From Syntrophales bacterium (GTDB lineage Bacteria; Desulfobacterota; Syntrophia; Syntrophales; UBA6807), in contig JAXGPA010000001.1 of the NCBI GenBank assembly GCA_040767195.1, positions 832,001 to 896,000 on the forward strand: DNA of 64,000 nucleotides. Direction: 5' to 3'. This document shows positions 1-64,000 of the stretch, piece by piece. Numbering within the stretch: the stretch's first letter is position 1; each line of letters begins with the position of its first letter. Below the pieces are notes generated by a model. It was not told the DNA's origin. It ran no database searches and worked only from the letters and a program-made list of their open reading frames with translations. A program made the position numbers and the translations under genes.

Positions 1-808
1 AATTCAGGCGCCCGCGGTTCGGAAAGATCGTCCCGTCGGCCAGCATGAGCTCGACCTCGTAATTTCCCTTCGGGGGCTCCCTGAACGTCCCTTTCGCGAC
101 GGCCTCCCGGAGCCTGAGATTTTCGTTCTCGGAAACGCTGAAGGTGATCCAGATGGGATCGAGTTTCGCCACATAGCTCAGGAGGCTGTCGCTTCCCACG
201 GAAATATAACTGCCTTCCTGCCTTTGAGCCCTGCCGGCGTACCCGTCTATGGGCGATTTGATGGTCGTATAACCGAGATTCAGCTCGGCATCTCGGACTT
301 TCCCCCGGGCGGACAGGACGGCGGCGCGGCTGGTTCGTTCCTGTCCCACGGCATCGTCGAGATCTTTCTGGCTCACGGCATTTTTTTCCGCCAGGGGACG
401 GATCCTGTTCAGGTTCGCCACAGCCGTCTCCAGTTTCGCTTCCTGTTGAGCCAGTTCGCCGAGGGCCTGCTGCAGGGCCGCCTCGAAAGGACGGCGGTCG
501 ATTTGAAACATGACCTGCCCGGCCTTTACCCTGCCTCCTTCCTCATAGCTTATCTTTTCCAGAAACCCGGCCACCCGGGAGCGGATCTCGACCTCGTGGG
601 AGCTCTCCGTGGTCCCGACGAATTCAATGGAAACGGGAACGTCCCTCGTTGCGATTTCGAGGACGGTCACATCGACCGGTCCCGCCGGTGGTGCCGCTTT
701 TTGCTCACCACCGCACGCGACAAGGAAAGCCATCATGGGGACGGCCAGAAAAAGGGCGAGGAGCGTGCGGATAGAAATCCTGGATATAAGGGGTTCGAAA
801 AACTGCAT
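1..808 (-). CDS. RND efflux periplasmic adaptor (MFP, AcrA/MexA family) lipoprotein; runs off window start
   Basis: Read by hand from ATG at 808: MQFFEPLISRISIRTLLALFLAVPMMAFLVACGGEQK... with lipobox LVAC, EVEIRSRVAGFLEKI and AELNLGYTTIKSPIDG; not in the ORF track because no stop lies in the window. Confidence 0.9.
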   Translation of the reverse strand, partial: MQFFEPLISRISIRTLLALFLAVPMMAFLVACGGEQKAAPPAGPVDVTVLEIATRDVPVSIEFVGTTESSHEVEIRSRVAGFLEKISYEEGGRVKAGQVMFQIDRRPFEAALQQALGELAQQEAKLETAVANLNRIRPLAEKNAVSQKDLDDAVGQERTSRAAVLSARGKVRDAELNLGYTTIKSPIDGYAGRAQRQEGSYISVGSDSLLSYVAKLDPIWITFSVSENENLRLREAVAKGTFREPPKGNYEVELMLADGTIFPNRGRLN

Positions 809-1100
809 CCCACCGACCTCCGAACAAAAATGATCAGGTTTTTCATGTCCGGAATACAACCGGATCACATGGCTCCCCGCTTGAGAATAAAGAAACCTTG
901 AAAGCGATTGCGTTGCGATTTATCTACATCACTTGAAGGAGCCTGTCAATGAACATCAGGGCCGGGAAAGCCGCTCTCCAGAAGAGCCGGTTCACCGCCG
1001 CGGCGATCCGGCGTCCCCTCGGAAGACCGAATCGTCGATGACCGCGCCCTTGATCTTTCAAAAACGGCGTGTTAGGAATTGAGAAAAAAAAGGAGGGTTT

Positions 1101-1547
1101 ATGCGAGTCCGCGTATCGGCAGTCTATGAGCAGGAAAACAAAATCCTCTCCATGAAATATATCTACGGCGGCAAGAACGTTTTCTCCATCCCCGGCGGGG
1201 GCGTGGACAAGGACATCCCCCTCCGGGAAGCCATCGTCATGGAGTGGAAAAACGAGCTCGGCGTGAAGGTCGACGTGACTGACATCATCATGATCGGGGA
1301 AGCGCCGGGTACGAAAAGGCACCCCCAGACGCTCCATGTCGTCTTCGAGGCCACGGCCGTTCACGGGACGCCCAAGGTGCGGCCGGATCACACCCATTCC
1401 ATCGACATCGCCTGGGTTCCCATCTCCAAGCTGAACAGCACGCCGCTCTACCCCGACATCGGAAAGCAGCTCTTCGAATATTACCAGAGCAAGACAAGGC
1501 GGTCCGTCGAATTCATCGAAAACTGCATGGAACGCGGTTTCTGGTAG
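1101..1547 (+). CDS. Nudix-fold protein with degenerate Nudix box
   Basis: PGGGVDKDIPLREAIVMEWKNELGV aligns to the Nudix box; AGGAGG RBS upstream. Confidence 0.8.
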   Translation: MRVRVSAVYEQENKILSMKYIYGGKNVFSIPGGGVDKDIPLREAIVMEWKNELGVKVDVTDIIMIGEAPGTKRHPQTLHVVFEATAVHGTPKVRPDHTHSIDIAWVPISKLNSTPLYPDIGKQLFEYYQSKTRRSVEFIENCMERGFW

Positions 1548-1555
1548 GAGGGGTC

Positions 1556-2449
1556 ATGATCATCGATCAAAAGGGACAAATCGGCGAAAACCTCTATTCC
1601 ATCGGATCGGCGGAACTTCCCGCCTGGCTCGTCACGGCGGAAAAAACGGCCCTCTTCGATGCGGGAATCACCATCATGGGGCCCCTGTACCTGGCGGACC
1701 TGGAATTTCATCTCGTGGATCCCCGGAGGCTCCAGCACCTTTTCCTCACCCATGCCCATTTCGATCATGCCGGCGCGGCCCCCTTCCTCAAGCGGAAGAT
1801 CCCCGGTCTCCAGATCGCCGCCAGCCGCCTGTCAGCGGACATCCTGGCCAAGCCCAACGCGGTGAAGCTGATCCAGAGCCTCAGCCGGGACTTCGAGGAC
1901 AAGTTCGCCCCCCTCATCCAGGGGCAGAACGTTTTCTTCGACGGCCTTTCGGTGGACCGGATCGTTGAGGACGGCGAGGAGATCGACCTGGGAAACGGCT
2001 GGGAATTCAGGGTCATGGCCACGCCGGGACACACCCGGGACGCCGTTTCCTACTACTTTCCCCGGGTCAAGGCCCTGATTCCCGGCGAGGCGGCGGGCGT
2101 TCTGGATTCCCAGTACAACATCCATCCCGAATTCCTGGCGAGCTACAACGATTACGAGCGGTCCCTGGAAAAACTGGCGGAACTCGACGTGGAAATCCTC
2201 ATGCTGCCCCACCAGTACGTCCTGACGGGCGAAGACGCCCGGGGCTATCTCAAGAAATCCCTCGACCGGACCCGGGAATTCAAGGAGAGGATCGTACGGC
2301 ACCTGGGCAGCTTCTCGGACAAACAGGAAGACGTCGTCCAGAAAATCTTCCGGGAGGATTATCTCGGCACCGGGGCCATCCAGCAGGACGAGAGGTCCTA
2401 CCTGATCAACCTGACCGCCAAGGTGAAGGCGGTGGCCGCGGGAAAATGA
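1556..2449 (+). CDS. Metallo-beta-lactamase-fold hydrolase, PqsE-like thioesterase
   Basis: THAHFDH and TPGHT motifs; layout resembles PqsE (N-terminal GQIGENL..., C-terminal helical extension). Confidence 0.85.
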   Translation: MIIDQKGQIGENLYSIGSAELPAWLVTAEKTALFDAGITIMGPLYLADLEFHLVDPRRLQHLFLTHAHFDHAGAAPFLKRKIPGLQIAASRLSADILAKPNAVKLIQSLSRDFEDKFAPLIQGQNVFFDGLSVDRIVEDGEEIDLGNGWEFRVMATPGHTRDAVSYYFPRVKALIPGEAAGVLDSQYNIHPEFLASYNDYERSLEKLAELDVEILMLPHQYVLTGEDARGYLKKSLDRTREFKERIVRHLGSFSDKQEDVVQKIFREDYLGTGAIQQDERSYLINLTAKVKAVAAGK

Positions 2450-2853
2450 TCGACGTCCCGCCCCTTCTCCTCAACGACCACTTCGCCCGGCACCTGAAGA
2501 TCCGGGTCCTGGAGGCGCGGCCCGGGCGCGCCCGGGTCGCCCTGGACGTGGAACCGCATCACTACAACGGCGTGGACATCCTGCACGGGGGCGTTATCTT
2601 TACGGTGGCCGACTATGCCTTCGCCATCGCCTGCAACCGTCACGACCAGGTCGCCGTGGCGGTCAACGCCAACATCTCCTACATCACGACGACGAAACGA
2701 AAGGTCCTCTTCGCCGAGGCGACGGAAATCACCCGGGGAGCCAAAATGGCCTCCTACGATGTCCGCGTCTTCGACGACGAGGACGTCATCGTGGCGAGCT
2801 TCCACGGCCTGGCCTACCTCAAGAAAAAGATGACCCTTGAAGAAAAATCCTGA
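2446..2853 (+). CDS. PaaI-family hotdog thioesterase
   Basis: HYNGVDILHGGVIFTVADYAFAIACN; ATGA overlap with the upstream gene. Confidence 0.9.
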   Translation: MIDVPPLLLNDHFARHLKIRVLEARPGRARVALDVEPHHYNGVDILHGGVIFTVADYAFAIACNRHDQVAVAVNANISYITTTKRKVLFAEATEITRGAKMASYDVRVFDDEDVIVASFHGLAYLKKKMTLEEKS

Positions 2854-2859
2854 CAGGGG

Positions 2860-3756
2860 CTACGACAGGCCCTTGGCGACGTGCTTCACCATCTGCCGGA
2901 AGACCCCTGCCATGATGTCCGGGGAGACGAAATAATCGGGGCTCCTCTCGTAGAACCGGTCAGTCATGGCCCTGGCCGCGGCGTCCACGTCCTTTTTCTC
3001 CCTGAAGAGGGACGCCATCTCCGAGCGCATCTTCCGGGCTTCCTCGATCGCCGCGTCGACGAAGGTTTCCGCCTCTTCCCCGGCGACGAACCCGTAATGG
3101 TCGGCGCACAGGTAACGGACCGGCAGGCCCTTCAGTCTTTCCAGGTTTTTCTGATACTGGGTGTAATCCGAATTGCCCGACGGAAAGGCCGTGTTTTTGT
3201 AGGGAATCCCGACGGCATCGGAGGGAAAGAGGACCTTCATTTCCGGCTCGTAGGCCGTGATGGAGCAGGACGAATGGCCGGGCGTTTCCAGAATCGTGAG
3301 GGTTGCCGTTCCCAGGTCGATCCGGTCCCCTTCGGAAAGGACGGTCCCTGAAACGTCGTCCCGCCAGTCCACATCGAACCCCGCCAGCGCCTCCTCCGCC
3401 CCCATGTGCCGGGCCACGAGCCCGCTGAAGGTATTGGCTGTCTCGACGGCCTTGGGCATCTTCAGAATATCCCAGGCCCGCCGGGAGGCGCATACCTCGA
3501 TGGCCGGCCATGTCCGCTTGAAATAGGGAACGATGCCCACATGATCGAAATGGGAGTGAAGAATGACGATCTTTCTTATTTTACCGGGATCGATTCGGAA
3601 GGTCTTCATCTGCTCCAGGACGTCGGGCAGGATGAGGGCGATCCCGCCGTTCAGCATGACCGAACCGTCCCGGCCCTCCAGGATGTAGACCCCCGATTCT
3701 TTCCGGCCCAGGTACCAGAGATTCTCCGCCACTTTTCCCGCCTTTCGGATTCTCAT
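2860..3756 (-). CDS. Metallo-beta-lactamase-fold hydrolase, PqsE-like (paralog of 1556..2449)
   Basis: LHSHFDH, TPGHS, LFPSDA and DHYG motifs. Confidence 0.85.
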   Translation of the reverse strand: MRIRKAGKVAENLWYLGRKESGVYILEGRDGSVMLNGGIALILPDVLEQMKTFRIDPGKIRKIVILHSHFDHVGIVPYFKRTWPAIEVCASRRAWDILKMPKAVETANTFSGLVARHMGAEEALAGFDVDWRDDVSGTVLSEGDRIDLGTATLTILETPGHSSCSITAYEPEMKVLFPSDAVGIPYKNTAFPSGNSDYTQYQKNLERLKGLPVRYLCADHYGFVAGEEAETFVDAAIEEARKMRSEMASLFREKKDVDAAARAMTDRFYERSPDYFVSPDIMAGVFRQMVKHVAKGLS

Positions 3757-3953
3757 GAAAACCTCCCCCGCCCGTACGGGCGTTCTTTAAGTCCGCTCAT
3801 CTTAAGGGATCGCCCCGGAAAAGATCAAGGGGAAGTTCTCGTGGAAAATGGCTTACGTCTGTGGTACCTTATGGCCGTTTCAGGGGGTTTGACGGTATTT
3901 CATCGCTCATAGGGATGGGATACCGGGAGAACAAAAAAAGAACAGGAGGGAAC

Positions 3954-5972
3954 ATGGAGCCGTTGAAAAGTCTGGACGCCGTCTTCAAGCCGAAAAGCGT
4001 CGCCCTGATCGGGGCCTCCACCGCACCGGGAAAGCTCGGGTACGACATCCTTTACAATCTCATAAACGCAGGGTTCACCGGCCCCATCTACCCCATCAAC
4101 CCGAAAGCCGACGAGATCCTCGGGCTCAAGGTCTACAAGGACATCGCGTCGACGCCCGCGCCGGCGGACCTGGCCGTGGTGGTCATTCCCGCGAGATTCG
4201 TGCCCGGCACCCTCGAGCAGTGCGGGAAGGCGGGGGTGAAGGCCGCCGTCGTCGTCACGGGGGGATTCGCCGAAGCGGGTGAGGACGGGGAAATCCTCCA
4301 GAAAGAACTGGCCGACACGGCAAAAAAATACGGCATCCGGGTTATCGGGCCGAACTGCCAGGGGGTCAACCACCCCCATCACAACCTGTGCGCTTCCTGG
4401 CCCCTTCTCACCACCCGGGGAGGCATGGCCTTCATCGCCCAGAGCGGCACCGTGGGCGCCGCCCTCATGGACTGGGCGAGCGAGGACCATCTCGGCGTGA
4501 GCGTCTTCGTAAGCCTGGGAAACCGGGCGGACGTGGACGAATCGGACTGCATCCGGTATTTCAACGAAGACCCGAACACGAGCGTCATCGCCCTTTACGT
4601 GGAAGGGGTGAAGCGTCCCGAGGTCTTTCTCGAATCCCTGGCCCAGGCGAAAAAACCCGTGGTCGTCCTCAAGGCGGGGCGGACCGCCCGGGGCCGGGTG
4701 GCCGCGGAAAGCCACACCAAGTCGCTCGCCGGATCGGACGAGATCTACGGCGCCATCTTCCGGAAATACCGGGTCCACCGGGCGGAAAACCTGGAAGAGC
4801 TTTACGACTTCGCCAAGATCCTCTCGAACATGACAAAACCCCCGGGCCGGCGGATTCTCAACATCTCGAGTTCCGGCGGGGCCGCCATCCTGGCCATCGA
4901 CGAGGCGGAAAAATGGGGACTCGACGCCCCGCCGCCGACCCAGGCCCTGAAAGACCGCCTCCGGGCGTTTCTGCCCGCCCACTGCGGGGTGAGCAACCCC
5001 ATCGACCTCACCGGCGACGCCATTTCCGACCCGAGCCTCTACGCCCGGGTCATCGAAACCTCCCGTGGGGAATACGACATCATGGCGGTCATCTTCGGCG
5101 ACCCCATCCACGGGGCCTCCAAGATGGTCACGAATTCGGAACTGGTCATCTTCTGCGGCGGCGCCGACGTGGAGCGGGAGGAAAAGATCCTCATGCACAA
5201 GAAGGGCATCCCCGTGTTCCCCACGCCGGAGCGGGGCGTCCGGGCCCTCGGCCAGTTCTTCCTCTTCGATGAAAAGGAGGAAAAACCCGCCGAGCCGGCC
5301 GTACCCCACAGCGGCAGGAGCCTCCGTCTCATGCCGGCGGGGGAGGCCGTCGACCTTCTGAAAGCCTATGGAATTCCCGCCGTGGAAGCCCCGCTGGCCG
5401 CCTCGGCGGACGAGGCCGTCCATCTCTTCCATAAAGCCGGGGGTCCCGTGGTTCTCAAGGTGTCCTCCGCCCAGGTCTCCCACAAGAGCGACCTGGGCGG
5501 CGTCCGCCTCAACCTGGCCACCGATGAAGAGGTCCGGAAAGCCTACGGGGACATCCTGTCGTCGATCGGGAAACACCTCCCCGGGACGGACGTGGAGGGC
5601 GTCACCGTCTCGCCCATGGCGACGCCGGGGACGGAGGTCATTTTAGGCGTCATCAACGACCCCCAGTACGGGCATGCCCTCATGTTCGGCCTCGGGGGGA
5701 TTTTCACGGAAGTGTACCGGGATGTCCAGTTCTGCCTCCTCCCGGCGGAGGAAAAGGAATTTCTCCGGATCATCGAGAGCATCCGGGGATATCCCGTCCT
5801 CGCGGGGATCCGGGGGCAGAAACGGAAGGACACGGCCGCCCTGGTGAATGCCATGAAGGGGCTTTCCCGGCTCGTCCAGGATCACCGGACCATCGACCAG
5901 ATCGATCTCAACCCGGTGATCGTCTACGAAAAGGGGATCGCCGCCGTGGATTACCGGATCTACACGGGGTGA
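3954..5972 (+). CDS. ADP-forming acyl-CoA synthetase (acetate--CoA ligase family), fused alpha-beta
   Basis: FKPKSVALIGAS, GPNCQG, SHTKSLAG (phospho-His), HKSDLGGV and ATP-grasp DLNPV; AGGAGG RBS before ATG 3954. Confidence 0.92.
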   Translation: MEPLKSLDAVFKPKSVALIGASTAPGKLGYDILYNLINAGFTGPIYPINPKADEILGLKVYKDIASTPAPADLAVVVIPARFVPGTLEQCGKAGVKAAVVVTGGFAEAGEDGEILQKELADTAKKYGIRVIGPNCQGVNHPHHNLCASWPLLTTRGGMAFIAQSGTVGAALMDWASEDHLGVSVFVSLGNRADVDESDCIRYFNEDPNTSVIALYVEGVKRPEVFLESLAQAKKPVVVLKAGRTARGRVAAESHTKSLAGSDEIYGAIFRKYRVHRAENLEELYDFAKILSNMTKPPGRRILNISSSGGAAILAIDEAEKWGLDAPPPTQALKDRLRAFLPAHCGVSNPIDLTGDAISDPSLYARVIETSRGEYDIMAVIFGDPIHGASKMVTNSELVIFCGGADVEREEKILMHKKGIPVFPTPERGVRALGQFFLFDEKEEKPAEPAVPHSGRSLRLMPAGEAVDLLKAYGIPAVEAPLAASADEAVHLFHKAGGPVVLKVSSAQVSHKSDLGGVRLNLATDEEVRKAYGDILSSIGKHLPGTDVEGVTVSPMATPGTEVILGVINDPQYGHALMFGLGGIFTEVYRDVQFCLLPAEEKEFLRIIESIRGYPVLAGIRGQKRKDTAALVNAMKGLSRLVQDHRTIDQIDLNPVIVYEKGIAAVDYRIYTG

Positions 5973-6004
5973 GACGGCAACGCCAATAAGCCTTCGGAGG
6001 ACGC

Positions 6005-6412
6005 ATGTATACGGGAACGGTTCAGATCACGCTCCTGGTCACCGATGTGGCCCGGAGCGTGGAATTCTACACGGAGGTTCTGGGATTCGGATTCAGCGGT
6101 TTCTGGGACGGGAAGACCCGGGAAATCGTCGATCGCTGGACCGACGAACTGGCGCCTGAATATGCCGAGGTTTTCGCCGGCGAAAATCCCGTGGGTCTCC
6201 GCAAGGCGGGGCGGATCGTCACGGCCGGGACGGCGGAGTGCTCCCTCGAAGTTCAGGATGTGCGGCGTATCCATGCGTCCGCCCTTCGCATGGGCTTCGA
6301 TGTTCCCGAGCCGGAGGACCAGCCCTGGAACGCCCGGACCCTTTCCATCCGGGACCCCGACGGATACCTGTGGCATTTCATCGAGAAAAAGGAGGCGGAC
6401 ACCCCGTCATGA
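6005..6412 (+). CDS. VOC/glyoxalase family protein
   Basis: LLVTDVARSVEFYTEVLGF ... PEDQPWNAR...RDPDGYLW. Confidence 0.88.
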   Translation: MYTGTVQITLLVTDVARSVEFYTEVLGFGFSGFWDGKTREIVDRWTDELAPEYAEVFAGENPVGLRKAGRIVTAGTAECSLEVQDVRRIHASALRMGFDVPEPEDQPWNARTLSIRDPDGYLWHFIEKKEADTPS

Positions 6413-6867
6413 AGGCCGACCCTCCCCGCCCGAAGGCCCGGCTGCGGCCCGGAGTCACACGGGAAGCCCTGGAGAAGCGGATCAAGGGCACGCTGCCCGA
6501 ACTGATCGGCATGGAGTTCCTTTCCATCGAAGAAGGGAAGATCACCGCCCGGATGGCCGTCCGGGGCGACCTCATGGCGCCCAACGGGTTCCTTCATGCC
6601 GCCTCGATCATCGGCCTGGCGGACACGGCCTGCGGTCTCGGAACGAAGGTCCATCTTCCCGAAGGCGCCGATAATTTCACCACCGTCGAGCTGAAGACGA
6701 ACTTCATCGGAGCAGTCCGGGAGGGCGCCCTTGTCTGCGAGGCCTCGCTGGTTCACGGGGGGCGGACGGTCCAGGTCTGGGACGCCCTTGTCACCGAGGA
6801 GGGAACGGGAAAACCGGTGGCCCTTTTCCGGTGCACCCAGATGCTTTTGGCCTCAAGGCAACCATAA
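6409..6867 (+). CDS. PaaI-family hotdog thioesterase
   Basis: APNGFLHAASIIGLADTACG, FTTVELKTNF, HGGRTVQVWD; ATG 6409 overlaps the upstream stop, GGAGG RBS. Confidence 0.88.
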   Translation: MKADPPRPKARLRPGVTREALEKRIKGTLPELIGMEFLSIEEGKITARMAVRGDLMAPNGFLHAASIIGLADTACGLGTKVHLPEGADNFTTVELKTNFIGAVREGALVCEASLVHGGRTVQVWDALVTEEGTGKPVALFRCTQMLLASRQP

Positions 6868-6881
6868 AAGGAGGAACGGTC

Positions 6882-7346
6882 ATGGCGCTTTTGAAAAAAG
6901 GAGACGCCGCCCCGGCTTTCGAGCTGGAAAACCAGGACGGGAAAACGGTCCGGCTGGCCGACTACCGGGGGAAAAAACTGCTTCTTTACTTTTACCCGAA
7001 AGCGGGGACTTCCGGGTGAACGACCCAGGCGGTGTCCCTGCGGGACGCCATGAAGACCCTTCAATCCAGGGGCGTGTCCGTCGCCGGCGTCAGTCCCGAC
7101 AGCGTCAAGGCGCTGAAGAAATTCGACGAAAAGAATTCCCTGGGGTTTCCCCTCCTTTCCGACGGGGATCACGGCGTGTCAACGTCTTATGGGACGTGGG
7201 GCGAAAAGACCCAGTGCGGCAGAACATCGGTGGGGATGATCCGGTCGTCTTTCCTGATCGACGAAAAGGGAAAGGTCGCCGAGGCCTGGTACAAGGTGAG
7301 CCCCAAGGACACCGTTCCCAGGGCCCTCAAGGTTCTCGGGAGCTGA
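6882..7346 (+). CDS. bcp: Selenocysteine-containing BCP/PrxQ peroxiredoxin (in-frame TGA 7017-7019 = Sec46)
   Basis: ORFs 6831..7019 and 7032..7346 share a frame; joined they give YFYPKAGTSG-U-TTQA, the PxxxTxxC peroxidatic motif; AAGGAGG RBS before ATG 6882. Confidence 0.9.
7031..7049 (+). promoter_or_regulatory. Putative bacterial SECIS element
   Basis: Hairpin GGTGTCCC-TGC-GGGACGCC (8 bp including one G-U pair, G in the loop) starting 11 nt after the in-frame TGA. Confidence 0.75.
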
Positions 7347-7364
7347 ACGGCGGGAGGATGTGAA

Positions 7365-8810
7365 ATGAACGCACCGGAAGCCCTGCTCATCGCAAAAGGG
7401 GAAAGAGAGGTTTGTCTTCTGCCCCGGATGGCCAACCGCCACGGCCTCATCGCCGGCGCCACCGGGACGGGGAAAACCGTGTCGCTCCGTGTTCTCGCCG
7501 AGGGATTCAGCGAAATGGGGGTCCCTGTCTTCCTTTCCGACGTCAAGGGGGACCTCACCGGAATCGCCGTTCCCGGCGGCGGCAACCGGAAGGTGGAAGA
7601 AAGAATCCGCGATCTCGGCCTGGAAGGGTTCCAATACGCTGGGTTTCCCGTCGTCTTCTGGGATGTCCTGGGCGACCGGGGACACCCCGTCCGGACAACG
7701 GTCTCCGAGATGGGCCCCCTGCTCCTCGGCCGGATCCTGAACCTCAACGACACCCAGAGCGGGGTCCTCAGCATGATCTTCAGGATCGCCGACGACAACG
7801 GCCTTCTCCTCCTCGACCTGAAGGACCTCCGGGCCATGGCCGCCTTTGTGGGGGACAACGGGGACAAGTTCAAGGTCGAGTACGGCAACGTCTCCCGGGC
7901 GAGCATCGGCGCCATCCAGAGAAACCTCCTCGTTCTCGAGGAACAGGGAGGGGACCGCTTTTTCGGGGAGCCGGCGCTCACCATCGACGACCTCCTGCAG
8001 ACGGACAGCCGGGGGCGGGGGATGATCAACATCCTCCTGGCGGACCGGCTGATCCAGTCGCCCAAGGTATACGCCACTTTTCTCCTGTGGCTCCTCGCCG
8101 AGCTTTACGAGCAGCTCCCCGAAGTGGGCGATCCCGAAAAGCCCCGGATGATTTTCTTCTTCGACGAGGCCCATCTTCTTTTTGAGGACATCGCGACGGC
8201 CCTGGAGGAAAAGATCGAACAGGTGGTCCGGCTCATCCGCTCCAAGGGCGTGGGGGTCTACTTCGTCACCCAGAATCCCCTGGACCTGACGGACGACGTC
8301 CTGGGACAGCTCGGAAACCGGGTTCAGCATGCCCTCCGGGCGTTCACCCCCCGGGACCAGAAAGCCGTGAAAGCCGCCGCGGAAACCTTCCGGCCCAATC
8401 CCCGGGTCGACGTGACTCGGACCATCACGGAGCTGGCCGTGGGGGAGGCCCTCGTTTCCGTTCTCGACAGGAAGGGAGCGCCCGAGCCGGTGGAACGGGC
8501 CTTGGTCCTCCCGCCCCGAAGTTCCCTCGCCCCTCTTGCCCCCGAGCAGATCCGTTCGATCGTCCGGGATTCCGTCCTTTACGGCTTTTATGAAAAAACG
8601 GTGGACCGGGAATCGGCTTACGAGAAGCTCAAGGAGCGGGCGGAAACCCTGCAGAAGGAGGAAGCGGCGGCCTCCCGGGTGAAGGCCAAGTCCCCGCAGA
8701 AGGATCTCTTCGGCGCTGCGGCGAAGAGCGCCGCCCACGCCATCGGGAGCCAGATCGGCCGGCAGATCATCCGGGGCATCCTGGGATCCTTTTTCGGGGG
8801 CCGCCGATGA
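7365..8810 (+). CDS. HerA-like/DUF853 (YjgR-family) ATPase
   Basis: [16 protein letters not shown]alker [11 protein letters not shown]alker [29 protein letters not shown]. Confidence 0.92.
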
Positions 8811-8905
8811 CTTCCTTACGGGACATTTGACGGATCTGCCCGAGACGGCGTCTCCAGGAAGCCGTCTTCCGGCATGGATGGCACATCGCTCCGGGGGCTC
8901 ATCCC

Positions 8906-9286
8906 GTGAAGAGAAAAATGACGAACCGGGAATTCGACCAGGTGGTCCAGAGGGCGATCCGGCGGATTCCCGAAGAAATCCGGAAACATCTGAAGAACAT
9001 CATGATCTCCGTCCAGGACCGGCCGTCGCCGGACATCCTGGATGAGATGGGATACCCGCCCGACGAAGCTCTTTTCGGCCTCTATTACGGCACCTCCCTC
9101 CTGGAGCGGTCCCTGAACGAACCGCCCCTTTACCCGGACACCATTTTCATCTACCAGGAGCCCCTCGAGGAATTTTGCGAAACCCTGGAGGAGCTGGAAG
9201 AGGAAATCGAAATCACGGTGGTCCACGAGATCGCTCACTACCTGGGCATGGATGAGGACTGGCTCATTGAGCTGGGATACGAGTGA
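8906..9286 (+). CDS. Zincin-like metallopeptidase family protein (DUF1025-like)
   Basis: LFGLYYG, PDTIFIYQEP and TVVHEIAHYLG (HExxH). Confidence 0.85.
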   Translation: MKRKMTNREFDQVVQRAIRRIPEEIRKHLKNIMISVQDRPSPDILDEMGYPPDEALFGLYYGTSLLERSLNEPPLYPDTIFIYQEPLEEFCETLEELEEEIEITVVHEIAHYLGMDEDWLIELGYE

Positions 9287-9324
9287 GACGTCCTTCACCG
9301 CCCTGACAGGCCTGGAGCGGACGG

Positions 9325-10350
9325 TCAGGCGACCCTTTCCCGGTCTTCCCGGATAAACGCCAGAAGTTCCCTTGAGAAACCGGACTCGAGGACGATGCTC
9401 TCGAAATCGGGCGGGCACAGGATCTTCTGCATGAGGAAGCCGTCGCCGTCGAACCAGCGGGGCAGGGGGCCGCCGAAAAAATAACCGGCCTCCCGAAGGG
9501 CTTCCACCGACGCGCCCGCCCAGGGTTCGGTCAAATTCAGCCAGGCCTGAAAAACAACGCACCCCTTGTCGGCGGCCTCCCGTTCCAGGTCGGCCAGGCG
9601 GCTTCCGAGATCCGCCCCCGAGACGGGAACAGCGATCCGGGCAACCCCGGCAAAATCAAAGACGGTCATCCCGGCGCGGCTGACACGGCCGGCGGGAAAC
9701 GGGTCCACCGATCGGGCGAGGTCCCGGGAATCGTCGAGACGCCCGTAAATCCTGTGGAGGACGTCTTCGTAAACGGCGGGAAGAAAGACCCGGTGCGGCC
9801 TGGGTCGAAAGGAACGGAAGACGCTCAGGGTCGCCACCCGTCCCGGAGCGCTTTTTTCACGGGTGTACGCCTCGGCGGGCATGAGGGCCACTTCGATGGC
9901 GGTTTCCGAAAAGCCGAATGCCGCCACGGCCTTCTGCATGTAAGGATGGTTGCAGACCGCCTCCCCGAAGATCTCTTCGATGTGGGGCTGGCGCGGGACA
10001 AAATCATTGTAGAGATAATCGTGCAGTTTTCCCGTGATCCCCGATTTTCGATACGCCTTGAGAACCAGTCCCACGCCGTGTTCGTAGATGGCGTCGCAGG
10101 GGGTCGACCGGTACAGGTGGGTCACACCGACGACGTCCCCGGAAACGGTGCGGGCCACGATGGAATAGTAACGGCCCTCGCGATTGGCCTCTGTCACGGC
10201 ACCGGGATCATAAAACAGCCTGATCGGGTAGTGTTCGCCATAGACCGCCCGGAAGAGACGGACGATCCCCTCGGCGTCTTCGGGCCGAAAGCTGTCTACG
10301 ACGACATCTTCAGGGATCGATCTTTCGCTCCCGCTGTCACGAGTTTCCAT
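9325..10350 (-). CDS. GNAT-like N-acyltransferase, uncharacterised
   Basis: FRPEDAEGIVRLFRAVYG, GLVLKAYRKSGI (acetyl-CoA-binding-like motif), GEAVCNHPYMQK; GGAGGA RBS. Confidence 0.7.
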   Translation of the reverse strand: METRDSGSERSIPEDVVVDSFRPEDAEGIVRLFRAVYGEHYPIRLFYDPGAVTEANREGRYYSIVARTVSGDVVGVTHLYRSTPCDAIYEHGVGLVLKAYRKSGITGKLHDYLYNDFVPRQPHIEEIFGEAVCNHPYMQKAVAAFGFSETAIEVALMPAEAYTREKSAPGRVATLSVFRSFRPRPHRVFLPAVYEDVLHRIYGRLDDSRDLARSVDPFPAGRVSRAGMTVFDFAGVARIAVPVSGADLGSRLADLEREAADKGCVVFQAWLNLTEPWAGASVEALREAGYFFGGPLPRWFDGDGFLMQKILCPPDFESIVLESGFSRELLAFIREDRERVA

Positions 10351-10401
10351 GGTCCCGGTCCTCCCTGTTTCGTATTTTCGTCATCGGTTTTCCTTCCCCC
10401 G

Positions 10402-11652
10402 TCATTCCCCTTCCTTTTCCCCGCAGTGTAAAGAAACGGGGTCGCAAAAGCCACTTGGTTCTTTCGTTCCCCGGCGGCCGAGGGCCGTCATCAGTATCGA
10501 AGCCAGGCCGATGTGGCCCGCGGCCAGGTAAAAGAGGATGTCAAACCCCGAACCGAGGGCGATAAGGGTCCCGCCGGCGTAGGGCATGAGGAAATAGGCG
10601 GCGTCCATGGTGAAGAGGGTCATGTTGGTGTTGAGCCCCCTCAGGGCCGGCGTAGAGGCCGAGAAGAGAAGCGCGTTGAGCAGAGGCAAGGCCACGCCCA
10701 TGGAAAACCCGTAAAGGACGGCCAGTAAATAATAGGTTACCGGGGAAGACGTCAGGGGAAGAAGGAAAAGACACGGAGCGAGCAGGGCGAACATCTTCCA
10801 CACCGTGGAACGCTTGTCCATCCGGTCGAAAAGGACCGCACCGAGCGCGCGGACGGCGATCATCGCCATCATGGAAAGACTGAAGAAGAGTCCGACGGCA
10901 CCGGCTCCGGTCACAAGGGACAGGTCCTTCATGAAATAAAATACCGTGGCGTGGGCAAGATAGACCAGGAAAATGGTTGAAAGAAGAAAAACCACGGAAC
11001 GGAGACGGAAATTCTCCCGGATCTCGGAAAAGGCCGGGCGGCGGAGCAGCGCCCCGTCCAGGCCCAGCAACGCCTGGCCGATCCGTCTCCAGACGGCCAG
11101 GAGGATCAGGATGGCCGCCACCGAAAAAACCGAAACGGCGGCATAGACGTCCGCTTCGCTTCGCACGTGGGGAAAAATCGCCTCGGCCAGGGGAGGGATG
11201 ACGGCGAAGGGAATCATCGTCGCGATGCTGAGGGTGCTGAACCCCTGGCCGCTCCTCTCCCCGGGAATGAAGTTCACCACGAGCGCGATGACGGCGGACG
11301 TGAGGAGGACAAAAACGGTGCCGTGGAGCATGCGCAAAACAATCATGGCGGGCACGGAGGTCACCCACAGGTAGGAACAGGAAACGGCAATGAGCAGGAC
11401 AAGCGAAGCCATCGTCACGGCCAGGGCGTTGCGCATGTGCAGCCAGGGCAGGACAACAAGCCGGAGGATGAAAGCCGACATGGGTTCGAGACCCACGAGA
11501 AACCCCCGCCAGGGAAGGGGAATGTCGATGGTGCCCAGGTAGTGATAGAAGCTGTAGAACACGCTGACGTTACAGAAGGCCGACACGATGACGAGGCACA
11601 GGGCGAGAAATTCGAAGGACAGGAGCTTTCGGGGAGAAGACGGCTGGTCCAC
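10402..11652 (-). CDS. MFS transporter
   Basis: About 12 hydrophobic segments; LRMLHG and PGERSGQG MFS-type motifs. Confidence 0.85.
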   Translation of the reverse strand: MDQPSSPRKLLSFEFLALCLVIVSAFCNVSVFYSFYHYLGTIDIPLPWRGFLVGLEPMSAFILRLVVLPWLHMRNALAVTMASLVLLIAVSCSYLWVTSVPAMIVLRMLHGTVFVLLTSAVIALVVNFIPGERSGQGFSTLSIATMIPFAVIPPLAEAIFPHVRSEADVYAAVSVFSVAAILILLAVWRRIGQALLGLDGALLRRPAFSEIRENFRLRSVVFLLSTIFLVYLAHATVFYFMKDLSLVTGAGAVGLFFSLSMMAMIAVRALGAVLFDRMDKRSTVWKMFALLAPCLFLLPLTSSPVTYYLLAVLYGFSMGVALPLLNALLFSASTPALRGLNTNMTLFTMDAAYFLMPYAGGTLIALGSGFDILFYLAAGHIGLASILMTALGRRGTKEPSGFCDPVSLHCGEKEGE

Positions 11653-11664
11653 GGGCGCCGCCTT

Positions 11665-12771
11665 TCAGGCCAGGATCTTTTTCAGGGCCGCCGCGAAGGC
11701 CTCCATGGCCTCCAGGCCCGCCAGGGTGACACGGATGTGATTCGGGTAGCGGAATCCTGTCATGGGCCGGATCATGACCCCCTCGTGCATGAGCTTCCGG
11801 TAGGCCAGGGTGTCGCTCCCGGGCAGTTTCACGATGAGAAAGTTCCCTTCCCCGCTCGTGACGGGAAGCCCCATTCCGCCCATTTCCTCCTTCAGGTAAT
11901 CCCGGCTTTGCCGGACCATGTCCCGGGTGCGGCCGACGTGGCCCGTGTCGTCCCGGAGACAGGCCAGGGCCGCCTCCTGGGCGATGGTGTTGACGGAATA
12001 AACGACGCAGGTCCTGCGGATCATGTCGACGACTTTCAGGTCGCCCGCCAGATACCCGATGCGAAGCCCCGCGATCCCGTACATCTTGGAAAAGGTCCTG
12101 AAGACGACCAGGTTGGGATAGTCCCGGGTGAGGGAAATCCCGTCGGGGTAATCCTCCGCCTCGACGAATTCGAAGTAGGCCTCGTCGACGACCACGATCT
12201 GCCGCCCCCCGACGGCGTCGAGAAAAGCGGTGAGGGTGTCCCGGGACCAGTAGGTCCCCGTCGGGTTGTTGGGGTTGCAAAGAAAGATCACCTTCGTGGC
12301 GCCATCGATCCTTTCCAGCATGGCGCCGTCGTCGAACCGCCCTTCCTTCAGGGGGACGACCCGGGCCTCGATGCCGGAAAAGACGGCCACCCACTCGTAG
12401 ACGGCGAAGGTCCTGTCCGCCGTGACGATGTTGTCGCCCCGCTCACAGAAGGCCTTGATCACGAAGGTGATGACCTCGTTGGCGCCGTTTCCGACGATGA
12501 CCTGGTCGGGGTCGATGCCGTGGAAAGCGGCAAGCTCGCGGCGCAGGTCGTAGGAATCCCCGCTGGGATAAACGGCGCCCCGGGGGGGCGGGAACCGCCG
12601 GATAACCTCCTGGGCGCCCGGCGGCGGGCCCAGGGGGTTTTCGTTGTTGTTGAGACGGATGAGGCGACGGCAGCCATAGAGCTTTTGAAGCTCCCGGTCG
12701 GGCTTGCTGGGGATGTAGGGCTCGAATTCCCGGACGCAGGCGGGTACAAGACGGTCAAGGTCGGGTTTCAT
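11665..12771 (-). CDS. HisC-like class I/II PLP-dependent enzyme
   Basis: NENPLGP, GNGANEVI, CNPNNPTG, DEAYFEF and RTFSKMYGIAGLRIGY (PLP lysine); start taken at ATG 12771. Confidence 0.85.
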   Translation of the reverse strand: MKPDLDRLVPACVREFEPYIPSKPDRELQKLYGCRRLIRLNNNENPLGPPPGAQEVIRRFPPPRGAVYPSGDSYDLRRELAAFHGIDPDQVIVGNGANEVITFVIKAFCERGDNIVTADRTFAVYEWVAVFSGIEARVVPLKEGRFDDGAMLERIDGATKVIFLCNPNNPTGTYWSRDTLTAFLDAVGGRQIVVVDEAYFEFVEAEDYPDGISLTRDYPNLVVFRTFSKMYGIAGLRIGYLAGDLKVVDMIRRTCVVYSVNTIAQEAALACLRDDTGHVGRTRDMVRQSRDYLKEEMGGMGLPVTSGEGNFLIVKLPGSDTLAYRKLMHEGVMIRPMTGFRYPNHIRVTLAGLEAMEAFAAALKKILA

Positions 12772-14086
12772 GGTATTGAAAAACCACCAGGTCGGCCTGG
12801 CCGGCAAAGGGGATGATCATGCCGGGCCTGAAGCGGCGGCCCAGGAGAACGGGAACCAGGGGGGCCTGCCAGGAAACGCCCAGGTCAATCTCGAAGAGAA
12901 GGTTCAGAAACCCTTCCTCCCGGAGAAAACGGATGTGCCGTTCCACGTTCGCGGCCAGATCGTCTCCCGGCCACAGGGGCCGCAGGACGACCTCCGACCA
13001 TTCCCGACGGATCTCGGCGGAAAAGATGGAGGACCCTTTTAGCGTTTCTCCCAGGTCTTGGACCTCCCGGATATCCCGGGCCAGGAAGAGGCGCCCGTAT
13101 TCCCTTTCCAGAAACTCCTTGAGAGCCCCGTTCGTCCAGACAGGGCAGCCGGGATCCTCGTGAAGGAAACGGTACCAGGCCGGTCTGGCCAGGGCAGGCC
13201 CCTCGTCCCGGAAAAAGGCCAGGGACCCCAGGGGTTCGAACTGGGACCGGACCGGCTCGGGCAGGCCCGTGAGGCTGACAAGGCCAATGGCCCGGGTCCT
13301 CGCCACGGCGGCAATGGCGGCATCAAGGAGGGCCTCGGCGATCTCCTGCTCCCTCGACGGGTCGAAGACGTGGGGACCGACAATCTCGACGATCCGCTCG
13401 GTGAGAAACCGGAACAGGATGCCGCCGGCCACACGGCCCGCCCCGTCGACGGCCGCGATGACCTCGTTGTCCCCGGCGGCGACCATGTCGACCACTTTGC
13501 CCGGATAGTCGAAAAAGGCCGGTCCGGGCGAATCCGCCCGTCCCCGGGCCACCTCGCCGGCATACTGTTTCAGTGTCTCGGCGTCCGGGGTCCTTTGAAT
13601 CGTGAGGCCCTCCCGAAACGGGGCCGGCGGGTGGGCCACGTCCGGCAGAGGCGGATAGGTTTTTTCCTTTTCCACGGCCAGGCAGATCCGGCCCCGGCTC
13701 TCCTCGGTGATCCGAAGCCGGTCAACGGTTCGGGAAGCAATGACGAGGCCCATCTCCGCCAGGGCCTCGTCACTTTCAAACTGGCCGGTGGCGGTGATGT
13801 TGAGGGCGCCCATGTTCAGGGCCGCCACGGAAAAGCGGAACTCGACCCTCCCGTAGTACAGCCCGTTGACGGCGCGGATATCCACGGGTTCCACGGGACG
13901 GACATGAGAAATGATGTAAGAAAAGATCTCCTCGGCGGCGAGCCGGAGCTTGAGGGATTCCTCCCGCCCCATGCCCAGGGCCCGGACCGATGACTCGACG
14001 AAACCGGTGACGACGTCCAGGAAGGGCGACCGGGCCGGCAGTTGGATGCCCAGTGTGTCGTTGGAATGACGATTCGGAGGATTCAT
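12755..14086 (-). CDS. Fusion of degenerate RsbW/SpoIIAB-like HATPase domain and GNAT-like region, uncharacterised
   Basis: N-terminal LKLRLAAEEIF ... EMGLVIASRTVD resembles anti-sigma kinases; C-terminal half aligns by eye with 9325..10350. Confidence 0.65.
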   Translation of the reverse strand: MNPPNRHSNDTLGIQLPARSPFLDVVTGFVESSVRALGMGREESLKLRLAAEEIFSYIISHVRPVEPVDIRAVNGLYYGRVEFRFSVAALNMGALNITATGQFESDEALAEMGLVIASRTVDRLRITEESRGRICLAVEKEKTYPPLPDVAHPPAPFREGLTIQRTPDAETLKQYAGEVARGRADSPGPAFFDYPGKVVDMVAAGDNEVIAAVDGAGRVAGGILFRFLTERIVEIVGPHVFDPSREQEIAEALLDAAIAAVARTRAIGLVSLTGLPEPVRSQFEPLGSLAFFRDEGPALARPAWYRFLHEDPGCPVWTNGALKEFLEREYGRLFLARDIREVQDLGETLKGSSIFSAEIRREWSEVVLRPLWPGDDLAANVERHIRFLREEGFLNLLFEIDLGVSWQAPLVPVLLGRRFRPGMIIPFAGQADLVVFQYHETRP

Positions 14087-14222
14087 CCCCGGCCTTTCCC
14101 CGGAAAACGTGTTACGTCAGAGGCTCCTTTTTGTATCGTATCCCCTCTCGTGATGTCAATAACGAGACATCCACGAAAAAAGTCCCCGGCAGTTTTGATC
14201 TGCGAAGGTTCTCACAGGAATT

Positions 14223-15014
14223 TCAGACAGCGAGGATGCCCTTGAAAACGGTGACGGCCTGCCCCCCGATAAAGACGCGGTCTTCGCCGACGCGGACCCG
14301 GATGACGCCGCCCCGCTCCGACGCCTGGAAGGCCGTGAATTCCCGCTTTCCCAGTTTCCGCTGCCAATAGGGGCCAAGGCTGCTGTGGGCTGAACCGGTT
14401 ACCGGGTCCTCGTCTACCCCCACGGCGGGGGCGAAAAAGCGGGAAACGAAATCAAAGCCGCCGGAACGGGCGCGGCTTGTCACGATAAACCCCCGGGCGG
14501 GGATATCCCGGAGGGCCTTCATGTCCGGGGACATGGCGCGAACCGTCTCCTCCCCGTCCACTTCCACGAGGTAATCGTAAACCGTCTTGCCCACATAGAT
14601 AGGGTTCACCCAAAGGGCTTCAGCCAGGCCGTCCGGGGTGCTGACCGGTTCGTCCGCCGTGGCGGGAAAATTCATCTCGATCCAGTCTCCGTCCCTGCGG
14701 GCGGTGAGAAGACCGCTCAACGTGTGAAACCGGGCCTCCCCATCTTTCGGGAGAACCCCTTCCTGCCACAGGATGTGGGCGCTCGCCAGGGTGGCGTGGC
14801 CGCACAGTTCCACCTCCACGAGGGGCGTGAACCACCGGAGCCGGAACCCGTCATTTTCTCTGTGCAGAAACGCCGTTTCCGAAAGATTCATTTCCCGGGC
14901 GACGGCCTGCATCCAGGAAGCCTCCGCCGGTTCTTCCAGAAGACAGACCCCCGCCGGATTCCCCCGGAAGGGGCGATCGGCAAAGGCATCCACCGTAAAG
15001 ATGGGAATAGCCAT
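14223..15014 (-). CDS. PhzF-family isomerase/epimerase
   Basis: VDAFADRPFRGNPAGV, NLSETAF, LRWFTP..EVELCGHATLA, EDPVTGSAH. Confidence 0.93.
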   Translation of the reverse strand: MAIPIFTVDAFADRPFRGNPAGVCLLEEPAEASWMQAVAREMNLSETAFLHRENDGFRLRWFTPLVEVELCGHATLASAHILWQEGVLPKDGEARFHTLSGLLTARRDGDWIEMNFPATADEPVSTPDGLAEALWVNPIYVGKTVYDYLVEVDGEETVRAMSPDMKALRDIPARGFIVTSRARSGGFDFVSRFFAPAVGVDEDPVTGSAHSSLGPYWQRKLGKREFTAFQASERGGVIRVRVGEDRVFIGGQAVTVFKGILAV

Positions 15015-15149
15015 TTTCCCTGCTCCTTTCGCGATGCTGATCGTATACCATGCCCGGAAACAGCAGACCTGGAAAAACCATTTACAGGAGTCACGCCGTT
15101 CTGTCAAAAAAACATTTTAAAATTCCGGGGGATGGGTTAAAAAAAGGGC

Positions 15150-15959
15150 TTGAACGGCGAAATGATAAGCCCGAAGAGAGCAGGGAAAAGCAAGAAACCC
15201 GTGTCATCATCATCTGACAGACCCGCCATCGGCATCACCTGCGGCCGTGAGAGCGCTGCGGACTGGGTTCCGGCCGCCTCCGGAAGACTGAGGGATTTTC
15301 TCTTTCAAGATTACGTCACGGCGGTCGAGCACGCCGGAGGCCTCCCCATGATCCTGCCGCCTACTGCGGCCGTGGAGACCTTTGTCGAGACCCTGTCGAG
15401 ACTGGACGGGCTTCTCCTGACGGGGGGCGGCGATGTCTGCCCCGCCATGTACGGGGAGAAACGCGGGCCGGGCTTGAAAGACATGGATCCACAGCGGGAC
15501 GCTTGCGAAACCGCCGCGCTCCGGGAGGCCCGGAAACGGGGGCTGCCCGTCCTGGGTATCTGCCGGGGGATCCAGATCATGGCCGTCGCTTTCGGGGGGA
15601 CACTCTACCGGGACCTGCCAAGTGAAAAGGAGGGCTTCTCGGGTCACTGGCAGCAAATGCCCCGGGCAAGGCACAGCCACCACGTGCGGGTCACCCGGGG
15701 ATCCCGGCTCTTTCGTATCCTCGAAGATGTTTTCGTACCGGTCAACAGTCATCATCACCAGGCCGTGAAGACGGTTCCCCCGGGTTTCACCGCTTCCGCA
15801 TCGGCCGAAGACGGCCTTGTCGAGGCCCTGGAAGATCCCGTCCACCCTTTTTTCCTTGCCGTCCAGTGGCATCCCGAGGGAACCTTCGACGGGGATGCCC
15901 CATCGAGGAAAATTTTTGAAGCCTTTATTCATGCGGCACGAAGGGCGCTCTCATCATGA
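15150..15959 (+). CDS. Gamma-glutamyl hydrolase, PuuD/peptidase C26 family
   Basis: GLLLTGGGD, GICRGIQ, VNSHHHQAV, VQWHPE; exact start uncertain. Confidence 0.88.
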   Translation: MNGEMISPKRAGKSKKPVSSSSDRPAIGITCGRESAADWVPAASGRLRDFLFQDYVTAVEHAGGLPMILPPTAAVETFVETLSRLDGLLLTGGGDVCPAMYGEKRGPGLKDMDPQRDACETAALREARKRGLPVLGICRGIQIMAVAFGGTLYRDLPSEKEGFSGHWQQMPRARHSHHVRVTRGSRLFRILEDVFVPVNSHHHQAVKTVPPGFTASASAEDGLVEALEDPVHPFFLAVQWHPEGTFDGDAPSRKIFEAFIHAARRALSS

Positions 15960-16813
15960 AAATTTTATTCACGTCCGACCTCCACGGCCTGAAGAACCTC
16001 TATGAAGAGCTGTTCGAATTGATCCGGACCAGCCGGCCCGATGCCGTTTTCCTCGGAGGGGATCTTTTTCCCAATGAGGGTCCCCTGGAAGAATCCATGG
16101 AGGAGCAGCGGCTTTTCATAGAGAATTTTTTCAGACCGAGGCTTTCCGAATGTCGCCTGGAAAGCCCTTCGACGGAATGGTTTGCCATGCTGGGAAACGA
16201 AGACTGGCATTATCACATCGCCCGCCTTCAGGAGATGGAATATCGAGGTCTCCTCCGGCTCCTCCACAACCGGAAGCATCTTTTGAAAAACGGGTTCGAG
16301 GTGATCGGGTATTGCCATGTCCCCCCCACGCCCTTCAGCAACAAGGACGGAGAGAGAATCGACCAGGCCGGCGTCCCCGGGGAACCCCAGCGGTCATCCC
16401 CCTGCCTCAGCACGAAAGGCGGTCTCCGCGACATCCGGCGAGACAGCTACTTCCGGGCCCAGCCGACCCTGGAAGAAGAGCTCGCGTCGCTTCCCCGCCC
16501 CGCCTTCCCCGAAAGGACCGTCTACGTCTTTCACACCCCACCCTTCGAAACGAGCCTCGACGTGCTTCACGACGGCCGTCACGCCGGAAGCCGGGCGGTC
16601 ACCCGGTTCATCCGGGAAAAACAGCCTTTCCTCACCCTGCACGGACACATCCATGAATCGCCTGTTATGACGGGCCGGTTTACCGACCGGATCGGCAAAA
16701 CCCTCTGCGTCAACCCCGGACACGGCCGGGAAAGGCTTCACGGGGTTTTCCTGGCGTGGGAAGGGAATCGCCTGGACGTCAGGCACACGGTCCTGGGAGA
16801 ACCGTTCGTCTGA
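15956..16813 (+). CDS. Calcineurin-like metallophosphoesterase
   Basis: SDLHG, GGDL, GNED, HTPP and LHGHIHE motifs. Confidence 0.88.
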   Translation: MKILFTSDLHGLKNLYEELFELIRTSRPDAVFLGGDLFPNEGPLEESMEEQRLFIENFFRPRLSECRLESPSTEWFAMLGNEDWHYHIARLQEMEYRGLLRLLHNRKHLLKNGFEVIGYCHVPPTPFSNKDGERIDQAGVPGEPQRSSPCLSTKGGLRDIRRDSYFRAQPTLEEELASLPRPAFPERTVYVFHTPPFETSLDVLHDGRHAGSRAVTRFIREKQPFLTLHGHIHESPVMTGRFTDRIGKTLCVNPGHGRERLHGVFLAWEGNRLDVRHTVLGEPFV

Positions 16814-16875
16814 CAGGGAATTTTACAGGTAGACCGGCGGCACCTCTACCAAGAGTGGAAGACCTCTTCGTCTTT

Positions 16876-17889
16876 TCACCAGTTGTTGTTCAGGATACGA
16901 CAGGAGGCTTGACAGTGCCGAATCTCGCGGCGGAGACGTCGGGTCCTTTCGGATCGCCATATCTCCAGGGGTTCCTGCTCCAGGAGATTTCCCGCCGGCT
17001 GCATGCCGTTGCAGAGCCTCACATCGCCGTAGGGATCCACGAGAAAATTGGCATATCCGCAGGGACAGGGAATATTTTTTAGCGATTCCTCGTCCCGGTA
17101 ATAACGGGAAAACAGTTGAAGCTGTTTCAGGGGATTCAGAACGGGAAAACCCTTCCTTTTTAACCGGATGATCTCCGTCATGACCCTGTCGAGAGCATCC
17201 AGGTCATCGATCCATTCGGGATCCCAGCGGTACCACCCGGGTGCCGGCCGGCGGTTCCGGTTTTCCTCGAACTTGTTGTGAACATTCACCGCCGTCAGGA
17301 CCTGAAAAAGGAGCCCCTTCAGGTTATTTTCCCGGGCCAGCCGCACGAGGGCTTCCAGTTCCCCGAGATTGGACCGGAGAATAACCGTTTCCAGGACGAC
17401 GGGGACACCGTTTTCCTTGAGAAGACGGACCGCCGTCATGGTTTTTTCGAAACTCCCGTCGACACCCCGGGTTTTGTCGTGGGTTTCCGGTTTAACGCCG
17501 TTCAGGGAAAGGATCATCTGACGAATGCCCAGGCGGCCCAGCTTTTCCGCGGCCGGCCGATCGATGAGGGTGCCGTTGGAAATGACGATCAGCTGGAAAT
17601 TCATTTCTCGGGAGTCTTTGAGAATCTCCAGAAATTCACTCTTGCAGAAGGGCTCCGCCCCTTCGAAGACGAGAAGGTTCGTCAGGGCGAACCCTTTCAG
17701 GGACCTGAGGATCCGGGTCCACTCTTTCCCCGTCAATTCCTCGGTTCTTGGCTGACCGCGCCATTTAGAGCAGGTCACGCAACGGAGGTTGCAGGCATCC
17801 GTCAGGGCCAGGTTGACTCTCAGAGGACGAAGAGGGATTCTTGATAAACAGGCTATTTCCCTATAAAGTCGTTTTACTTCGCTCTTCAC
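16876..17889 (-). CDS. Radical SAM protein with SPASM/twitch domain
   Basis: CNLRCVTC, HDKTRGVDGSF and C-terminal CPCG...VDPYGDVRLC...C...C; GTG 17889 overlaps the upstream stop (GTGA). Confidence 0.88.
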   Translation of the reverse strand: MKSEVKRLYREIACLSRIPLRPLRVNLALTDACNLRCVTCSKWRGQPRTEELTGKEWTRILRSLKGFALTNLLVFEGAEPFCKSEFLEILKDSREMNFQLIVISNGTLIDRPAAEKLGRLGIRQMILSLNGVKPETHDKTRGVDGSFEKTMTAVRLLKENGVPVVLETVILRSNLGELEALVRLARENNLKGLLFQVLTAVNVHNKFEENRNRRPAPGWYRWDPEWIDDLDALDRVMTEIIRLKRKGFPVLNPLKQLQLFSRYYRDEESLKNIPCPCGYANFLVDPYGDVRLCNGMQPAGNLLEQEPLEIWRSERTRRLRREIRHCQASCRILNNNW

Positions 17890-18791
17890 TCGCACCCCTT
17901 CGTGATCTTTTGCTCGCAAGAAACCATCCCGAGGCCGTAAGAAACCATGGCGGCGGAAATCCAGGCCAGGGAAAGCGCCGCTTCATGGGGTTTCATTCGG
18001 TAAGCCCGCCTGTTTCTCAAGATTTTCGACATCAGGGATATCCCTCTGCCCGAAGCGAACACCACGGGAACAGCCCAGGGAAAATCGGTGAAACGCGCAC
18101 CGGGGAGGCTTCTGTCAAGGCACCGGGTGATCAGCGTGTTGGGTCCGTAAACCCGAAACCACATTCGAAGGGATTGGAGGAAGGTTTCGGATTCGTGAAA
18201 GACCCGCAGACTCGGTTCGTGGCACACCGGAATGCCTTTTCGCTCGAAAACCCGGGCCAGAAGCAGGGCCCCTGCACCGTCGCTTACCGGCGGCTTCACG
18301 GGAAGGTCGGGCAGCACGGCTTTCAGCGCTTCTTTCCGGATCACGAAATTCCCGTCAAAAAGGTTGGCGATCCGTTTCCTCTCGGGTGATAAAAATTCCC
18401 CGTGGGTCGTCACCCCTGAGAACCTTTCCACGAACCGTTCCCCGTGATCCACGGCGCCGCTCAGAACCTGTCTTTTTCCCAAATGCTCTTTAATCCGGGA
18501 AATCCAGTCACGACTGACGATACAGTGGGAATCGGTGAAGGCCAGGACGTCAAACCGCGACACCTCTGCCGCCTGCCGCAGGAACCCGAACCAGCCTTCT
18601 CCTTTTTCCAGAAGGACGGTCCGGTAGCCGGCAGCCGGTCCCTCTACGGAGCCAAGGAGACCGTGGCCGGCGACAACCACTTCAAAGGGAACAGGAGCTC
18701 CCTGTTTCTGAATGAGAATCGCCGAGAGGGAGGATTCGAGAGGGATCGTCCCTTTCTTGTCCGTCAGAAAAACACTGATCCCGCTGTCCAT
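17886..18791 (-). CDS. Divergent GT2-like glycosyltransferase with C-terminal membrane segments
   Basis: FEVVV, DVLAFTDSHC (DxD-like position), GNFVIRKE and hydrophobic C-terminus. Confidence 0.65.
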   Translation of the reverse strand: MDSGISVFLTDKKGTIPLESSLSAILIQKQGAPVPFEVVVAGHGLLGSVEGPAAGYRTVLLEKGEGWFGFLRQAAEVSRFDVLAFTDSHCIVSRDWISRIKEHLGKRQVLSGAVDHGERFVERFSGVTTHGEFLSPERKRIANLFDGNFVIRKEALKAVLPDLPVKPPVSDGAGALLLARVFERKGIPVCHEPSLRVFHESETFLQSLRMWFRVYGPNTLITRCLDRSLPGARFTDFPWAVPVVFASGRGISLMSKILRNRRAYRMKPHEAALSLAWISAAMVSYGLGMVSCEQKITKGCE

Positions 18792-18846
18792 GACAAACTC
18801 CTGCCGGTCGAATAGGAATCTGAATGGTTCCGCCTGACGAATCAGA

Positions 18847-19701
18847 TCAGCCGTCAGCTCCGTCCGGTCCCGTTCCGGTGTATCGGTCGAGAATCTTTTC
18901 CATGGCGGCGTTCCAGCCCCGGGATCCAGGGTGAGGCGCCCGGATCACGTCCGGCCCGGAGAAGGGTTCGTATTGTCCGTCCGGATGGGGGATGAGGACG
19001 GGCATATCGACGGATTCAAGCATCGGAAAATCGTTGGGGCTATCCCCCAGCCCGACGGTGAGGGGCCTTTTTCCGAATTTTTTCCCCAGGATTTCCGTGA
19101 CCAGGCGGACGGCCTTCCCCTTATCCTGGTTTGCGCCGATGAGATGATGAAACCGTCCACCCCGAGTCACCCGGAGACCCTCCAGGGCGGCCCGGTCTTC
19201 AATCTCCGGGAGCGATTCCTCTCGTTCAAGGAGAAAGGGCTCGGTGAATTCCCGCGCTGCCGCCCGCAGGGCCTCATCATGAGAGAGATCGGTGAGGCGG
19301 CTGATTTCCGTCGCCTCCATGTCCCCGAAACCGCGGACGCCGTAAGATGGATCCAGGGTTTTCATGAAACGGCGAATCTCCCCGTAGGGCTTCCCAAGAC
19401 GGACGAAAACATGGGGCGGTGAAATGATTCCTCCAGGAACCCAGGGGGCGTCCGAGGCGGGAAAGAAAACCCCCCCGCCGTTTTCGGAAATGAAGGGATC
19501 GTGGAATCCCAGGAGATCCCGGAGCGATTCGATTTCCCGCCTCGTCTTGCTTGTCGTGAAGATGAGGGGAATACCTCGATTTCGAAGCCTCTCCAGGGCG
19601 GGACGGGCGGCGGCAAAGGAATAGTCCTCATGATCCAGAAGGGTCCCGTCGAGATCGGTGAAGACGGCCATCCTGTTTTCGAGGCGAGTCGTCCCGTCCA
19701 T
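18847..19701 (-). CDS. Mannosyl/glucosyl-3-phosphoglycerate phosphatase (HAD IIB, MpgP/GpgP/YedP family)
   Basis: DLDGTLLD, TSKTRREI, ENGG, GGRFHH, DKGKA, GLGDSPND. Confidence 0.88.
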   Translation of the reverse strand: MDGTTRLENRMAVFTDLDGTLLDHEDYSFAAARPALERLRNRGIPLIFTTSKTRREIESLRDLLGFHDPFISENGGGVFFPASDAPWVPGGIISPPHVFVRLGKPYGEIRRFMKTLDPSYGVRGFGDMEATEISRLTDLSHDEALRAAAREFTEPFLLEREESLPEIEDRAALEGLRVTRGGRFHHLIGANQDKGKAVRLVTEILGKKFGKRPLTVGLGDSPNDFPMLESVDMPVLIPHPDGQYEPFSGPDVIRAPHPGSRGWNAAMEKILDRYTGTGPDGADG

Positions 19702-19710
19702 GACAATCAG

Positions 19711-20508
19711 TCATTCCCTTATCCGGATTCGGAGTGGAAAGTCCTTCGCACCGTTCAGCGAAGAGATGCTCAGTTGCGAAGCGGCATTTCCACCGGGCAC
19801 GGCGATCTCGAGAAGACCGAAGCTGTTGAAAAGAGCCACCAGAGGCTCCCGGGTGTCATAATGGTCCGCTATCCTTTCCACGGAACGCCCGGCGATTTCC
19901 AGTGAAAAGGAAGACAGCCCCACGGTCCTTTCCAGGGTTTCCCGGGTCAGGGCGAAGATGAGGTTGCCGAAATGGTCCACGTGAACCAGGGGAACCTCCA
20001 GACCCCAATCCGTTCTGCGGACCGAGACGCCGGGCAGGGTGACGATCCCGTCCTGAAAGGACCCGAGCCTGAAAACAGGGATGCCCCGGTCCAGGTAAGC
20101 CGCCGCGGGGGCGAAAACATCCCGGCCGTGGAACGTGCCGCCCGGGGCGCTTTTCAAGTGGAACTCGGGCCGGTCCAGGGCCACCACCTGTTTCGGCGTC
20201 GCCGGAACCGTTTCGACAAAGCTGAAAAGGCCATTGTCGGGACCGACGAAGTAATAGTCCCCCGCCCGGATCGCCAACGGTTTCCGCGACGTTCCCACAC
20301 CGGGATCGACCACGGCGACGAAAACCGTCTTGGCGGGGAAAAACGGGTAGGACTGCTCCAGGAAAAGACGGGCCAGGGCGATGTTCCCCGGGGGGACCCG
20401 GTGGCTCAGGTCGAGGATTTCCGAGGACGGGGAGATCTTCTTGATCACCCCTTTCATGATGCCCACATAGGGGTCCGAAAGTCCGAAATCGGTGATAAGA
20501 ACGATCAT
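19711..20508 (-). CDS. SAM hydroxide adenosyltransferase (DUF62; chlorinase/fluorinase superfamily)
   Basis: ITDFG..DPYVG.MKGVI, VVDPGVG, GPDNG, TFHGRDVFAP, DHFGN. Confidence 0.9.
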   Translation of the reverse strand: MIVLITDFGLSDPYVGIMKGVIKKISPSSEILDLSHRVPPGNIALARLFLEQSYPFFPAKTVFVAVVDPGVGTSRKPLAIRAGDYYFVGPDNGLFSFVETVPATPKQVVALDRPEFHLKSAPGGTFHGRDVFAPAAAYLDRGIPVFRLGSFQDGIVTLPGVSVRRTDWGLEVPLVHVDHFGNLIFALTRETLERTVGLSSFSLEIAGRSVERIADHYDTREPLVALFNSFGLLEIAVPGGNAASQLSISSLNGAKDFPLRIRIRE

Positions 20509-20771
20509 GGAAGGTCCTTTCCTCCGGGGATCACGACGGTCCAGCGGTCGAAGAGGGCGTGATAACAGAGGATGTATTCCCCGCCTTCTTCCGTGCGCAC
20601 CTTGAAATAATCCAGCGGCGGGCGTCCCGGGTCGGTTCCCCCTTCGTACCACCGGTCAAGAATGTCCGTGACGACACGGCGCTTTCCCCTGAAGACGAAG
20701 GCCCTGGGCCGCTCGTTCACCTTGTAACCGCTGTAGCATTCCACGAAGACGACTTCCGTCTCCATGGCCAT
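20505..20771 (-). CDS. Small hypothetical protein
   Basis: VECYSGYKVNERPRAF...ILDRWY...YFKVRT; sits in the operon, overlapping the next gene (ATGA). Confidence 0.7.
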   Translation of the reverse strand: MAMETEVVFVECYSGYKVNERPRAFVFRGKRRVVTDILDRWYEGGTDPGRPPLDYFKVRTEEGGEYILCYHALFDRWTVVIPGGKDLP

Positions 20772-20805
20772 TGTTTCTTCTCCCTTTTTTTTCGGGGATC
20801 GTCTC

Positions 20806-21888
20806 TCAATCTTCTGACAAGGCGCGAACCATGTCCTTGATCTCTTCAACCCGGTCGCCGGGGACGACAAGGGTCCGCTTGCCCGAGCGGACGATGACGA
20901 GGTTCTCCACGCCGAGGAGCATCACCGTCTCCGCCGGGTCTTCGCAGAAGACAAGATTCCCCCGGGCGTCCTGGCAAACAAGGTTCCCCCGGCGGCAATT
21001 GTCTTCTCCGTCCCGTTCCAGAAATTCCCGGAAGGCATGCCATCCCCCCACGTCGTTCCATGAAAAAAGAGACCGGACACAGCCGGCCCCGTCCACCTTT
21101 TCCATGATTCCGTAATCGATGGAAATGACCGGCAGGGCCTGGAAGGCGTCGTCCAGGGCCCCTTCCCAACGCTCCGTTCCAAGGGCTTGCACGGCCCGGG
21201 AAAGGATCCGCACGTGTTCGGGAAGATGGGCGGCCAGGGCCTCCTGGATGGCCCGTACGGTCCAGACGAACATGCCGGAATTCCAGAGATAGCGGCCGGT
21301 TTGCAGATAGTGCCGCGCCGTCTTTTCGTCGGGCTTCTCCTTGAACCGGGCGACCTGGAAGTGCTCAATGATGCCGTCATGACAGATTTTCGGGCCGAGT
21401 TCGATGTAGCCGTAAGCCGTGGCGGGCCGGGTGGGAGGAATTCCGAGAGTGTAAAGCCTCCCGCTCTCCCCGGCGGACCGGACCGCCGAGAGAATCGTTT
21501 CCTGGAAACGTTCCTTCGGTTCGATGAGATGATCCGCGGTCAGAACCATCATGACGGAATTGCCGAAACGGACGGCACAGATGAAGGACGCCAGTGCCAC
21601 CGCCGCCGCCGTGTCCCGCCGCAGGGGCTCGCCGAAAACATTTTCCGGCGGTAATTCGGGAAGCTGTTCCCGGACAAGGCCGACGAAAGCCCGGTTCGTC
21701 AGCACAAGGGTCCTTTCCGGGGGGACCATCCCTTCGAGACGGTCGAAACTTTTCTGGAGAAGGCTCCGGTCATCGAAGAGGCCGAGGAACTGCTTCGGTT
21801 TCCTTTCCGTGCTCAAAGGCCAGAACCGGGTGCCCGCGCCACCGGCCATGATCACCGCCACCGGCTGCTCCGTTTTGACCTTCACCAT
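20806..21888 (-). CDS. manC: Mannose-1-phosphate guanylyltransferase
   Basis: MAGGAGTRFWPLS..KPKQF, EPLRRDTA, ADHLI, YGYIE, FKEKP, WNSGMF, SIDYGIMEK. Confidence 0.92.
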   Translation of the reverse strand: MVKVKTEQPVAVIMAGGAGTRFWPLSTERKPKQFLGLFDDRSLLQKSFDRLEGMVPPERTLVLTNRAFVGLVREQLPELPPENVFGEPLRRDTAAAVALASFICAVRFGNSVMMVLTADHLIEPKERFQETILSAVRSAGESGRLYTLGIPPTRPATAYGYIELGPKICHDGIIEHFQVARFKEKPDEKTARHYLQTGRYLWNSGMFVWTVRAIQEALAAHLPEHVRILSRAVQALGTERWEGALDDAFQALPVISIDYGIMEKVDGAGCVRSLFSWNDVGGWHAFREFLERDGEDNCRRGNLVCQDARGNLVFCEDPAETVMLLGVENLVIVRSGKRTLVVPGDRVEEIKDMVRALSED

Positions 21889-21930
21889 GACATTTCCTTC
21901 TTTTCAAGAGGCCTGTGCCCCGGGAATCCG

Positions 21931-22290
21931 TCAAACCCTTCCGTAATCGTCGTCCCGGCGCTCGATGTCGTTCTCCTCGAAGGATTTTCCCGTCTGGACC
22001 TCTATGAAAACGAGGTCCTCCGTCCCCGTGTTTTCCACCCGGTGCCAGCCTCCCAGGGGGATGTCCGTCGATTCGCCGGCTTTCAACACCCTTTCTTCCC
22101 CGTCCCGGGTTACCCGGCCCTCTCCCCGGATCACGAACCAGTGTTCCCGCCTCTTTTCATGACGCTGGAGGCTGATCCGCGCCCCCGGGTGGACCACCAG
22201 GCGCTTCACCTTGTGGTCTTTTTCATCGGAAAGGACGACAAAAAATCCCCACGGGCGCCTGTCCGTCTCACCGGTCATTTCGTTCGCCAC
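21931..22290 (-). CDS. Type II phosphomannose isomerase C-terminal cupin
   Basis: RPWG, KVKRLVVHPGARISLQRHEKRREHW, HRVEN, IEVQTG, DDYGR. Confidence 0.9.
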   Translation of the reverse strand: MANEMTGETDRRPWGFFVVLSDEKDHKVKRLVVHPGARISLQRHEKRREHWFVIRGEGRVTRDGEERVLKAGESTDIPLGGWHRVENTGTEDLVFIEVQTGKSFEENDIERRDDDYGRV

Positions 22291-22347
22291 CTTTTTTCCT
22301 GTTCCCGCCGTCCGTTAAAGCTGGCCGGCGGTGCTCCATGATCCCTT

Positions 22348-23703
22348 TTACAGCCCCCTTCGGATTTCTTCAAGGGTCTCCTCGAAAAAAGAGCGGATTT
22401 CCCGAAGCCGTTCCTCCGTCGCCGCCTCGAAACGAAGGACCAGGACCGGCCCCGTGTTGGACGCCCGGAGAAGCCCCCAGCCGTCGTCGAATTCCACCCG
22501 CACACCGTCCACGTCGATGACCTCGAAACGGCCTTCCAGGGCCTCCCGGAAGGCCTCGACAACGAGGAACTTCTTTTCTTCCGGGCAGGGGATGCGTATT
22601 TCCGGCGTGTTGAACGTCTTCGGCAGGTCTTCCAGGTATGTCGAGACGGGGCCCCCTCTTGCCGAAACGATTTCCAGGAGGCGGCACGCCGCGTACAGGG
22701 CGTCGTCGAAGCCGAAATAGCGGTCGGCGAAGAAAAGGTGGCCGCTCATTTCCCCGGCGAGAATGGCTTTCTCTTCCCTCAACCTCTGCTTGATGAGCGA
22801 GTGACCGGCCTTCCCCATGACGGGGCGGCCGCCCCGTTTCCGGATGTCATCGTAAAGATTCCGGGAGCACTTGACTTCCCCGATGATGGTGGCCCCGGGA
22901 TGGTGTTTCAGGATCTCCCGGGCGAAGACGACCATGAGCATGTCCCCATAGAGCATGTTTCCCCGGTCGTCGATGACCCCGATCCGGTCGGCGTCGCCGT
23001 CGAAGCCGATGCCCAGTTCGAGACCTTCGGAAAGGACCGTGTTTCTCAATTCTTCCATGTTACCGGGCACCGTGGGATCGGGTTCATGATTGGGGAAACG
23101 GCCGTCCATCTCGAAATGGAGCGCCCTGACCGGGTTGCCGAGCCTCTCGAAAACCGGGCCCGCCGCCACGCCGCCGGTGCCGTTTCCGGCGTCCACGGCA
23201 AGCCGGACAGGCCTCTTCAGCCGGATGTTGGCCGCCAGGAAATCGCTGTAAGGGGTGAGCATATCCACGTCCCGTAAAACGCCCCCGGGCCGCGGAACGA
23301 ATTCCCTGTTTTCCAGGGCTCTTCGGAACGATTGGATTTCCTCGCCGAAGATCGTGTCGTATCCCCGGCATATCTTGAAGCCGTTGTATTCCGGGGGGTT
23401 GTGGCTTGCTGTGACCATGATGCCGCCGGCGGCCTGAAAGTGACGGAGGGAAAAATAGAGCAGGGGCGTGGGGCACACCCCGAGATCGAGAACTTCCGCC
23501 CCCGCGTCGAGAAGACCTTCCACCAGGGCCTCCCGGATCTGCGGAGAGCTGAGGCGGCAGTCCCGGGCCACGGTGATCCGTTTTCCCCCGGACGCCCCCA
23601 GCCGTGTTCCGTATACCCGGCCGACGGCCCGGACATCCTCCCCGTCGAAGTCCCGGCCCCAGACGCCCCGGATGTCGTATTCCCTGAAGATTTCCCCCTT
23701 CAT
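22348..23703 (-). CDS. Phosphomannomutase/phosphoglucomutase
   Basis: IFREYDIRG, TASHNPPEYNG, FDGDADR, GEMSGH, RASNT. Confidence 0.93.
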   Translation of the reverse strand: MKGEIFREYDIRGVWGRDFDGEDVRAVGRVYGTRLGASGGKRITVARDCRLSSPQIREALVEGLLDAGAEVLDLGVCPTPLLYFSLRHFQAAGGIMVTASHNPPEYNGFKICRGYDTIFGEEIQSFRRALENREFVPRPGGVLRDVDMLTPYSDFLAANIRLKRPVRLAVDAGNGTGGVAAGPVFERLGNPVRALHFEMDGRFPNHEPDPTVPGNMEELRNTVLSEGLELGIGFDGDADRIGVIDDRGNMLYGDMLMVVFAREILKHHPGATIIGEVKCSRNLYDDIRKRGGRPVMGKAGHSLIKQRLREEKAILAGEMSGHLFFADRYFGFDDALYAACRLLEIVSARGGPVSTYLEDLPKTFNTPEIRIPCPEEKKFLVVEAFREALEGRFEVIDVDGVRVEFDDGWGLLRASNTGPVLVLRFEAATEERLREIRSFFEETLEEIRRGL

Positions 23704-23846
23704 CACCGGCTCCCGGCCCTGCCCCGCATCCACGGGACGGTATTTGTGCCGAAGGGGTACCTCAAGTGGAATGGATTGTCCAGTTTTTTTGAAAGGACCG
23801 GGGATACGCGGCGAAAAAAAAGAGAGGGGCGACGAAACCGTTTCTG

Positions 23847-24077
23847 TCAGAGGGGGCGGATCTCGTGGTAAGGAACTTGGCCCTTACGGAGGGCCGATTC
23901 GACGGCTTCACGGTCGGAGGCGGCAAAGCGGATGCACACGCCGCAGTCCGAGCTGATGTGCCGGGGAACGGGAATGACCTTGTGAGAAACGGCCGCCTTT
24001 TTCAGGGCTTTTTCTCCCATGAGGGCGGCGCTCGTGGATTCGAAAAGGACGACCCCGTAATGTTCGCTTCCGCTCAT
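23847..24077 (-). CDS. DUF3343-family protein
   Basis: LFESTSAAL.GEKALK, IPVPRHISSDCGVC; typical yedF neighbour. Confidence 0.8.
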   Translation of the reverse strand: MSGSEHYGVVLFESTSAALMGEKALKKAAVSHKVIPVPRHISSDCGVCIRFAASDREAVESALRKGQVPYHEIRPL

Positions 24078-24658
24078 ATCCGGATCAGCCTTCCCGCGGC
24101 GAAAAGGGTTTCCGCGATGGTGTACATGTTTGAAACCGTTCCCACGGCCAGTTTATCCTTTATTTTCAGAAAATCCAGGCAGGTTCCGCAGACGAGAATC
24201 TCCGTGCCCTTCCTCTCCATGGACCGGATGTCCTCGAGAACATCCGACCCCTCCGTGGCCAGGCGGGCTCCCGTGTTGTAAAAGATGACCGTGTCGGGCC
24301 GGGGAAGTCCCTCGTTCATCGTGTGAAAGAAGCTCCTGACGAGGACTTTCCCCAGATCCTCGTTCCCCCGGCCCATGGTGTCCGCCGAGATCACGACGAC
24401 CACCGGTCCCGTCTCCGGGGAAGGGTCCCTGGAAGGTTCTTCGTCTTTCTTCCGTGCTATCGCAATCCGCGTTCCCCGGTCCGTCTCCTCGACGGTTGCC
24501 GCGCACCCCAGGGCCCGGGCCAGGCGGCTCACGTTTTCCCGGGCGGCGGGGTTGTCCACGTAAATGACACAACCGCCCGACTCCTCCACGGCCTTCTTCG
24601 CCATCAGGACAGGGGCGGGACAGGCGAGCCCCCGGGCGTCGATTTCCTTTTCTTTCAT
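24074..24658 (-). CDS. yedF: Sulfurtransferase-like selenium metabolism protein YedF (TusA + DsrE-like domains)
   Basis: IDARGLACPAPV, MGRGNEDLGKVL, VCGTCLDF, GTVSNMYTI. Confidence 0.88.
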   Translation of the reverse strand: MKEKEIDARGLACPAPVLMAKKAVEESGGCVIYVDNPAARENVSRLARALGCAATVEETDRGTRIAIARKKDEEPSRDPSPETGPVVVVISADTMGRGNEDLGKVLVRSFFHTMNEGLPRPDTVIFYNTGARLATEGSDVLEDIRSMERKGTEILVCGTCLDFLKIKDKLAVGTVSNMYTIAETLFAAGRLIRI

Positions 24659-25842
24659 GACGATGGATCCTTCCCATGGATGAGCTGTCGAAGGGCTGCC
24701 AGGACCGTGTCAACGTCCTTTGCCTCGTTGAAGGCCCCCAGGCTCAAGCGGACGGTCCCCTCGGGAAAGGTCCCGATGGTCCGGTGGGCCGCCGGAGCGC
24801 ACTGGAGACCGGGGCGGCTCATGATGCCGAAATCTTCGTCGAGAGCGTATGACACCTCGCTGGGGGGTCTTCCCTCCACGTTGAAGGAAACGACGGGGGT
24901 CTGTTTATCGGCGTCCCCCGTCCCATAAACTCTAATTCCCCGGATCTCCTTGAGACCGTCAATGAGTCTTGCCGTCAGCCCGATTTCCTTCCGCCGGATG
25001 TAATCGATTCCCTTCTCGCGGACAAACCGGATCCCCGCCTCCAGGCCGGCGATTCCCACGGTGTTCGGAGTCCCCGACTCGAAACGGTCGGGAAGAAAAA
25101 GGGGGTGCTCCTCCGATTCGGAGCGGCTTCCCGTCCCCCCCATCATGAGGGGCCTGACCCGATCCTCAACGGACGAAGACAGGACGAGCCCCCCTGTCCC
25201 CTGGGGCCCAAAGAGGGACTTGTGTCCCGTGAAGGCAAGAAGATCGATGTTCATGGCCTTCACGTCCACGGGGACGGCCCCCGCCGTCTGAGCGGCGTCG
25301 ACGCAGAACAGGACGCCCCTCTCCCGGGCCAGGCGGCCGATGTCGGCAACAGGCATGAGGGTCCCAACGACATTGGAGGCGTGGGTCAGGTAGATCGCTT
25401 TCGTCTCCCGCCGGATGGCCCGGCGGACGTCGTCAGGGTCGATTACCCCGGCGGGCGAACAGGGCACCACGGTGAGGGAGGCACCCCGTTTCTCCATCTC
25501 CCGGAGAGGTCGCATGACCGAGTTGTGCTCCATCCCCGAGGTGACGGCGTGGTCCCCCGGCTCGAGTAACCCGAAAATGGCGATATTGAGGGCTTCCGTG
25601 GCGTTTTTCGCAAAAACCACGTGAAGGGGGTCTTCCGCCCCGAAAAGATCCGCCAGGGCTTCCCGGGTGTTGAAAAGAATCCGGCCCGCCTCGACGGAAA
25701 GACGGTGACCCGAGCGCCCCGGGTTGGCCCCCACATCACGGGAAAACCGCTCCATGGCCCGTAATGTTTCGGCAGGCTTGGGACAGGAGGTGGCGGCGTT
25801 GTCAAGGTACAGGATCCGGCGGGATTCCGGGGATTCGCTCAT
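24655..25842 (-). CDS. Cysteine desulfurase/selenocysteine lyase-like class V aminotransferase
   Basis: YLDNAATS, NPGRSGH, EHNSV, DAAQTAG, FTGHK, RPGLQCAP; start uncertain (25842 or 25905). Confidence 0.88.
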   Translation of the reverse strand: MSESPESRRILYLDNAATSCPKPAETLRAMERFSRDVGANPGRSGHRLSVEAGRILFNTREALADLFGAEDPLHVVFAKNATEALNIAIFGLLEPGDHAVTSGMEHNSVMRPLREMEKRGASLTVVPCSPAGVIDPDDVRRAIRRETKAIYLTHASNVVGTLMPVADIGRLARERGVLFCVDAAQTAGAVPVDVKAMNIDLLAFTGHKSLFGPQGTGGLVLSSSVEDRVRPLMMGGTGSRSESEEHPLFLPDRFESGTPNTVGIAGLEAGIRFVREKGIDYIRRKEIGLTARLIDGLKEIRGIRVYGTGDADKQTPVVSFNVEGRPPSEVSYALDEDFGIMSRPGLQCAPAAHRTIGTFPEGTVRLSLGAFNEAKDVDTVLAALRQLIHGKDPSS

Positions 25843-25999
25843 GGGCAATAGGAACTCTCTTTCGTGCGTTTCGCCTTTTTTTAAAGTTATCTCCTGACGT
25901 TTCAAAGGGCAAATTCCTATTCACCATAATCGAAACGAACTATTGACACAAGGAATACGAAGATTCCTCGTGAACCTTGAGGCGAACCAGGAAAGGGCA

Positions 26000-26240
26000 T
26001 GGCGAGGGAAGCCATGCGGACCGCCAGAAACAGGTAAGCGGCGAGGCCCGGGAATTCGATGCCGATGAGGTTGATCAGGCCAGCCGGGCCAGCTTTCGTC
26101 TCTTCCCCTCCCTGCCAAAGGTGCCGTTCTTTTCCAGAAGAACACCTCCCCGGCCGTTTCTTGCAAACCCCTGGGCCACGGCAAGGCTGACCACGCCGGC
26201 ACCGATAAGGACAATGGAAAATTCGCCGGCGTCAATAGTC
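26000..26240 (-). pseudogene. Remnant of an FAD-dependent oxidoreductase (LhgO/L-2-hydroxyglutarate dehydrogenase-like)
   Basis: N-terminal IVLIGAGVVSLAVA...LLEKNGTFGRE directly followed in another frame by C-terminal-type GLINLIGIEFPGLAA; the middle of the gene is absent. Confidence 0.6.
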
Positions 26241-26264
26241 AAGGGCTTATCACCCACGTCCGTC

Positions 26265-26296
26265 AAAAAAAAGAGGCAGCCCGCCGAGGCTGCCTC
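26265..26296 (-). terminator. Rho-independent terminator after the LVIVD gene
   Basis: Minus strand GAGGCAGCC-loop-GGCTGCCTC followed by a T8 tract. Confidence 0.8.
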
Positions 26297-26317
26297 CCTT
26301 TTGCGTCTTTCACGTCC

Positions 26318-27961
26318 TCACAGGCCGGGGCGGACGGCGCTGATACCGGCAAATCCGTATTCTTTCACGACTCCATCGGTATTCCGGTAGAGAGCAAAGG
26401 CCGCCAGGCCCTTGGAAGCGGAAATCTTCACACTGCCCTGAGGAATCGATTCCCCGCCCGTCATGGCGGCCACCTCATACTTACCGCTCCCCCGGGCCGG
26501 GATGGTGACACGGTAGGGATCCAGGGCCGTCCCGTCCGTCTGATACACCGTAAAGGTCGCTTCAACGGACGTATTGTTGGGATTGCAGACCATCACGGTA
26601 GTGTCCCAGTATTCGTTATCCGCCAGATGGGGAACGATGAGCGTTTCCGACAACTCCGGGATCAGGGTTTGATCGAACATGAAACGGGGAATGTCCGTTC
26701 TCATGGCGAAACAGAGACCCGTGAGATGCCGATCCGAGTGAACCTGAATCCACCCTTCCTCGTTCGGCCCTCCGTTGACGATACCGGCATACTGTCCGCT
26801 CGGGGGCAGGGTGGGAAGAGCCTGGCCATTCAGAAGATTCCCTTCGGTATCGCGAACATACAGGTATACGTGGGCACTTTCGGAAGGATCGCTGTTCCGC
26901 AGGGCCACGCCTGTCCCGTAACCCTTCGAGGAGAAAAAGGGAATGTAATAGGAATAGTTGACGAGGAGGGGCGAGATATCGATGATCCGAAGACCGTCCG
27001 AACCAGCGGCGAGGTAGGCGTATTTTCCGTAAACGGCGACGCCTCTCGGGTCGCCCACGGTTTCGCAGTATCCCGCCTCCGTCGGGTCGGCCGGATCGGT
27101 GAGATCGATGACCCAAAGACCGTTAGACCCGTCGGTGGAGCTCGCGTCGCTGGCAACAAAGGCCCATTGTCCCACAACGGCGATGTCTCGGTAATACTTC
27201 ACGATGGCGGGGTCGTAGCAACCCGCTTCCACGGGCACGGCGGGGTTCGACACGTCGATGATCCGAAGCCCCCTGTTGTAGTCGGCGACACAGGCGTACT
27301 GGTTATATAGCCCCACGGCATAAGCCTGGCCGCTCGTGTTGAAGTTCCCGATCTCGACGGGTGATGTGGGATTGGAAATGTTGATGATCGTAAGCCCGCC
27401 GTACTGATCGGCCACGAAGGCATAAAGGGAAGACACCGCAACCCCGTAAGCGCTTCCCGGCGTAGCGATGCTGCCCTCCGGGGAGGGCGATCCCGGTGAG
27501 CCCACGTCGATGATCTGTAAGCCACCGTTGCTGTCGGCCACATAGGCCAGGTCGCCCAAGAGAGCGACGCCCCTCGCGCTGCCGGGGGTGTCGTAGTAGC
27601 CCGTTTCCGTGGGCGAGGCGGAGTTGGTCACGTTGATGATCCGAAGGCCCTTGGAACCGTCGGCCACGTAGGCGTAATTTCCCGAGACCGCCACATCGTA
27701 GGCATACCCATTCGTATTGAAGGAGCCGGCTTCGGTGGGCGAAGCGGGATCGGTCACATCGATGATCCGAAGCCCCGAGTAACCATCGGCCATGTAGGCA
27801 TAATTTCCGGAAACCGCAACGGCTTCCGAAGTCCCCGTGAGATTGATGGACCCCACTTCGGTGAGGACTACGACCTCCCCGTGTGCCGGGGGGACAGCTT
27901 TCCATCCGGAAATCAAGAATAACATCAACAAGGCTGCTGCCGTAAAACCGATTCTTTTCAT
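26318..27961 (-). CDS. Exported LVIVD-repeat (beta-propeller-like) protein
   Basis: Signal peptide MKRIGFTAAALLMLFLI; about 7 repeats of ~42 aa (VAVSGNYAYVADG..GLRIIDV..P.SP.E.G); AGGAGG RBS. Confidence 0.88.
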   Translation of the reverse strand: MKRIGFTAAALLMLFLISGWKAVPPAHGEVVVLTEVGSINLTGTSEAVAVSGNYAYMADGYSGLRIIDVTDPASPTEAGSFNTNGYAYDVAVSGNYAYVADGSKGLRIINVTNSASPTETGYYDTPGSARGVALLGDLAYVADSNGGLQIIDVGSPGSPSPEGSIATPGSAYGVAVSSLYAFVADQYGGLTIINISNPTSPVEIGNFNTSGQAYAVGLYNQYACVADYNRGLRIIDVSNPAVPVEAGCYDPAIVKYYRDIAVVGQWAFVASDASSTDGSNGLWVIDLTDPADPTEAGYCETVGDPRGVAVYGKYAYLAAGSDGLRIIDISPLLVNYSYYIPFFSSKGYGTGVALRNSDPSESAHVYLYVRDTEGNLLNGQALPTLPPSGQYAGIVNGGPNEEGWIQVHSDRHLTGLCFAMRTDIPRFMFDQTLIPELSETLIVPHLADNEYWDTTVMVCNPNNTSVEATFTVYQTDGTALDPYRVTIPARGSGKYEVAAMTGGESIPQGSVKISASKGLAAFALYRNTDGVVKEYGFAGISAVRPGL

Positions 27962-28118
27962 GACCAAACGCCCTCCTTTCAAGTGACCCGTCAAAATGGT
28001 TCCCCTTTTTACTGCATTTATCCGTTAACACAATTTTCTCGTATTGTTAACCCCTGCCTGCTTGCTTTATGGTATTTTCCCGGTTATATTTATACAAGTG
28101 AAAGGGTAGAGGCCCGAG

Positions 28119-29498
28119 ATGCCAGCGGAACTCGAAAAATACGCCTTCAAGCTCGTCAAGAAAATCCGTATCCGGATCCTCGACATTCCCGGCGCTTTCG
28201 GCCAGCTGGCCACAGAACTCGGCAAATACGGGGCCATGCTCGGGGACATCACCAAGGTTCACCTCACGTCCCAGCACATCACCCGGGACATGGTCATGTT
28301 CTTCGATTCCCGGGATCAGTTGGAAAATACCCTCCAGGATATCGAGAAGCTGAAAGGATACCGGATCCTCTCCGTGGAGGATGTGGTCCTGAACCTGCAC
28401 CGGGGCGGCAAGGTCGCCGTGACGCCCACGGTTAAAATGGAAACCCTGAGCGACCTGCGCCTCCTTTACACGCCCGGCGTCGCCCAGGCCTGCCGCCACC
28501 TGGCGGAACACCCCGAAGAAACCCGGGATTTCACATCCATCGGGAACACCGTCTGCATCGCCACGAATGGAACGGCCGTCCTCGGTCTCGGCGATATCGG
28601 GGTTCTGGCGGGCATGCCTGTCATGGAGGGAAAAGCGGTCATACTGCACAGGATGGCCGGGGTCAGCTGTGTCCCCCTTCTTCTGGACACGAGAGATGTG
28701 AGCCGAATCGTGAACACCCTGGAGACCCTGTCGAAGACCTTCAGCCTCGTCATGATCGAGGACATCAAGGCCCCGGAATGCTTTGAAATAGAGGAAAAGC
28801 TCCAGGAGCGCCTTTCCATCCCCGTCTTTCACGACGACCAGCACGGGACCGCCACGGTCATCCTGGCCACGCTCATCAAGACACTGCGCCTCCTGCGAAA
28901 AGACCGGGAGAAAACGAAAATCGTCATCAACGGGGCCGGGGCGGCGGGAATCGCCACCTGCCGGCTTCTCCTGGAGTACGGGTTCCGCAACGTCGTGGTC
29001 TGCGACCGGGAAGGCGCCCTTTGCCGAACCCGGAAAGAGAACATGAACCGCCACAAGAAGCGGATCGCCAGGGTAACGAACCCAGGCGGAGAAAAAGGCC
29101 TCCTGAAGGAAATCATCCGGGGAAAAGACGTGTTCATCGGCGTCTCGTCGGCCCGGGTCGTCACCGCGGACATGGTCCGGACCATGAACCGGAAGCCTGT
29201 GGTCCTCGCCCTGGCCAATCCCGTCCCGGAAATCCTTCCCAAGGAGGCTGTCGATGCCGGGGCGGCCTTCGCTCTCGACGGGCGGACGGTAAACAACTGC
29301 CTCGCCTTCCCCGGTCTTATCCGGGGCGCCCTGGACGCTCGGGCGGCGCGGATAACGACAGCGATGAAAATCCGTGCCGCCGAGACCATCGCCGCCCTGG
29401 CGGGGAAACATGAGGGCGTTCCCAATTTCATGAACCTCTCCATTCATCGGAAAATAGCGAACGCCGTGAGGCTTGCCGCCCTGGAGACACGGGTATAA
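28119..29498 (+). CDS. NAD(P)-dependent malic enzyme with N-terminal ACT domain
   Basis: YTPGVA, TNGTAVLGLGDIG, MPVMEGK, EDIKAPECF, HDDQHGTA, NGAGAAG, ALANP. Confidence 0.9.
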   Translation: MPAELEKYAFKLVKKIRIRILDIPGAFGQLATELGKYGAMLGDITKVHLTSQHITRDMVMFFDSRDQLENTLQDIEKLKGYRILSVEDVVLNLHRGGKVAVTPTVKMETLSDLRLLYTPGVAQACRHLAEHPEETRDFTSIGNTVCIATNGTAVLGLGDIGVLAGMPVMEGKAVILHRMAGVSCVPLLLDTRDVSRIVNTLETLSKTFSLVMIEDIKAPECFEIEEKLQERLSIPVFHDDQHGTATVILATLIKTLRLLRKDREKTKIVINGAGAAGIATCRLLLEYGFRNVVVCDREGALCRTRKENMNRHKKRIARVTNPGGEKGLLKEIIRGKDVFIGVSSARVVTADMVRTMNRKPVVLALANPVPEILPKEAVDAGAAFALDGRTVNNCLAFPGLIRGALDARAARITTAMKIRAAETIAALAGKHEGVPNFMNLSIHRKIANAVRLAALETRV

Positions 29499-29515
29499 CG
29501 AAAGGAAAAAGAAAC

Positions 29516-30592
29516 ATGGGCAAGGACAAAACCTATCGAATCGCGGCCATTCCCGGCGACGGAATCGGGAAAGAGGTCGTCGTCGAGGGCATGCGGGTTA
29601 TCGAAGCGGCGGCCCGGCGGTTCCGGTTTCGTGCGGACTGGACGGAATTCCCCTGGGGCTGCGATTATTTCATCCAATCCGGGGAAATGATGCCCAGGGA
29701 CGGCCTGGACCGGCTGAGACCCTTCGACGCCCTCTTTCTCGGCGCCGTGGGAACGCCCGGCGTGCCGGACCACGTATCCCTGTGGGGCCTCCTCATTCCC
29801 ATACGCCGTTCCTTTCGGCAGTATGTCAACCTCCGGCCCGTCCGCCTTCTCAAGGGAATCCAAAGCCCCCTCCGGGGCAAGAAGCCCGGAAGCATCGATT
29901 TTTACGTCGTCCGGGAAAATAACGAGGGGGAATACTCCAACGTGGGAGGCCGCATCTACACCGGAACGGAAGACGAAACGGCCGTCCAGGAAGCCGTTTT
30001 CACAAGACGGGGCGTTACGAAAGTCATGGATTTCGCTTTCCGGCTCGCCCGGCAAAGGCCCCGGAAGCGCCTCACCTCGGCAACCAAGTCGAACGGCATC
30101 GTCTTCACCATGCCCTTCTGGGACCAGGTGTTTCAGGAACTGGCCCCCCGGTACGGCGACGTGGAAACGGACCAGTACCACATCGACGCCCTGTGCGCCA
30201 AGGTCGTCCTGAACCCGGAGCATTTCGACGTCATCGTGGCGAGCAACCTCTTCGGCGACATCCTGTCCGATCTCGGTCCCGCCATCGCAGGCAGCATCGG
30301 TATCGCCCCATCGGGGAACCTGAACCCGGAAGGGGAGTTTCCCTCCATGTTCGAGCCTGTCCACGGTTCGGCCCCGGACATCGCGGGAAAAGGAATCGCC
30401 AACCCCATCGGCCAGATCTGGTCGGGCGCCATGATGCTGGACCACCTGGGGGAAGTGGAGGCGGCCCGGGCCATTGAAAAGGCCATCGAAACCGCCCTGG
30501 ACGAGAAGAAACTCCGGACACCCGACCTGGGAGGTAAAGGGAAAACAGAAGAATTCGGCCGGGCCGTCGCCGAAATCGTCGCTTCTTCATAA
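29516..30592 (+). CDS. Tartrate dehydrogenase/decarboxylase / D-malate dehydrogenase (TtuC/DmlA family)
   Basis: PGDGIGKEV, PDHVSLWGLLIPIRR, ENNEGEYS, ATKSNG, NLFGDILSD, EPVHGSAPDI. Confidence 0.92.
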   Translation: MGKDKTYRIAAIPGDGIGKEVVVEGMRVIEAAARRFRFRADWTEFPWGCDYFIQSGEMMPRDGLDRLRPFDALFLGAVGTPGVPDHVSLWGLLIPIRRSFRQYVNLRPVRLLKGIQSPLRGKKPGSIDFYVVRENNEGEYSNVGGRIYTGTEDETAVQEAVFTRRGVTKVMDFAFRLARQRPRKRLTSATKSNGIVFTMPFWDQVFQELAPRYGDVETDQYHIDALCAKVVLNPEHFDVIVASNLFGDILSDLGPAIAGSIGIAPSGNLNPEGEFPSMFEPVHGSAPDIAGKGIANPIGQIWSGAMMLDHLGEVEAARAIEKAIETALDEKKLRTPDLGGKGKTEEFGRAVAEIVASS

Positions 30593-30684
30593 ACGGGAGC
30601 GGCTGTCCACAGGCAGCGCCGGAGAAAGAAAAACCCTGAAAAAATAGGCATCGAAAAACCACAGGGAATGACGGAAAAAGGACC

Positions 30685-31818
30685 ATGAAGATATCCCGCG
30701 TCGAAGCCATCCCCATCCGCCAGGAACTGAAGGAGCCTTTCGGAAACGCCCAGGGCTGGACCACGGCACGCCAGTACCTCATCGTCCGGGTCACCGCCGA
30801 CGACGGCACCACGGGGTACGGAGAGTGCTGGGGCCCCATTGCCGGAAACCGGGAGATCGTCCGGGACGTCATCGCCCCCCTCATCCTGGGGGCAAGCCCC
30901 CTGGACACGGCGGTCCTCTGGGAGAAGATCCATTTCCGCCTCCGGTGGGCCTATCACTCCTTTGCCCCCTATTCCGCCCTGAGCGGTGTGGACATCGCCC
31001 TTTGGGACCTCAAGGGAAAGATCCTGGGGCTGCCCCTTTACACCCTCCTGGGAGGCCGCTTCCGGGACCGGGTCCCGGCCTATGCCACGGGCCACTACTT
31101 CCGAAAGGTGGACACGGTGGACCGACAGATCGGCATCATCCGGGAAGAAGCGGCAGGCAACCTCGACAAGGGGTTCCGGATGCTGAAACTGAAAATCGGC
31201 ACGGCTCTCCTTGGCTGGGGTCACCGGGAGGACATACGGCTCATGGAAGCGTTCCGGGACGTGGTGGGTGACCGGGATTTCATGGTGGACGCCAACTGCG
31301 CCTACGGCATCCCCGAGGCCCTGGAAGTGGGCCGGGCGTGCGGGGATCTGGGCGTCTACTGGTTCGAGGAGCCCGTTCCACCCCATGATTACGAGGGATA
31401 CGCCTTCCTGTCGGACAAGCTCGACGTACCGGTGGCCGGCGGGGAAGGATGGGCCCTGCTCAGTGAATTCCACGAGATCTTCCGGCGCCGGGCGGTGTCC
31501 TATGCCCAGCCCGATGTGTGCTCCGCCGGGGGCGTTACGGAGGTGGCAAAGATCGCCGGCCTGGCGCGGTCGATGAACATCGACTGCATTCCCCACGCCT
31601 GGGGGACCCCTATCGCCATCGCCGTTTCCCTTCACGTTCTCGCCAGCCAGCCCGGGAAGGCCCTCCTCGAATTCGACCAGTCGGACAATCCCATCCGGGA
31701 CCGGCTCATCGAAACCCCCTTCCGGCTGGAAGGGCCCGACGTACCGGTCCCGGACGGCCCGGGACTGGGTATCGTCGTGGACGAAAAAGCACTGGAATCC
31801 TTCCGGTTAGAAGGCTGA
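30685..31818 (+). CDS. Enolase-superfamily enzyme, mandelate racemase subgroup (galactarolactone cycloisomerase-like)
   Basis: KLKIG, VDAN, FEEP, AGGE, QPD, PHAWG, EFD; close in layout to Gci-type enzymes from memory. Confidence 0.85.
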   Translation: MKISRVEAIPIRQELKEPFGNAQGWTTARQYLIVRVTADDGTTGYGECWGPIAGNREIVRDVIAPLILGASPLDTAVLWEKIHFRLRWAYHSFAPYSALSGVDIALWDLKGKILGLPLYTLLGGRFRDRVPAYATGHYFRKVDTVDRQIGIIREEAAGNLDKGFRMLKLKIGTALLGWGHREDIRLMEAFRDVVGDRDFMVDANCAYGIPEALEVGRACGDLGVYWFEEPVPPHDYEGYAFLSDKLDVPVAGGEGWALLSEFHEIFRRRAVSYAQPDVCSAGGVTEVAKIAGLARSMNIDCIPHAWGTPIAIAVSLHVLASQPGKALLEFDQSDNPIRDRLIETPFRLEGPDVPVPDGPGLGIVVDEKALESFRLEG

Positions 31819-31929
31819 TCCGGAAAGGACGGATATGAACGGCGTCCTTGCGGGGAGGAAGCGTTTCCTCCCCCAGAAAACCTCACGGGGGCGCTCCTTG
31901 AAAATTTTTCAAGAAAAGGAGAAAACGTC

Positions 31930-32889
31930 GTGAAAAAAGGAAAATGGATTGTCCTGTTGATGGTTCTGGCCCTCTTGTTTTCATTTCAGACCGCCGCCTG
32001 GGCGAAGTTTCCTAAAAAGCCCCTGACCTACGTCATCTGCTTCAACCCCGGCGGGGAATCGGACATCACCGCCCGGATCCAGCAAAAGCCCCTTGAAAAG
32101 GTTCTCGGTGTTCCCGTGGTCGTCGTATACAAGGCCGGCGGCGGCGGCGCCGTGGGCTGGTCGGAGATGATGCGGACGGCGCCCGACGGCTACACCGTTT
32201 ACGGCACCAATCTCCCCCACACCATCGTGCAGCCCATGACCCGGGGAAACACCGGCTATGAAACGGAAAAAATCGAAAACGTGTACTTTTTCGAGTTCAC
32301 CCCCAACATCCTGGCGGTGAAAGCGGACAGCCCCATCAAAACGGTTCAGGATTTCGTCGAATTCGCCAAAAAAACCCCGGGGACCACGGTGGGGGGAAGC
32401 GGCGAGCCGTCGGCGAACAGCCTGGGCACGGCCGCCTTCGCCAAGCTGACGGACACGAAGCTGACCTATATTTCCTTCACCGGTACCGGGGCCGCCGTTC
32501 CCGCCCTCCTGGGAGGCCACGTGGTGGCCCTCATGACCTACACCTCCATGGCCGCCGAGTATCCCGACAAGATCCGGGCCCTGGCCGTGGCGGCGGACAA
32601 GCGGGCCAACGCGCTGCCTGATGTGCCGACGTTCAAGGAACTGGGGTATGATTACGTGGAAGGCGCCTACCGGGGCGTGGCCGTTCCCCCGGGAACACCG
32701 GACGATATCAAGAAAGTCCTGCAGGATGCCTTCGCGCAGGTGAACCAGGATTCCGGGGTGATCAAGAAGATGGAGGACCTGGGCTTCATCATGGAAGACT
32801 ACGGCGAGGAAGCCTCCCGGGCCCTGGTGAAGAAACTGTCGGTATATTATGAAAATCTGTTGAAGGACCTGGGCCTTCTGAAAAAATAG
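31930..32889 (+). CDS. tctC: Tripartite tricarboxylate transporter substrate-binding protein
   Basis: Signal peptide, FNPGGESD, GGGGAVG, PDGYT, LLGGHV, PDVPTFKELG. Confidence 0.9.
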   Translation: MKKGKWIVLLMVLALLFSFQTAAWAKFPKKPLTYVICFNPGGESDITARIQQKPLEKVLGVPVVVVYKAGGGGAVGWSEMMRTAPDGYTVYGTNLPHTIVQPMTRGNTGYETEKIENVYFFEFTPNILAVKADSPIKTVQDFVEFAKKTPGTTVGGSGEPSANSLGTAAFAKLTDTKLTYISFTGTGAAVPALLGGHVVALMTYTSMAAEYPDKIRALAVAADKRANALPDVPTFKELGYDYVEGAYRGVAVPPGTPDDIKKVLQDAFAQVNQDSGVIKKMEDLGFIMEDYGEEASRALVKKLSVYYENLLKDLGLLKK

Positions 32890-32958
32890 AAGGCCCTGTG
32901 ACAGGGAGAGACTGAGAAGACACCGGCCTGCAAGGCCGGCGGAGAAGGAGTCGAAACC

Positions 32959-34473
32959 GTGATAGAGGCCGTCGCCAACGCCTTCGGGCATATTCTCACC
33001 CTCAAGGTTCTTCTCATGATCCTCGCCGGGCTTTTCGGGGGGCTCATCTCGGGGGCGCTGCCGGGGCTGACCGCCACCATGGCGGTGGCCCTGCTCGTGC
33101 CCTTCACCTTCTCCATGGACCCCACGGAAGGTCTCATCGTTCTCGGGGCCATCTACATGGCCTGCATATACGGCGGGGCCTTCTCGGCCATCCTGGTGAA
33201 CACGCCGGGCACCCCTTCCTCCATCGGGACCACCTTCGACGGCTATCCCATGGCCAAAAAGGGGGAAGGGGAGAAGGCCATCCTCGTGGCCACTTTCGCC
33301 TCCGTCTACGGCGGCATCGTGGGGGTCATCTTTCTCCTCTTCCTGTCGCCGCCCCTGGCGAACGTGGCCCTTCGTTTCGGCCCGCCGGAGTACTTCTGGA
33401 TGGCCGTTTTCGGCGTCACCATCATCTCTTCCCTCGCCTCCAAAAACGTCCTCAAGGGCTTTCTCGGGGGGGCCATCGGCCTTCTCATCAGCACCATCGG
33501 CATCGCCCCCATCGGCGGGGATGTCCGGTTCACCGCCGGCTATCCCCCCCTCCAGGGGGGCATAGAACTCATCGTGGCCCTCATCGGCTTCTTCTGCATC
33601 CCCGAAGTCCTGACCATGGTCACGGAGCGGCAGAAAACCTTCCACATCGCCGAGACGGAACACCGCAAGGGTCTTCTCCTCAAAACGTTCGTGGACGTCA
33701 TGAGAAGGCAGGGGAACCTCCTGCGGTCCTCCATCATCGGGACGGTCGTCGGGATTCTCCCCGGCGCGGGGGGGAGCGTGGCGAACCTGGTGGCTTATAA
33801 CGAGGCCATCCGGGTTTCCAAGACGCCGGAAAAATTCGGGACAGGAGAAGTGGACGGCATCATCGCCACCGAGTCCTCCAACAACGCCGTCGTCGGGGGA
33901 GGGATCATTCCCCTCGTCACCCTGGGCATCCCAGGAGCCCCGCCGGACGCCATTCTCTACGGGGTGCTCCTCATCCATGGTCTCCGGCCGGGGCCGGAAC
34001 TCTTCTCCATGCACTCGGAAATCATCTTCACCTTCATCATGTCCCTCTTCGTCGCCACGATTCTCATGCTTCCCGTGGGGGTCATCTCGGGACGGCTCCT
34101 CCACAAGACGGTCGTTCGGATCCCCATCCGGTTTCTCGCGCCGGTCATCTTCTTCCTCACCATCATCGGCTCCTACGCCATCCGGAACAACATCACCGAT
34201 GTTTACATCATGCTCACCCTGGGGGTCATCGGCTACGCCCTCAAGCGCCTCGAATTCCATCCCGGCCCCATCACGCTGGGTCTCATTCTCGGGCCCATCG
34301 GGGAAATGGGCTTCGTCCAGGCCCTTCTCATGGGGCAGATGCTTCCCAACAAGTGGATGATCTTCTTCAACCGGCCCCTGTCGTGGGTCCTGATCATCCT
34401 TTCCCTTTTTTCCCTCTTCTGGCCCCTTTTCATCAAGAAAATCGCCAAAGGCTGGAAAATAAAGGAGATGTAA
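32959..34473 (+). CDS. tctA: Tripartite tricarboxylate transporter large membrane subunit
   Basis: GALPGLTATMA, NTPGTP, DGYPMA, FGPPEYF, GILPGAG, ESSNNA, TLGIPG. Confidence 0.93.
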   Translation: MIEAVANAFGHILTLKVLLMILAGLFGGLISGALPGLTATMAVALLVPFTFSMDPTEGLIVLGAIYMACIYGGAFSAILVNTPGTPSSIGTTFDGYPMAKKGEGEKAILVATFASVYGGIVGVIFLLFLSPPLANVALRFGPPEYFWMAVFGVTIISSLASKNVLKGFLGGAIGLLISTIGIAPIGGDVRFTAGYPPLQGGIELIVALIGFFCIPEVLTMVTERQKTFHIAETEHRKGLLLKTFVDVMRRQGNLLRSSIIGTVVGILPGAGGSVANLVAYNEAIRVSKTPEKFGTGEVDGIIATESSNNAVVGGGIIPLVTLGIPGAPPDAILYGVLLIHGLRPGPELFSMHSEIIFTFIMSLFVATILMLPVGVISGRLLHKTVVRIPIRFLAPVIFFLTIIGSYAIRNNITDVYIMLTLGVIGYALKRLEFHPGPITLGLILGPIGEMGFVQALLMGQMLPNKWMIFFNRPLSWVLIILSLFSLFWPLFIKKIAKGWKIKEM

Positions 34474-34476
34474 GCC

Positions 34477-34917
34477 ATGCAAGGAGACCGAGCCGCCGCC
34501 ATCGTCTTTATTCTCGTATCCGTCGTCTTCTGGACCCAGACGTCGGGTCTCCAGTACAACGGGGCCATCTTCCCACGGGCCATCATCGTCTTCATCATCC
34601 TGCTTTCCGTCGGCCTGTTCGTTCAGAAAACCGTCGGAAAAGGGGAAGAACAAAAGACCTTTCTCCCGCCGAACCTGGGCTATGTTCTTTTTTCCATCGT
34701 CATCGTCGCCCTGTGGATTTACTGTCTCGACATCCTGGGGTTCATCGTTTCGAGCATCCTCTTTCTTTCCATCCTGACGGTGGTCATCGATGTCAGGAAA
34801 ACGAGCCCTCTTGGGATCATCCAGGTCGTCGCCATCCATGCGGCCCTGGTGGGCGCCTTCTGGGTCACCTTTCACCTGTTTCTCCTTGTCCCCCTCCCGG
34901 AAGGCTATCTTATCTGA
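34477..34917 (+). CDS. tctB: Tripartite tricarboxylate transporter small membrane subunit
   Basis: Four to five TM segments, FP motif, C-terminal VPLP.G; follows tctA. Confidence 0.85.
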   Translation: MQGDRAAAIVFILVSVVFWTQTSGLQYNGAIFPRAIIVFIILLSVGLFVQKTVGKGEEQKTFLPPNLGYVLFSIVIVALWIYCLDILGFIVSSILFLSILTVVIDVRKTSPLGIIQVVAIHAALVGAFWVTFHLFLLVPLPEGYLI

Positions 34918-34938
34918 ACACGATGCAGGAGACGGATC

Positions 34939-35691
34939 ATGAAGCAGTTTTTCAGTTTTTTCATTTTTCTTCTTTTTCTTTTCGTTTTGTGGAAAGTCCT
35001 CTCCCTTGCCTTCAGAATCCATGAAGGCATGGAGCTTGCGGGGCGAAGCGAGCCCTTTGCCCAGGCTCCCAGCCGGGCTGTTCTCACCATGGCCGTCGTC
35101 GGCGACAGTACCGCCGTGGGAACGGGGGTGACCAACCCCGCTTTTTCCGTCGCCGGCCGCATCGCCCGGGACTATCCCGCCGTGACGATTCGGAACCTCG
35201 GAAATGACGGGGAAAGATTTGAAGAGGTGGTCACACAGCTGGAAAAACTTCCCGACGGAAAATTCGACATTCTCCTCATCCAGGCGGGGGGCAACGACAT
35301 TCTCCGGTTCACACCCCTGGAAAGACTGGAACGGAAAGTCAGCGAGGTCCTCCATACAGCCCGGAAAAAAGGCCGCCATGTCTTTTTCATGAGCACCGGA
35401 AACGTGGGCCTCGCCCCCGCCTTCTTTGCCCCTATAAGCTGGATTTACGAGGAAAGAACCCGGAAGGCACGACGTATTTTCATAAGCGAGTCCAGCAGTC
35501 AGGGCGTGGAATACGTTGACCTCTTCCGGGAGCGCTCGGAGGACCCCTTCACGAAAGACCCCGAAAAATATTACGCTCCCGACATGCTGCACCCGTCAGA
35601 CGAGGGATACGGCCTGTGGTATGAAGAACTCATGAGGCAGACGCCCCTTTCTTCCCTTCTCTGGAAAGCGGAGCGGTCCCTGAATCCCTGA
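34939..35691 (+). CDS. SGNH/GDSL hydrolase, membrane-anchored
   Basis: VGDSTAVG, GGND and DMLHPS; hydrophobic N-terminus. Confidence 0.88.
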   Translation: MKQFFSFFIFLLFLFVLWKVLSLAFRIHEGMELAGRSEPFAQAPSRAVLTMAVVGDSTAVGTGVTNPAFSVAGRIARDYPAVTIRNLGNDGERFEEVVTQLEKLPDGKFDILLIQAGGNDILRFTPLERLERKVSEVLHTARKKGRHVFFMSTGNVGLAPAFFAPISWIYEERTRKARRIFISESSSQGVEYVDLFRERSEDPFTKDPEKYYAPDMLHPSDEGYGLWYEELMRQTPLSSLLWKAERSLNP

Positions 35692-35766
35692 AAATCAGGC
35701 CGGCAAACCCGGGGCTTCCCTCGGCACCCATGGCGCCGGCGCCCATGAAACAGGAAAGGACAACCC

Positions 35767-36549
35767 ATGGAAAAACTGAAAGATAAAACGGCCATCGTCA
35801 CCGGCGGCGGAACGGGCATCGGTTACGCCATAGCCAGGCGCTTTCATGAAGAGGGGGCCCACGTGGTCATCTGCGGGAGGCGCCTCGAAAAACTCAAGAA
35901 GGCCTCTTCGGCCATCACGCCGGCGGGGGAACGGGTTCTTGCCGTCAAGGCCGATGTCACCTCGGAAAAAGACATCGGGAAAGTCGTCCGCGCGGCGGCG
36001 GCCGAAACGGGGGGGATCGACGTCCTCGTGAACAACGCGGGGCTGATGCGCTTCGGGAAACTGGAGGAGGCGGGACCCGACTCGTGGGATCTCATGATGA
36101 CCACAAACGCGTGGGCTCCCTGGCGTTTCATGGTGGCCGTTCTGCCCGAGATGCGCAAGAGAGGCGGCGGAGCCATCGTGAATATCTCTTCCATCGCCGG
36201 GATCCGGACCCTCCCCGGCGCCGGCGTTTACTGCGCCTCCAAGGCGGCCCTCCAGGCGGTAACCCAGGTTCTGGCCATGGAAACGGCCCCCGATGGAATC
36301 CGGGTCAACGCCCTTTGCCCCGCCGTCGTGGAAGACACCGAGCTGGCCGACCCCATCTTCGGGCCGGAAAAGGTCTCGAATTTCTACGACACCATGCGCC
36401 CCCTTCATCCCCTGGGAAGAAACGGGAAACCATCGGACATCGCCGAAGCCGCCCTTTTCCTCGCTTCACAGGACAGCGCGTGGATTACGGGCGTTCTGCT
36501 TTCCGTGGACGGGGGACGGCACATGGCGACGAACCGGCCGATCATCTGA
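35767..36549 (+). CDS. Short-chain dehydrogenase/reductase
   Basis: TGGGTGIG, NNAG, YCASK, RVNALCP, VDGG. Confidence 0.92.
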   Translation: MEKLKDKTAIVTGGGTGIGYAIARRFHEEGAHVVICGRRLEKLKKASSAITPAGERVLAVKADVTSEKDIGKVVRAAAAETGGIDVLVNNAGLMRFGKLEEAGPDSWDLMMTTNAWAPWRFMVAVLPEMRKRGGGAIVNISSIAGIRTLPGAGVYCASKAALQAVTQVLAMETAPDGIRVNALCPAVVEDTELADPIFGPEKVSNFYDTMRPLHPLGRNGKPSDIAEAALFLASQDSAWITGVLLSVDGGRHMATNRPII

Positions 36550-36573
36550 CGGGCCGCGGGGGCGAGGGTGAAC

Positions 36574-37398
36574 TCACCTTTCGCCGGGGTCATGACGGAT
36601 GAGAACGTCTCTCCCGGAGAGGGGACAGGTAAAACGAAGGGAAAAGGCCCTGACCTCGAGACCCTCCCGGTTCTTGTTTCCCCGGCCGTACCGGGGATCG
36701 CCCAGGACGGGGCATCCGACGGCCTCGAAATGGCGCCTGATCTGGTGAAGGCGGCCGGTCCACAGGGTGACCTCGAGTTCTGAAACGTTTCTGGCGCCGT
36801 CATAGGCAATGACCTGGAAATCCGTCCGGGCCTCCTTTCCGTCCAGCGGCCGTTCGATGGTCCTCTTTTCTCCCACGGCAGCCGGGCTTCCCAGGACTTT
36901 CACGCGGTAACGCTTCTCCAACGCTTTTTCCCGGAAAAGGCCTGAAAGGGCGGCGGCGGCCTTCCTTGTGTGTCCCAAAAGAACAAGCCCCGAGGCTTCC
37001 CGGTCCAGGCGATGGACCAGGTAGATCGGGCGCCTTCCCCGGAAGTGACGTTCCGCCTGCCGTTCCAGGGAGCAGTGATCACCCCAGGGGGATCCCTGGG
37101 TCATGAGGCCCGAGGGCTTGAACCACACGGTATATTCCCGCCGGTCCTCCACGAGGTCAGCCGCCGGGGGAATGCGGGCGAGGATGTCCCGGTCGTAATA
37201 AAAGGCGACTTCGTCGCCCGGTCCGATGGCCGTGTCCATCTTTCGCAGGCGGATCCATTTTTGTCCCCTTCGTTTCAGCCGGAACGCCCCTTTTAAAAGG
37301 GCATCCTGAATCACCGAAAGAGGAAGGCCGCTTTTCCGGGCGAGAAAGTCCCCGGCCGGTGCTCCCTCCCCGGGCTTCACGATTTCCCGAAGGACCAT
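36574..37398 (-). CDS. RluA-family RNA pseudouridine synthase
   Basis: KPSGL, VHRLDREASG, TGRLHQIRRH, GDPRYG; start 37398 or 37425. Confidence 0.88.
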   Translation of the reverse strand: MVLREIVKPGEGAPAGDFLARKSGLPLSVIQDALLKGAFRLKRRGQKWIRLRKMDTAIGPGDEVAFYYDRDILARIPPAADLVEDRREYTVWFKPSGLMTQGSPWGDHCSLERQAERHFRGRRPIYLVHRLDREASGLVLLGHTRKAAAALSGLFREKALEKRYRVKVLGSPAAVGEKRTIERPLDGKEARTDFQVIAYDGARNVSELEVTLWTGRLHQIRRHFEAVGCPVLGDPRYGRGNKNREGLEVRAFSLRFTCPLSGRDVLIRHDPGER

Positions 37399-37415
37399 TT
37401 CCTTTTCCCTCGCCG

Positions 37416-38483
37416 TTAGAGCCATTTTTTTCTCCGGAAATAGACGACCATCGTCCCGACGACGACGAGAATGACGAGCCAGACGGCGCCGTATCCCCAC
37501 TTCCAGTCCAGCTCGGGCATGTATTTGAAATTCATGCCGTAAATGCCCGCGATAAAGGTGACGGGGATGAAAAGCGTGGCGATGATGGTCAGGACCTTCA
37601 TGACCTCGTTCATCCGGTTGCTCAAGCTGGAGAGATAGAGGTCCATGAGGCCCGAAACCAGATCGTGAAAAGTCTCGACGGAATCGATAACCTGGATGGT
37701 GTGATCGTAAAGATCCCGGAGATAGGCCTGGGTGGATTCCCTGATGAGGTCCAGTTCCTCGCGAATCAGGACGTTGACGATCTCCCGCATGGGACGGACG
37801 GATTTTCTGAGGAACACCATGTCCTTCTTGAGGTCGTGGATGGCATTCATCATTTCCCTCGTCGGATTGCCGGCCAGATCCTCCTCCAGTTCCTCGATCC
37901 GGTCCCCCAGATATTCCAGGACCGGGAAATAATGATCCACGATGGTATCCAGGATGGTGTAGGCCAGGAAGTCGGCTCCCATCTTCCGCAGGCGCCCCCG
38001 CCCGGTCCGGATCCGGTTGCGGAGAGGCTCGAAAATGTCCCCGACTTTTTCCTGGAAGGAGATCACCCACGTCGGACCGAGGAGGAGGCTCAACTGTTCC
38101 GCTTCGATTTCCCCTGTTTCCCTGTTTCGGAAGAGCATCTTCCCGATGATCAGCACGTGTTCCTCGAAATTCTCGACCTTGGGATACTGGTTCGTGTTCA
38201 TGACGTCTTCCAGGACGAGGGGATGGATGTGAAAATGCCGTCCGATTTTTTCCATAACCTCCGGCGAGTGAACCCCGTCCACGTTGATCCAGGAAACCGA
38301 TGGCGTGTCCCGGAAGGGGAAACACGCTTCCACGGCATGGACCGTCTCTTCCCGGTAACCATCCCCGTCGTAGTCGAGGACGGTGATCCTGACCGCCTCC
38401 GTCCTCGACTCCCCCACGTGAACGAGAGATCCCGGCGGGAGCCCCACTTTCCTTGAAATGGCACCGCTGAACAATTTTTTCAT
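37416..38483 (-). CDS. corA: Magnesium/cobalt transporter CorA
   Basis: KVGLPPGSL, HPLVLED, MNEVMKVLT, YGMNFKYMPEL. Confidence 0.95.
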   Translation of the reverse strand: MKKLFSGAISRKVGLPPGSLVHVGESRTEAVRITVLDYDGDGYREETVHAVEACFPFRDTPSVSWINVDGVHSPEVMEKIGRHFHIHPLVLEDVMNTNQYPKVENFEEHVLIIGKMLFRNRETGEIEAEQLSLLLGPTWVISFQEKVGDIFEPLRNRIRTGRGRLRKMGADFLAYTILDTIVDHYFPVLEYLGDRIEELEEDLAGNPTREMMNAIHDLKKDMVFLRKSVRPMREIVNVLIREELDLIRESTQAYLRDLYDHTIQVIDSVETFHDLVSGLMDLYLSSLSNRMNEVMKVLTIIATLFIPVTFIAGIYGMNFKYMPELDWKWGYGAVWLVILVVVGTMVVYFRRKKWL

Positions 38484-38500
38484 GACCCGTTCTCCCGGCC

Positions 38501-40117
38501 TCAGCCTTTATCGACGGCAGGATGAAGCCGATTATCCTCCACCGTGATCGTGAGAGGTCTCCGGTCATCCTGAGCCAGATAGGTCGTCGTCGTCGGGAAG
38601 GCGAATTCGATCCCCTCGGCCTCGAAGGCCCGCATGATCCGAAAATTCACCTTTTCCGAAAATTCCATGAACTTCCAGTAATCGGGGGGGGAATACCAGT
38701 AATACGCCAGGATGTTCAGGGACGTGTCGTTGAACTCGCTGAAGAAGGCCTTCGGCGGGTAGTCGGGGTGCATCCCCTCGTGGTCCCGCAGCGTTTCGCG
38801 GACGATCTCCAGGGCCTTTTCCACCTTGTCCGGCGGGGTGTCATAGGTGATGGTCAGGTTCATGACACGGCGGATGCTCGGCCGGCTCCCCACGTTCTCA
38901 ATGTTCCCCGCCGCCATTTTTTCATTGGGGACGGTCACCAGGTGCCCGTCGAAGGTGCGGATCCGGGTGCTCCGGAAACCCACGTCCTCCACGTAGCCGT
39001 CGATTCCCTCAGCGACGATGCGTTCCCCCACGATAAAGGGCTTGTCGAGCATGATCATGAGGCTCCCGAAAAGGTTTTTCAGGGTGTCCTGGGCGGCCAG
39101 GGCGAAGGCGAGGCCACCGATCCCGAGCCCGGCGAGGATGGCGTTCATGGGTTTGCCCGTCAGGGCCTGGAGGATGTAAACGGCCCCCAGGACGACGACG
39201 AGTATCTTGGAGGTCATCCGGATGAACTGGATGATGTTCCGGTCGAGCTTGCTGTCTTTCCGCCGGGCCATCCGGTTCAGTTCGAATTCGAGGACAGCGA
39301 GGAGACGATAGACGAAAAGGACGACCGCCAGTGTCGCCAGAACGTCCACCGCCGTTTTCAAAAGCCCGACGGCGGCGTCAGGAAGGGAAATCAGGGCATA
39401 AACGGCATAGACGGCGATGGCGAAAAGAAGAATCTTCATGGGCCTGGAGGCGGCCTCGAAAACCAGCCTGACCCGCATGGCCTCCTCTTTTTCCCCCAGG
39501 CCGTTCACCATGCCGCCGAGGAAGCGACCGAGCAGCCGCCCCCCCAGGTAAAGTCCCGCCAGGATGATCGCGAGGAAGCCATACCGGAGCCACGAGGAGT
39601 GAAAAAACCAGTCGGGAAAGAGGTGCTTCTGGCTGACGAGGAAAAGGGCGGCCACCAGGAGAACCGCCAGGATCCGGAAAACCGTCTTCACAGTCGCCAC
39701 TCTCTGCTCGGAGATGTTTTTTTGAATTCTCTGGGGAAGAAAAACAAGGACCCCGTCGAGAAGGGAGATGACCTGAAACAGGAACAGGATCGACGCCAGG
39801 GCAAAGAGAAAGGCTTCGAAACCATGGATGAGAAGGACCAGGTCCCCGGGGAGGCGGAGGGGTGTTTCCGCCGCCCTAAGGAGAAGCGCCACGACGGCGA
39901 CCCGCACAGACGGCCGGAAACCCTGGATCACGGAAACCCATTTTTCTCCCCCCTTGTCGAGGAAGTAACGGTTCGCTCTTCGCCTGCCGTATTCGAGAGC
40001 CAGGATACCGAGCCCGAGAATGAGCACGGACAGGCCGAACTGCCAGATTTCATTGCCGGCGGCGGCGGTTTTAAGGTGCTGGACCCACTGGTCGAGGATA
40101 TCCCTGAAATTCTGCAT
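38501..40117 (-). CDS. MscS-family mechanosensitive channel with extended N-terminal TM region
   Basis: AGLGIGGLAFALAAQDTLKN, KPFIVGE, GFRSTRIRT, IEFAFPT. Confidence 0.9.
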   Translation of the reverse strand: MQNFRDILDQWVQHLKTAAAGNEIWQFGLSVLILGLGILALEYGRRRANRYFLDKGGEKWVSVIQGFRPSVRVAVVALLLRAAETPLRLPGDLVLLIHGFEAFLFALASILFLFQVISLLDGVLVFLPQRIQKNISEQRVATVKTVFRILAVLLVAALFLVSQKHLFPDWFFHSSWLRYGFLAIILAGLYLGGRLLGRFLGGMVNGLGEKEEAMRVRLVFEAASRPMKILLFAIAVYAVYALISLPDAAVGLLKTAVDVLATLAVVLFVYRLLAVLEFELNRMARRKDSKLDRNIIQFIRMTSKILVVVLGAVYILQALTGKPMNAILAGLGIGGLAFALAAQDTLKNLFGSLMIMLDKPFIVGERIVAEGIDGYVEDVGFRSTRIRTFDGHLVTVPNEKMAAGNIENVGSRPSIRRVMNLTITYDTPPDKVEKALEIVRETLRDHEGMHPDYPPKAFFSEFNDTSLNILAYYWYSPPDYWKFMEFSEKVNFRIMRAFEAEGIEFAFPTTTTYLAQDDRRPLTITVEDNRLHPAVDKG

Positions 40118-40150
40118 GACGCACCTCCAAATGTCTTTTCACGCCCACCG

Positions 40151-42820
40151 TCAATGGGCTTCATCCCAGTTTCGGCCCCCGCGAACCGCCACGACGAGGG
40201 GAACCCGCAGGGCGATCACCTCTTCCATCTCTTTCCGGATGACCGCCTCGGTTGCTTCTTCCTCGCTCTCGGGCACTTCGAAAACCAGTTCGTCATGAAC
40301 CTGGAGGATCATGTCCGCCGAAAGGGACTCCCGCTTCAAGCGATCCGCGATACGGATCATGGCCACCTTGATCAGGTCGGCAGCGGTTCCCTGAACGGGC
40401 GTGTTCACGGCCATCCGTTCGGCAAACTGGCGGACCGGGGCGCTGGAACTTCGAAGATCGGGAAGATACCGGCGGCGGCCGAGAAGGGTGGTAACGAAAC
40501 CTTCCCGTTCCCCCTTTTCCAAGGTTTCCGCGATGAAGGAACGAACGCCCTTGTATTTACGAAAATACTCGTCGATATATGCCTTGGCGAGCTTCTGGTC
40601 CACCCCGAGCTCCCGGGAAAGGCCGAAGGGGCTCATGCCGTAAAGAATCCCGAAGTTGATCACCTTAGCCTGTCGCCTCATGTCTTCGTTGACGAACTCG
40701 GGAAAGACGCCGAAGACGTCCGCGGCGGTCCGCCGGTGAATGTCCTCACCGGCCTCGAAGGTCCGGATGAGGGTCTTGTCATCCGAGAGATGGGCCAGGA
40801 TCCGAAGCTCGATCTGGGAATAATCGGCCGAGAGGAGGCGATGCCCCGGCGGGGCAATGAAGGCCTGGCGGATCCTTTTACCCTCCGTGGTCCGAACGGG
40901 AATGTTCTGGAGGTTCGGGTTGCTGCTCGACAGCCGGCCCGTGGCCGTGGCGGTCTGGTTGAAGGACGTGTGCACCCGGCCCGTTTCCGGGTTCACCAGG
41001 AGGGGCAGGGCGTCCACGTAGGTGGACTTGAGCTTCATCAGGCTGCGGTAAGCCAGGATCTCCGCCGGGAGTTCATAGGAACGGGCCAGGTCCGTGAGGA
41101 CGTCCACGTCTGTCGAGTGGCCCGTCTTGGTTTTCTTTCCCCGGGGAAGCTTCAGCTTCTCGAAGAGGATCTCCTGGAGCTGCTTTGGCGAGTTGATGTT
41201 GAAGGACTCGCCGGCGAGAATGTGGATTTTCTCTTCCGACAGGGCGAGAAGCGCCCCCAGGTCCCGGGACATGTCCCTGAGGAGTTCGGTGTCGAGGAGA
41301 ACGCCCTTCCTCTCCATGGCGGCGAGAACGGGAATGAGGGGCATCTCCACGTCATCGTAGAGCTTTCGTGAACCGTCTTTTTCCATGCGTTCCGTGAGGA
41401 CGGGGATGAGGCGATGAACCCGGTCGGCACACTGGCAGGCATAGGATCCGGTCTTCTCCGGGGGAAGGTCGGCCAGGGGGACGGCCCGGGCCCCGCTGCC
41501 GGCGATTTCCTTGAGGGAGGCGCACTCCCGGTTGAGATATTCCAGGGAAAGATCGGGGACATCAAAGGCCCGCCGGGTCGGGTTGATGATATAGGCGGCC
41601 ACCATGGTATCTCCCTTGACGCCGGACGGGGAGATTCCCCTTCGGGTGAAAAAAACCCGGGCGCTTTTCACGTCATGGCTCCACTTTTCAATCTTTTCGT
41701 CTTCCAGGGCCTTCTTCAGTTCGTCGAGAATCGGCCCCTCCCCCAGGACCGCCCCGGCGCCCGCCGCCGGAAGATAAAACGCCTTCCCCGGTGCCGGGCA
41801 AAGGGCCATGCCCACGAGATCCCCGTTCATGGCATCGGGGGAGGACAAAAGAACGTAAAAGACCCAGGGCCCCCGTTCCGGGAAAGTCCGGAGAATTTCA
41901 TCGAGCTCTTCCGGGCGGTTAACCGTCCGGAACGCCGTTTCCTCCGTTTCAGCCCGAACCTTGAGGGACTGCAGGAGGGACGAGAATTCGAACTCCACGA
42001 AAAGGTCTCTCAGGAGGGACGTTTCCGGTTGTCCGACCCGCAAGGTTTCCAGGTCTCCCTCCAGGGGCAGGTCGGTCCGGATGGTTACCAGTTCCCGGCT
42101 CAGCCGGGCCTGGTCGGCGAAGCGGTTGAGGTTCTCACGGACCCTTCCGTTGGAGAGTTTTCCGGCGCGGGCCAGGATCTCTTCCAGCGTCCCGAATTCG
42201 AGGACGAGCTTGAGCGCGGTCTTGGGACCGACTCCCGGAACCCCGGGCACGTTGTCCGAGCTGTCCCCCGTGAGTCCCATGATCTCCACCACCCGGTCGG
42301 GGCCGACGCCGAACCTTTCCCGGACCGCCGCCTCGTCGACGACCCGGTTCTTCATGGTGTCGAGGAGAACAACGCGGTCCGAAACGAGCTGCATGAAGTC
42401 CTTGTCCCCGGACACGATGACCACCCGGACACCCTGCCGCTCATAGTGCCGGGCCAGGGAACCAATGATGTCGTCGGCTTCCCACCCTTCTTTTTCCATA
42501 ACGGGTATTGACAACCCCCGGATCAGTTCCCGGATGGGGGGGAGCTGCTCCGCCAGCTCGTCGGGCATGGGTTTACGGGTTGCCTTGTAGTCCTCGAAGC
42601 TGTCATGGCGGAAGGTGGGCCCCCTGGTATCGAAAACGACGGCCATGTATTCGGCGTTTTTCTCCCTCAGGATCTTGAGAAGCATGTTGGTGAAGGCGTA
42701 GAGGGCGTTCGTGGGAAATCCCTTGGAATTCGTGAGCGGCGGCGTGGCATGAAAAGCGCGGTACACGAGGTTGCTCCCGTCCACGAGATAGAGGACGGGG
42801 TCTTCACGTTTCGTCGTCAT
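40151..42820 (-). CDS. polA: DNA polymerase I
   Basis: LVDGSNLVYRAFHA, EADDIIG, TGRLSSSNPNLQNIP, DYSQIELR, AKVINFGILYG, QVHDEL. Confidence 0.97.
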   Translation of the reverse strand: MTTKREDPVLYLVDGSNLVYRAFHATPPLTNSKGFPTNALYAFTNMLLKILREKNAEYMAVVFDTRGPTFRHDSFEDYKATRKPMPDELAEQLPPIRELIRGLSIPVMEKEGWEADDIIGSLARHYERQGVRVVIVSGDKDFMQLVSDRVVLLDTMKNRVVDEAAVRERFGVGPDRVVEIMGLTGDSSDNVPGVPGVGPKTALKLVLEFGTLEEILARAGKLSNGRVRENLNRFADQARLSRELVTIRTDLPLEGDLETLRVGQPETSLLRDLFVEFEFSSLLQSLKVRAETEETAFRTVNRPEELDEILRTFPERGPWVFYVLLSSPDAMNGDLVGMALCPAPGKAFYLPAAGAGAVLGEGPILDELKKALEDEKIEKWSHDVKSARVFFTRRGISPSGVKGDTMVAAYIINPTRRAFDVPDLSLEYLNRECASLKEIAGSGARAVPLADLPPEKTGSYACQCADRVHRLIPVLTERMEKDGSRKLYDDVEMPLIPVLAAMERKGVLLDTELLRDMSRDLGALLALSEEKIHILAGESFNINSPKQLQEILFEKLKLPRGKKTKTGHSTDVDVLTDLARSYELPAEILAYRSLMKLKSTYVDALPLLVNPETGRVHTSFNQTATATGRLSSSNPNLQNIPVRTTEGKRIRQAFIAPPGHRLLSADYSQIELRILAHLSDDKTLIRTFEAGEDIHRRTAADVFGVFPEFVNEDMRRQAKVINFGILYGMSPFGLSRELGVDQKLAKAYIDEYFRKYKGVRSFIAETLEKGEREGFVTTLLGRRRYLPDLRSSSAPVRQFAERMAVNTPVQGTAADLIKVAMIRIADRLKRESLSADMILQVHDELVFEVPESEEEATEAVIRKEMEEVIALRVPLVVAVRGGRNWDEAH

Positions 42821-42832
42821 GGCGTTTCTCTC

Positions 42833-43279
42833 TTACAGGTCGAAGGTGGCGTCGATCTTGAATTTTTTGACAGATCGAAGGTCAAGGATGTCCGATATGC
42901 CCGTTTTTTCCCGAAGGTCTCCGAGAAAATCCGCGATCTTCTCCGGCGAAGGGGCGATCACGGTAAACCAGACATTGTAGGAATGGTTTCTTTCATAGTT
43001 GTGGGTGACCCCCTCGCAGGCGTTGACCGTCTCGATGAACACCTCGAGACGCTCCGGGGGCACCCGGGCGGCGCAGAGGGTGCTCACGAACCCGAGCCGG
43101 CCCGGTTCGAAGACGGCGCCAATCCGCCGGATCACGCCTTGTTCCTTCAGCCGTTTCACCCGGGAAAAGGCCTCGTCCTCCGAGATCCCGAGAGCCTCCC
43201 CCACGATCCGGTAGGGTTCCGGATCGATAGGAAACCCCCTCTGGAGGCGGTTCAGGAGTTTTCTGTCCAGGTCGTCCAT
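42833..43279 (-). CDS. ahbA: Siroheme decarboxylase alpha subunit (Lrp/AsnC-like)
   Basis: GFPIDPEPY, GVIRRIG, GFVSTLCAA, VTHNYER..YNVWFT; lies in the ahb operon. Confidence 0.85.
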   Translation of the reverse strand: MDDLDRKLLNRLQRGFPIDPEPYRIVGEALGISEDEAFSRVKRLKEQGVIRRIGAVFEPGRLGFVSTLCAARVPPERLEVFIETVNACEGVTHNYERNHSYNVWFTVIAPSPEKIADFLGDLREKTGISDILDLRSVKKFKIDATFDL

Positions 43280-43294
43280 GATCTCGTCAGCCCG

Positions 43295-44392
43295 TCAAGG
43301 ACGGCGGCGGGATTCCGCCCGCGGCTCGTAAACGCAAAGAGGCTCTTCGGCGAGGTAGTCCCCCGTGGCCTCGAAGGCCCGGGCCCGGCACCCGCCGCAG
43401 ACCTTCAGAAATTCGCATCGGCCGCACTTGCCCCCGTAGAGATCGAGCCTTCGGAGTTTCCCGAAAACGGGGGACTCTTCCCAGATGACGGGAAAAGGAG
43501 ACTCGGAAATCTGCCCGCAGTCCACTTCCAGGTACCCGCAGGGCTGGACCTGGCCCGTGTGGGAAATGAAGCAGAAGGTGATCCCCCCCAGGCATCCCCG
43601 GGGCGTCGGACCCCCGTGTCCCCCGATAGCCGGGGACGCGCCCTTCCGGTTCCGGTCTTTCCCGTGCTGGCGCCGGATCCGGAAATAGTGGGGCGCGCAG
43701 GTCGCCTTGAGTTCCATGGGCACCCGGCCTTCTTTTTCAAGGAACCACAGCAGGGTTTTTTCGTAGTCCTCCGCCGATATCTCTTCCTCGGCCATTTCCT
43801 TTCCTCTCCCCGTGGGAACAAGAAGGAAAAGATGGTGAGCGGCGGCGCCCAGGGAGACGGCCAGATCGAGAATCCTCTCGAGGTCCGCCAGGTTTTCCCG
43901 GGTTACCGTCGTGTTGACCTGGAATTCCACGCCCGCTTTTTTCAGGGCCTCGATCCCGCGAAGGGCCCCGTCGAAGGCCCCGGGAACGGCCCGAAGGGCG
44001 TCATGGCTGGCGGCGTCGGGTCCGTCGAGGCTGACGCTCACCCGCCTGATGCCGGACTCCCGGATGCGATCCGCCGTTTTCCCGTCCACCCCGGTGCCGT
44101 TCGTGGCCAGGACCATCCGGAGGCCCAGGCTGTCCCCGTACCGTGCCAGGGTGAAAATGTCAGGACGGAGAAGGGGTTCCCCCCCCGTCAGGATGATGAC
44201 GGGACGGCCGACGGAGGCGATGTCGTCCAGAAGGGCGAGGCAGGCTTCCGTCCCCAGTTCGCCCCTGTAGGGACCTCTTTCCGATGACGCACGGCAGTGG
44301 CGGCAGGAGAGATTGCAGCTCCGGGTGACTTCCCAGGCCACCATCCGCAGGGGATGGGGCAGAATTTTCGGCGCGTCCCCGGAACCGGTCAT
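43295..44392 (-). CDS. ahbD: Heme b synthase (radical SAM/SPASM)
   Basis: [54 protein letters not shown]. Confidence 0.9.
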
Positions 44393-45372
44393 CTCGAGCC
44401 CTTGGAAAGAAACCGGGCCGCTTCCCGGGCGAAATAGGTGAGGATGATGTCCGCCCCGGCCCGCTTGATGGACAGGAGGGACTCCATCATGGCCCTTTCT
44501 TCGTCGAGCCAGCCCAGGTTGGCCGCCGCCTTGATCATGGCGAACTCGCCGCTCACGTTGTAGGCGGCAATGGGAAGGTCGAATTCCTGCCGGGCCCGGC
44601 AGATGATGTCCAGGTAGGGGAGAGCGGGCTTTACCATAATGATATCAGCACCTTCCTCCACGTCCAGGGTGATCTCCCGGATGGCCTCGTCACCGTTTCC
44701 CGGGTCCATCTGGTAGGCCTTTCGGTCGCCGAACTGGGGCGCGCTTTCGGCGGCCTCCCGGAAAGGCCCGTAGAAACAGGAGGCATACTTGGCCGAATAG
44801 GCCATGATGGGTATGTGATCAAAGTCCGCTTCATCCAGGGCCTCCCGGATTGCCGTGACCTGGCCGTCCATCATGGCCGAGGGCGCCACCATGTCCGCCC
44901 CCGCCCGGGCGTGGGAAACGGCGGTCTCGCCGAGAACCTCGATGGTGGGGTCGTTTTCCACATCCGTTCCCCGGAGCATCCCGCAGTGGCCGTGGCTCGT
45001 GTACTCGCACAGGCACACGTCGGTGATGACCAGGATGTCGGGAACCTTGTCCTTGAGGGCCGTGACGGCCCGCTGGACAATGCCGTCCCTGGCGAAGGCC
45101 CCCGTGGCGATTTCGTCCTTCTTTTCCGGAATCCCGAAGAGAAGGACGGCAGGAATCCCCAGATCCCGGGTGATCTTCACCTCTTTCACGAGCTGGTCCA
45201 CGGAGAGCTGAAAATTGCCCGGCATGGAAGCGATGGGTTTCTTCACGTTTTTTCCCGGCACCACGAAGAGGGGGTGAACGAAATCGTCCACGGACAGACG
45301 GGTTTCCCGGATCATTCTACGAAAATGCTCGTTCGCCCGGAGTCTTCTCGGTCTGTAGTCAGGATACTGCAT
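44389..45372 (-). CDS. hemB: Porphobilinogen synthase
   Basis: [44 protein letters not shown]. Confidence 0.97.
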
Positions 45373-45423
45373 GGAACTTCTCCTTTTTATGGGGTTTCAC
45401 GGCCCCCGATGAATGCAACGAAG

Positions 45424-45452
45424 ACCGCCTTCACCGCCTTCACCGCCTTCAC
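45424..45452 (-). repeat. 9-nt tandem repeat (TGAAGGCGG)x3 at the ahbC stop
   Basis: Plus strand ACCGCCTTC x3 at 45424-45450. Confidence 0.85.
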
Positions 45453-46639
45453 GGCTTCGGGCCGGCGATTTCTTCGTCCGTGAGGTAGCAGGCGGGGTCG
45501 GGCGCCCAGACGTCGCCGGTGACGGCCTCCGCCCGGGCCCGGAAATTCCCGCCGCACACGGTAAGCCAGCGGCAGGCGGCGCAACGGCCCTTGACGTGCT
45601 TTTTCTTGTCCTTGAGTTTCGCCAGGAGTTCCAGGGACCGATCCTCCCAAACGGCACTGAAGGGCCTTTCCCGGACGTTCCCGAAACGAATGTTCCTCCA
45701 GAACTGGTCGGGGTGAATTTCCCCGTCCCAGCTCACGCAGCCGATGCCGCGCCCCGAGTTGTTTCCCTCGTTCATCCGGAGAAGCTCCAGGACTTCTCCC
45801 GCCCGTTCGGGATCTTCCTTGAGAAGGCGAAGATAGATGAAGGGCCCGTCGGCGTGGTTGTCCACGGTGAGGATCTCCTTGGGAAGGCCGCGGCGGAAGA
45901 GATCCCGGGTCCGGTCGAGGATGAGATTCACCGCTTTCCGCGTTTCCTCGTGGGACAGATCCTCCTCGACAAGGCGGGAACCCCGTCCGGCATAGACGAG
46001 ATGATAGAAGCAGGCCCGGGGGATGTCCTCCGCTTCCATGAGGTCGAACATGCGGGGAATCTCGCCGGCGTTTCGGCGATTCATGGTGAAGCGCAGCCCC
46101 ACCTTGATCCCTTCCTCCCGGCAGTACCGGATCCCGCGGAGAGCATCGTCGAAAGCCCCTTCGCGGCCCCGAAAACGGTCGTGGATTTCCTTCATCCCGT
46201 CCAGGCTCACCCCCACGTAGGAAAGACCGATTTTTCGGAATTCAGAGGCTTTTTCCTTCGTTATGAGCGTCCCGTTCGTGGAAATCACGACGCGCAGACC
46301 CTGTCCCACGGCAAAGCGGGCCAGTTCCGCCAGGTCCTTCCGGGCCAGGGGCTCCCCCCCGGAGAGAAGAATCACCGGGCAGCCATAAGCGGCGAGATCG
46401 CTGATGAGCGCCTTTCCTTCATCCGTTGAAAGCTCGTTCCCGTAGTCCAGGTCTTTCGCGGAAGCGTAGCAGTGAACGCAGCGAAGATTGCACCGGCGGG
46501 TCATGTTCCAGACGACCACAGGCTTCTTGTCCCGGGAAAACTGGAGAAGATGGGAGGGCAGCTTGCCAGACTCGGCGCCGTACCGGAGAACATCCGAGGG
46601 CTCCACGGCCCCGCAGTATAGCTTGGACACACCGATCAC
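45449..46639 (-). CDS. ahbC: 12,18-didecarboxysiroheme deacetylase (radical SAM)
   Basis: MIGVSKLYCG..EPSDVLRY...LPSHLLQFS.DKKPVVVWN, CNLRCVHCY, DNHADG, HPDQFW, CGGNFRARA. Confidence 0.92.
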   Translation of the reverse strand: MIGVSKLYCGAVEPSDVLRYGAESGKLPSHLLQFSRDKKPVVVWNMTRRCNLRCVHCYASAKDLDYGNELSTDEGKALISDLAAYGCPVILLSGGEPLARKDLAELARFAVGQGLRVVISTNGTLITKEKASEFRKIGLSYVGVSLDGMKEIHDRFRGREGAFDDALRGIRYCREEGIKVGLRFTMNRRNAGEIPRMFDLMEAEDIPRACFYHLVYAGRGSRLVEEDLSHEETRKAVNLILDRTRDLFRRGLPKEILTVDNHADGPFIYLRLLKEDPERAGEVLELLRMNEGNNSGRGIGCVSWDGEIHPDQFWRNIRFGNVRERPFSAVWEDRSLELLAKLKDKKKHVKGRCAACRWLTVCGGNFRARAEAVTGDVWAPDPACYLTDEEIAGPKP

Positions 46640-48192
46640 CGGCCGGTCTCCTTTTGGTCAGTCACGTCTGTTTTCCTTTCATAATATTTTCTCAGAGCGT
46701 CCACAAGCCCGGGTACGGAGTAAACCTCCTCCATGACGTGAATGGGAACGTTCCGCTTTTTCAAGGCCGCCGCCGTTACCGGCCCGATGGACGCCACCCG
46801 GACGTGTCCGGGGAGGGCGAAACGCTCTCCCATGATCGCAAAAAAGTTCTTCACTGTCGAGGGGCTCGTGAAGGTCAGAACATCCACGCGGCCTTGTTCC
46901 ATTTCCTTCTCAAGGACGGCGCGGTCCGTATCCGCCCGGACGGTCCGGTAGACGGGTACCACGTCGACGGCGGCCCCCATCCCTTTCAGGCCGTCGGGAA
47001 GAATGTCCCGGGCCTCTTCGGCCCGGGGCAGAAGAACCCGCTCCCCCCCGAGATCCACGCTTTCGAAAGACGCCACGAGGCCCTCGGAAACATAGACCGG
47101 TGGAACGAGATCAACCCCGATTCCATAGGCTTCAATCATTTTCGCCGTGGCCGGCCCGATGGCGGCGATCCGAACCCCCTTGAGCGCACGGAGATCCTTC
47201 CCTTTCTCCCGGAGCCGCTTCAGAAAGAAGCGAACCCCGTTGGCGCTGGTGAAGACCACCCACCGGTATGCTTCCAGACGGCCGAGGGCCTCGTCGAGAG
47301 GCCCGGTCCGCGACGATTCCCGGACCTGTATGACGGGGAAGTGAATCGGCCGGGCCCCCTCATCCCGAAGGAGTCGGGCCATTTCCCCGGCCTGGGCCGC
47401 CGGTCTCGTGATGACGACACCTTTGCCGAAGAGGGGCTTCGTTTCGAACCAGTTCATCATTGCCCGGAGACGGACCACCTCGCCGACAACCAGCACGGCG
47501 GGCGGTGTCATGCCCCGTTCCCGGGCCTGCCGCTCGATCGTTTCCAGGGTGCCGGTGACGGTCTCCTGGTCCGCCGTGGTCCCCCAGCGTATGAGGGCGC
47601 AGGGGGTGTCCGGGCTTTTTCCATGCTCCCGAAGGCCGGCGGAGATGCTTCCCAGGTTTTTCACCCCCATGAGAAAGACCAGGGTTTCGATTGCCGCGAG
47701 GCTTCCCCAGTGAACCCGGCTCTCCTTTTTGTCCGGGTCTTCGTGGCCGGTGACAAAGGCGACGGAAGAGGTGAACTCGCGGTGGGTCAGGGGGATCCCC
47801 GCATAGGCGGGTACGGCGATGGCGGAAGTCACCCCGGGGACGATTTCAAAGGGTATTTCCGCCCGGAACAGGACTTCCGCCTCTTCTCCACCCCGGCCGA
47901 AAACAAAGGGGTCCCCTCCCTTCAGGCGGGCCACGGTGTGGCCCTCCTTCGCCTCTTCCACCAGGATTTCGTTCAGCCTTTCCTGGGTGACCGTGTGGTC
48001 GCCCCCCTGTTTTCCCACGTAGATGAACCGGGCGTCCTCCCGGGCATGGCGGAGGATTTCCCGGTCCACCAGGTAGTCGTAGACGATCACGTCCGCTTCC
48101 CTGAGGCATGCCGCGGCGCGGAGGGTGAGAAGGCCGGGGTCTCCCGGACCGGCACCGATGATGTAGACCTTGTTTTTCTTCCTGTTTTCCAA
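46636..48192 (-). CDS. cobA: Uroporphyrinogen-III C-methyltransferase / uroporphyrinogen-III synthase fusion (CobA/HemD)
   Basis: IGAGPGDPGLLT, RLKGGDPFVFGRGGEE, then HemD FTSANGV, AIGPAT, FTSPSTV; TTG start chosen by RBS spacing, uncertain. Confidence 0.92.
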   Translation of the reverse strand: MENRKKNKVYIIGAGPGDPGLLTLRAAACLREADVIVYDYLVDREILRHAREDARFIYVGKQGGDHTVTQERLNEILVEEAKEGHTVARLKGGDPFVFGRGGEEAEVLFRAEIPFEIVPGVTSAIAVPAYAGIPLTHREFTSSVAFVTGHEDPDKKESRVHWGSLAAIETLVFLMGVKNLGSISAGLREHGKSPDTPCALIRWGTTADQETVTGTLETIERQARERGMTPPAVLVVGEVVRLRAMMNWFETKPLFGKGVVITRPAAQAGEMARLLRDEGARPIHFPVIQVRESSRTGPLDEALGRLEAYRWVVFTSANGVRFFLKRLREKGKDLRALKGVRIAAIGPATAKMIEAYGIGVDLVPPVYVSEGLVASFESVDLGGERVLLPRAEEARDILPDGLKGMGAAVDVVPVYRTVRADTDRAVLEKEMEQGRVDVLTFTSPSTVKNFFAIMGERFALPGHVRVASIGPVTAAALKKRNVPIHVMEEVYSVPGLVDALRKYYERKTDVTDQKETGR

Positions 48193-48364
48193 ATTCGTCA
48201 ATCTCCCCTTTGAGAAACGCTCCCCTGCCTGCCCGTTCATCTCTCCCGGCCTTCCGGTAAATACCCGCCGGAATCCGGCCCGGCGTCTTCGTCACCCCGC
48301 CGTCAGCCTGGTGTCCCCGCAGGAAAAAAAGATTCTTGAAATAAATTCTTTTTCGGCATGGCGC

Positions 48365-49300
48365 TCAGGTTCCCCTGCCGCGGTAAAACATATCCAGTAT
48401 GCCTTGACCGCCCCGGGAGAGAATCTTCTCCGCCAGGTCCCGGCCCATTTCCGGCCCCTGGCGGTAATCGCCCCGGTCCGACTCGGTAATGACCACCCGG
48501 CCGTCGACGCTCCCGAGAAGGCCCAGGAGGACGAGACGGTCGCCCTGCTTCCGGGCATGGACGGCCATGGGCACCTGGCACCCACCGCCCATGCGGGCGA
48601 GAAAGGCTCTTTCCGCGAAGACCTCCGCCGCCGTGTCTTCGTGGTGAAGAAAGGCTATCCGGTCCCGGGTTTTTTCGTCGTCCACCCGGATCTCGATGCC
48701 CAGAGCCCCCTGTCCCGCCGGCGGTATCATCCATTCCACGGATATGTACTGGGTAATTTCACCGGCCAGGCCGAGCCGCCTCATTCCCGCCGCCGCCACG
48801 ACGATTCCGTCCAGGTCTTCCGTTTCGATCTTCCGGAGACGGGTGTCCAGGTTGCCTCGAAGGGGCACCACATCCAGGTCGGGAAGCAGGTGCAGGAGCT
48901 GCATGGACCGCCTCATGGACCCCGTCCCTATTCTCGCCCCTTTCGGAAGTTCTTCCAGCTTCTTCCGGCTCCGGGATACAAGGACGTCCCGGGGGTCCTC
49001 CCTCCGGGGAACGGCCCCGATGACCAGGCCTTCCGGAAGCTCCGAGGGCATGTCCTTCATGCTGTGAACGGCCATGTCTATCTCCCCGGCCGCAAGGGAC
49101 TCTTCGATTTCCTTTACGAAAACGCCTTTTCCGCCGATTTTGACGAGGGCCACGTCCTGCAGTTTGTCTCCCCGGGTCCGAATGGGAACGATCTCGCTTT
49201 CCACCCCGGGATATCTTCCGGCCAGAGCCTTTTTCACGAACCCCGCCTGGGCCAGGGCCAATCGGCTCCCTCTCGTTCCGATGCGTATGATCTCTTTTAT
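48365..49300 (-). CDS. hemC: Hydroxymethylbilane synthase; apparent non-canonical ATA start
   Basis: IRIGTRGSRLALAQ, GGKGVFVKEIE, AVHSMKD, LRGNLDTR, GGCQVP; the conserved N-terminal motif lies upstream of the first ATG/GTG/TTG. Confidence 0.92.
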   Translation of the reverse strand: MKEIIRIGTRGSRLALAQAGFVKKALAGRYPGVESEIVPIRTRGDKLQDVALVKIGGKGVFVKEIEESLAAGEIDMAVHSMKDMPSELPEGLVIGAVPRREDPRDVLVSRSRKKLEELPKGARIGTGSMRRSMQLLHLLPDLDVVPLRGNLDTRLRKIETEDLDGIVVAAAGMRRLGLAGEITQYISVEWMIPPAGQGALGIEIRVDDEKTRDRIAFLHHEDTAAEVFAERAFLARMGGGCQVPMAVHARKQGDRLVLLGLLGSVDGRVVITESDRGDYRQGPEMGRDLAEKILSRGGQGILDMFYRGRGT

Positions 49301-50628
49301 GATGACGTCTCCTTTTCTTCCGTTTCCGTTTTTCCGCCGTCCTGCCGCCCGCTTTCACTTCCAGGGCCGTCAAGGTGGAACAGATCCCGGACCGCCGCCA
49401 CATAAACCGGTGTCCCGTCGTTCTGGCTCGCCTCCTTGAGGCTCGTCACCGGCCCGTGGAGAATCTTGTTCACAACCCCGTGAACGAGTATTTCAACCCT
49501 TTCCCGGTCTTCCTCCCGAAGCTCTCGGATCCAGGAAAAGGATTTCTCCATCTCCCCGTGGATGATCGCATCGGCCCGGTCCTTGAGGGATCTTATGGTG
49601 GGAACCACTTCCAGGGTGTTTCGCCATTCGGCGAAGCGAATCACTTCTTCCTCCACGATCCGCTCGGCCTTTTCGGACTCTTCCAACCGGTTTTTCAGGT
49701 TTTCGTCGACGATCTCCTGAAGGTGATCGATATTGTAAAGATAAACATTGTCGATTTCACCCGCGGCGGGATCGATGTCCCGGGGAACGGCGATGTCGAT
49801 GAGAAAAAGAAGGCGGTTTTTCCGGCGCCGGAGGGCGTTTCGGGCCATCTCAGCGGTGACGACGAACCCGGCGGACCCCGTGGAGCTGATGACGATGTCC
49901 GCCTCTTTCAGGTGTTCCTCCAGGGCATCGAATCCCGTCGCGACCCCCTGGAACTCTTCGGCAAGACGGACGGCATTCTCGAAGGTCCGGTTCGCCACGA
50001 TGATCCGTCCGGCGCCGTTTTTCAATAGATGCCGTGCCGCGAGCTCGGACATCTCGCCGGCGCCGATGAGAAGGACCGTCTTTCCGCCGAGGCCGCCGAA
50101 AATTTTCTTCGCCAGGGCCACGGCGGCATAGCTCACGGAAACGGCATTGAACGCGATGGCTGTCTCCGTCCGGACCCTTTTGGCAACACGAAAGGCATGA
50201 TGGAGAAGCTTGTTGATCATGAGACCGGAGGTGCCGTTCTCCACGGACATCCGGTAGGCCTCCTTGACCTGTCCCAGGATCTGGGGCTCCCCCATGACCA
50301 TGGAATCCAGGCTCGAGGCCACCCGGAAAAGATGCCGGGTCGCCGTGTCGCCCCGATAGACGTACAGGCAGGACTCCAGTTCCTCTCCGGGCAGGTTTCC
50401 GTGGGAAAAGATGAATGCCTTTATCCCGTCAATACCCCGGGTCTCATCTTGCAGATCGGCCAGGACCTCCACCCGGTTGCACGTGGAAAGATACAGAACC
50501 TCCCGGAGATGGGGGAGGCTCCTCAAGGTTGTTATGGCCCGAGACGGATCGTCGCAGGATAGAGCCAGTCTCTCCCGGATCTCGACGGGGGCCGTCTTGT
50601 GGTTCATTCCTATGAGAACGACAGGCAT
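49297..50628 (-). CDS. hemA: Glutamyl-tRNA reductase
   Basis: GMNHKTAPVEIRE, STCNRVE, SLDSMVMGEPQILGQVK, IGAGEM, DIAVPRDI. Confidence 0.96.
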   Translation of the reverse strand: MPVVLIGMNHKTAPVEIRERLALSCDDPSRAITTLRSLPHLREVLYLSTCNRVEVLADLQDETRGIDGIKAFIFSHGNLPGEELESCLYVYRGDTATRHLFRVASSLDSMVMGEPQILGQVKEAYRMSVENGTSGLMINKLLHHAFRVAKRVRTETAIAFNAVSVSYAAVALAKKIFGGLGGKTVLLIGAGEMSELAARHLLKNGAGRIIVANRTFENAVRLAEEFQGVATGFDALEEHLKEADIVISSTGSAGFVVTAEMARNALRRRKNRLLFLIDIAVPRDIDPAAGEIDNVYLYNIDHLQEIVDENLKNRLEESEKAERIVEEEVIRFAEWRNTLEVVPTIRSLKDRADAIIHGEMEKSFSWIRELREEDRERVEILVHGVVNKILHGPVTSLKEASQNDGTPVYVAAVRDLFHLDGPGSESGRQDGGKTETEEKETSS

Positions 50629-50632
50629 ACCT

Positions 50633-51448
50633 TTAAAAAAAATCGTGGACGGTCGTAAAAAACGCGTGCACGCCCGCCAGAGAAAAAAGGAGAACGGCGA
50701 AGGCGAGAATGGACAGAAAGGCCGCCTTCCGCCCCTTCCACCCGATGGCAAGGCGCTGGTGAACCAGGATAACGTAAAGGACCCACGCAAGAAGCGTAAA
50801 AACCTGCTTCGGGTCCCACTGCCAGGGCCTTCCCCAGACCGCCCCAGCCCAGACAGCTCCGGCGATGATTCCCACGGTGAAAAAAACGAATCCCCACAGG
50901 AGGGAAAGGTGGTTGATCCTGTCCAGGTCTCGGAGGGATGGAAGATAACGGCTGAATCGAAAAGCCGTTTTCCTCCGCAGGGCATGGTCCTGCAGAAGGT
51001 ACATGGTCCCGGCGAGACAGGCCAGAACGAGGAGAGCTTCTCCCGTGAGGGTGAAAAAAACGTGGGCCGGCACCCAATATCCCCGGAGGATGTCGGGGAC
51101 GACGTTCTCTCCCGTGAGCCCCAGGGACGTCGCCATCATGAGAAGGAAGGAAAAAGGCGCCACAAAGGCCCCGAGGACACGGGTCTTCGTCATGGTCTGA
51201 AACACGAGATAGCCCCCGGAAACAGCCCAGGCCAGAAAGGACAGAGACTCATACAAGGTGATTACAGGGCCCTGTCCAGAAAGCCGCCAGCGCCCGATGA
51301 TGAACAGGGTGTGGATGGCGAAGGCCGCGAAAAGGACCCACGTGGAGATCCGGGCGACGGAAACCCTTCGGACCAGGAGGGAGACCAGGTAGCCTGCCGT
51401 ACTCACGAGGTATGCGAAAAGAGCCGCCTTGAATAACCAGGTTTCCAT
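50633..51448 (-). CDS. ccsA: Cytochrome c assembly-family protein (CcsA/HemX-like)
   Basis: Multi-TM, WVPAH, GAVWAGAVWGRPWQWDPKQ (WWD motif). Confidence 0.85.
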   Translation of the reverse strand: METWLFKAALFAYLVSTAGYLVSLLVRRVSVARISTWVLFAAFAIHTLFIIGRWRLSGQGPVITLYESLSFLAWAVSGGYLVFQTMTKTRVLGAFVAPFSFLLMMATSLGLTGENVVPDILRGYWVPAHVFFTLTGEALLVLACLAGTMYLLQDHALRRKTAFRFSRYLPSLRDLDRINHLSLLWGFVFFTVGIIAGAVWAGAVWGRPWQWDPKQVFTLLAWVLYVILVHQRLAIGWKGRKAAFLSILAFAVLLFSLAGVHAFFTTVHDFF

Positions 51449-51450
51449 GA

Positions 51451-52101
51451 TCAATCCAGAGGGATGTCTTCCCCGACCCGTTCCCGGATCAGTTCCCGGA
51501 CCTCGTCCCACCGCTCTTCCCGGATACAGGCGAGGAGAGGAGCGTCAAGAAGATCCTCGAAAATCCGTCGATTGGCTTCGGGCCCCGCCCCTTTTTCGAG
51601 GATCTTCCGCCTGATCTTACCCATGATCCGGAGGAGCGTGCCGTATTCCGGGCCATACCGTTCCTCCAGTTCTTCGCGGATTCTCCGGGCCAGGGCGGGA
51701 CTCCTGCCCCCCGTGGAAACGGCCACGGAGAGATCCCCCCTGTTAAAAACGGCGGGAACGATGAAGTCGCACCGGGACGGTTCGTCCACGATGTTCACGA
51801 GAACGCCCCTTTTACGGGCATCCTCGAAAATCCGACGGTTTATTTCCGGCCGGTCGGTGGCGCCTATGACCAGGAAAACGCCATCCAGGTAGCGGTCCTC
51901 GTAAGGGCCTCCCAGGTGCTCGATCCTTTTTTCCTGAACGAGCCCCCTCAGGAGATCCGTCAGGCTTATGGCCGCCAGGGCCACCGAAGCGCCGCATTCC
52001 AGGAGGGAGAGGACTTTACGCTCCGCCACCTCACCGCCGCCGATGACGACGCATTTCCTGTTTGAAATGTCGAGACAAACGGGGTAGTATTTTAAAGTCA
52101 T
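51451..52101 (-). CDS. Precorrin-2 dehydrogenase / sirohydrochlorin ferrochelatase (CysG N-terminal, SirC-type)
   Basis: YYPVCL, IGGGEVAERK, NIVDEP..CDFIVPA, STGGRSPALAR. Confidence 0.92.
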   Translation of the reverse strand: MTLKYYPVCLDISNRKCVVIGGGEVAERKVLSLLECGASVALAAISLTDLLRGLVQEKRIEHLGGPYEDRYLDGVFLVIGATDRPEINRRIFEDARKRGVLVNIVDEPSRCDFIVPAVFNRGDLSVAVSTGGRSPALARRIREELEERYGPEYGTLLRIMGKIRRKILEKGAGPEANRRIFEDLLDAPLLACIREERWDEVRELIRERVGEDIPLD

Positions 52102-52293
52102 CGCATCCCTTCAGGTCCCGATTCGTTAGAAAGATAAAATTGTTACCACGACGGATGGGAAAACTCAAGGAGCTTGATCTTTCAGAGGCGGGCCCCTTCA
52201 CGGGACCTGCCGGGAGAAATCCCGGGCCCACAAGGGGAACCTCAGAGATCATGGGGATCGGATCGGACATTCCAGAGAGGAGACACACGGCAC

Positions 52294-53235
52294 ATGCCTT
52301 CACAAAGCCAAAAGTGGGTTGAAATCACCATTGCGGCGCCCATCGCCCTGGCCGACGCAATCTCCAGCTTTATCACCGACCAGGGATCCCTCGGCGTCAT
52401 CGAGGAAGAGATCGTGGTGGATGCCTTTGACGACATCGACGAGCAGGAGGGATCGGGAAAGATCAGGGCTTATTTTCCCGATGACCATACCGCCGCCATG
52501 AAAGTGAACGCTCTCGGGGATTACCTGAAAAGCCTCTCCCAGATGTTTCCCGAGCTCGACCCGCCGGAGATGAAAGCGGAAACCATCGCCGACCCCGACT
52601 GGGAGGAACAGTGGAAAAAGTATTTCAAACCCCTCCGGATCAGCCGGGACATCGTCATCAAGCCGACCTGGGAACGTTACGCCCCCTCCGGCCGGGACAT
52701 CGTCATCGACATCGATCCCGGCATGGCCTTCGGGACGGGCCAGCATCCTTCTACCCGCATGTGCATCAACGCCATGGAAGAAATTATCCCCAAGGACCGC
52801 ACCTTTGAGACATGGCAGGTCCTCGACGTGGGAACAGGTACGGGGATCCTGGCCATATCGGCGGCCAAGCTCGGCGCCCAACGGGTCATCGCTCTCGACC
52901 TTGACCTGAAAGCGGTCGAAATCGCTGAAAAAAATATAACAATCAACCGGGTCGAAGACCGGATCGAGATCCTGAACCAGGACGTTCTGACATACCAGGG
53001 CCGGTTTAACCTCATCGTCGCCAATCTGACGGCCTCGACCCTGATTCCCCTTCGGACCCATCTTGACGGCATGCTGGAACCGGGAGGCTACCTCGTTCTC
53101 TCGGGCATCATAGAAAAAGACGCTCCCATGGTGGAAGAAACGTTTCTTCGCCAGGAAAGCCTGTCCTCTCACCAGCTCCTTTCGGAAAAAGAATGGGTCT
53201 GCTTCGTCCTGCAAAAGAGGAGAGAAGCGCCTTGA
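52294..53235 (+). CDS. prmA: Ribosomal protein L11 methyltransferase
   Basis: WEEQWKKYFKP, IDPGMAFGTGQHPST, LDVGTGTGIL, VANL, LSGI. Confidence 0.93.
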   Translation: MPSQSQKWVEITIAAPIALADAISSFITDQGSLGVIEEEIVVDAFDDIDEQEGSGKIRAYFPDDHTAAMKVNALGDYLKSLSQMFPELDPPEMKAETIADPDWEEQWKKYFKPLRISRDIVIKPTWERYAPSGRDIVIDIDPGMAFGTGQHPSTRMCINAMEEIIPKDRTFETWQVLDVGTGTGILAISAAKLGAQRVIALDLDLKAVEIAEKNITINRVEDRIEILNQDVLTYQGRFNLIVANLTASTLIPLRTHLDGMLEPGGYLVLSGIIEKDAPMVEETFLRQESLSSHQLLSEKEWVCFVLQKRREAP

Positions 53236-53999
53236 CCCTCCCCCGTTTATACCTTCCCGACGTGACGGACGGCAAAACCGTCGTTCAGGCGAAGGGGAAG
53301 GAGCTGCATTATCTTAAATCCGTTCTCCGCCTTTCCGAAGGCAGCGAGATCCGTCTTTTTGACGGCACAGGCGGCCAGTGGCGGGCCCTCGTCGAGCGCT
53401 ACGACGACGAGGGGGCCTCCCTGCGGATCCTGGAAAAAGACGAACCGGCTGCTTCCGCCCTGGAAATCACCCTGGCCCAGTCCCTGCCCAAGGCGGACAA
53501 GATGGATTTCATCGTCCGAAAGGGGACGGAACTCGGCGCGGGCCGGATCATCCCCTTTATTTCATCCCGTTCCGTTTCCAGGCCCGATGCGGGCCGCCAG
53601 GAAAACCGGATTTTGCGGTGGCGCCGGATCGCCGCCGAGGCCGCCCGACAGTCGGGACGTTCGGTGGTCCCGGAAATAACGGACATCCTTTCCTTCGAAA
53701 CGATGCTGTCGCGCCGGCAGGCGGGGAACCTGGGACTCTTCTTCTGGGAAGACGAGAAAAATCGGTTCCTCAAATCCCTCCTGGGAGGACCTTCCGCCCG
53801 GGAGCAATCCCGGTTCTTCATCGTCGTCGGCCCGGAAGGGGGGTTTTCCCGGGATGAGGCGGACCGGGCCATGTCCGACGGTTTTATGGCGGTGACGCTC
53901 GGCCCTTACATCCTTCGGACGGAAACGGCCCCCCTGGCCATCCTGTCGATTCTCCAGTACGAGAAAGGCTCTTTTTCAGAAAGGACATGCCATGAGTGA
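53232..53999 (+). CDS. rsmE: 16S rRNA m3U1498 methyltransferase
   Basis: HYLKSVLRL, KGTELG, EAARQSGR, VGPEGGFS, LGPYILRTETA; TTG overlaps the prmA stop. Confidence 0.93.
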   Translation: MTLPRLYLPDVTDGKTVVQAKGKELHYLKSVLRLSEGSEIRLFDGTGGQWRALVERYDDEGASLRILEKDEPAASALEITLAQSLPKADKMDFIVRKGTELGAGRIIPFISSRSVSRPDAGRQENRILRWRRIAAEAARQSGRSVVPEITDILSFETMLSRRQAGNLGLFFWEDEKNRFLKSLLGGPSAREQSRFFIVVGPEGGFSRDEADRAMSDGFMAVTLGPYILRTETAPLAILSILQYEKGSFSERTCHE

Positions 54000-54495
54000 C
54001 GGGTATTTCGGCGGATTTTTCCGCCGCTTCACAGCGTTCATGATCGACCAGTTTTTCCTTGCCATGCTCTACACAGCCATTTTCTTCGTCAGCGCGAAGC
54101 TTCTCGGTATCGACATGTATTCCCTTCTGGATTTCACGACGTGGCGAAGCCCACGGGACATGAGCCCCCTTCTCCTGTCCTATTACGGAATGACCACGAT
54201 CCTGAACATGACCTACTTCACCTATTTTCACGGGACGACCGGGCAGACCCCGGGCAAGAAAATGCTCGGCCTCAGGGTCGAAAGGACAGGCGGAGATCCC
54301 ATGACGCCGGGGATCGCCTTTCTCCGGTGGGTCGGTTATTTCGTCTCGGCCATCGTCCTGTACCTGGGGTATCTGTGGGTCATCGTGGACAGGAAAAAGC
54401 AGGCCTGGCACGACAAGATCGCCGGCACGGTGGTGGTGCGGACATCGTGGGACAGACCCGCTCCGGCGGCCGTGGACGCGGAAAAAATACCTTGA
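53992..54495 (+). CDS. RDD-family membrane protein
   Basis: FFRRFTAFMID, GQTPGK.MLGLRV, QAWHDKIAGT.VV. Confidence 0.9.
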   Translation: MSDGYFGGFFRRFTAFMIDQFFLAMLYTAIFFVSAKLLGIDMYSLLDFTTWRSPRDMSPLLLSYYGMTTILNMTYFTYFHGTTGQTPGKKMLGLRVERTGGDPMTPGIAFLRWVGYFVSAIVLYLGYLWVIVDRKKQAWHDKIAGTVVVRTSWDRPAPAAVDAEKIP

Positions 54496-54521
54496 CAAAA
54501 AAGCCGCTTCGGTTTTATGAT
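54492..54521 (+). promoter_or_regulatory. Sigma70-type promoter for tRNA-Phe
   Basis: TTGACA (54492-54497, overlapping the RDD stop), 18-nt spacer, TATGAT (54516-54521). Confidence 0.7.
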
Positions 54522-54541
54522 CCATTCCCTCAAGAAAAGAC

Positions 54542-54617
54542 GGGTCGGTAGCTCAGTCGGTAGAGCACTGGACTGAAAATCCAGGTGTCGGCAGTTCGAT
54601 TCTGCCCTGACCCACCA
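54542..54617 (+). tRNA. tRNA-Phe(GAA)
   Basis: 76 nt cloverleaf: GGGTCGG/CTGACCC acceptor stem, AGCTCAGTCGGTAGAGC D arm, CTGGA-CTGAAAA-TCCAG anticodon arm, GTTCGA T loop, CCA end. Confidence 0.97.
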
Positions 54618-54623
54618 GGATGC

Positions 54624-54660
54624 AAAAAGGGCCGCAAAGTGATTTTGCGGCCCTTTTTTT
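54624..54660 (+). terminator. Rho-independent terminator after tRNA-Phe
   Basis: AAAAAGGGCCGCAAA-GTGAT-TTTGCGGCCC followed by T7. Confidence 0.9.
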
Positions 54661-54850
54661 ATTTTCGAATGATCGGATGATTATAAAGATCCCTCGTCGA
54701 TACCATCCTCAGTGATCGAAGAGAGATGAAGGCTTTTTTTCAGGTTTTGCCTGTAGCACAATAATCAAATTTTGGGCAGTGGAATAAAGTCCGTTGTTTT
54801 TGTAACACGAGGCTCATTGTGGAGACCTTCGCCGACAAAGAACGGCGCAA

Positions 54851-55762
54851 TCAGTCCCTGGCAATTACGGGAGCGGCGCGACTGTTTTCCCTCAATCGAA
54901 GAAAGGACAGAATCGCCAGGGCCAGCAGGATGAGGATGATGCCCCCGGCCTCACAGTCATTGATTCTTTCTCCGATCTCAATCCACGATGAGGTCATGCC
55001 GATCACCGGTATGGCGAGGAGCCCCATGCCGCCAACACCGGCGGGAAGGTTTCGAATCACGTTGATATAGAGGATGAAGGCCAGGGCCGAGACAAGCAAA
55101 CCGTTATAAATCATGGCACCCACAAGATAGGGGGTCCAGGAGACGGGTTCGGAGGGGATCAGGAAGGCGGTGACGATGAGGGGCAGGGCCCCGAAAAAGG
55201 TCTGCCACGTCGTTACCGACAGGAGGTCGAAACCCTCTCGTTTCTGCAGCATCTTGATGAAGACGGCGCCGACCCCCCAGCAGACACCCGCCAGAACGGC
55301 AAGAATTTTGCTCATGAAGGTTCCCCCCATGGACCATGGCTCGAGGAGAAAAACAAGGCCCATGAAAGAGGCCGACACGGGAATCCAGTAGAGTCCTCCA
55401 AATTTTTCCCCAAGAAAAATCCAGGCGAATATCATGATCCAGAAAGGCATCGTGTAGACCAGAATAGCGGTTTTCCCGGCGCCCCCGCTGACCAGGGCCC
55501 ACATGATGAGCCCCGTCCCTGCGGCAGTCTGCGAAAACCCCAGCAAGGCGATCAGGACGGCGTTCCGGGGCCTGAGAGACAGACCCTTCCAGGCCATGAA
55601 CCCCATGAGGACGAGGGCCCCCATGGCCATTCTCGCGGCGTTGAAATCGAAAGGACCCATGAATGCGAGGGATTTCTTCATGACCACCCAGTTGTATCCC
55701 CATATGGCGGTAAGAAGAGCCAGTCCCGCCAAGGGCTTATATGACCTGACAGACAGGGGCAT
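54851..55762 (-). CDS. EamA/DMT family transporter
   Basis: IWGYNWVVMK, LVYTMPFW, FLGEK, about 10 TMs, IGER. Confidence 0.9.
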   Translation of the reverse strand: MPLSVRSYKPLAGLALLTAIWGYNWVVMKKSLAFMGPFDFNAARMAMGALVLMGFMAWKGLSLRPRNAVLIALLGFSQTAAGTGLIMWALVSGGAGKTAILVYTMPFWIMIFAWIFLGEKFGGLYWIPVSASFMGLVFLLEPWSMGGTFMSKILAVLAGVCWGVGAVFIKMLQKREGFDLLSVTTWQTFFGALPLIVTAFLIPSEPVSWTPYLVGAMIYNGLLVSALAFILYINVIRNLPAGVGGMGLLAIPVIGMTSSWIEIGERINDCEAGGIILILLALAILSFLRLRENSRAAPVIARD

Positions 55763-56043
55763 GATCGATCCTTCCTCCTCTGCGGGCCCGATGGTGCCGC
55801 CCCTTCGGGGTCCCCGGGAAACCGCATCTCAACGCTCTGACGTCGTCATCGGATAGCACACCCATCGCTGTCACCGCAAGCGATATCGCTGGAATGCGCA
55901 TCCCCCGGGCCTTTCATCGCCGCCTGCGCCCCAGCCCTTGTGCCACACCTGGGGGAAAGGAGGCCCGGGGCCAGTTTTTCATTGACAAATACGGGGAAAG
56001 CATCCAAAAGAAACAACAGCGCCAATAAGGGGGACCACAACGC

Positions 56044-57156
56044 ATGGCAAGGCGAAGCCGGGAAGTCTATCAGTTTAAAGTCACCTTGAGGGGTATACGC
56101 CCGCCCGTCTGGAGAAGGATCCAGGTCCCGGAGAACTATTCCTTCTGGGACCTTCATGTGGCCATACAGGATGCCATGGGGTGGCTCGATTGCCATCTTC
56201 ACGCTTTTTACATGGCCAACCCCGTAACGGGCCAGCGGGAAGAAATCGGCATCCCCGATGAGGAATGGGCCGGCGACAAGATTTTACCGGGGTGGAAAAA
56301 GAAAGTCGCCCGCTATTTTACCCCGGAAAATAAGAAAGCCCGCTACGTGTATGATTTTGGCGACGACTGGGAACATGATGTCGTCCTGGAAAAGATTCTA
56401 CCCCGAAATGAAAACGTTTTTTATCCGTGCTGCATAGCGGGCAGGCGATCGGCCCCGCCGGAGGACTGCGGGGGCCTGTGGGGTTATGAAAACCTGCTCC
56501 AGGGGCTTGAAAACCCCGATCACGAAGAGCACGAGGAAATTATCGAATGGGTGGGTGAGGATTTCGATCCCGACGATTTCAACAAGGAAGCCATCGTTTT
56601 TTCCGATCCCCGGAAGCGCCTGGAGAGCGCCTTTTCCGAAAACGCCCGGGAAGATGAGCATTCCGGGGAGGAAGAAGAAATGGAAGACAGGGAGTTTTTT
56701 CTGGAACCCTGGGTCGAACTCTGGGACAAGGTGCGCCGGCGTGATGTTTCCGACCTTTCCCCGGGGGAAGAGAAAATCGCCCGGATCATGCAGGACCACG
56801 AATCGATTTTTTCTGAAACACTGGACAAGGTAAAACAGGGCGGGGCCGACGAAGAGGAGGACATTGGCCTTCTTTTCCATGTCCTGATCCACATGACCGT
56901 GGAAGATCAGCTCGAAAGAGGCAAGCCGCTTGAGATACGGTCCTTTTATGAAGCCATGAAAGAGCAGGGGTGCAGCCATCACGACACGGTTCATCTTGCC
57001 GGGTCTCTTTGGGCCAGCCTTTTTCTGGAATCCACCTATGAGAAAAAGCGTTTTCCCTCTCAAAAATACAGAAACCGACTGAAAAAATTCAAAGACATGA
57101 AGCCCAGGGAGATCTGGGATCTTTTGAAAAAAGAACAATTCCAGGAAATCAAATGA
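56044..57156 (+). CDS. pRiA4b ORF-3 (TnpR/MM3350-like) domain fused to a DUF1841-like C-terminal domain
   Basis: PPVWRRIQVP, LHVAIQDAMGWLDCHLHAF, YVYDFGDDWEH, PPEDCGG; C-terminal FHVLIHMTVEDQL...HHDTVH. Confidence 0.82.
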   Translation: MARRSREVYQFKVTLRGIRPPVWRRIQVPENYSFWDLHVAIQDAMGWLDCHLHAFYMANPVTGQREEIGIPDEEWAGDKILPGWKKKVARYFTPENKKARYVYDFGDDWEHDVVLEKILPRNENVFYPCCIAGRRSAPPEDCGGLWGYENLLQGLENPDHEEHEEIIEWVGEDFDPDDFNKEAIVFSDPRKRLESAFSENAREDEHSGEEEEMEDREFFLEPWVELWDKVRRRDVSDLSPGEEKIARIMQDHESIFSETLDKVKQGGADEEEDIGLLFHVLIHMTVEDQLERGKPLEIRSFYEAMKEQGCSHHDTVHLAGSLWASLFLESTYEKKRFPSQKYRNRLKKFKDMKPREIWDLLKKEQFQEIK

Positions 57157-57221
57157 TCCTGGGATGTTGTTTTGATGACCGGTGATCCGTCAACCAGCGT
57201 GATGAAAACCGGGAGAGCGCC

Positions 57222-57596
57222 GTGAATAAAACAACCCAGGACACGGAGCGGCAGGCAAACCGGCAGGAAATCGCGGACCGTTTCAGGGAAAGGGAACAAA
57301 AGGCCTTCTGTCATGAAGGAGAAAAAATTTTAAAGTATTACGTCCTTTTCGGCCATGAAGGACTTCCTTCCGTACTCACTTATCTCGACAAAATGGGAAA
57401 AACGCCGATCCGCGGCCTTGAAAACGACGGGGTGGATCAATTGATCAACCGGGTTCTCGATGACGAAGAGGGCTACCTGGCTTATAAACTCGGCCTTGTC
57501 AGGGAAGCGGTGGACGGCATGGAAATCGACGACCGGCTGACAGGCCTGGTGAGCCGCTTCCTGGCGTTCCTCGGGCGGGAGGGGAATGGCCGGTGA
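57222..57596 (+). CDS. Hypothetical protein
   Basis: 124-aa ORF with GGAG RBS, co-oriented with the upstream gene and ending before a terminator. Confidence 0.55.
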   Translation: MNKTTQDTERQANRQEIADRFREREQKAFCHEGEKILKYYVLFGHEGLPSVLTYLDKMGKTPIRGLENDGVDQLINRVLDDEEGYLAYKLGLVREAVDGMEIDDRLTGLVSRFLAFLGREGNGR

Positions 57597-57628
57597 ACCC
57601 CAGGGGCCCGGAGAACCCGGAGGAACAG

Positions 57629-57661
57629 AAAAAGCGGGGCCTCTGGAAACCCCGCTTTTTT
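57629..57661. terminator. Bidirectional terminator between convergent genes
   Basis: AAAAAGCGGGG-loop-CCCCGCTTTTTT. Confidence 0.85.
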
Positions 57662-57731
57662 AGCTGATCCAGCTGTTCTTGTTTCAAGCCCGCTGCGGGG
57701 AAGTTTCTCCCGGCGGGAAACGAATTGGCTG

Positions 57732-58166
57732 CTATTTGCCGCCTGAACCACTAGGCAGGACATCGATGACCGTGATCATTGTTGCCCCCGTGAATAGCAT
57801 GCCCTCTGTCGTTTCGCCGGTGAGCCTGAGCTCGTTCTCACCGGGGCATTCCAAATCTCCCGTGTCGACGAGGGCCTTCACCTCGCTCATGACGAACTTC
57901 GCCACGAAATTCCCCTGGTTGTCCGCTTTCCACCAGCTTATGGGGACGTCGTTCAACGTCACGGTCCCGCCGACAACTTGCCCGTACGCGATGCTCGTGT
58001 GCACGGTTACCACCTGACCCGAGCTCTGGATGTTCAGGGTGGCCGGGGACACTTGAATTGAAATATCCAACGAAGCGAACGAGGGTGTCGGGCCCTGAAG
58101 AAAGGCGATTGACAAAACGAGATACAAAGAAAAGCCAGGAAAAAATGACCGCTTGCGTTTTAGCAT
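57732..58166 (-). CDS. Small exported beta-rich hypothetical protein
   Basis: Signal peptide, SPATLNIQSSGQVVTV...FVAKF...LTGETTEG; AAGGAGG RBS. Confidence 0.7.
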   Translation of the reverse strand: MLKRKRSFFPGFSLYLVLSIAFLQGPTPSFASLDISIQVSPATLNIQSSGQVVTVHTSIAYGQVVGGTVTLNDVPISWWKADNQGNFVAKFVMSEVKALVDTGDLECPGENELRLTGETTEGMLFTGATMITVIDVLPSGSGGK

Positions 58167-58417
58167 AAGAGCCTCCTTGTGATTATTTCAATCAGCGATA
58201 TCCGGTGTGCGTGAAAAATCTGCTTACAGACTCCTCTTCCGGCGTAGGTGACCTGCTTCTCGGGGAAAGACCTTTTTCTCACCTTTTCTAGGCCTTTTTC
58301 ATACGTCCTTTCCATCTTTTTGAAATCAAAACGATCCAACAGCCCGTTGGTTACAACTCTCAGCGATGCGTCAAATGATCGGTCACGAATGCGTCTTTCA
58401 CTGCATGGGCATTCCGT

Positions 58418-60493
58418 TCAATTTTTCTCCCCGAATCGGAGCATCCGGGCGTTGACGGCCACGATCACCGTGCTGAGGGACATGAGGATCGCCCCGACGG
58501 CCGGCGATATGACGAGACCGGCCTTGTAAAACACCCCGGCGGCCAGGGGGATGGCGATAACGTTGTATCCCGTGGCCCACCAGAGATTCTGGACCATCTT
58601 CCGGTAGGTCGCCCGGCCGAAAAGAACGAGGGAAGCCACATCGCCGGGATTGCTGTTCACCAGGACGATGTCCGCCGTCTCCGCCGCCACGTCGGTCCCC
58701 GAACCGACGGCGATTCCCACATCCGCCTGGGCCAGCGCCGGGGCATCGTTGACCCCGTCGCCGGTCATGGCGACGAATTCCCCCTGGGACTGGAGCGCCT
58801 TGATTTTCTCCTGCTTTTCGTGGGGGAGGACTTCGGCGAAAGTCCCGTCGAGACCCAGTTCACGGGAAATGGCCTCTGCCACCGTCCTGTTGTCTCCGGT
58901 AAGCATGAGGCAGCGGATCCCGGAAGTTTGAAGCCGTTTTACGGCGTCCCGGGACTCCTTCCGAACCCGGTCCGCCAGTCGGATCTCTCCGACGGGATCG
59001 CCTTCCCTGAGCACGTAGACCACCGTGGACGCCCCGTCCTCCCCTTCCTGCCCCGGCGTGGCGATTCCTTTTTCCCGGAGATATCCCGGGCTCACGACGC
59101 CGATTCGTTTTCCTCCTATTGCTCCCATTATGCCCTTTCCCTTGAGGGCCTCGAAATCGTTTACACTCTCCCGGTTCGCGCCTTTTTCTTCCGCCTCCCG
59201 GAGAATGCCCGAGGCGATGGGATGCTCCGAATTTCGTTCCAGTGAGGCGGCAAGGGTCAAAATCTCTCTCTCGTCAACGGTTTCGTCGAGGGACCGGACC
59301 CCGGTGACCCCGAAAGTCCCCTCCGTCAGGGTGCCCGTCTTGTCGAAGACCACCGCCGTGATCTTCCGGGCGTTTTCGAAGGCCGTCCTGTTGCGGATGA
59401 GAAGGCCGTTGGCGGCGCAAAGGGCCGTCGACACCGCGACGACCAGGGGGATGGCGAGCCCCAGGGCGTGGGGACAGGTAATGACCATGACCGTCACCAT
59501 CCGCTCCATAGCGTAAGCGAAATCGCGTCCGATGAAGAGCCACGCCGCCAGTGTCGCCGTACCGGCGCCGATGGCCACGAGGGTGAGCCACAGGGCGGCC
59601 CGGTCGGCGAGATGCTGGGTCTTCGATTTCGAGTCCTGGGCCTGCCGGACCAGTGAAACGATCTTTGAAAGGTAGGAATCCTCTCCCGTCTTTTCGATCC
59701 GGGCCTCCAGGGATCCTTCCCCGTTCAGGGCCCCCCCGATGAGGGCGTCTCCCTCCTTCTTTCGAACGGGCTTCGATTCTCCCGTGATCAGCGCTTCGTT
59801 GACGTAGCTTTGACCACGGACGACAACGCTGTCGGCGGGGACCTTTTCTCCCGGCCGGACCAGAACCATATCGCCGGGGGACAGCTCGGCCAGGGAAACC
59901 TCCACAACGTCCCCGTTCCGAAGCACGTGGGCCTCGCTGGGCATGAGCCTGGCCAGTTCCTGAAGGGCCCGGGAAGCCCCGAGGACGGAACGCATCTCGA
60001 TCCAGTGTCCGAGAAGCATGATGTCCACGAGGGTCACCAGCTCCCAGAAAAAGATTTTCCCCGGAAGGCCGAAGACCACAGCGGCGCTGTAGAAATAGGC
60101 CACCGAAATGGCCAGGGCGATGAGGGTCATCATCCCCGGGGCGCCCTTTTTCACCTCGCCGGCAAATCCGTTGAGAAAAGGCCATCCCCCGTAGAGAAAG
60201 ACAAAGCTGGACAACAGAAGGAGCACGGCGGTGCTCCCGGGAAAGGTCATGGAAATGCCCAGAAAATTGCCTATCATGGGAGAGAGGACCAGGACAAAGG
60301 GCGTGAGAGCCAGGGAGATGAAGAACCGCCTGCGGAAATCCTCGATCATGCCCCGGTGGTGGGCTTCGTGGTCGTGATGTCCCTTGGAAGCCCGGCCTTT
60401 TCCGGCGGCTTCGCCGCCGTGGGCGGCGTGATCATGTCCACCCGGGGCCTCCTCAGAAGATCCATGGTGATGGGAGCGTGTCTTTTCCTTCAT
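58418..60493 (-). CDS. copB: Copper-translocating P1B-3 ATPase (CopB type)
   Basis: His-rich N-terminus, TGES, ITCPHALG (CPH), DKTGTLT, SEHP, GDGVNDAP, YN and MSLS. Confidence 0.93.
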   Translation of the reverse strand: MKEKTRSHHHGSSEEAPGGHDHAAHGGEAAGKGRASKGHHDHEAHHRGMIEDFRRRFFISLALTPFVLVLSPMIGNFLGISMTFPGSTAVLLLLSSFVFLYGGWPFLNGFAGEVKKGAPGMMTLIALAISVAYFYSAAVVFGLPGKIFFWELVTLVDIMLLGHWIEMRSVLGASRALQELARLMPSEAHVLRNGDVVEVSLAELSPGDMVLVRPGEKVPADSVVVRGQSYVNEALITGESKPVRKKEGDALIGGALNGEGSLEARIEKTGEDSYLSKIVSLVRQAQDSKSKTQHLADRAALWLTLVAIGAGTATLAAWLFIGRDFAYAMERMVTVMVITCPHALGLAIPLVVAVSTALCAANGLLIRNRTAFENARKITAVVFDKTGTLTEGTFGVTGVRSLDETVDEREILTLAASLERNSEHPIASGILREAEEKGANRESVNDFEALKGKGIMGAIGGKRIGVVSPGYLREKGIATPGQEGEDGASTVVYVLREGDPVGEIRLADRVRKESRDAVKRLQTSGIRCLMLTGDNRTVAEAISRELGLDGTFAEVLPHEKQEKIKALQSQGEFVAMTGDGVNDAPALAQADVGIAVGSGTDVAAETADIVLVNSNPGDVASLVLFGRATYRKMVQNLWWATGYNVIAIPLAAGVFYKAGLVISPAVGAILMSLSTVIVAVNARMLRFGEKN

Positions 60494-60955
60494 GGTCTTG
60501 TACCTCAAAGATTCCTTAAAGACCGGACCTTTTTTTCCATATCCTGAAATACAGCGTATTCAGGGGCCAGCGCTGCGGGCCGTAAAAAGCGATGATCCGT
60601 CGGAACAATCGGATGACCGGGACAGGCAGGTGTTTCCGGTATGGGGATTCCCCCGGGGGCGCAATATTCGTGCATGACCCTCCGTATGAGGTCCCCACTT
60701 TCGTGAGTCAAAGAAAATTACCGAACCGCTCTTTCTGTTTTTCTTTCATGCGAAAATAGCACGGACAGGTCAAAAAAGCGATCCCTGGGGCCGCCGGAAA
60801 ACCCTCTTGCTTCTTTGTCTTTTCCCGCAGGGGTCAAGACAGAAATCCATGCCGCTTCCCGAACAAATGGGAACCCGAATCGTCACATCAAGGGGGTCTC
60901 TCCCGGCGGAGAGGAAACCTTTCTGTTTCAAAACGAAGAAACGGCTCTCTGGACA

Positions 60956-62365
60956 TCAGCGAACGGGGACGCTCCATCGGGCGTTCACGACGCGGCCCGT
61001 GTAAAAAAGGGCGACGAGGGCGGCGGCCCAGGTGATTCCAAAAATGCCCCACCATATGCCCAAAAGGCCGACACCCAAATACTGCATCAGGGAGAAAACC
61101 GCCACAGGAACGATGACCTGACGGGCCAGGCCGATGTAAACGGCGAAAAAAGGCCTTTTCATGCCCTGGAGGGCGGAAACGGATGTATACAGAATGATAT
61201 AGGCCCAGGAAATGAAGGCGGCAATCCTGAGATAGGTGACCCCTGAACGAATGACCGCGCCGTCACCGGTGAAAAGCCTCATCATGGGATCGGCGGCGAT
61301 AAAAACCAACAAGGCCCCCACAGCCATGACCAAAAGGCCATATTTGAGAGACGTTGCCAGGGTTTCTCGAACCCGGTCCATCAAGCGTGCCCCGTTGTTC
61401 TGCCCGACAAGCGCCAGGGTCGCCATATTAAGCCCGATCACCGGCAGAAGGGCGATCTGCTCGATACGAAGCGCCGTTCCGTAAGCCGCCACGGCTTCCT
61501 TCCCGAAAGCGCTCACGTAGTATGTGATCACAAAAGCCCCGATGGCCACGGTCATCATGTTCAGGCTTGCCGGGAAACCCTGGCGGAAAATATCGGCAAA
61601 ATAACCGAACTGTGGTGACAGCATGGCCAGGCACTGCCGACAGAGGAGACCCGACCGGATTGCCCGGTAAAAGAGATACACACATCCCCCCATCTGGATG
61701 ACCACCGTCGCCCACGCCACCCCGGCGATCCCTAAAGCGGGAAAACCGAACCCCCCGAACATGAACCACGGATCGAGAAGGATATTCAGAAAAAAACCGG
61801 CCACGAGAAAGTTTCTGAAGCTTGCCGTGTCCCCCTGGGCGTTCAGCGAGGAATTGACGACATAAGCGATCATGAAAAAAACGGACCCGTAAATGATGAC
61901 GTCCATGTATCGGAGGGCCGTGGCAAGGTAAGACCCTTCCGCCCCGAGAGCCCGAAACAGAAAAGGAGAGGCGATCAATCCTGTCAAGGTGAGAAAAAAC
62001 CCTGTCAAGAGGGCGAATGTAAGAGACTGGGCCGTGTATGCCATGGCCTTCACCCGGTCCCCCTCACCCAAGGCGTTGGCTATGAGGGCCGTGGATCCCG
62101 TGCCGAGACCGGTTCCCATGGCAATGAGAATGAAAAATACGGGAAAGGAGATGGAGAGAGCCGCCAGGGCCTCCGTGGACAGGATTCCGGCAAAATAGGT
62201 GTCCACGGCGTTATACATGGTGTTGAAAAAATAACCGATACTTGCCGGTACGGCAATCCTGCGGATATGCCGGGCGAGGGACCCCCGGGTCAGATCCTCA
62301 CCGGTCGTTCCCGCTTCAAGGGGAGCGGGCAGGCGTGGACGCACAGGCGTCGGTCCCGGCACCAT
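60956..62365 (-). CDS. MATE-family efflux transporter
   Basis: YNAVDTYFAG, NILLDPWF.FG, GVAWAT, AVAAYG, VGQNNGA; start uncertain. Confidence 0.9.
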   Translation of the reverse strand: MVPGPTPVRPRLPAPLEAGTTGEDLTRGSLARHIRRIAVPASIGYFFNTMYNAVDTYFAGILSTEALAALSISFPVFFILIAMGTGLGTGSTALIANALGEGDRVKAMAYTAQSLTFALLTGFFLTLTGLIASPFLFRALGAEGSYLATALRYMDVIIYGSVFFMIAYVVNSSLNAQGDTASFRNFLVAGFFLNILLDPWFMFGGFGFPALGIAGVAWATVVIQMGGCVYLFYRAIRSGLLCRQCLAMLSPQFGYFADIFRQGFPASLNMMTVAIGAFVITYYVSAFGKEAVAAYGTALRIEQIALLPVIGLNMATLALVGQNNGARLMDRVRETLATSLKYGLLVMAVGALLVFIAADPMMRLFTGDGAVIRSGVTYLRIAAFISWAYIILYTSVSALQGMKRPFFAVYIGLARQVIVPVAVFSLMQYLGVGLLGIWWGIFGITWAAALVALFYTGRVVNARWSVPVR

Positions 62366-62480
62366 GGTTCACCCGCTCCCCGTGACACGTGACAGATATC
62401 GGTCATACATGAAACACACCCCGAATAACGGCTGTATACGGTCCGGCAAGAAACGGACCCTTCCCCGGTCATCCCCCGGC

Positions 62481-63224
62481 TCATGAGGCCTTGACGGCCG
62501 TGTAAAGACAGGTAATGCCGAACGTGAGGGCATGGCACCGGACATGGGAAAACCCGGCCTCCTCAAGAATGCGAATGAACCCCTTCGGGGCGGGAAAATG
62601 CATAATGGAATCGGCCAGGTAATGATAGGCTTCAGGGTTGCGAGAGAACGAGCGGGCTATCCGGGGAAGAACCCGGCCAAGATAAAACTCGTAGAAATCA
62701 CGGAAAATCTTCATGTCGGGAAAGTGCATTTCGAGGATCACGATCCGCCCCCCGGGAACAAGGATCCTTAATGCTTCCCGGAGCGCCCCGGGCCTGTCGG
62801 GCATGTTCCGGATCCCGAAGGCGATGCCTGCCGTGTCGAAAGACGCGTCGGGAAAGGGCAAGGCCATGGCGTCGGCCCGAACGAGGGCCATCCTCGACCC
62901 CGGGGTCTTTTCGCGGATTTTTTCCGCCGCCACCGTGACCATCTCTCCGACAAAGTCGACGGCCGTCACGAAAACCTCTCCGTGGCGTCGGGCCACCGCC
63001 AGGGCCAGATCCCCCGTTCCCGTGGCGATGTCGAGATAGCGGCCGGTTTTTCCAAACCAGCCCTTTTCGGCGGCCGCCCGTCGCCAGGCCACATCCCGCC
63101 TGAAGCTGAAGAGGCGGTTCAGAAAGTCATAGGTTCCCGTTATGGTGGCGAAAATGTCCCTGACCATGGCCCGGTGGGCGGCCGCGTCCAGGGACGACAC
63201 AGGCTTGTATTTCCGATGGGACAT
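62481..63224 (-). CDS. UbiE/MenG-family quinone C-methyltransferase
   Basis: YDFLNRLFSF..D..WR, LDIATGTGD, DAMALPFPD, AFGIRN, AYHYLADSI. Confidence 0.9.
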   Translation of the reverse strand: MSHRKYKPVSSLDAAAHRAMVRDIFATITGTYDFLNRLFSFRRDVAWRRAAAEKGWFGKTGRYLDIATGTGDLALAVARRHGEVFVTAVDFVGEMVTVAAEKIREKTPGSRMALVRADAMALPFPDASFDTAGIAFGIRNMPDRPGALREALRILVPGGRIVILEMHFPDMKIFRDFYEFYLGRVLPRIARSFSRNPEAYHYLADSIMHFPAPKGFIRILEEAGFSHVRCHALTFGITCLYTAVKAS

Positions 63225-63360
63225 CAGACAAGGTTCTTGACGTTCTGGTTCATCGTCCACGTGAAGCGCCGCCATCGGTACCAGGAAGGACGAAAAGCGG
63301 GCCTATCGGATCACCCGGCCGCGGCGACGGCCTAAAAAGGGCTTTCATCGACGGAACATG

Positions 63361-64000
63361 TCACTGAGAGGCGGCGAGTTTATCGTCCCAGACACGGATG
63401 AGATAGCCTTTCTGCTCCTCGAAAAGAAGGGCCTGTTCTTCCACCAGTTCCTCCGCTTCTTCGGAGCTCATGTCCCAGCTCTGCCGGACGAAGGAGGCCA
63501 CCCGGGCATAGTAGAGGGGGGTGACGAGATCGATGAGCTTGTAACGGTTCACCTTCCAGGCGTGAAAAGTCGCCGCCAGTTCGTAAAGGGCCTGGATCCA
63601 CGTTCTCGTGGGAAGCCGGAAGACGGAAGGTTCCATGGTGGAGGCCTCCCGGATGGCCTCGAAACACTCGGGGCAGAACAGGTCCTTCCACAGGGAGGAG
63701 AACTGCTGGAACCCGACTTTGAAATGATCCACCAGGCCTTCGAGATTGACGGCCACCGGTTCCGGTTCGATGTGGTTTTCAAACCCGAAGGTCTCCACCG
63801 GCTCGCTTCCCTCGACTTTTTTCCAGTGACTCTCGTAGCTTTCCATGAGTGAAAAGATCGTCCAGACCACCTGGCGGAACATGGGTCCCAGGTGTTGCCC
63901 GGGATCCTTGGCATCGTGGATTTTCACCCCGAGATTGGACTGGCAGATCTTGAAGCCCTGGTTGATGGCGTTGGTGGTCATCCAGATGTCGATGCCGTAT
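63361..64000 (-). CDS. Glucosylglycerate/mannosylglycerate synthase-like glycosyltransferase, C-terminal part (5' end outside the window)
   Basis: YGIDIWMTTNAINQGFKICQSNLGVKIHDAKDPGQHLGPMFRQVV...PLYYARVASF resembles the Ggs family from memory. Confidence 0.7.
   Translation of the reverse strand, partial: YGIDIWMTTNAINQGFKICQSNLGVKIHDAKDPGQHLGPMFRQVVWTIFSLMESYESHWKKVEGSEPVETFGFENHIEPEPVAVNLEGLVDHFKVGFQQFSSLWKDLFCPECFEAIREASTMEPSVFRLPTRTWIQALYELAATFHAWKVNRYKLIDLVTPLYYARVASFVRQSWDMSSEEAEELVEEQALLFEEQKGYLIRVWDDKLAASQ

Follow-up and report, generated by a model that had tools for sequence, protein, structure and literature searches.

A conserved operon of Desulfobacterota linking a degenerate kinase-GNAT fusion protein to a HisC-like enzyme: the core of a putative amine module

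What might an operon do that joins an anti-sigma-kinase-like/GNAT fusion protein to a PLP enzyme, a transporter and a second GNAT-like protein? Such an operon lies in the 64,000-nt stretch of DNA from a Syntrophales bacterium that was analysed here (the window). When coordinates and spacing were re-read directly from the sequence, the layout given by the first-pass annotation was recovered: four minus-strand genes, A-B-C-D, with a 17-nt overlap followed by gaps of 12 nt and 51 nt. Gene A (12755..14086) encodes 443 aa with an RsbW/SpoIIAB fold, a GNAT domain and a second alpha/beta domain common to D, both sets of catalytic motifs being degenerate. Gene B (11665..12771; 368 aa from the ATG at 12771) encodes a HisC-like PLP enzyme of subfamily I-beta with the catalytic Lys229 and PLP motifs intact, gene C (10402..11652; 416 aa) an MFS transporter (MFS_1, E 7.7e-18), and gene D (9325..10350; 341 aa) a GNAT domain (about residues 12-186) followed by the C-terminal domain common to A.

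The operon is flanked by a PhzF-family gene and a zincin, and, as had been noted, no his or cob genes are adjacent; hisC and hisD of the source genome sit elsewhere, on contig C6. The upstream PhzF gene was rejected as a part of the module, being present in 0/80 related loci. Scanning of the operon yielded no promoter above chance and no clear terminator, and a riboswitch search across 8 loci returned a tRNA as its sole match. Contigs from RNA libraries of two studies span parts of all four genes, and the A/B junction is bridged in two runs; these contigs carry no strand or single-transcript information and may include admixed DNA.

An almost obligate A-B pair and its spread

Genes A and B form an almost obligate pair. 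They are same-strand neighbours in 91 of the 92 loci holding both, B accompanies A in 77 of 80 A loci (of the three lacking it, two lie at contig ends), and 44 of the 46 genomes that have either gene have both. The clade of B is almost confined to sites beside A, and two natural A-B fusions exist (L099 and P0300). Roughly 11% of 401 Desulfobacterota genomes carry the module; the cultured Syntrophus gentianae has it, and one copy is plasmid-borne. Among 60 loci with full flanks, 53 have a transporter, 48 have D, 33 the large subunit of a xanthine-dehydrogenase (Xdh)-family enzyme, 19 a STAS gene, 13 a phosphatase and 8 a GDSL hydrolase. The operon genes thus co-occur in other genomes, as the proposal of a new system had predicted, and literature searches returned no description of the module. 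A-B-C-D forms the core of a larger module with a dedicated Xdh-family enzyme, MATE or MFS transporters, base deaminases and a STAS/RsbW/phosphatase switch.

Protein B had been described as a HisC/CobD-type enzyme. It is of the Aminotran_1_2/hisC type, scoring 298 bits against TIGR01141 (hisC; cut-off 276.55), and the CobD half of the description falls away, with 187 bits against a cut-off of 290.55 for TIGR01140. On this score, and with no cob gene among the annotated neighbours, a threonine-phosphate decarboxylase was rejected. In a quick tree with a midpoint root, a single branch splits 18 B rows from 21 HisC rows (SH-aLRT 99, stem 1.9); identity is 55-84% within the B clade and at most 41% to ordinary HisC, and dozens of invariant positions are specific to the clade. 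The HisC pocket residues, compared with PMC4703992, are mostly kept (Tyr19, Asn98, Tyr258 and both C-terminal arginines), which leaves room for residual activity as a HisC or an aromatic aminotransferase. B groups apart from the HisC orthologues of relatives and is neither a sole-copy hisC nor one in a his context: contig C6 carries a higher-scoring hisC, and another hisC above the cut-off occurs in 39 of 41 module genomes.

Degenerate domains of protein A and kinship to protein D

Residues 8-145 of A (13652..14065, minus strand) match HATPase_c_2 weakly (E 0.002), and their predicted model adopts the anti-sigma type of the Bergerat (GHKL) fold, with Z 16.2, rmsd 3.2 and 136 aligned residues to SpoIIAB/RsbW 1l0o_A (Foldseek E 6.5e-8). 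Across 136 relatives Glu52 and Glu53 are retained in 91% and 96%, the N-box Asn position, Tyr57 in A, is Tyr in 60%, His in 21% and Phe in 7%, and the G1 Asp-x-Gly is absent; the Mg-ATP motifs of RsbW/SpoIIAB kinases are therefore lost throughout the family. The anti-sigma-kinase-like domain lacking N-box Asn and G1 box, which the first-pass annotation had read from this one protein, is thus borne out.

A GNAT fold follows at residues 158-313 (13148..13615, minus strand; Z about 11 to several GNATs), in which the acetyl-CoA loop (motif A) has no conserved Arg or Gly among the same relatives. The domain instead has invariant residues specific to the family (D200, G237, P238, R306, E310, D311 and G313), and over the whole protein the A-specific polar residues N96, D200, R306, E310, D311, S353, H384 and D401 are kept at 91-98%. 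By contrast, a bridging family of about 500 aa has the N-box Asn in 13/19 and the motif-A Arg in 19/19 members. Because its GNAT domain lacks the acetyl-CoA loop on top of the dead ATPase-fold domain, A is, as judged from sequence, likely a double pseudoenzyme with both kinase and acetyltransferase motifs lost. It had been suggested that the ATPase-fold domain is a catalytically dead sensor; the domain does appear dead, and rather than sensing ATP it more likely binds STAS as the output of a partner switch.

The predicted model of D has a GNAT fold (Z 13.2) together with motif A (Arg-x-x-Gly), Arg101 being present in 70/71 and Gly104 in 48/71 sequences, and Glu90 and His135 are also conserved. 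Pfam and NCBIfam assign the window protein to no family, and Acetyltransf_1 matches 26 of 117 D relatives weakly. Its motifs make D a likely N-acyltransferase, so that of the GNAT proteins proposed in the operon both have the fold, and the acyltransferase role is likely for D only. The D profile also matches the GNAT encoded at L277 (E 4e-25), a LuxE/reductase/PaaK/GNAT operon with the gene set given for the leupeptin operon in bioRxiv 10.64898/2026.08.25.747093.

The paralogy of A and D that had been proposed is not seen in pairwise BLASTP (best E 0.17, not significant), and emerges with profile depth. Shallow profiles gave a probability of 7.8% (E 0.004), and deeper family profiles compared by hhalign gave 96% (E 3e-9, 276 columns), or 97% (E 9e-12) with three bridging rows left in; shuffled controls stayed below 0 bits. 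The four motif pairs first quoted for the two proteins are in register in the alignments, and the predicted structures agree with paralogy: the C-terminal domain of A (residues 314-438; 12773..13147, minus strand) and D residues 187-310 agree in the order of their strands and helices. PDB sequence searches with the A and D alignments gave no meaningful match, and structure searches with the two proteins returned lists occupied by domains other than this shared one.

Switch proteins, sensors and accessory enzymes of related loci

Related loci encode a STAS protein, an intact RsbW and a SpoIIE-type phosphatase with a dCache sensor; one of STAS, RsbW or phosphatase directly precedes A in eleven loci, and no sigma factor was found among the module neighbours scanned. 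The nearest structures to the phosphatase sensor are 3LI8/3LIB, and the Asp and Met-x-Ser/Thr positions are retained in it; 3LIB is named as amine-type in PMC10104139. For the seven-residue amine motif of dCache_1AM, alignment with 3LIB recovers the aromatic pair, Met-x-Thr and Asp, and the Arg/Asp cap and Trp fall outside the mapping. A purine-type sensor was rejected, the phosphatase dCache not matching the purine motif of PMC11245519. A ThiY-like binding protein is encoded by 31 of 45 module genomes and by 9 of 35 related genomes picked by hand, so that sensor genes are enriched in, and not exclusive to, module genomes; they lie 155 kb from the operon in the source genome, and also stand beside leupeptin-type cassettes (L130). 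The STAS gene of the source genome is on contig C1 near 1,000,440.

The Xdh-family enzyme has three subunits (Mo/FeS/FAD), and genes for XdhC and MocA-like helpers also lie in related loci. Its clade occurs in 38 of the 401 genomes, 35 of them within the 46-genome A/B set. It scores under every NCBIfam cut-off (best 533-536 vs 784) and, at the positions of the substrate Glu/Arg pair, has the Asp of GGKD in 40/40 sequences and Leu or Met at the other site, which we take to be the Arg position of xanthine enzymes; it is thus not classed as a xanthine dehydrogenase. The source genome lacks this enzyme and has tungsten aldehyde oxidoreductases instead. Xdh is missing from 27 of the 60 full-flank loci, 25 of which have no deaminase either. 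Adenine-deaminase-like genes (closest solved structure 3OU8) lie in the operon at four loci (L142, L143, L183 and L091) and a cytidine-deaminase-fold gene at one (L141); all five loci lack Xdh, and its clade is absent from the three of their genomes that were checked (G040, G366 and G353), these being few cases, about four of them independent. A flavin amine oxidase joins the operon at L260; such in-operon accessories remove or mask amino groups. MATE replaces MFS at L186, L260, L261 and L267, a GDSL hydrolase gene occurs in 9/80 loci, and D is found in tandem, in up to four copies (L147).

Possible functions and comparison with known systems

We tentatively favour a module, with this operon as its conserved core, for the disposal or modification of a single, specific small primary amine that is probably an amino-heterocycle; A would be a catalytically dead regulatory subunit of B. 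B would transaminate the amine, the Xdh-family enzyme of the larger module would oxidise the aldehyde or ring, D would N-acetylate the amine, and MFS or MATE would carry the amine or its product across the membrane. The periplasmic binding protein and the amine-type dCache phosphatase would dephosphorylate STAS, opposing the intact RsbW kinase, and unphosphorylated STAS may then bind the dead kinase domain of A and so switch B. The first-pass annotation had proposed the making of an N-acylated amine; disposal is at least as likely, since a molybdenum hydroxylase usually belongs to the module, along with further enzymes that remove amines. Against the favoured view, an amine-type sensor points to somewhat different chemistry from the nucleobase-type deaminases and binding protein, B has kept most HisC pocket residues, many full-flank loci do without Xdh, and the sensor genes are shared with other systems.

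Somewhat less likely is a scheme of biosynthesis, export and self-sensing, in which an amine would be formed by B from a primary metabolite with a keto or aldehyde group, capped by D and exported by MFS or MATE; a membrane-anchored GDSL would uncap it, the dCache phosphatase would sense it, with autoinducer-like feedback through STAS and A, and Xdh and deaminases would degrade the signal. The MATE substitution and the kinship of D to a leupeptin-type capping GNAT are just as compatible with biosynthesis, and the extreme conservation of B suits a single product, the source genome manages with four genes, and a GDSL is at hand in some loci. However, no acyl-activating or precursor-supplying enzyme recurs among the module neighbours, all accessory enzymes take off amino groups, tandem D copies look like detoxification arrays, and a FAD/NAD-type Mo enzyme is expected to work in the oxidative direction. 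We give slightly less weight still to a full signalling loop, undescribed so far, of syntrophic and other anaerobes, in which the HisC-derived enzyme would make a small heterocyclic amine that a GNAT caps, that is exported and that the amine-type phosphatase senses, the switch closing without a sigma factor through a doubly dead kinase/acetyltransferase that gates the synthase.

It is unlikely that A is itself active, having built a new active or ligand site from its own invariant residues and acting as an enzyme together with B, for instance in the channelling of an unstable intermediate. The invariant polar residues and the A-B fusions would suit such an enzyme, yet these residues might make up an interface, A has diverged much more quickly than B (24-59% vs 55-84% identity), and the kept RsbW fold and adjoining STAS genes would be left without explanation. 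Most improbable of all is that B supplies aromatic acid catabolism as an additional, regulated aminotransferase for histidinol phosphate or aromatic amino acids. Its hisC-level score, its pocket residues and the hisC annotation of the copy on plasmid pTs417 speak for this; however, B has its separate clade with clade-specific invariant positions, a further hisC is present in nearly all module genomes, neither his genes nor a keto-acid decarboxylase lie beside B in any annotated locus, and B is strictly coupled to A, D, the transporter and Xdh.

About one in nine Desulfobacterota genomes, including those of syntrophs of digesters and sediments, carries this putative, previously unnamed pathway. 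A PLP clade labelled hisC by annotation is distinct, and a new molybdenum hydroxylase clade is also flagged. A product that is both exported and sensed would be a candidate signal in syntrophic communities; if A gates B, a partner switch would act on a metabolic enzyme via a pseudoenzyme subunit.

Among known systems, B resembles HisC and the aromatic aminotransferases (subfamily I-beta; TIGR01141; PDB 3FFH, 4R2N) in fold family, PLP motifs, catalytic Lys and both C-terminal arginines. It differs in its long-stemmed clade, in invariant substitutions such as Val257 for the pocket Pro, Asn41/Asn42 and Ser70-Gly-Asp72, and in being linked to gene A and redundant with a separate hisC. The module Xdh shares its subunit make-up and helpers with the xanthine/nicotinate dehydrogenase family (PucD, XdhA, NdhL, HcrA), but forms a clade of its own, below cut-offs and absent from the source genome. 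With the Klebsiella leupeptin operon (leupABCD + MFS) the window operon shares an MFS partner. The GNAT of a leup-like operon falls into one broad two-domain family with D and A, and leup-like cassettes of Desulfobacterota include an RsbW-GNAT fusion together with the sensor genes found in the module. Unlike leupABCD, the module has a PLP enzyme and a Mo hydroxylase in place of LuxE-like, reductase and PaaK-like genes, none of which was found in the window operon or among annotated module neighbours; tblastn found no LuxE homologue in the source genome.

PanZ of E. coli, which binds CoA/acetyl-CoA and activates the pyruvoyl proenzyme PanD (PMC3496974), offers a parallel for A as a GNAT-fold protein that acts non-catalytically on a partner enzyme; binding of A to B is a proposal, and A differs from PanZ in lacking the CoA loop and carrying an extra kinase-fold domain. 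The N-terminal domain of A finally has the fold of the partner-switch kinases (SpoIIAB/SpoIIAA, RsbW/RsbV/RsbU; SiaB/SiaC), whose other components are encoded in related loci. In contrast to these switches, the domain is devoid of ATP-binding motifs and fused to the GNAT pair, no sigma factor is seen nearby, and the proposed output in the A-B module is a metabolic enzyme.

The four-gene core and its distribution

The operon comprises four minus-strand genes: A (12755-14086, 443 aa), an RsbW-fold/GNAT protein; B (11665-12771, 368 aa), a HisC-type PLP enzyme; C (10402-11652, 416 aa), an MFS transporter; and D (9325-10350, 341 aa), a GNAT protein with no family assigned. Their layout, described in the first-pass annotation as a 17-nt overlap followed by gaps of 12 and 51 nt, is borne out by the window's sequence. 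RNA-library contigs span parts of all four genes, which is no proof of a transcript. The operon's neighbours are a zincin and a PhzF-family gene (14223-15011, minus strand); the latter lies 136 nt upstream of A on the same strand and is bridged to it by RNA-library contigs. We rejected PhzF as a module part because none of 80 related loci carries it. A radical SAM/SPASM gene and a divergent family-2 glycosyltransferase (16876-18791, minus strand) bear no relation to the operon.

Among named relatives, those nearest to A and D come from Syntrophales. Of the phylum's 401 genomes surveyed, 45 gave strong A matches (51 when weak ones are counted). At least one of A and B occurs in 46 genomes; 44 of these carry the pair, and the exceptions are fragmentary. 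At the 80 genome loci with A we counted MFS (56), D (46), an Xdh-family large subunit (39), MocA-like (19), STAS (19), RsbW (17), dCache-HAMP-SpoIIE phosphatase (14), NMT1-type binding protein (11) and GDSL (9) genes; one locus, L085, has an untruncated A without B. The co-occurrence anticipated for this operon is indeed conserved: B is present at 77 of these 80 loci and A adjoins B in 91 of 92, with A-B fusions at L099 and P0300. Sixty full-flank loci, which may include overlapping records of one genome and whose kin are not independent, hold a transporter in 53 cases, D in 48 and Xdh in 33. The order D-A-B-MFS is kept even at 25% A identity (L139).

A is present in Syntrophus gentianae, and module copies also occur in Pelotomaculum bins and on plasmid pTs417 (NZ_CP020371.1) of the purple sulfur bacterium Ca. 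Thiodictyon, the plasmid copy of B carrying a hisC annotation. On this plasmid an IS607 element occupies the expected site of the Xdh large subunit, with a nucleobase-type (SLC23) transporter encoded some 8 kb beyond. Near four Syntrophales modules (L043, L067, L071, L078) a family of 550-790-aa proteins recurs that has no Pfam or NCBIfam match.

Folds, kinship and motif loss in A and D

Confident AlphaFold2 models (mean pLDDT 90.9 each) match the GNAT folds expected in A and D and the anti-sigma-kinase fold expected in A. Structure search placed A residues 8-145 on SpoIIAB/RsbW (Z 16.2, rmsd 3.2, 136 aligned), where the HATPase_c_2 match is weak; GNAT matches covered residues 158-313 of A (Z about 11) and 12-186 of D (Z 13.2), and A 314-438 and D 187-310 share a common order of secondary elements. 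The proposed paralogy of the two proteins failed by pairwise BLASTP (E 0.17), and shallow profiles were barely related, but it stood with deep profiles (136 A and 69 D sequences, three bridging rows having been removed from 72 D rows), which aligned over 276 columns (prob 96%, E 3e-9; 97% with the three rows retained); shuffled-sequence controls gave below 0 bits. Both profiles also match (best E 2e-16 and 5e-43) a bridging family, RsbW-GNAT fusions of ~500 aa, to which Pfam assigns HATPase_c_2 and Acetyltransf_1, and Atlas clusters agree with this link. At L119 and L123 such a fusion is flanked by a PilZ gene and a DUF2156 (LPG_synthase_C) gene.

The bridging family keeps the N-box Asn in 13 of 19 members and the motif-A Arg in all 19. 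Among 136 diverse A proteins the N-box position is Tyr (60%), His (21%) or Phe (7%), the G1 Asp is absent and no residue of the acetyl-CoA loop is conserved, so that the loss of kinase motifs first seen in the window's A extends to its whole family. Residues conserved at 91-100% in these proteins are Glu52/53, N96, D200, G237, P238, R306, E310, D311, G313, R337, D401 and D432. D proteins carry Arg101 in 70 of 71 sequences and Glu90 and His135 in all 71. Because A has lost both motif sets while D keeps its residues, sequence marks A as a double pseudoenzyme and D as a likely acyltransferase.

D-type GNATs occur in two or three copies at L042, L044, L058 and L059, and in four tandem copies followed by MFS, with an adjoining RND pump, at L147:7567-11790. 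In genomes without A or B they are fused to or adjoin an NAD-dependent sugar epimerase/dehydratase (L146:8269-10308, L156:1742-3906).

B, accessory enzymes and sensor genes

B exceeds the hisC cut-off. The source genome has another, higher-scoring hisC, with hisD, on another contig, and B is thus not its only hisC, in line with the first-pass reading. Compared with the HisC usual in Desulfobacterota, that gene (C6:191497-192504) has a very long branch; it adjoins lipoate ligase and gcvH genes and is 25 kb from hisD. Across the 401 genomes, B matches reach at least 55% identity in 45 and at most 41% in the remainder; a quick tree sets 18 B rows apart from 21 HisC rows (SH-aLRT 99, stem 1.9), and 139 positions reach 95% conservation or more among 90 B sequences. 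A separate hisC above cut-off is found in 39 of 41 module genomes (the 45 minus the source genome and three with partial B), the other two being 94% and 89% complete. B is distinct from housekeeping HisC, although it may have residual HisC activity. Relative to the HisC pocket described in PMC4703992, B retains the Tyr, Asn, second Tyr and both arginines, with Pro replaced by Val; its substrate may therefore plausibly be a related anionic or heterocyclic compound.

The Xdh-family enzyme forms one clade, under every curated cut-off, in 38 of 401 genomes, 35 of them inside the A/B set. It is missing from 11 of the 46 A/B genomes, including the source genome, which has tungsten-type aldehyde oxidoreductases. 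Four Xdh-less operons (L142, L143, L183, L091) contain adenosine/adenine deaminase family members whose closest solved structure is 3OU8, presumably Pa0148, and another (L141) a cytidine-deaminase-fold protein; no deaminase-type substitute was found at 25 of the 27 Xdh-less full-flank loci. Adenine deamination by Pa0148 appears in a reference title in PMC6281700. MFS is swapped for MATE in four loci; at L260 the order is MATE, D, then flavin amine oxidase. A nucleoside phosphorylase (L271) and a PfkB kinase (L155) come after sensor genes.

In the sensor set, STAS proteins retain the YxSSxG site and RsbW its N and G boxes. The structures nearest to the phosphatase dCache domain are 3LI8, 3LIC and 3LIB, the last named amine-type in PMC10104139; the domain does not match the purine motif given in PMC11245519. 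The binding protein resembles ThiY (3IX1, E 9e-12); 31 of 45 module genomes encode it, against 9 of 35 relatives picked by hand. In the source genome all four genes (STAS, RsbW, NMT1-type binding protein, dCache-HAMP-SpoIIE phosphatase) lie outside the window at C1:1,000,439-1,004,154, 155 kb from the operon, and their products are 42-63% identical to those within related modules; they are probably the missing half of the window's system. No sigma factor was found among the selected neighbours scanned.

Predicted function and comparison with leupeptin-type cassettes

We conclude that the module is real and conserved, and predict it to be a small-molecule modification cassette under partner-switch control. 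Every part is a known fold. Their combination, the clade formed by B and the double degeneration of A have, as far as we have seen, not been described, and full-text search, mostly without subscription journals and without supplementary files, returned no description of the module.

Gene content, modelled folds, motif loss and co-inheritance are observed; on this basis we propose that B would transaminate one small amine, the Mo enzyme oxidise, D acetylate and C transport. By analogy with SpoIIAB, A, which is without ATP and acetyl-CoA motifs but retains the N-box glutamates, may bind unphosphorylated STAS and, once STAS-bound, would gate B through a putative A-B contact. PanZ, a GNAT described in PMC3496974 as acting non-catalytically on an enzyme, is a precedent for such a role.

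Our tentative preference is that the module disposes of an amino-heterocycle, because the accessory enzymes take off amino groups and enzymes supplying a precursor do not recur. These same two observations speak against biosynthesis with self-sensing, which we regard as somewhat less likely; the MATE exporters and the kinship to the leupeptin (leup) operon are in its favour.

In the wider family, RsbW-GNAT fusions, some of ~500 aa, lie beside LuxE, LuxC and PaaK-like genes (L127, L130, L132, L277) and, judged from sequence, form leupeptin-like cassettes of Desulfobacterota. One of the fusions is a 1390-aa multi-domain protein, and one cassette also carries a STAS/RsbW/phosphatase sensor like the module's. 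A plasmid operon with the leup gene set listed in bioRxiv 10.64898/2026.08.25.747093, standing in for the Klebsiella reference, matches L130 gene by gene (35-47%). Unlike the leup cassette, the present module is without LuxE/LuxC/PaaK-type ligases, and we rejected its assignment as such a cassette on this ground; the GNAT of the plasmid operon is matched by the D profile (E 4e-25).
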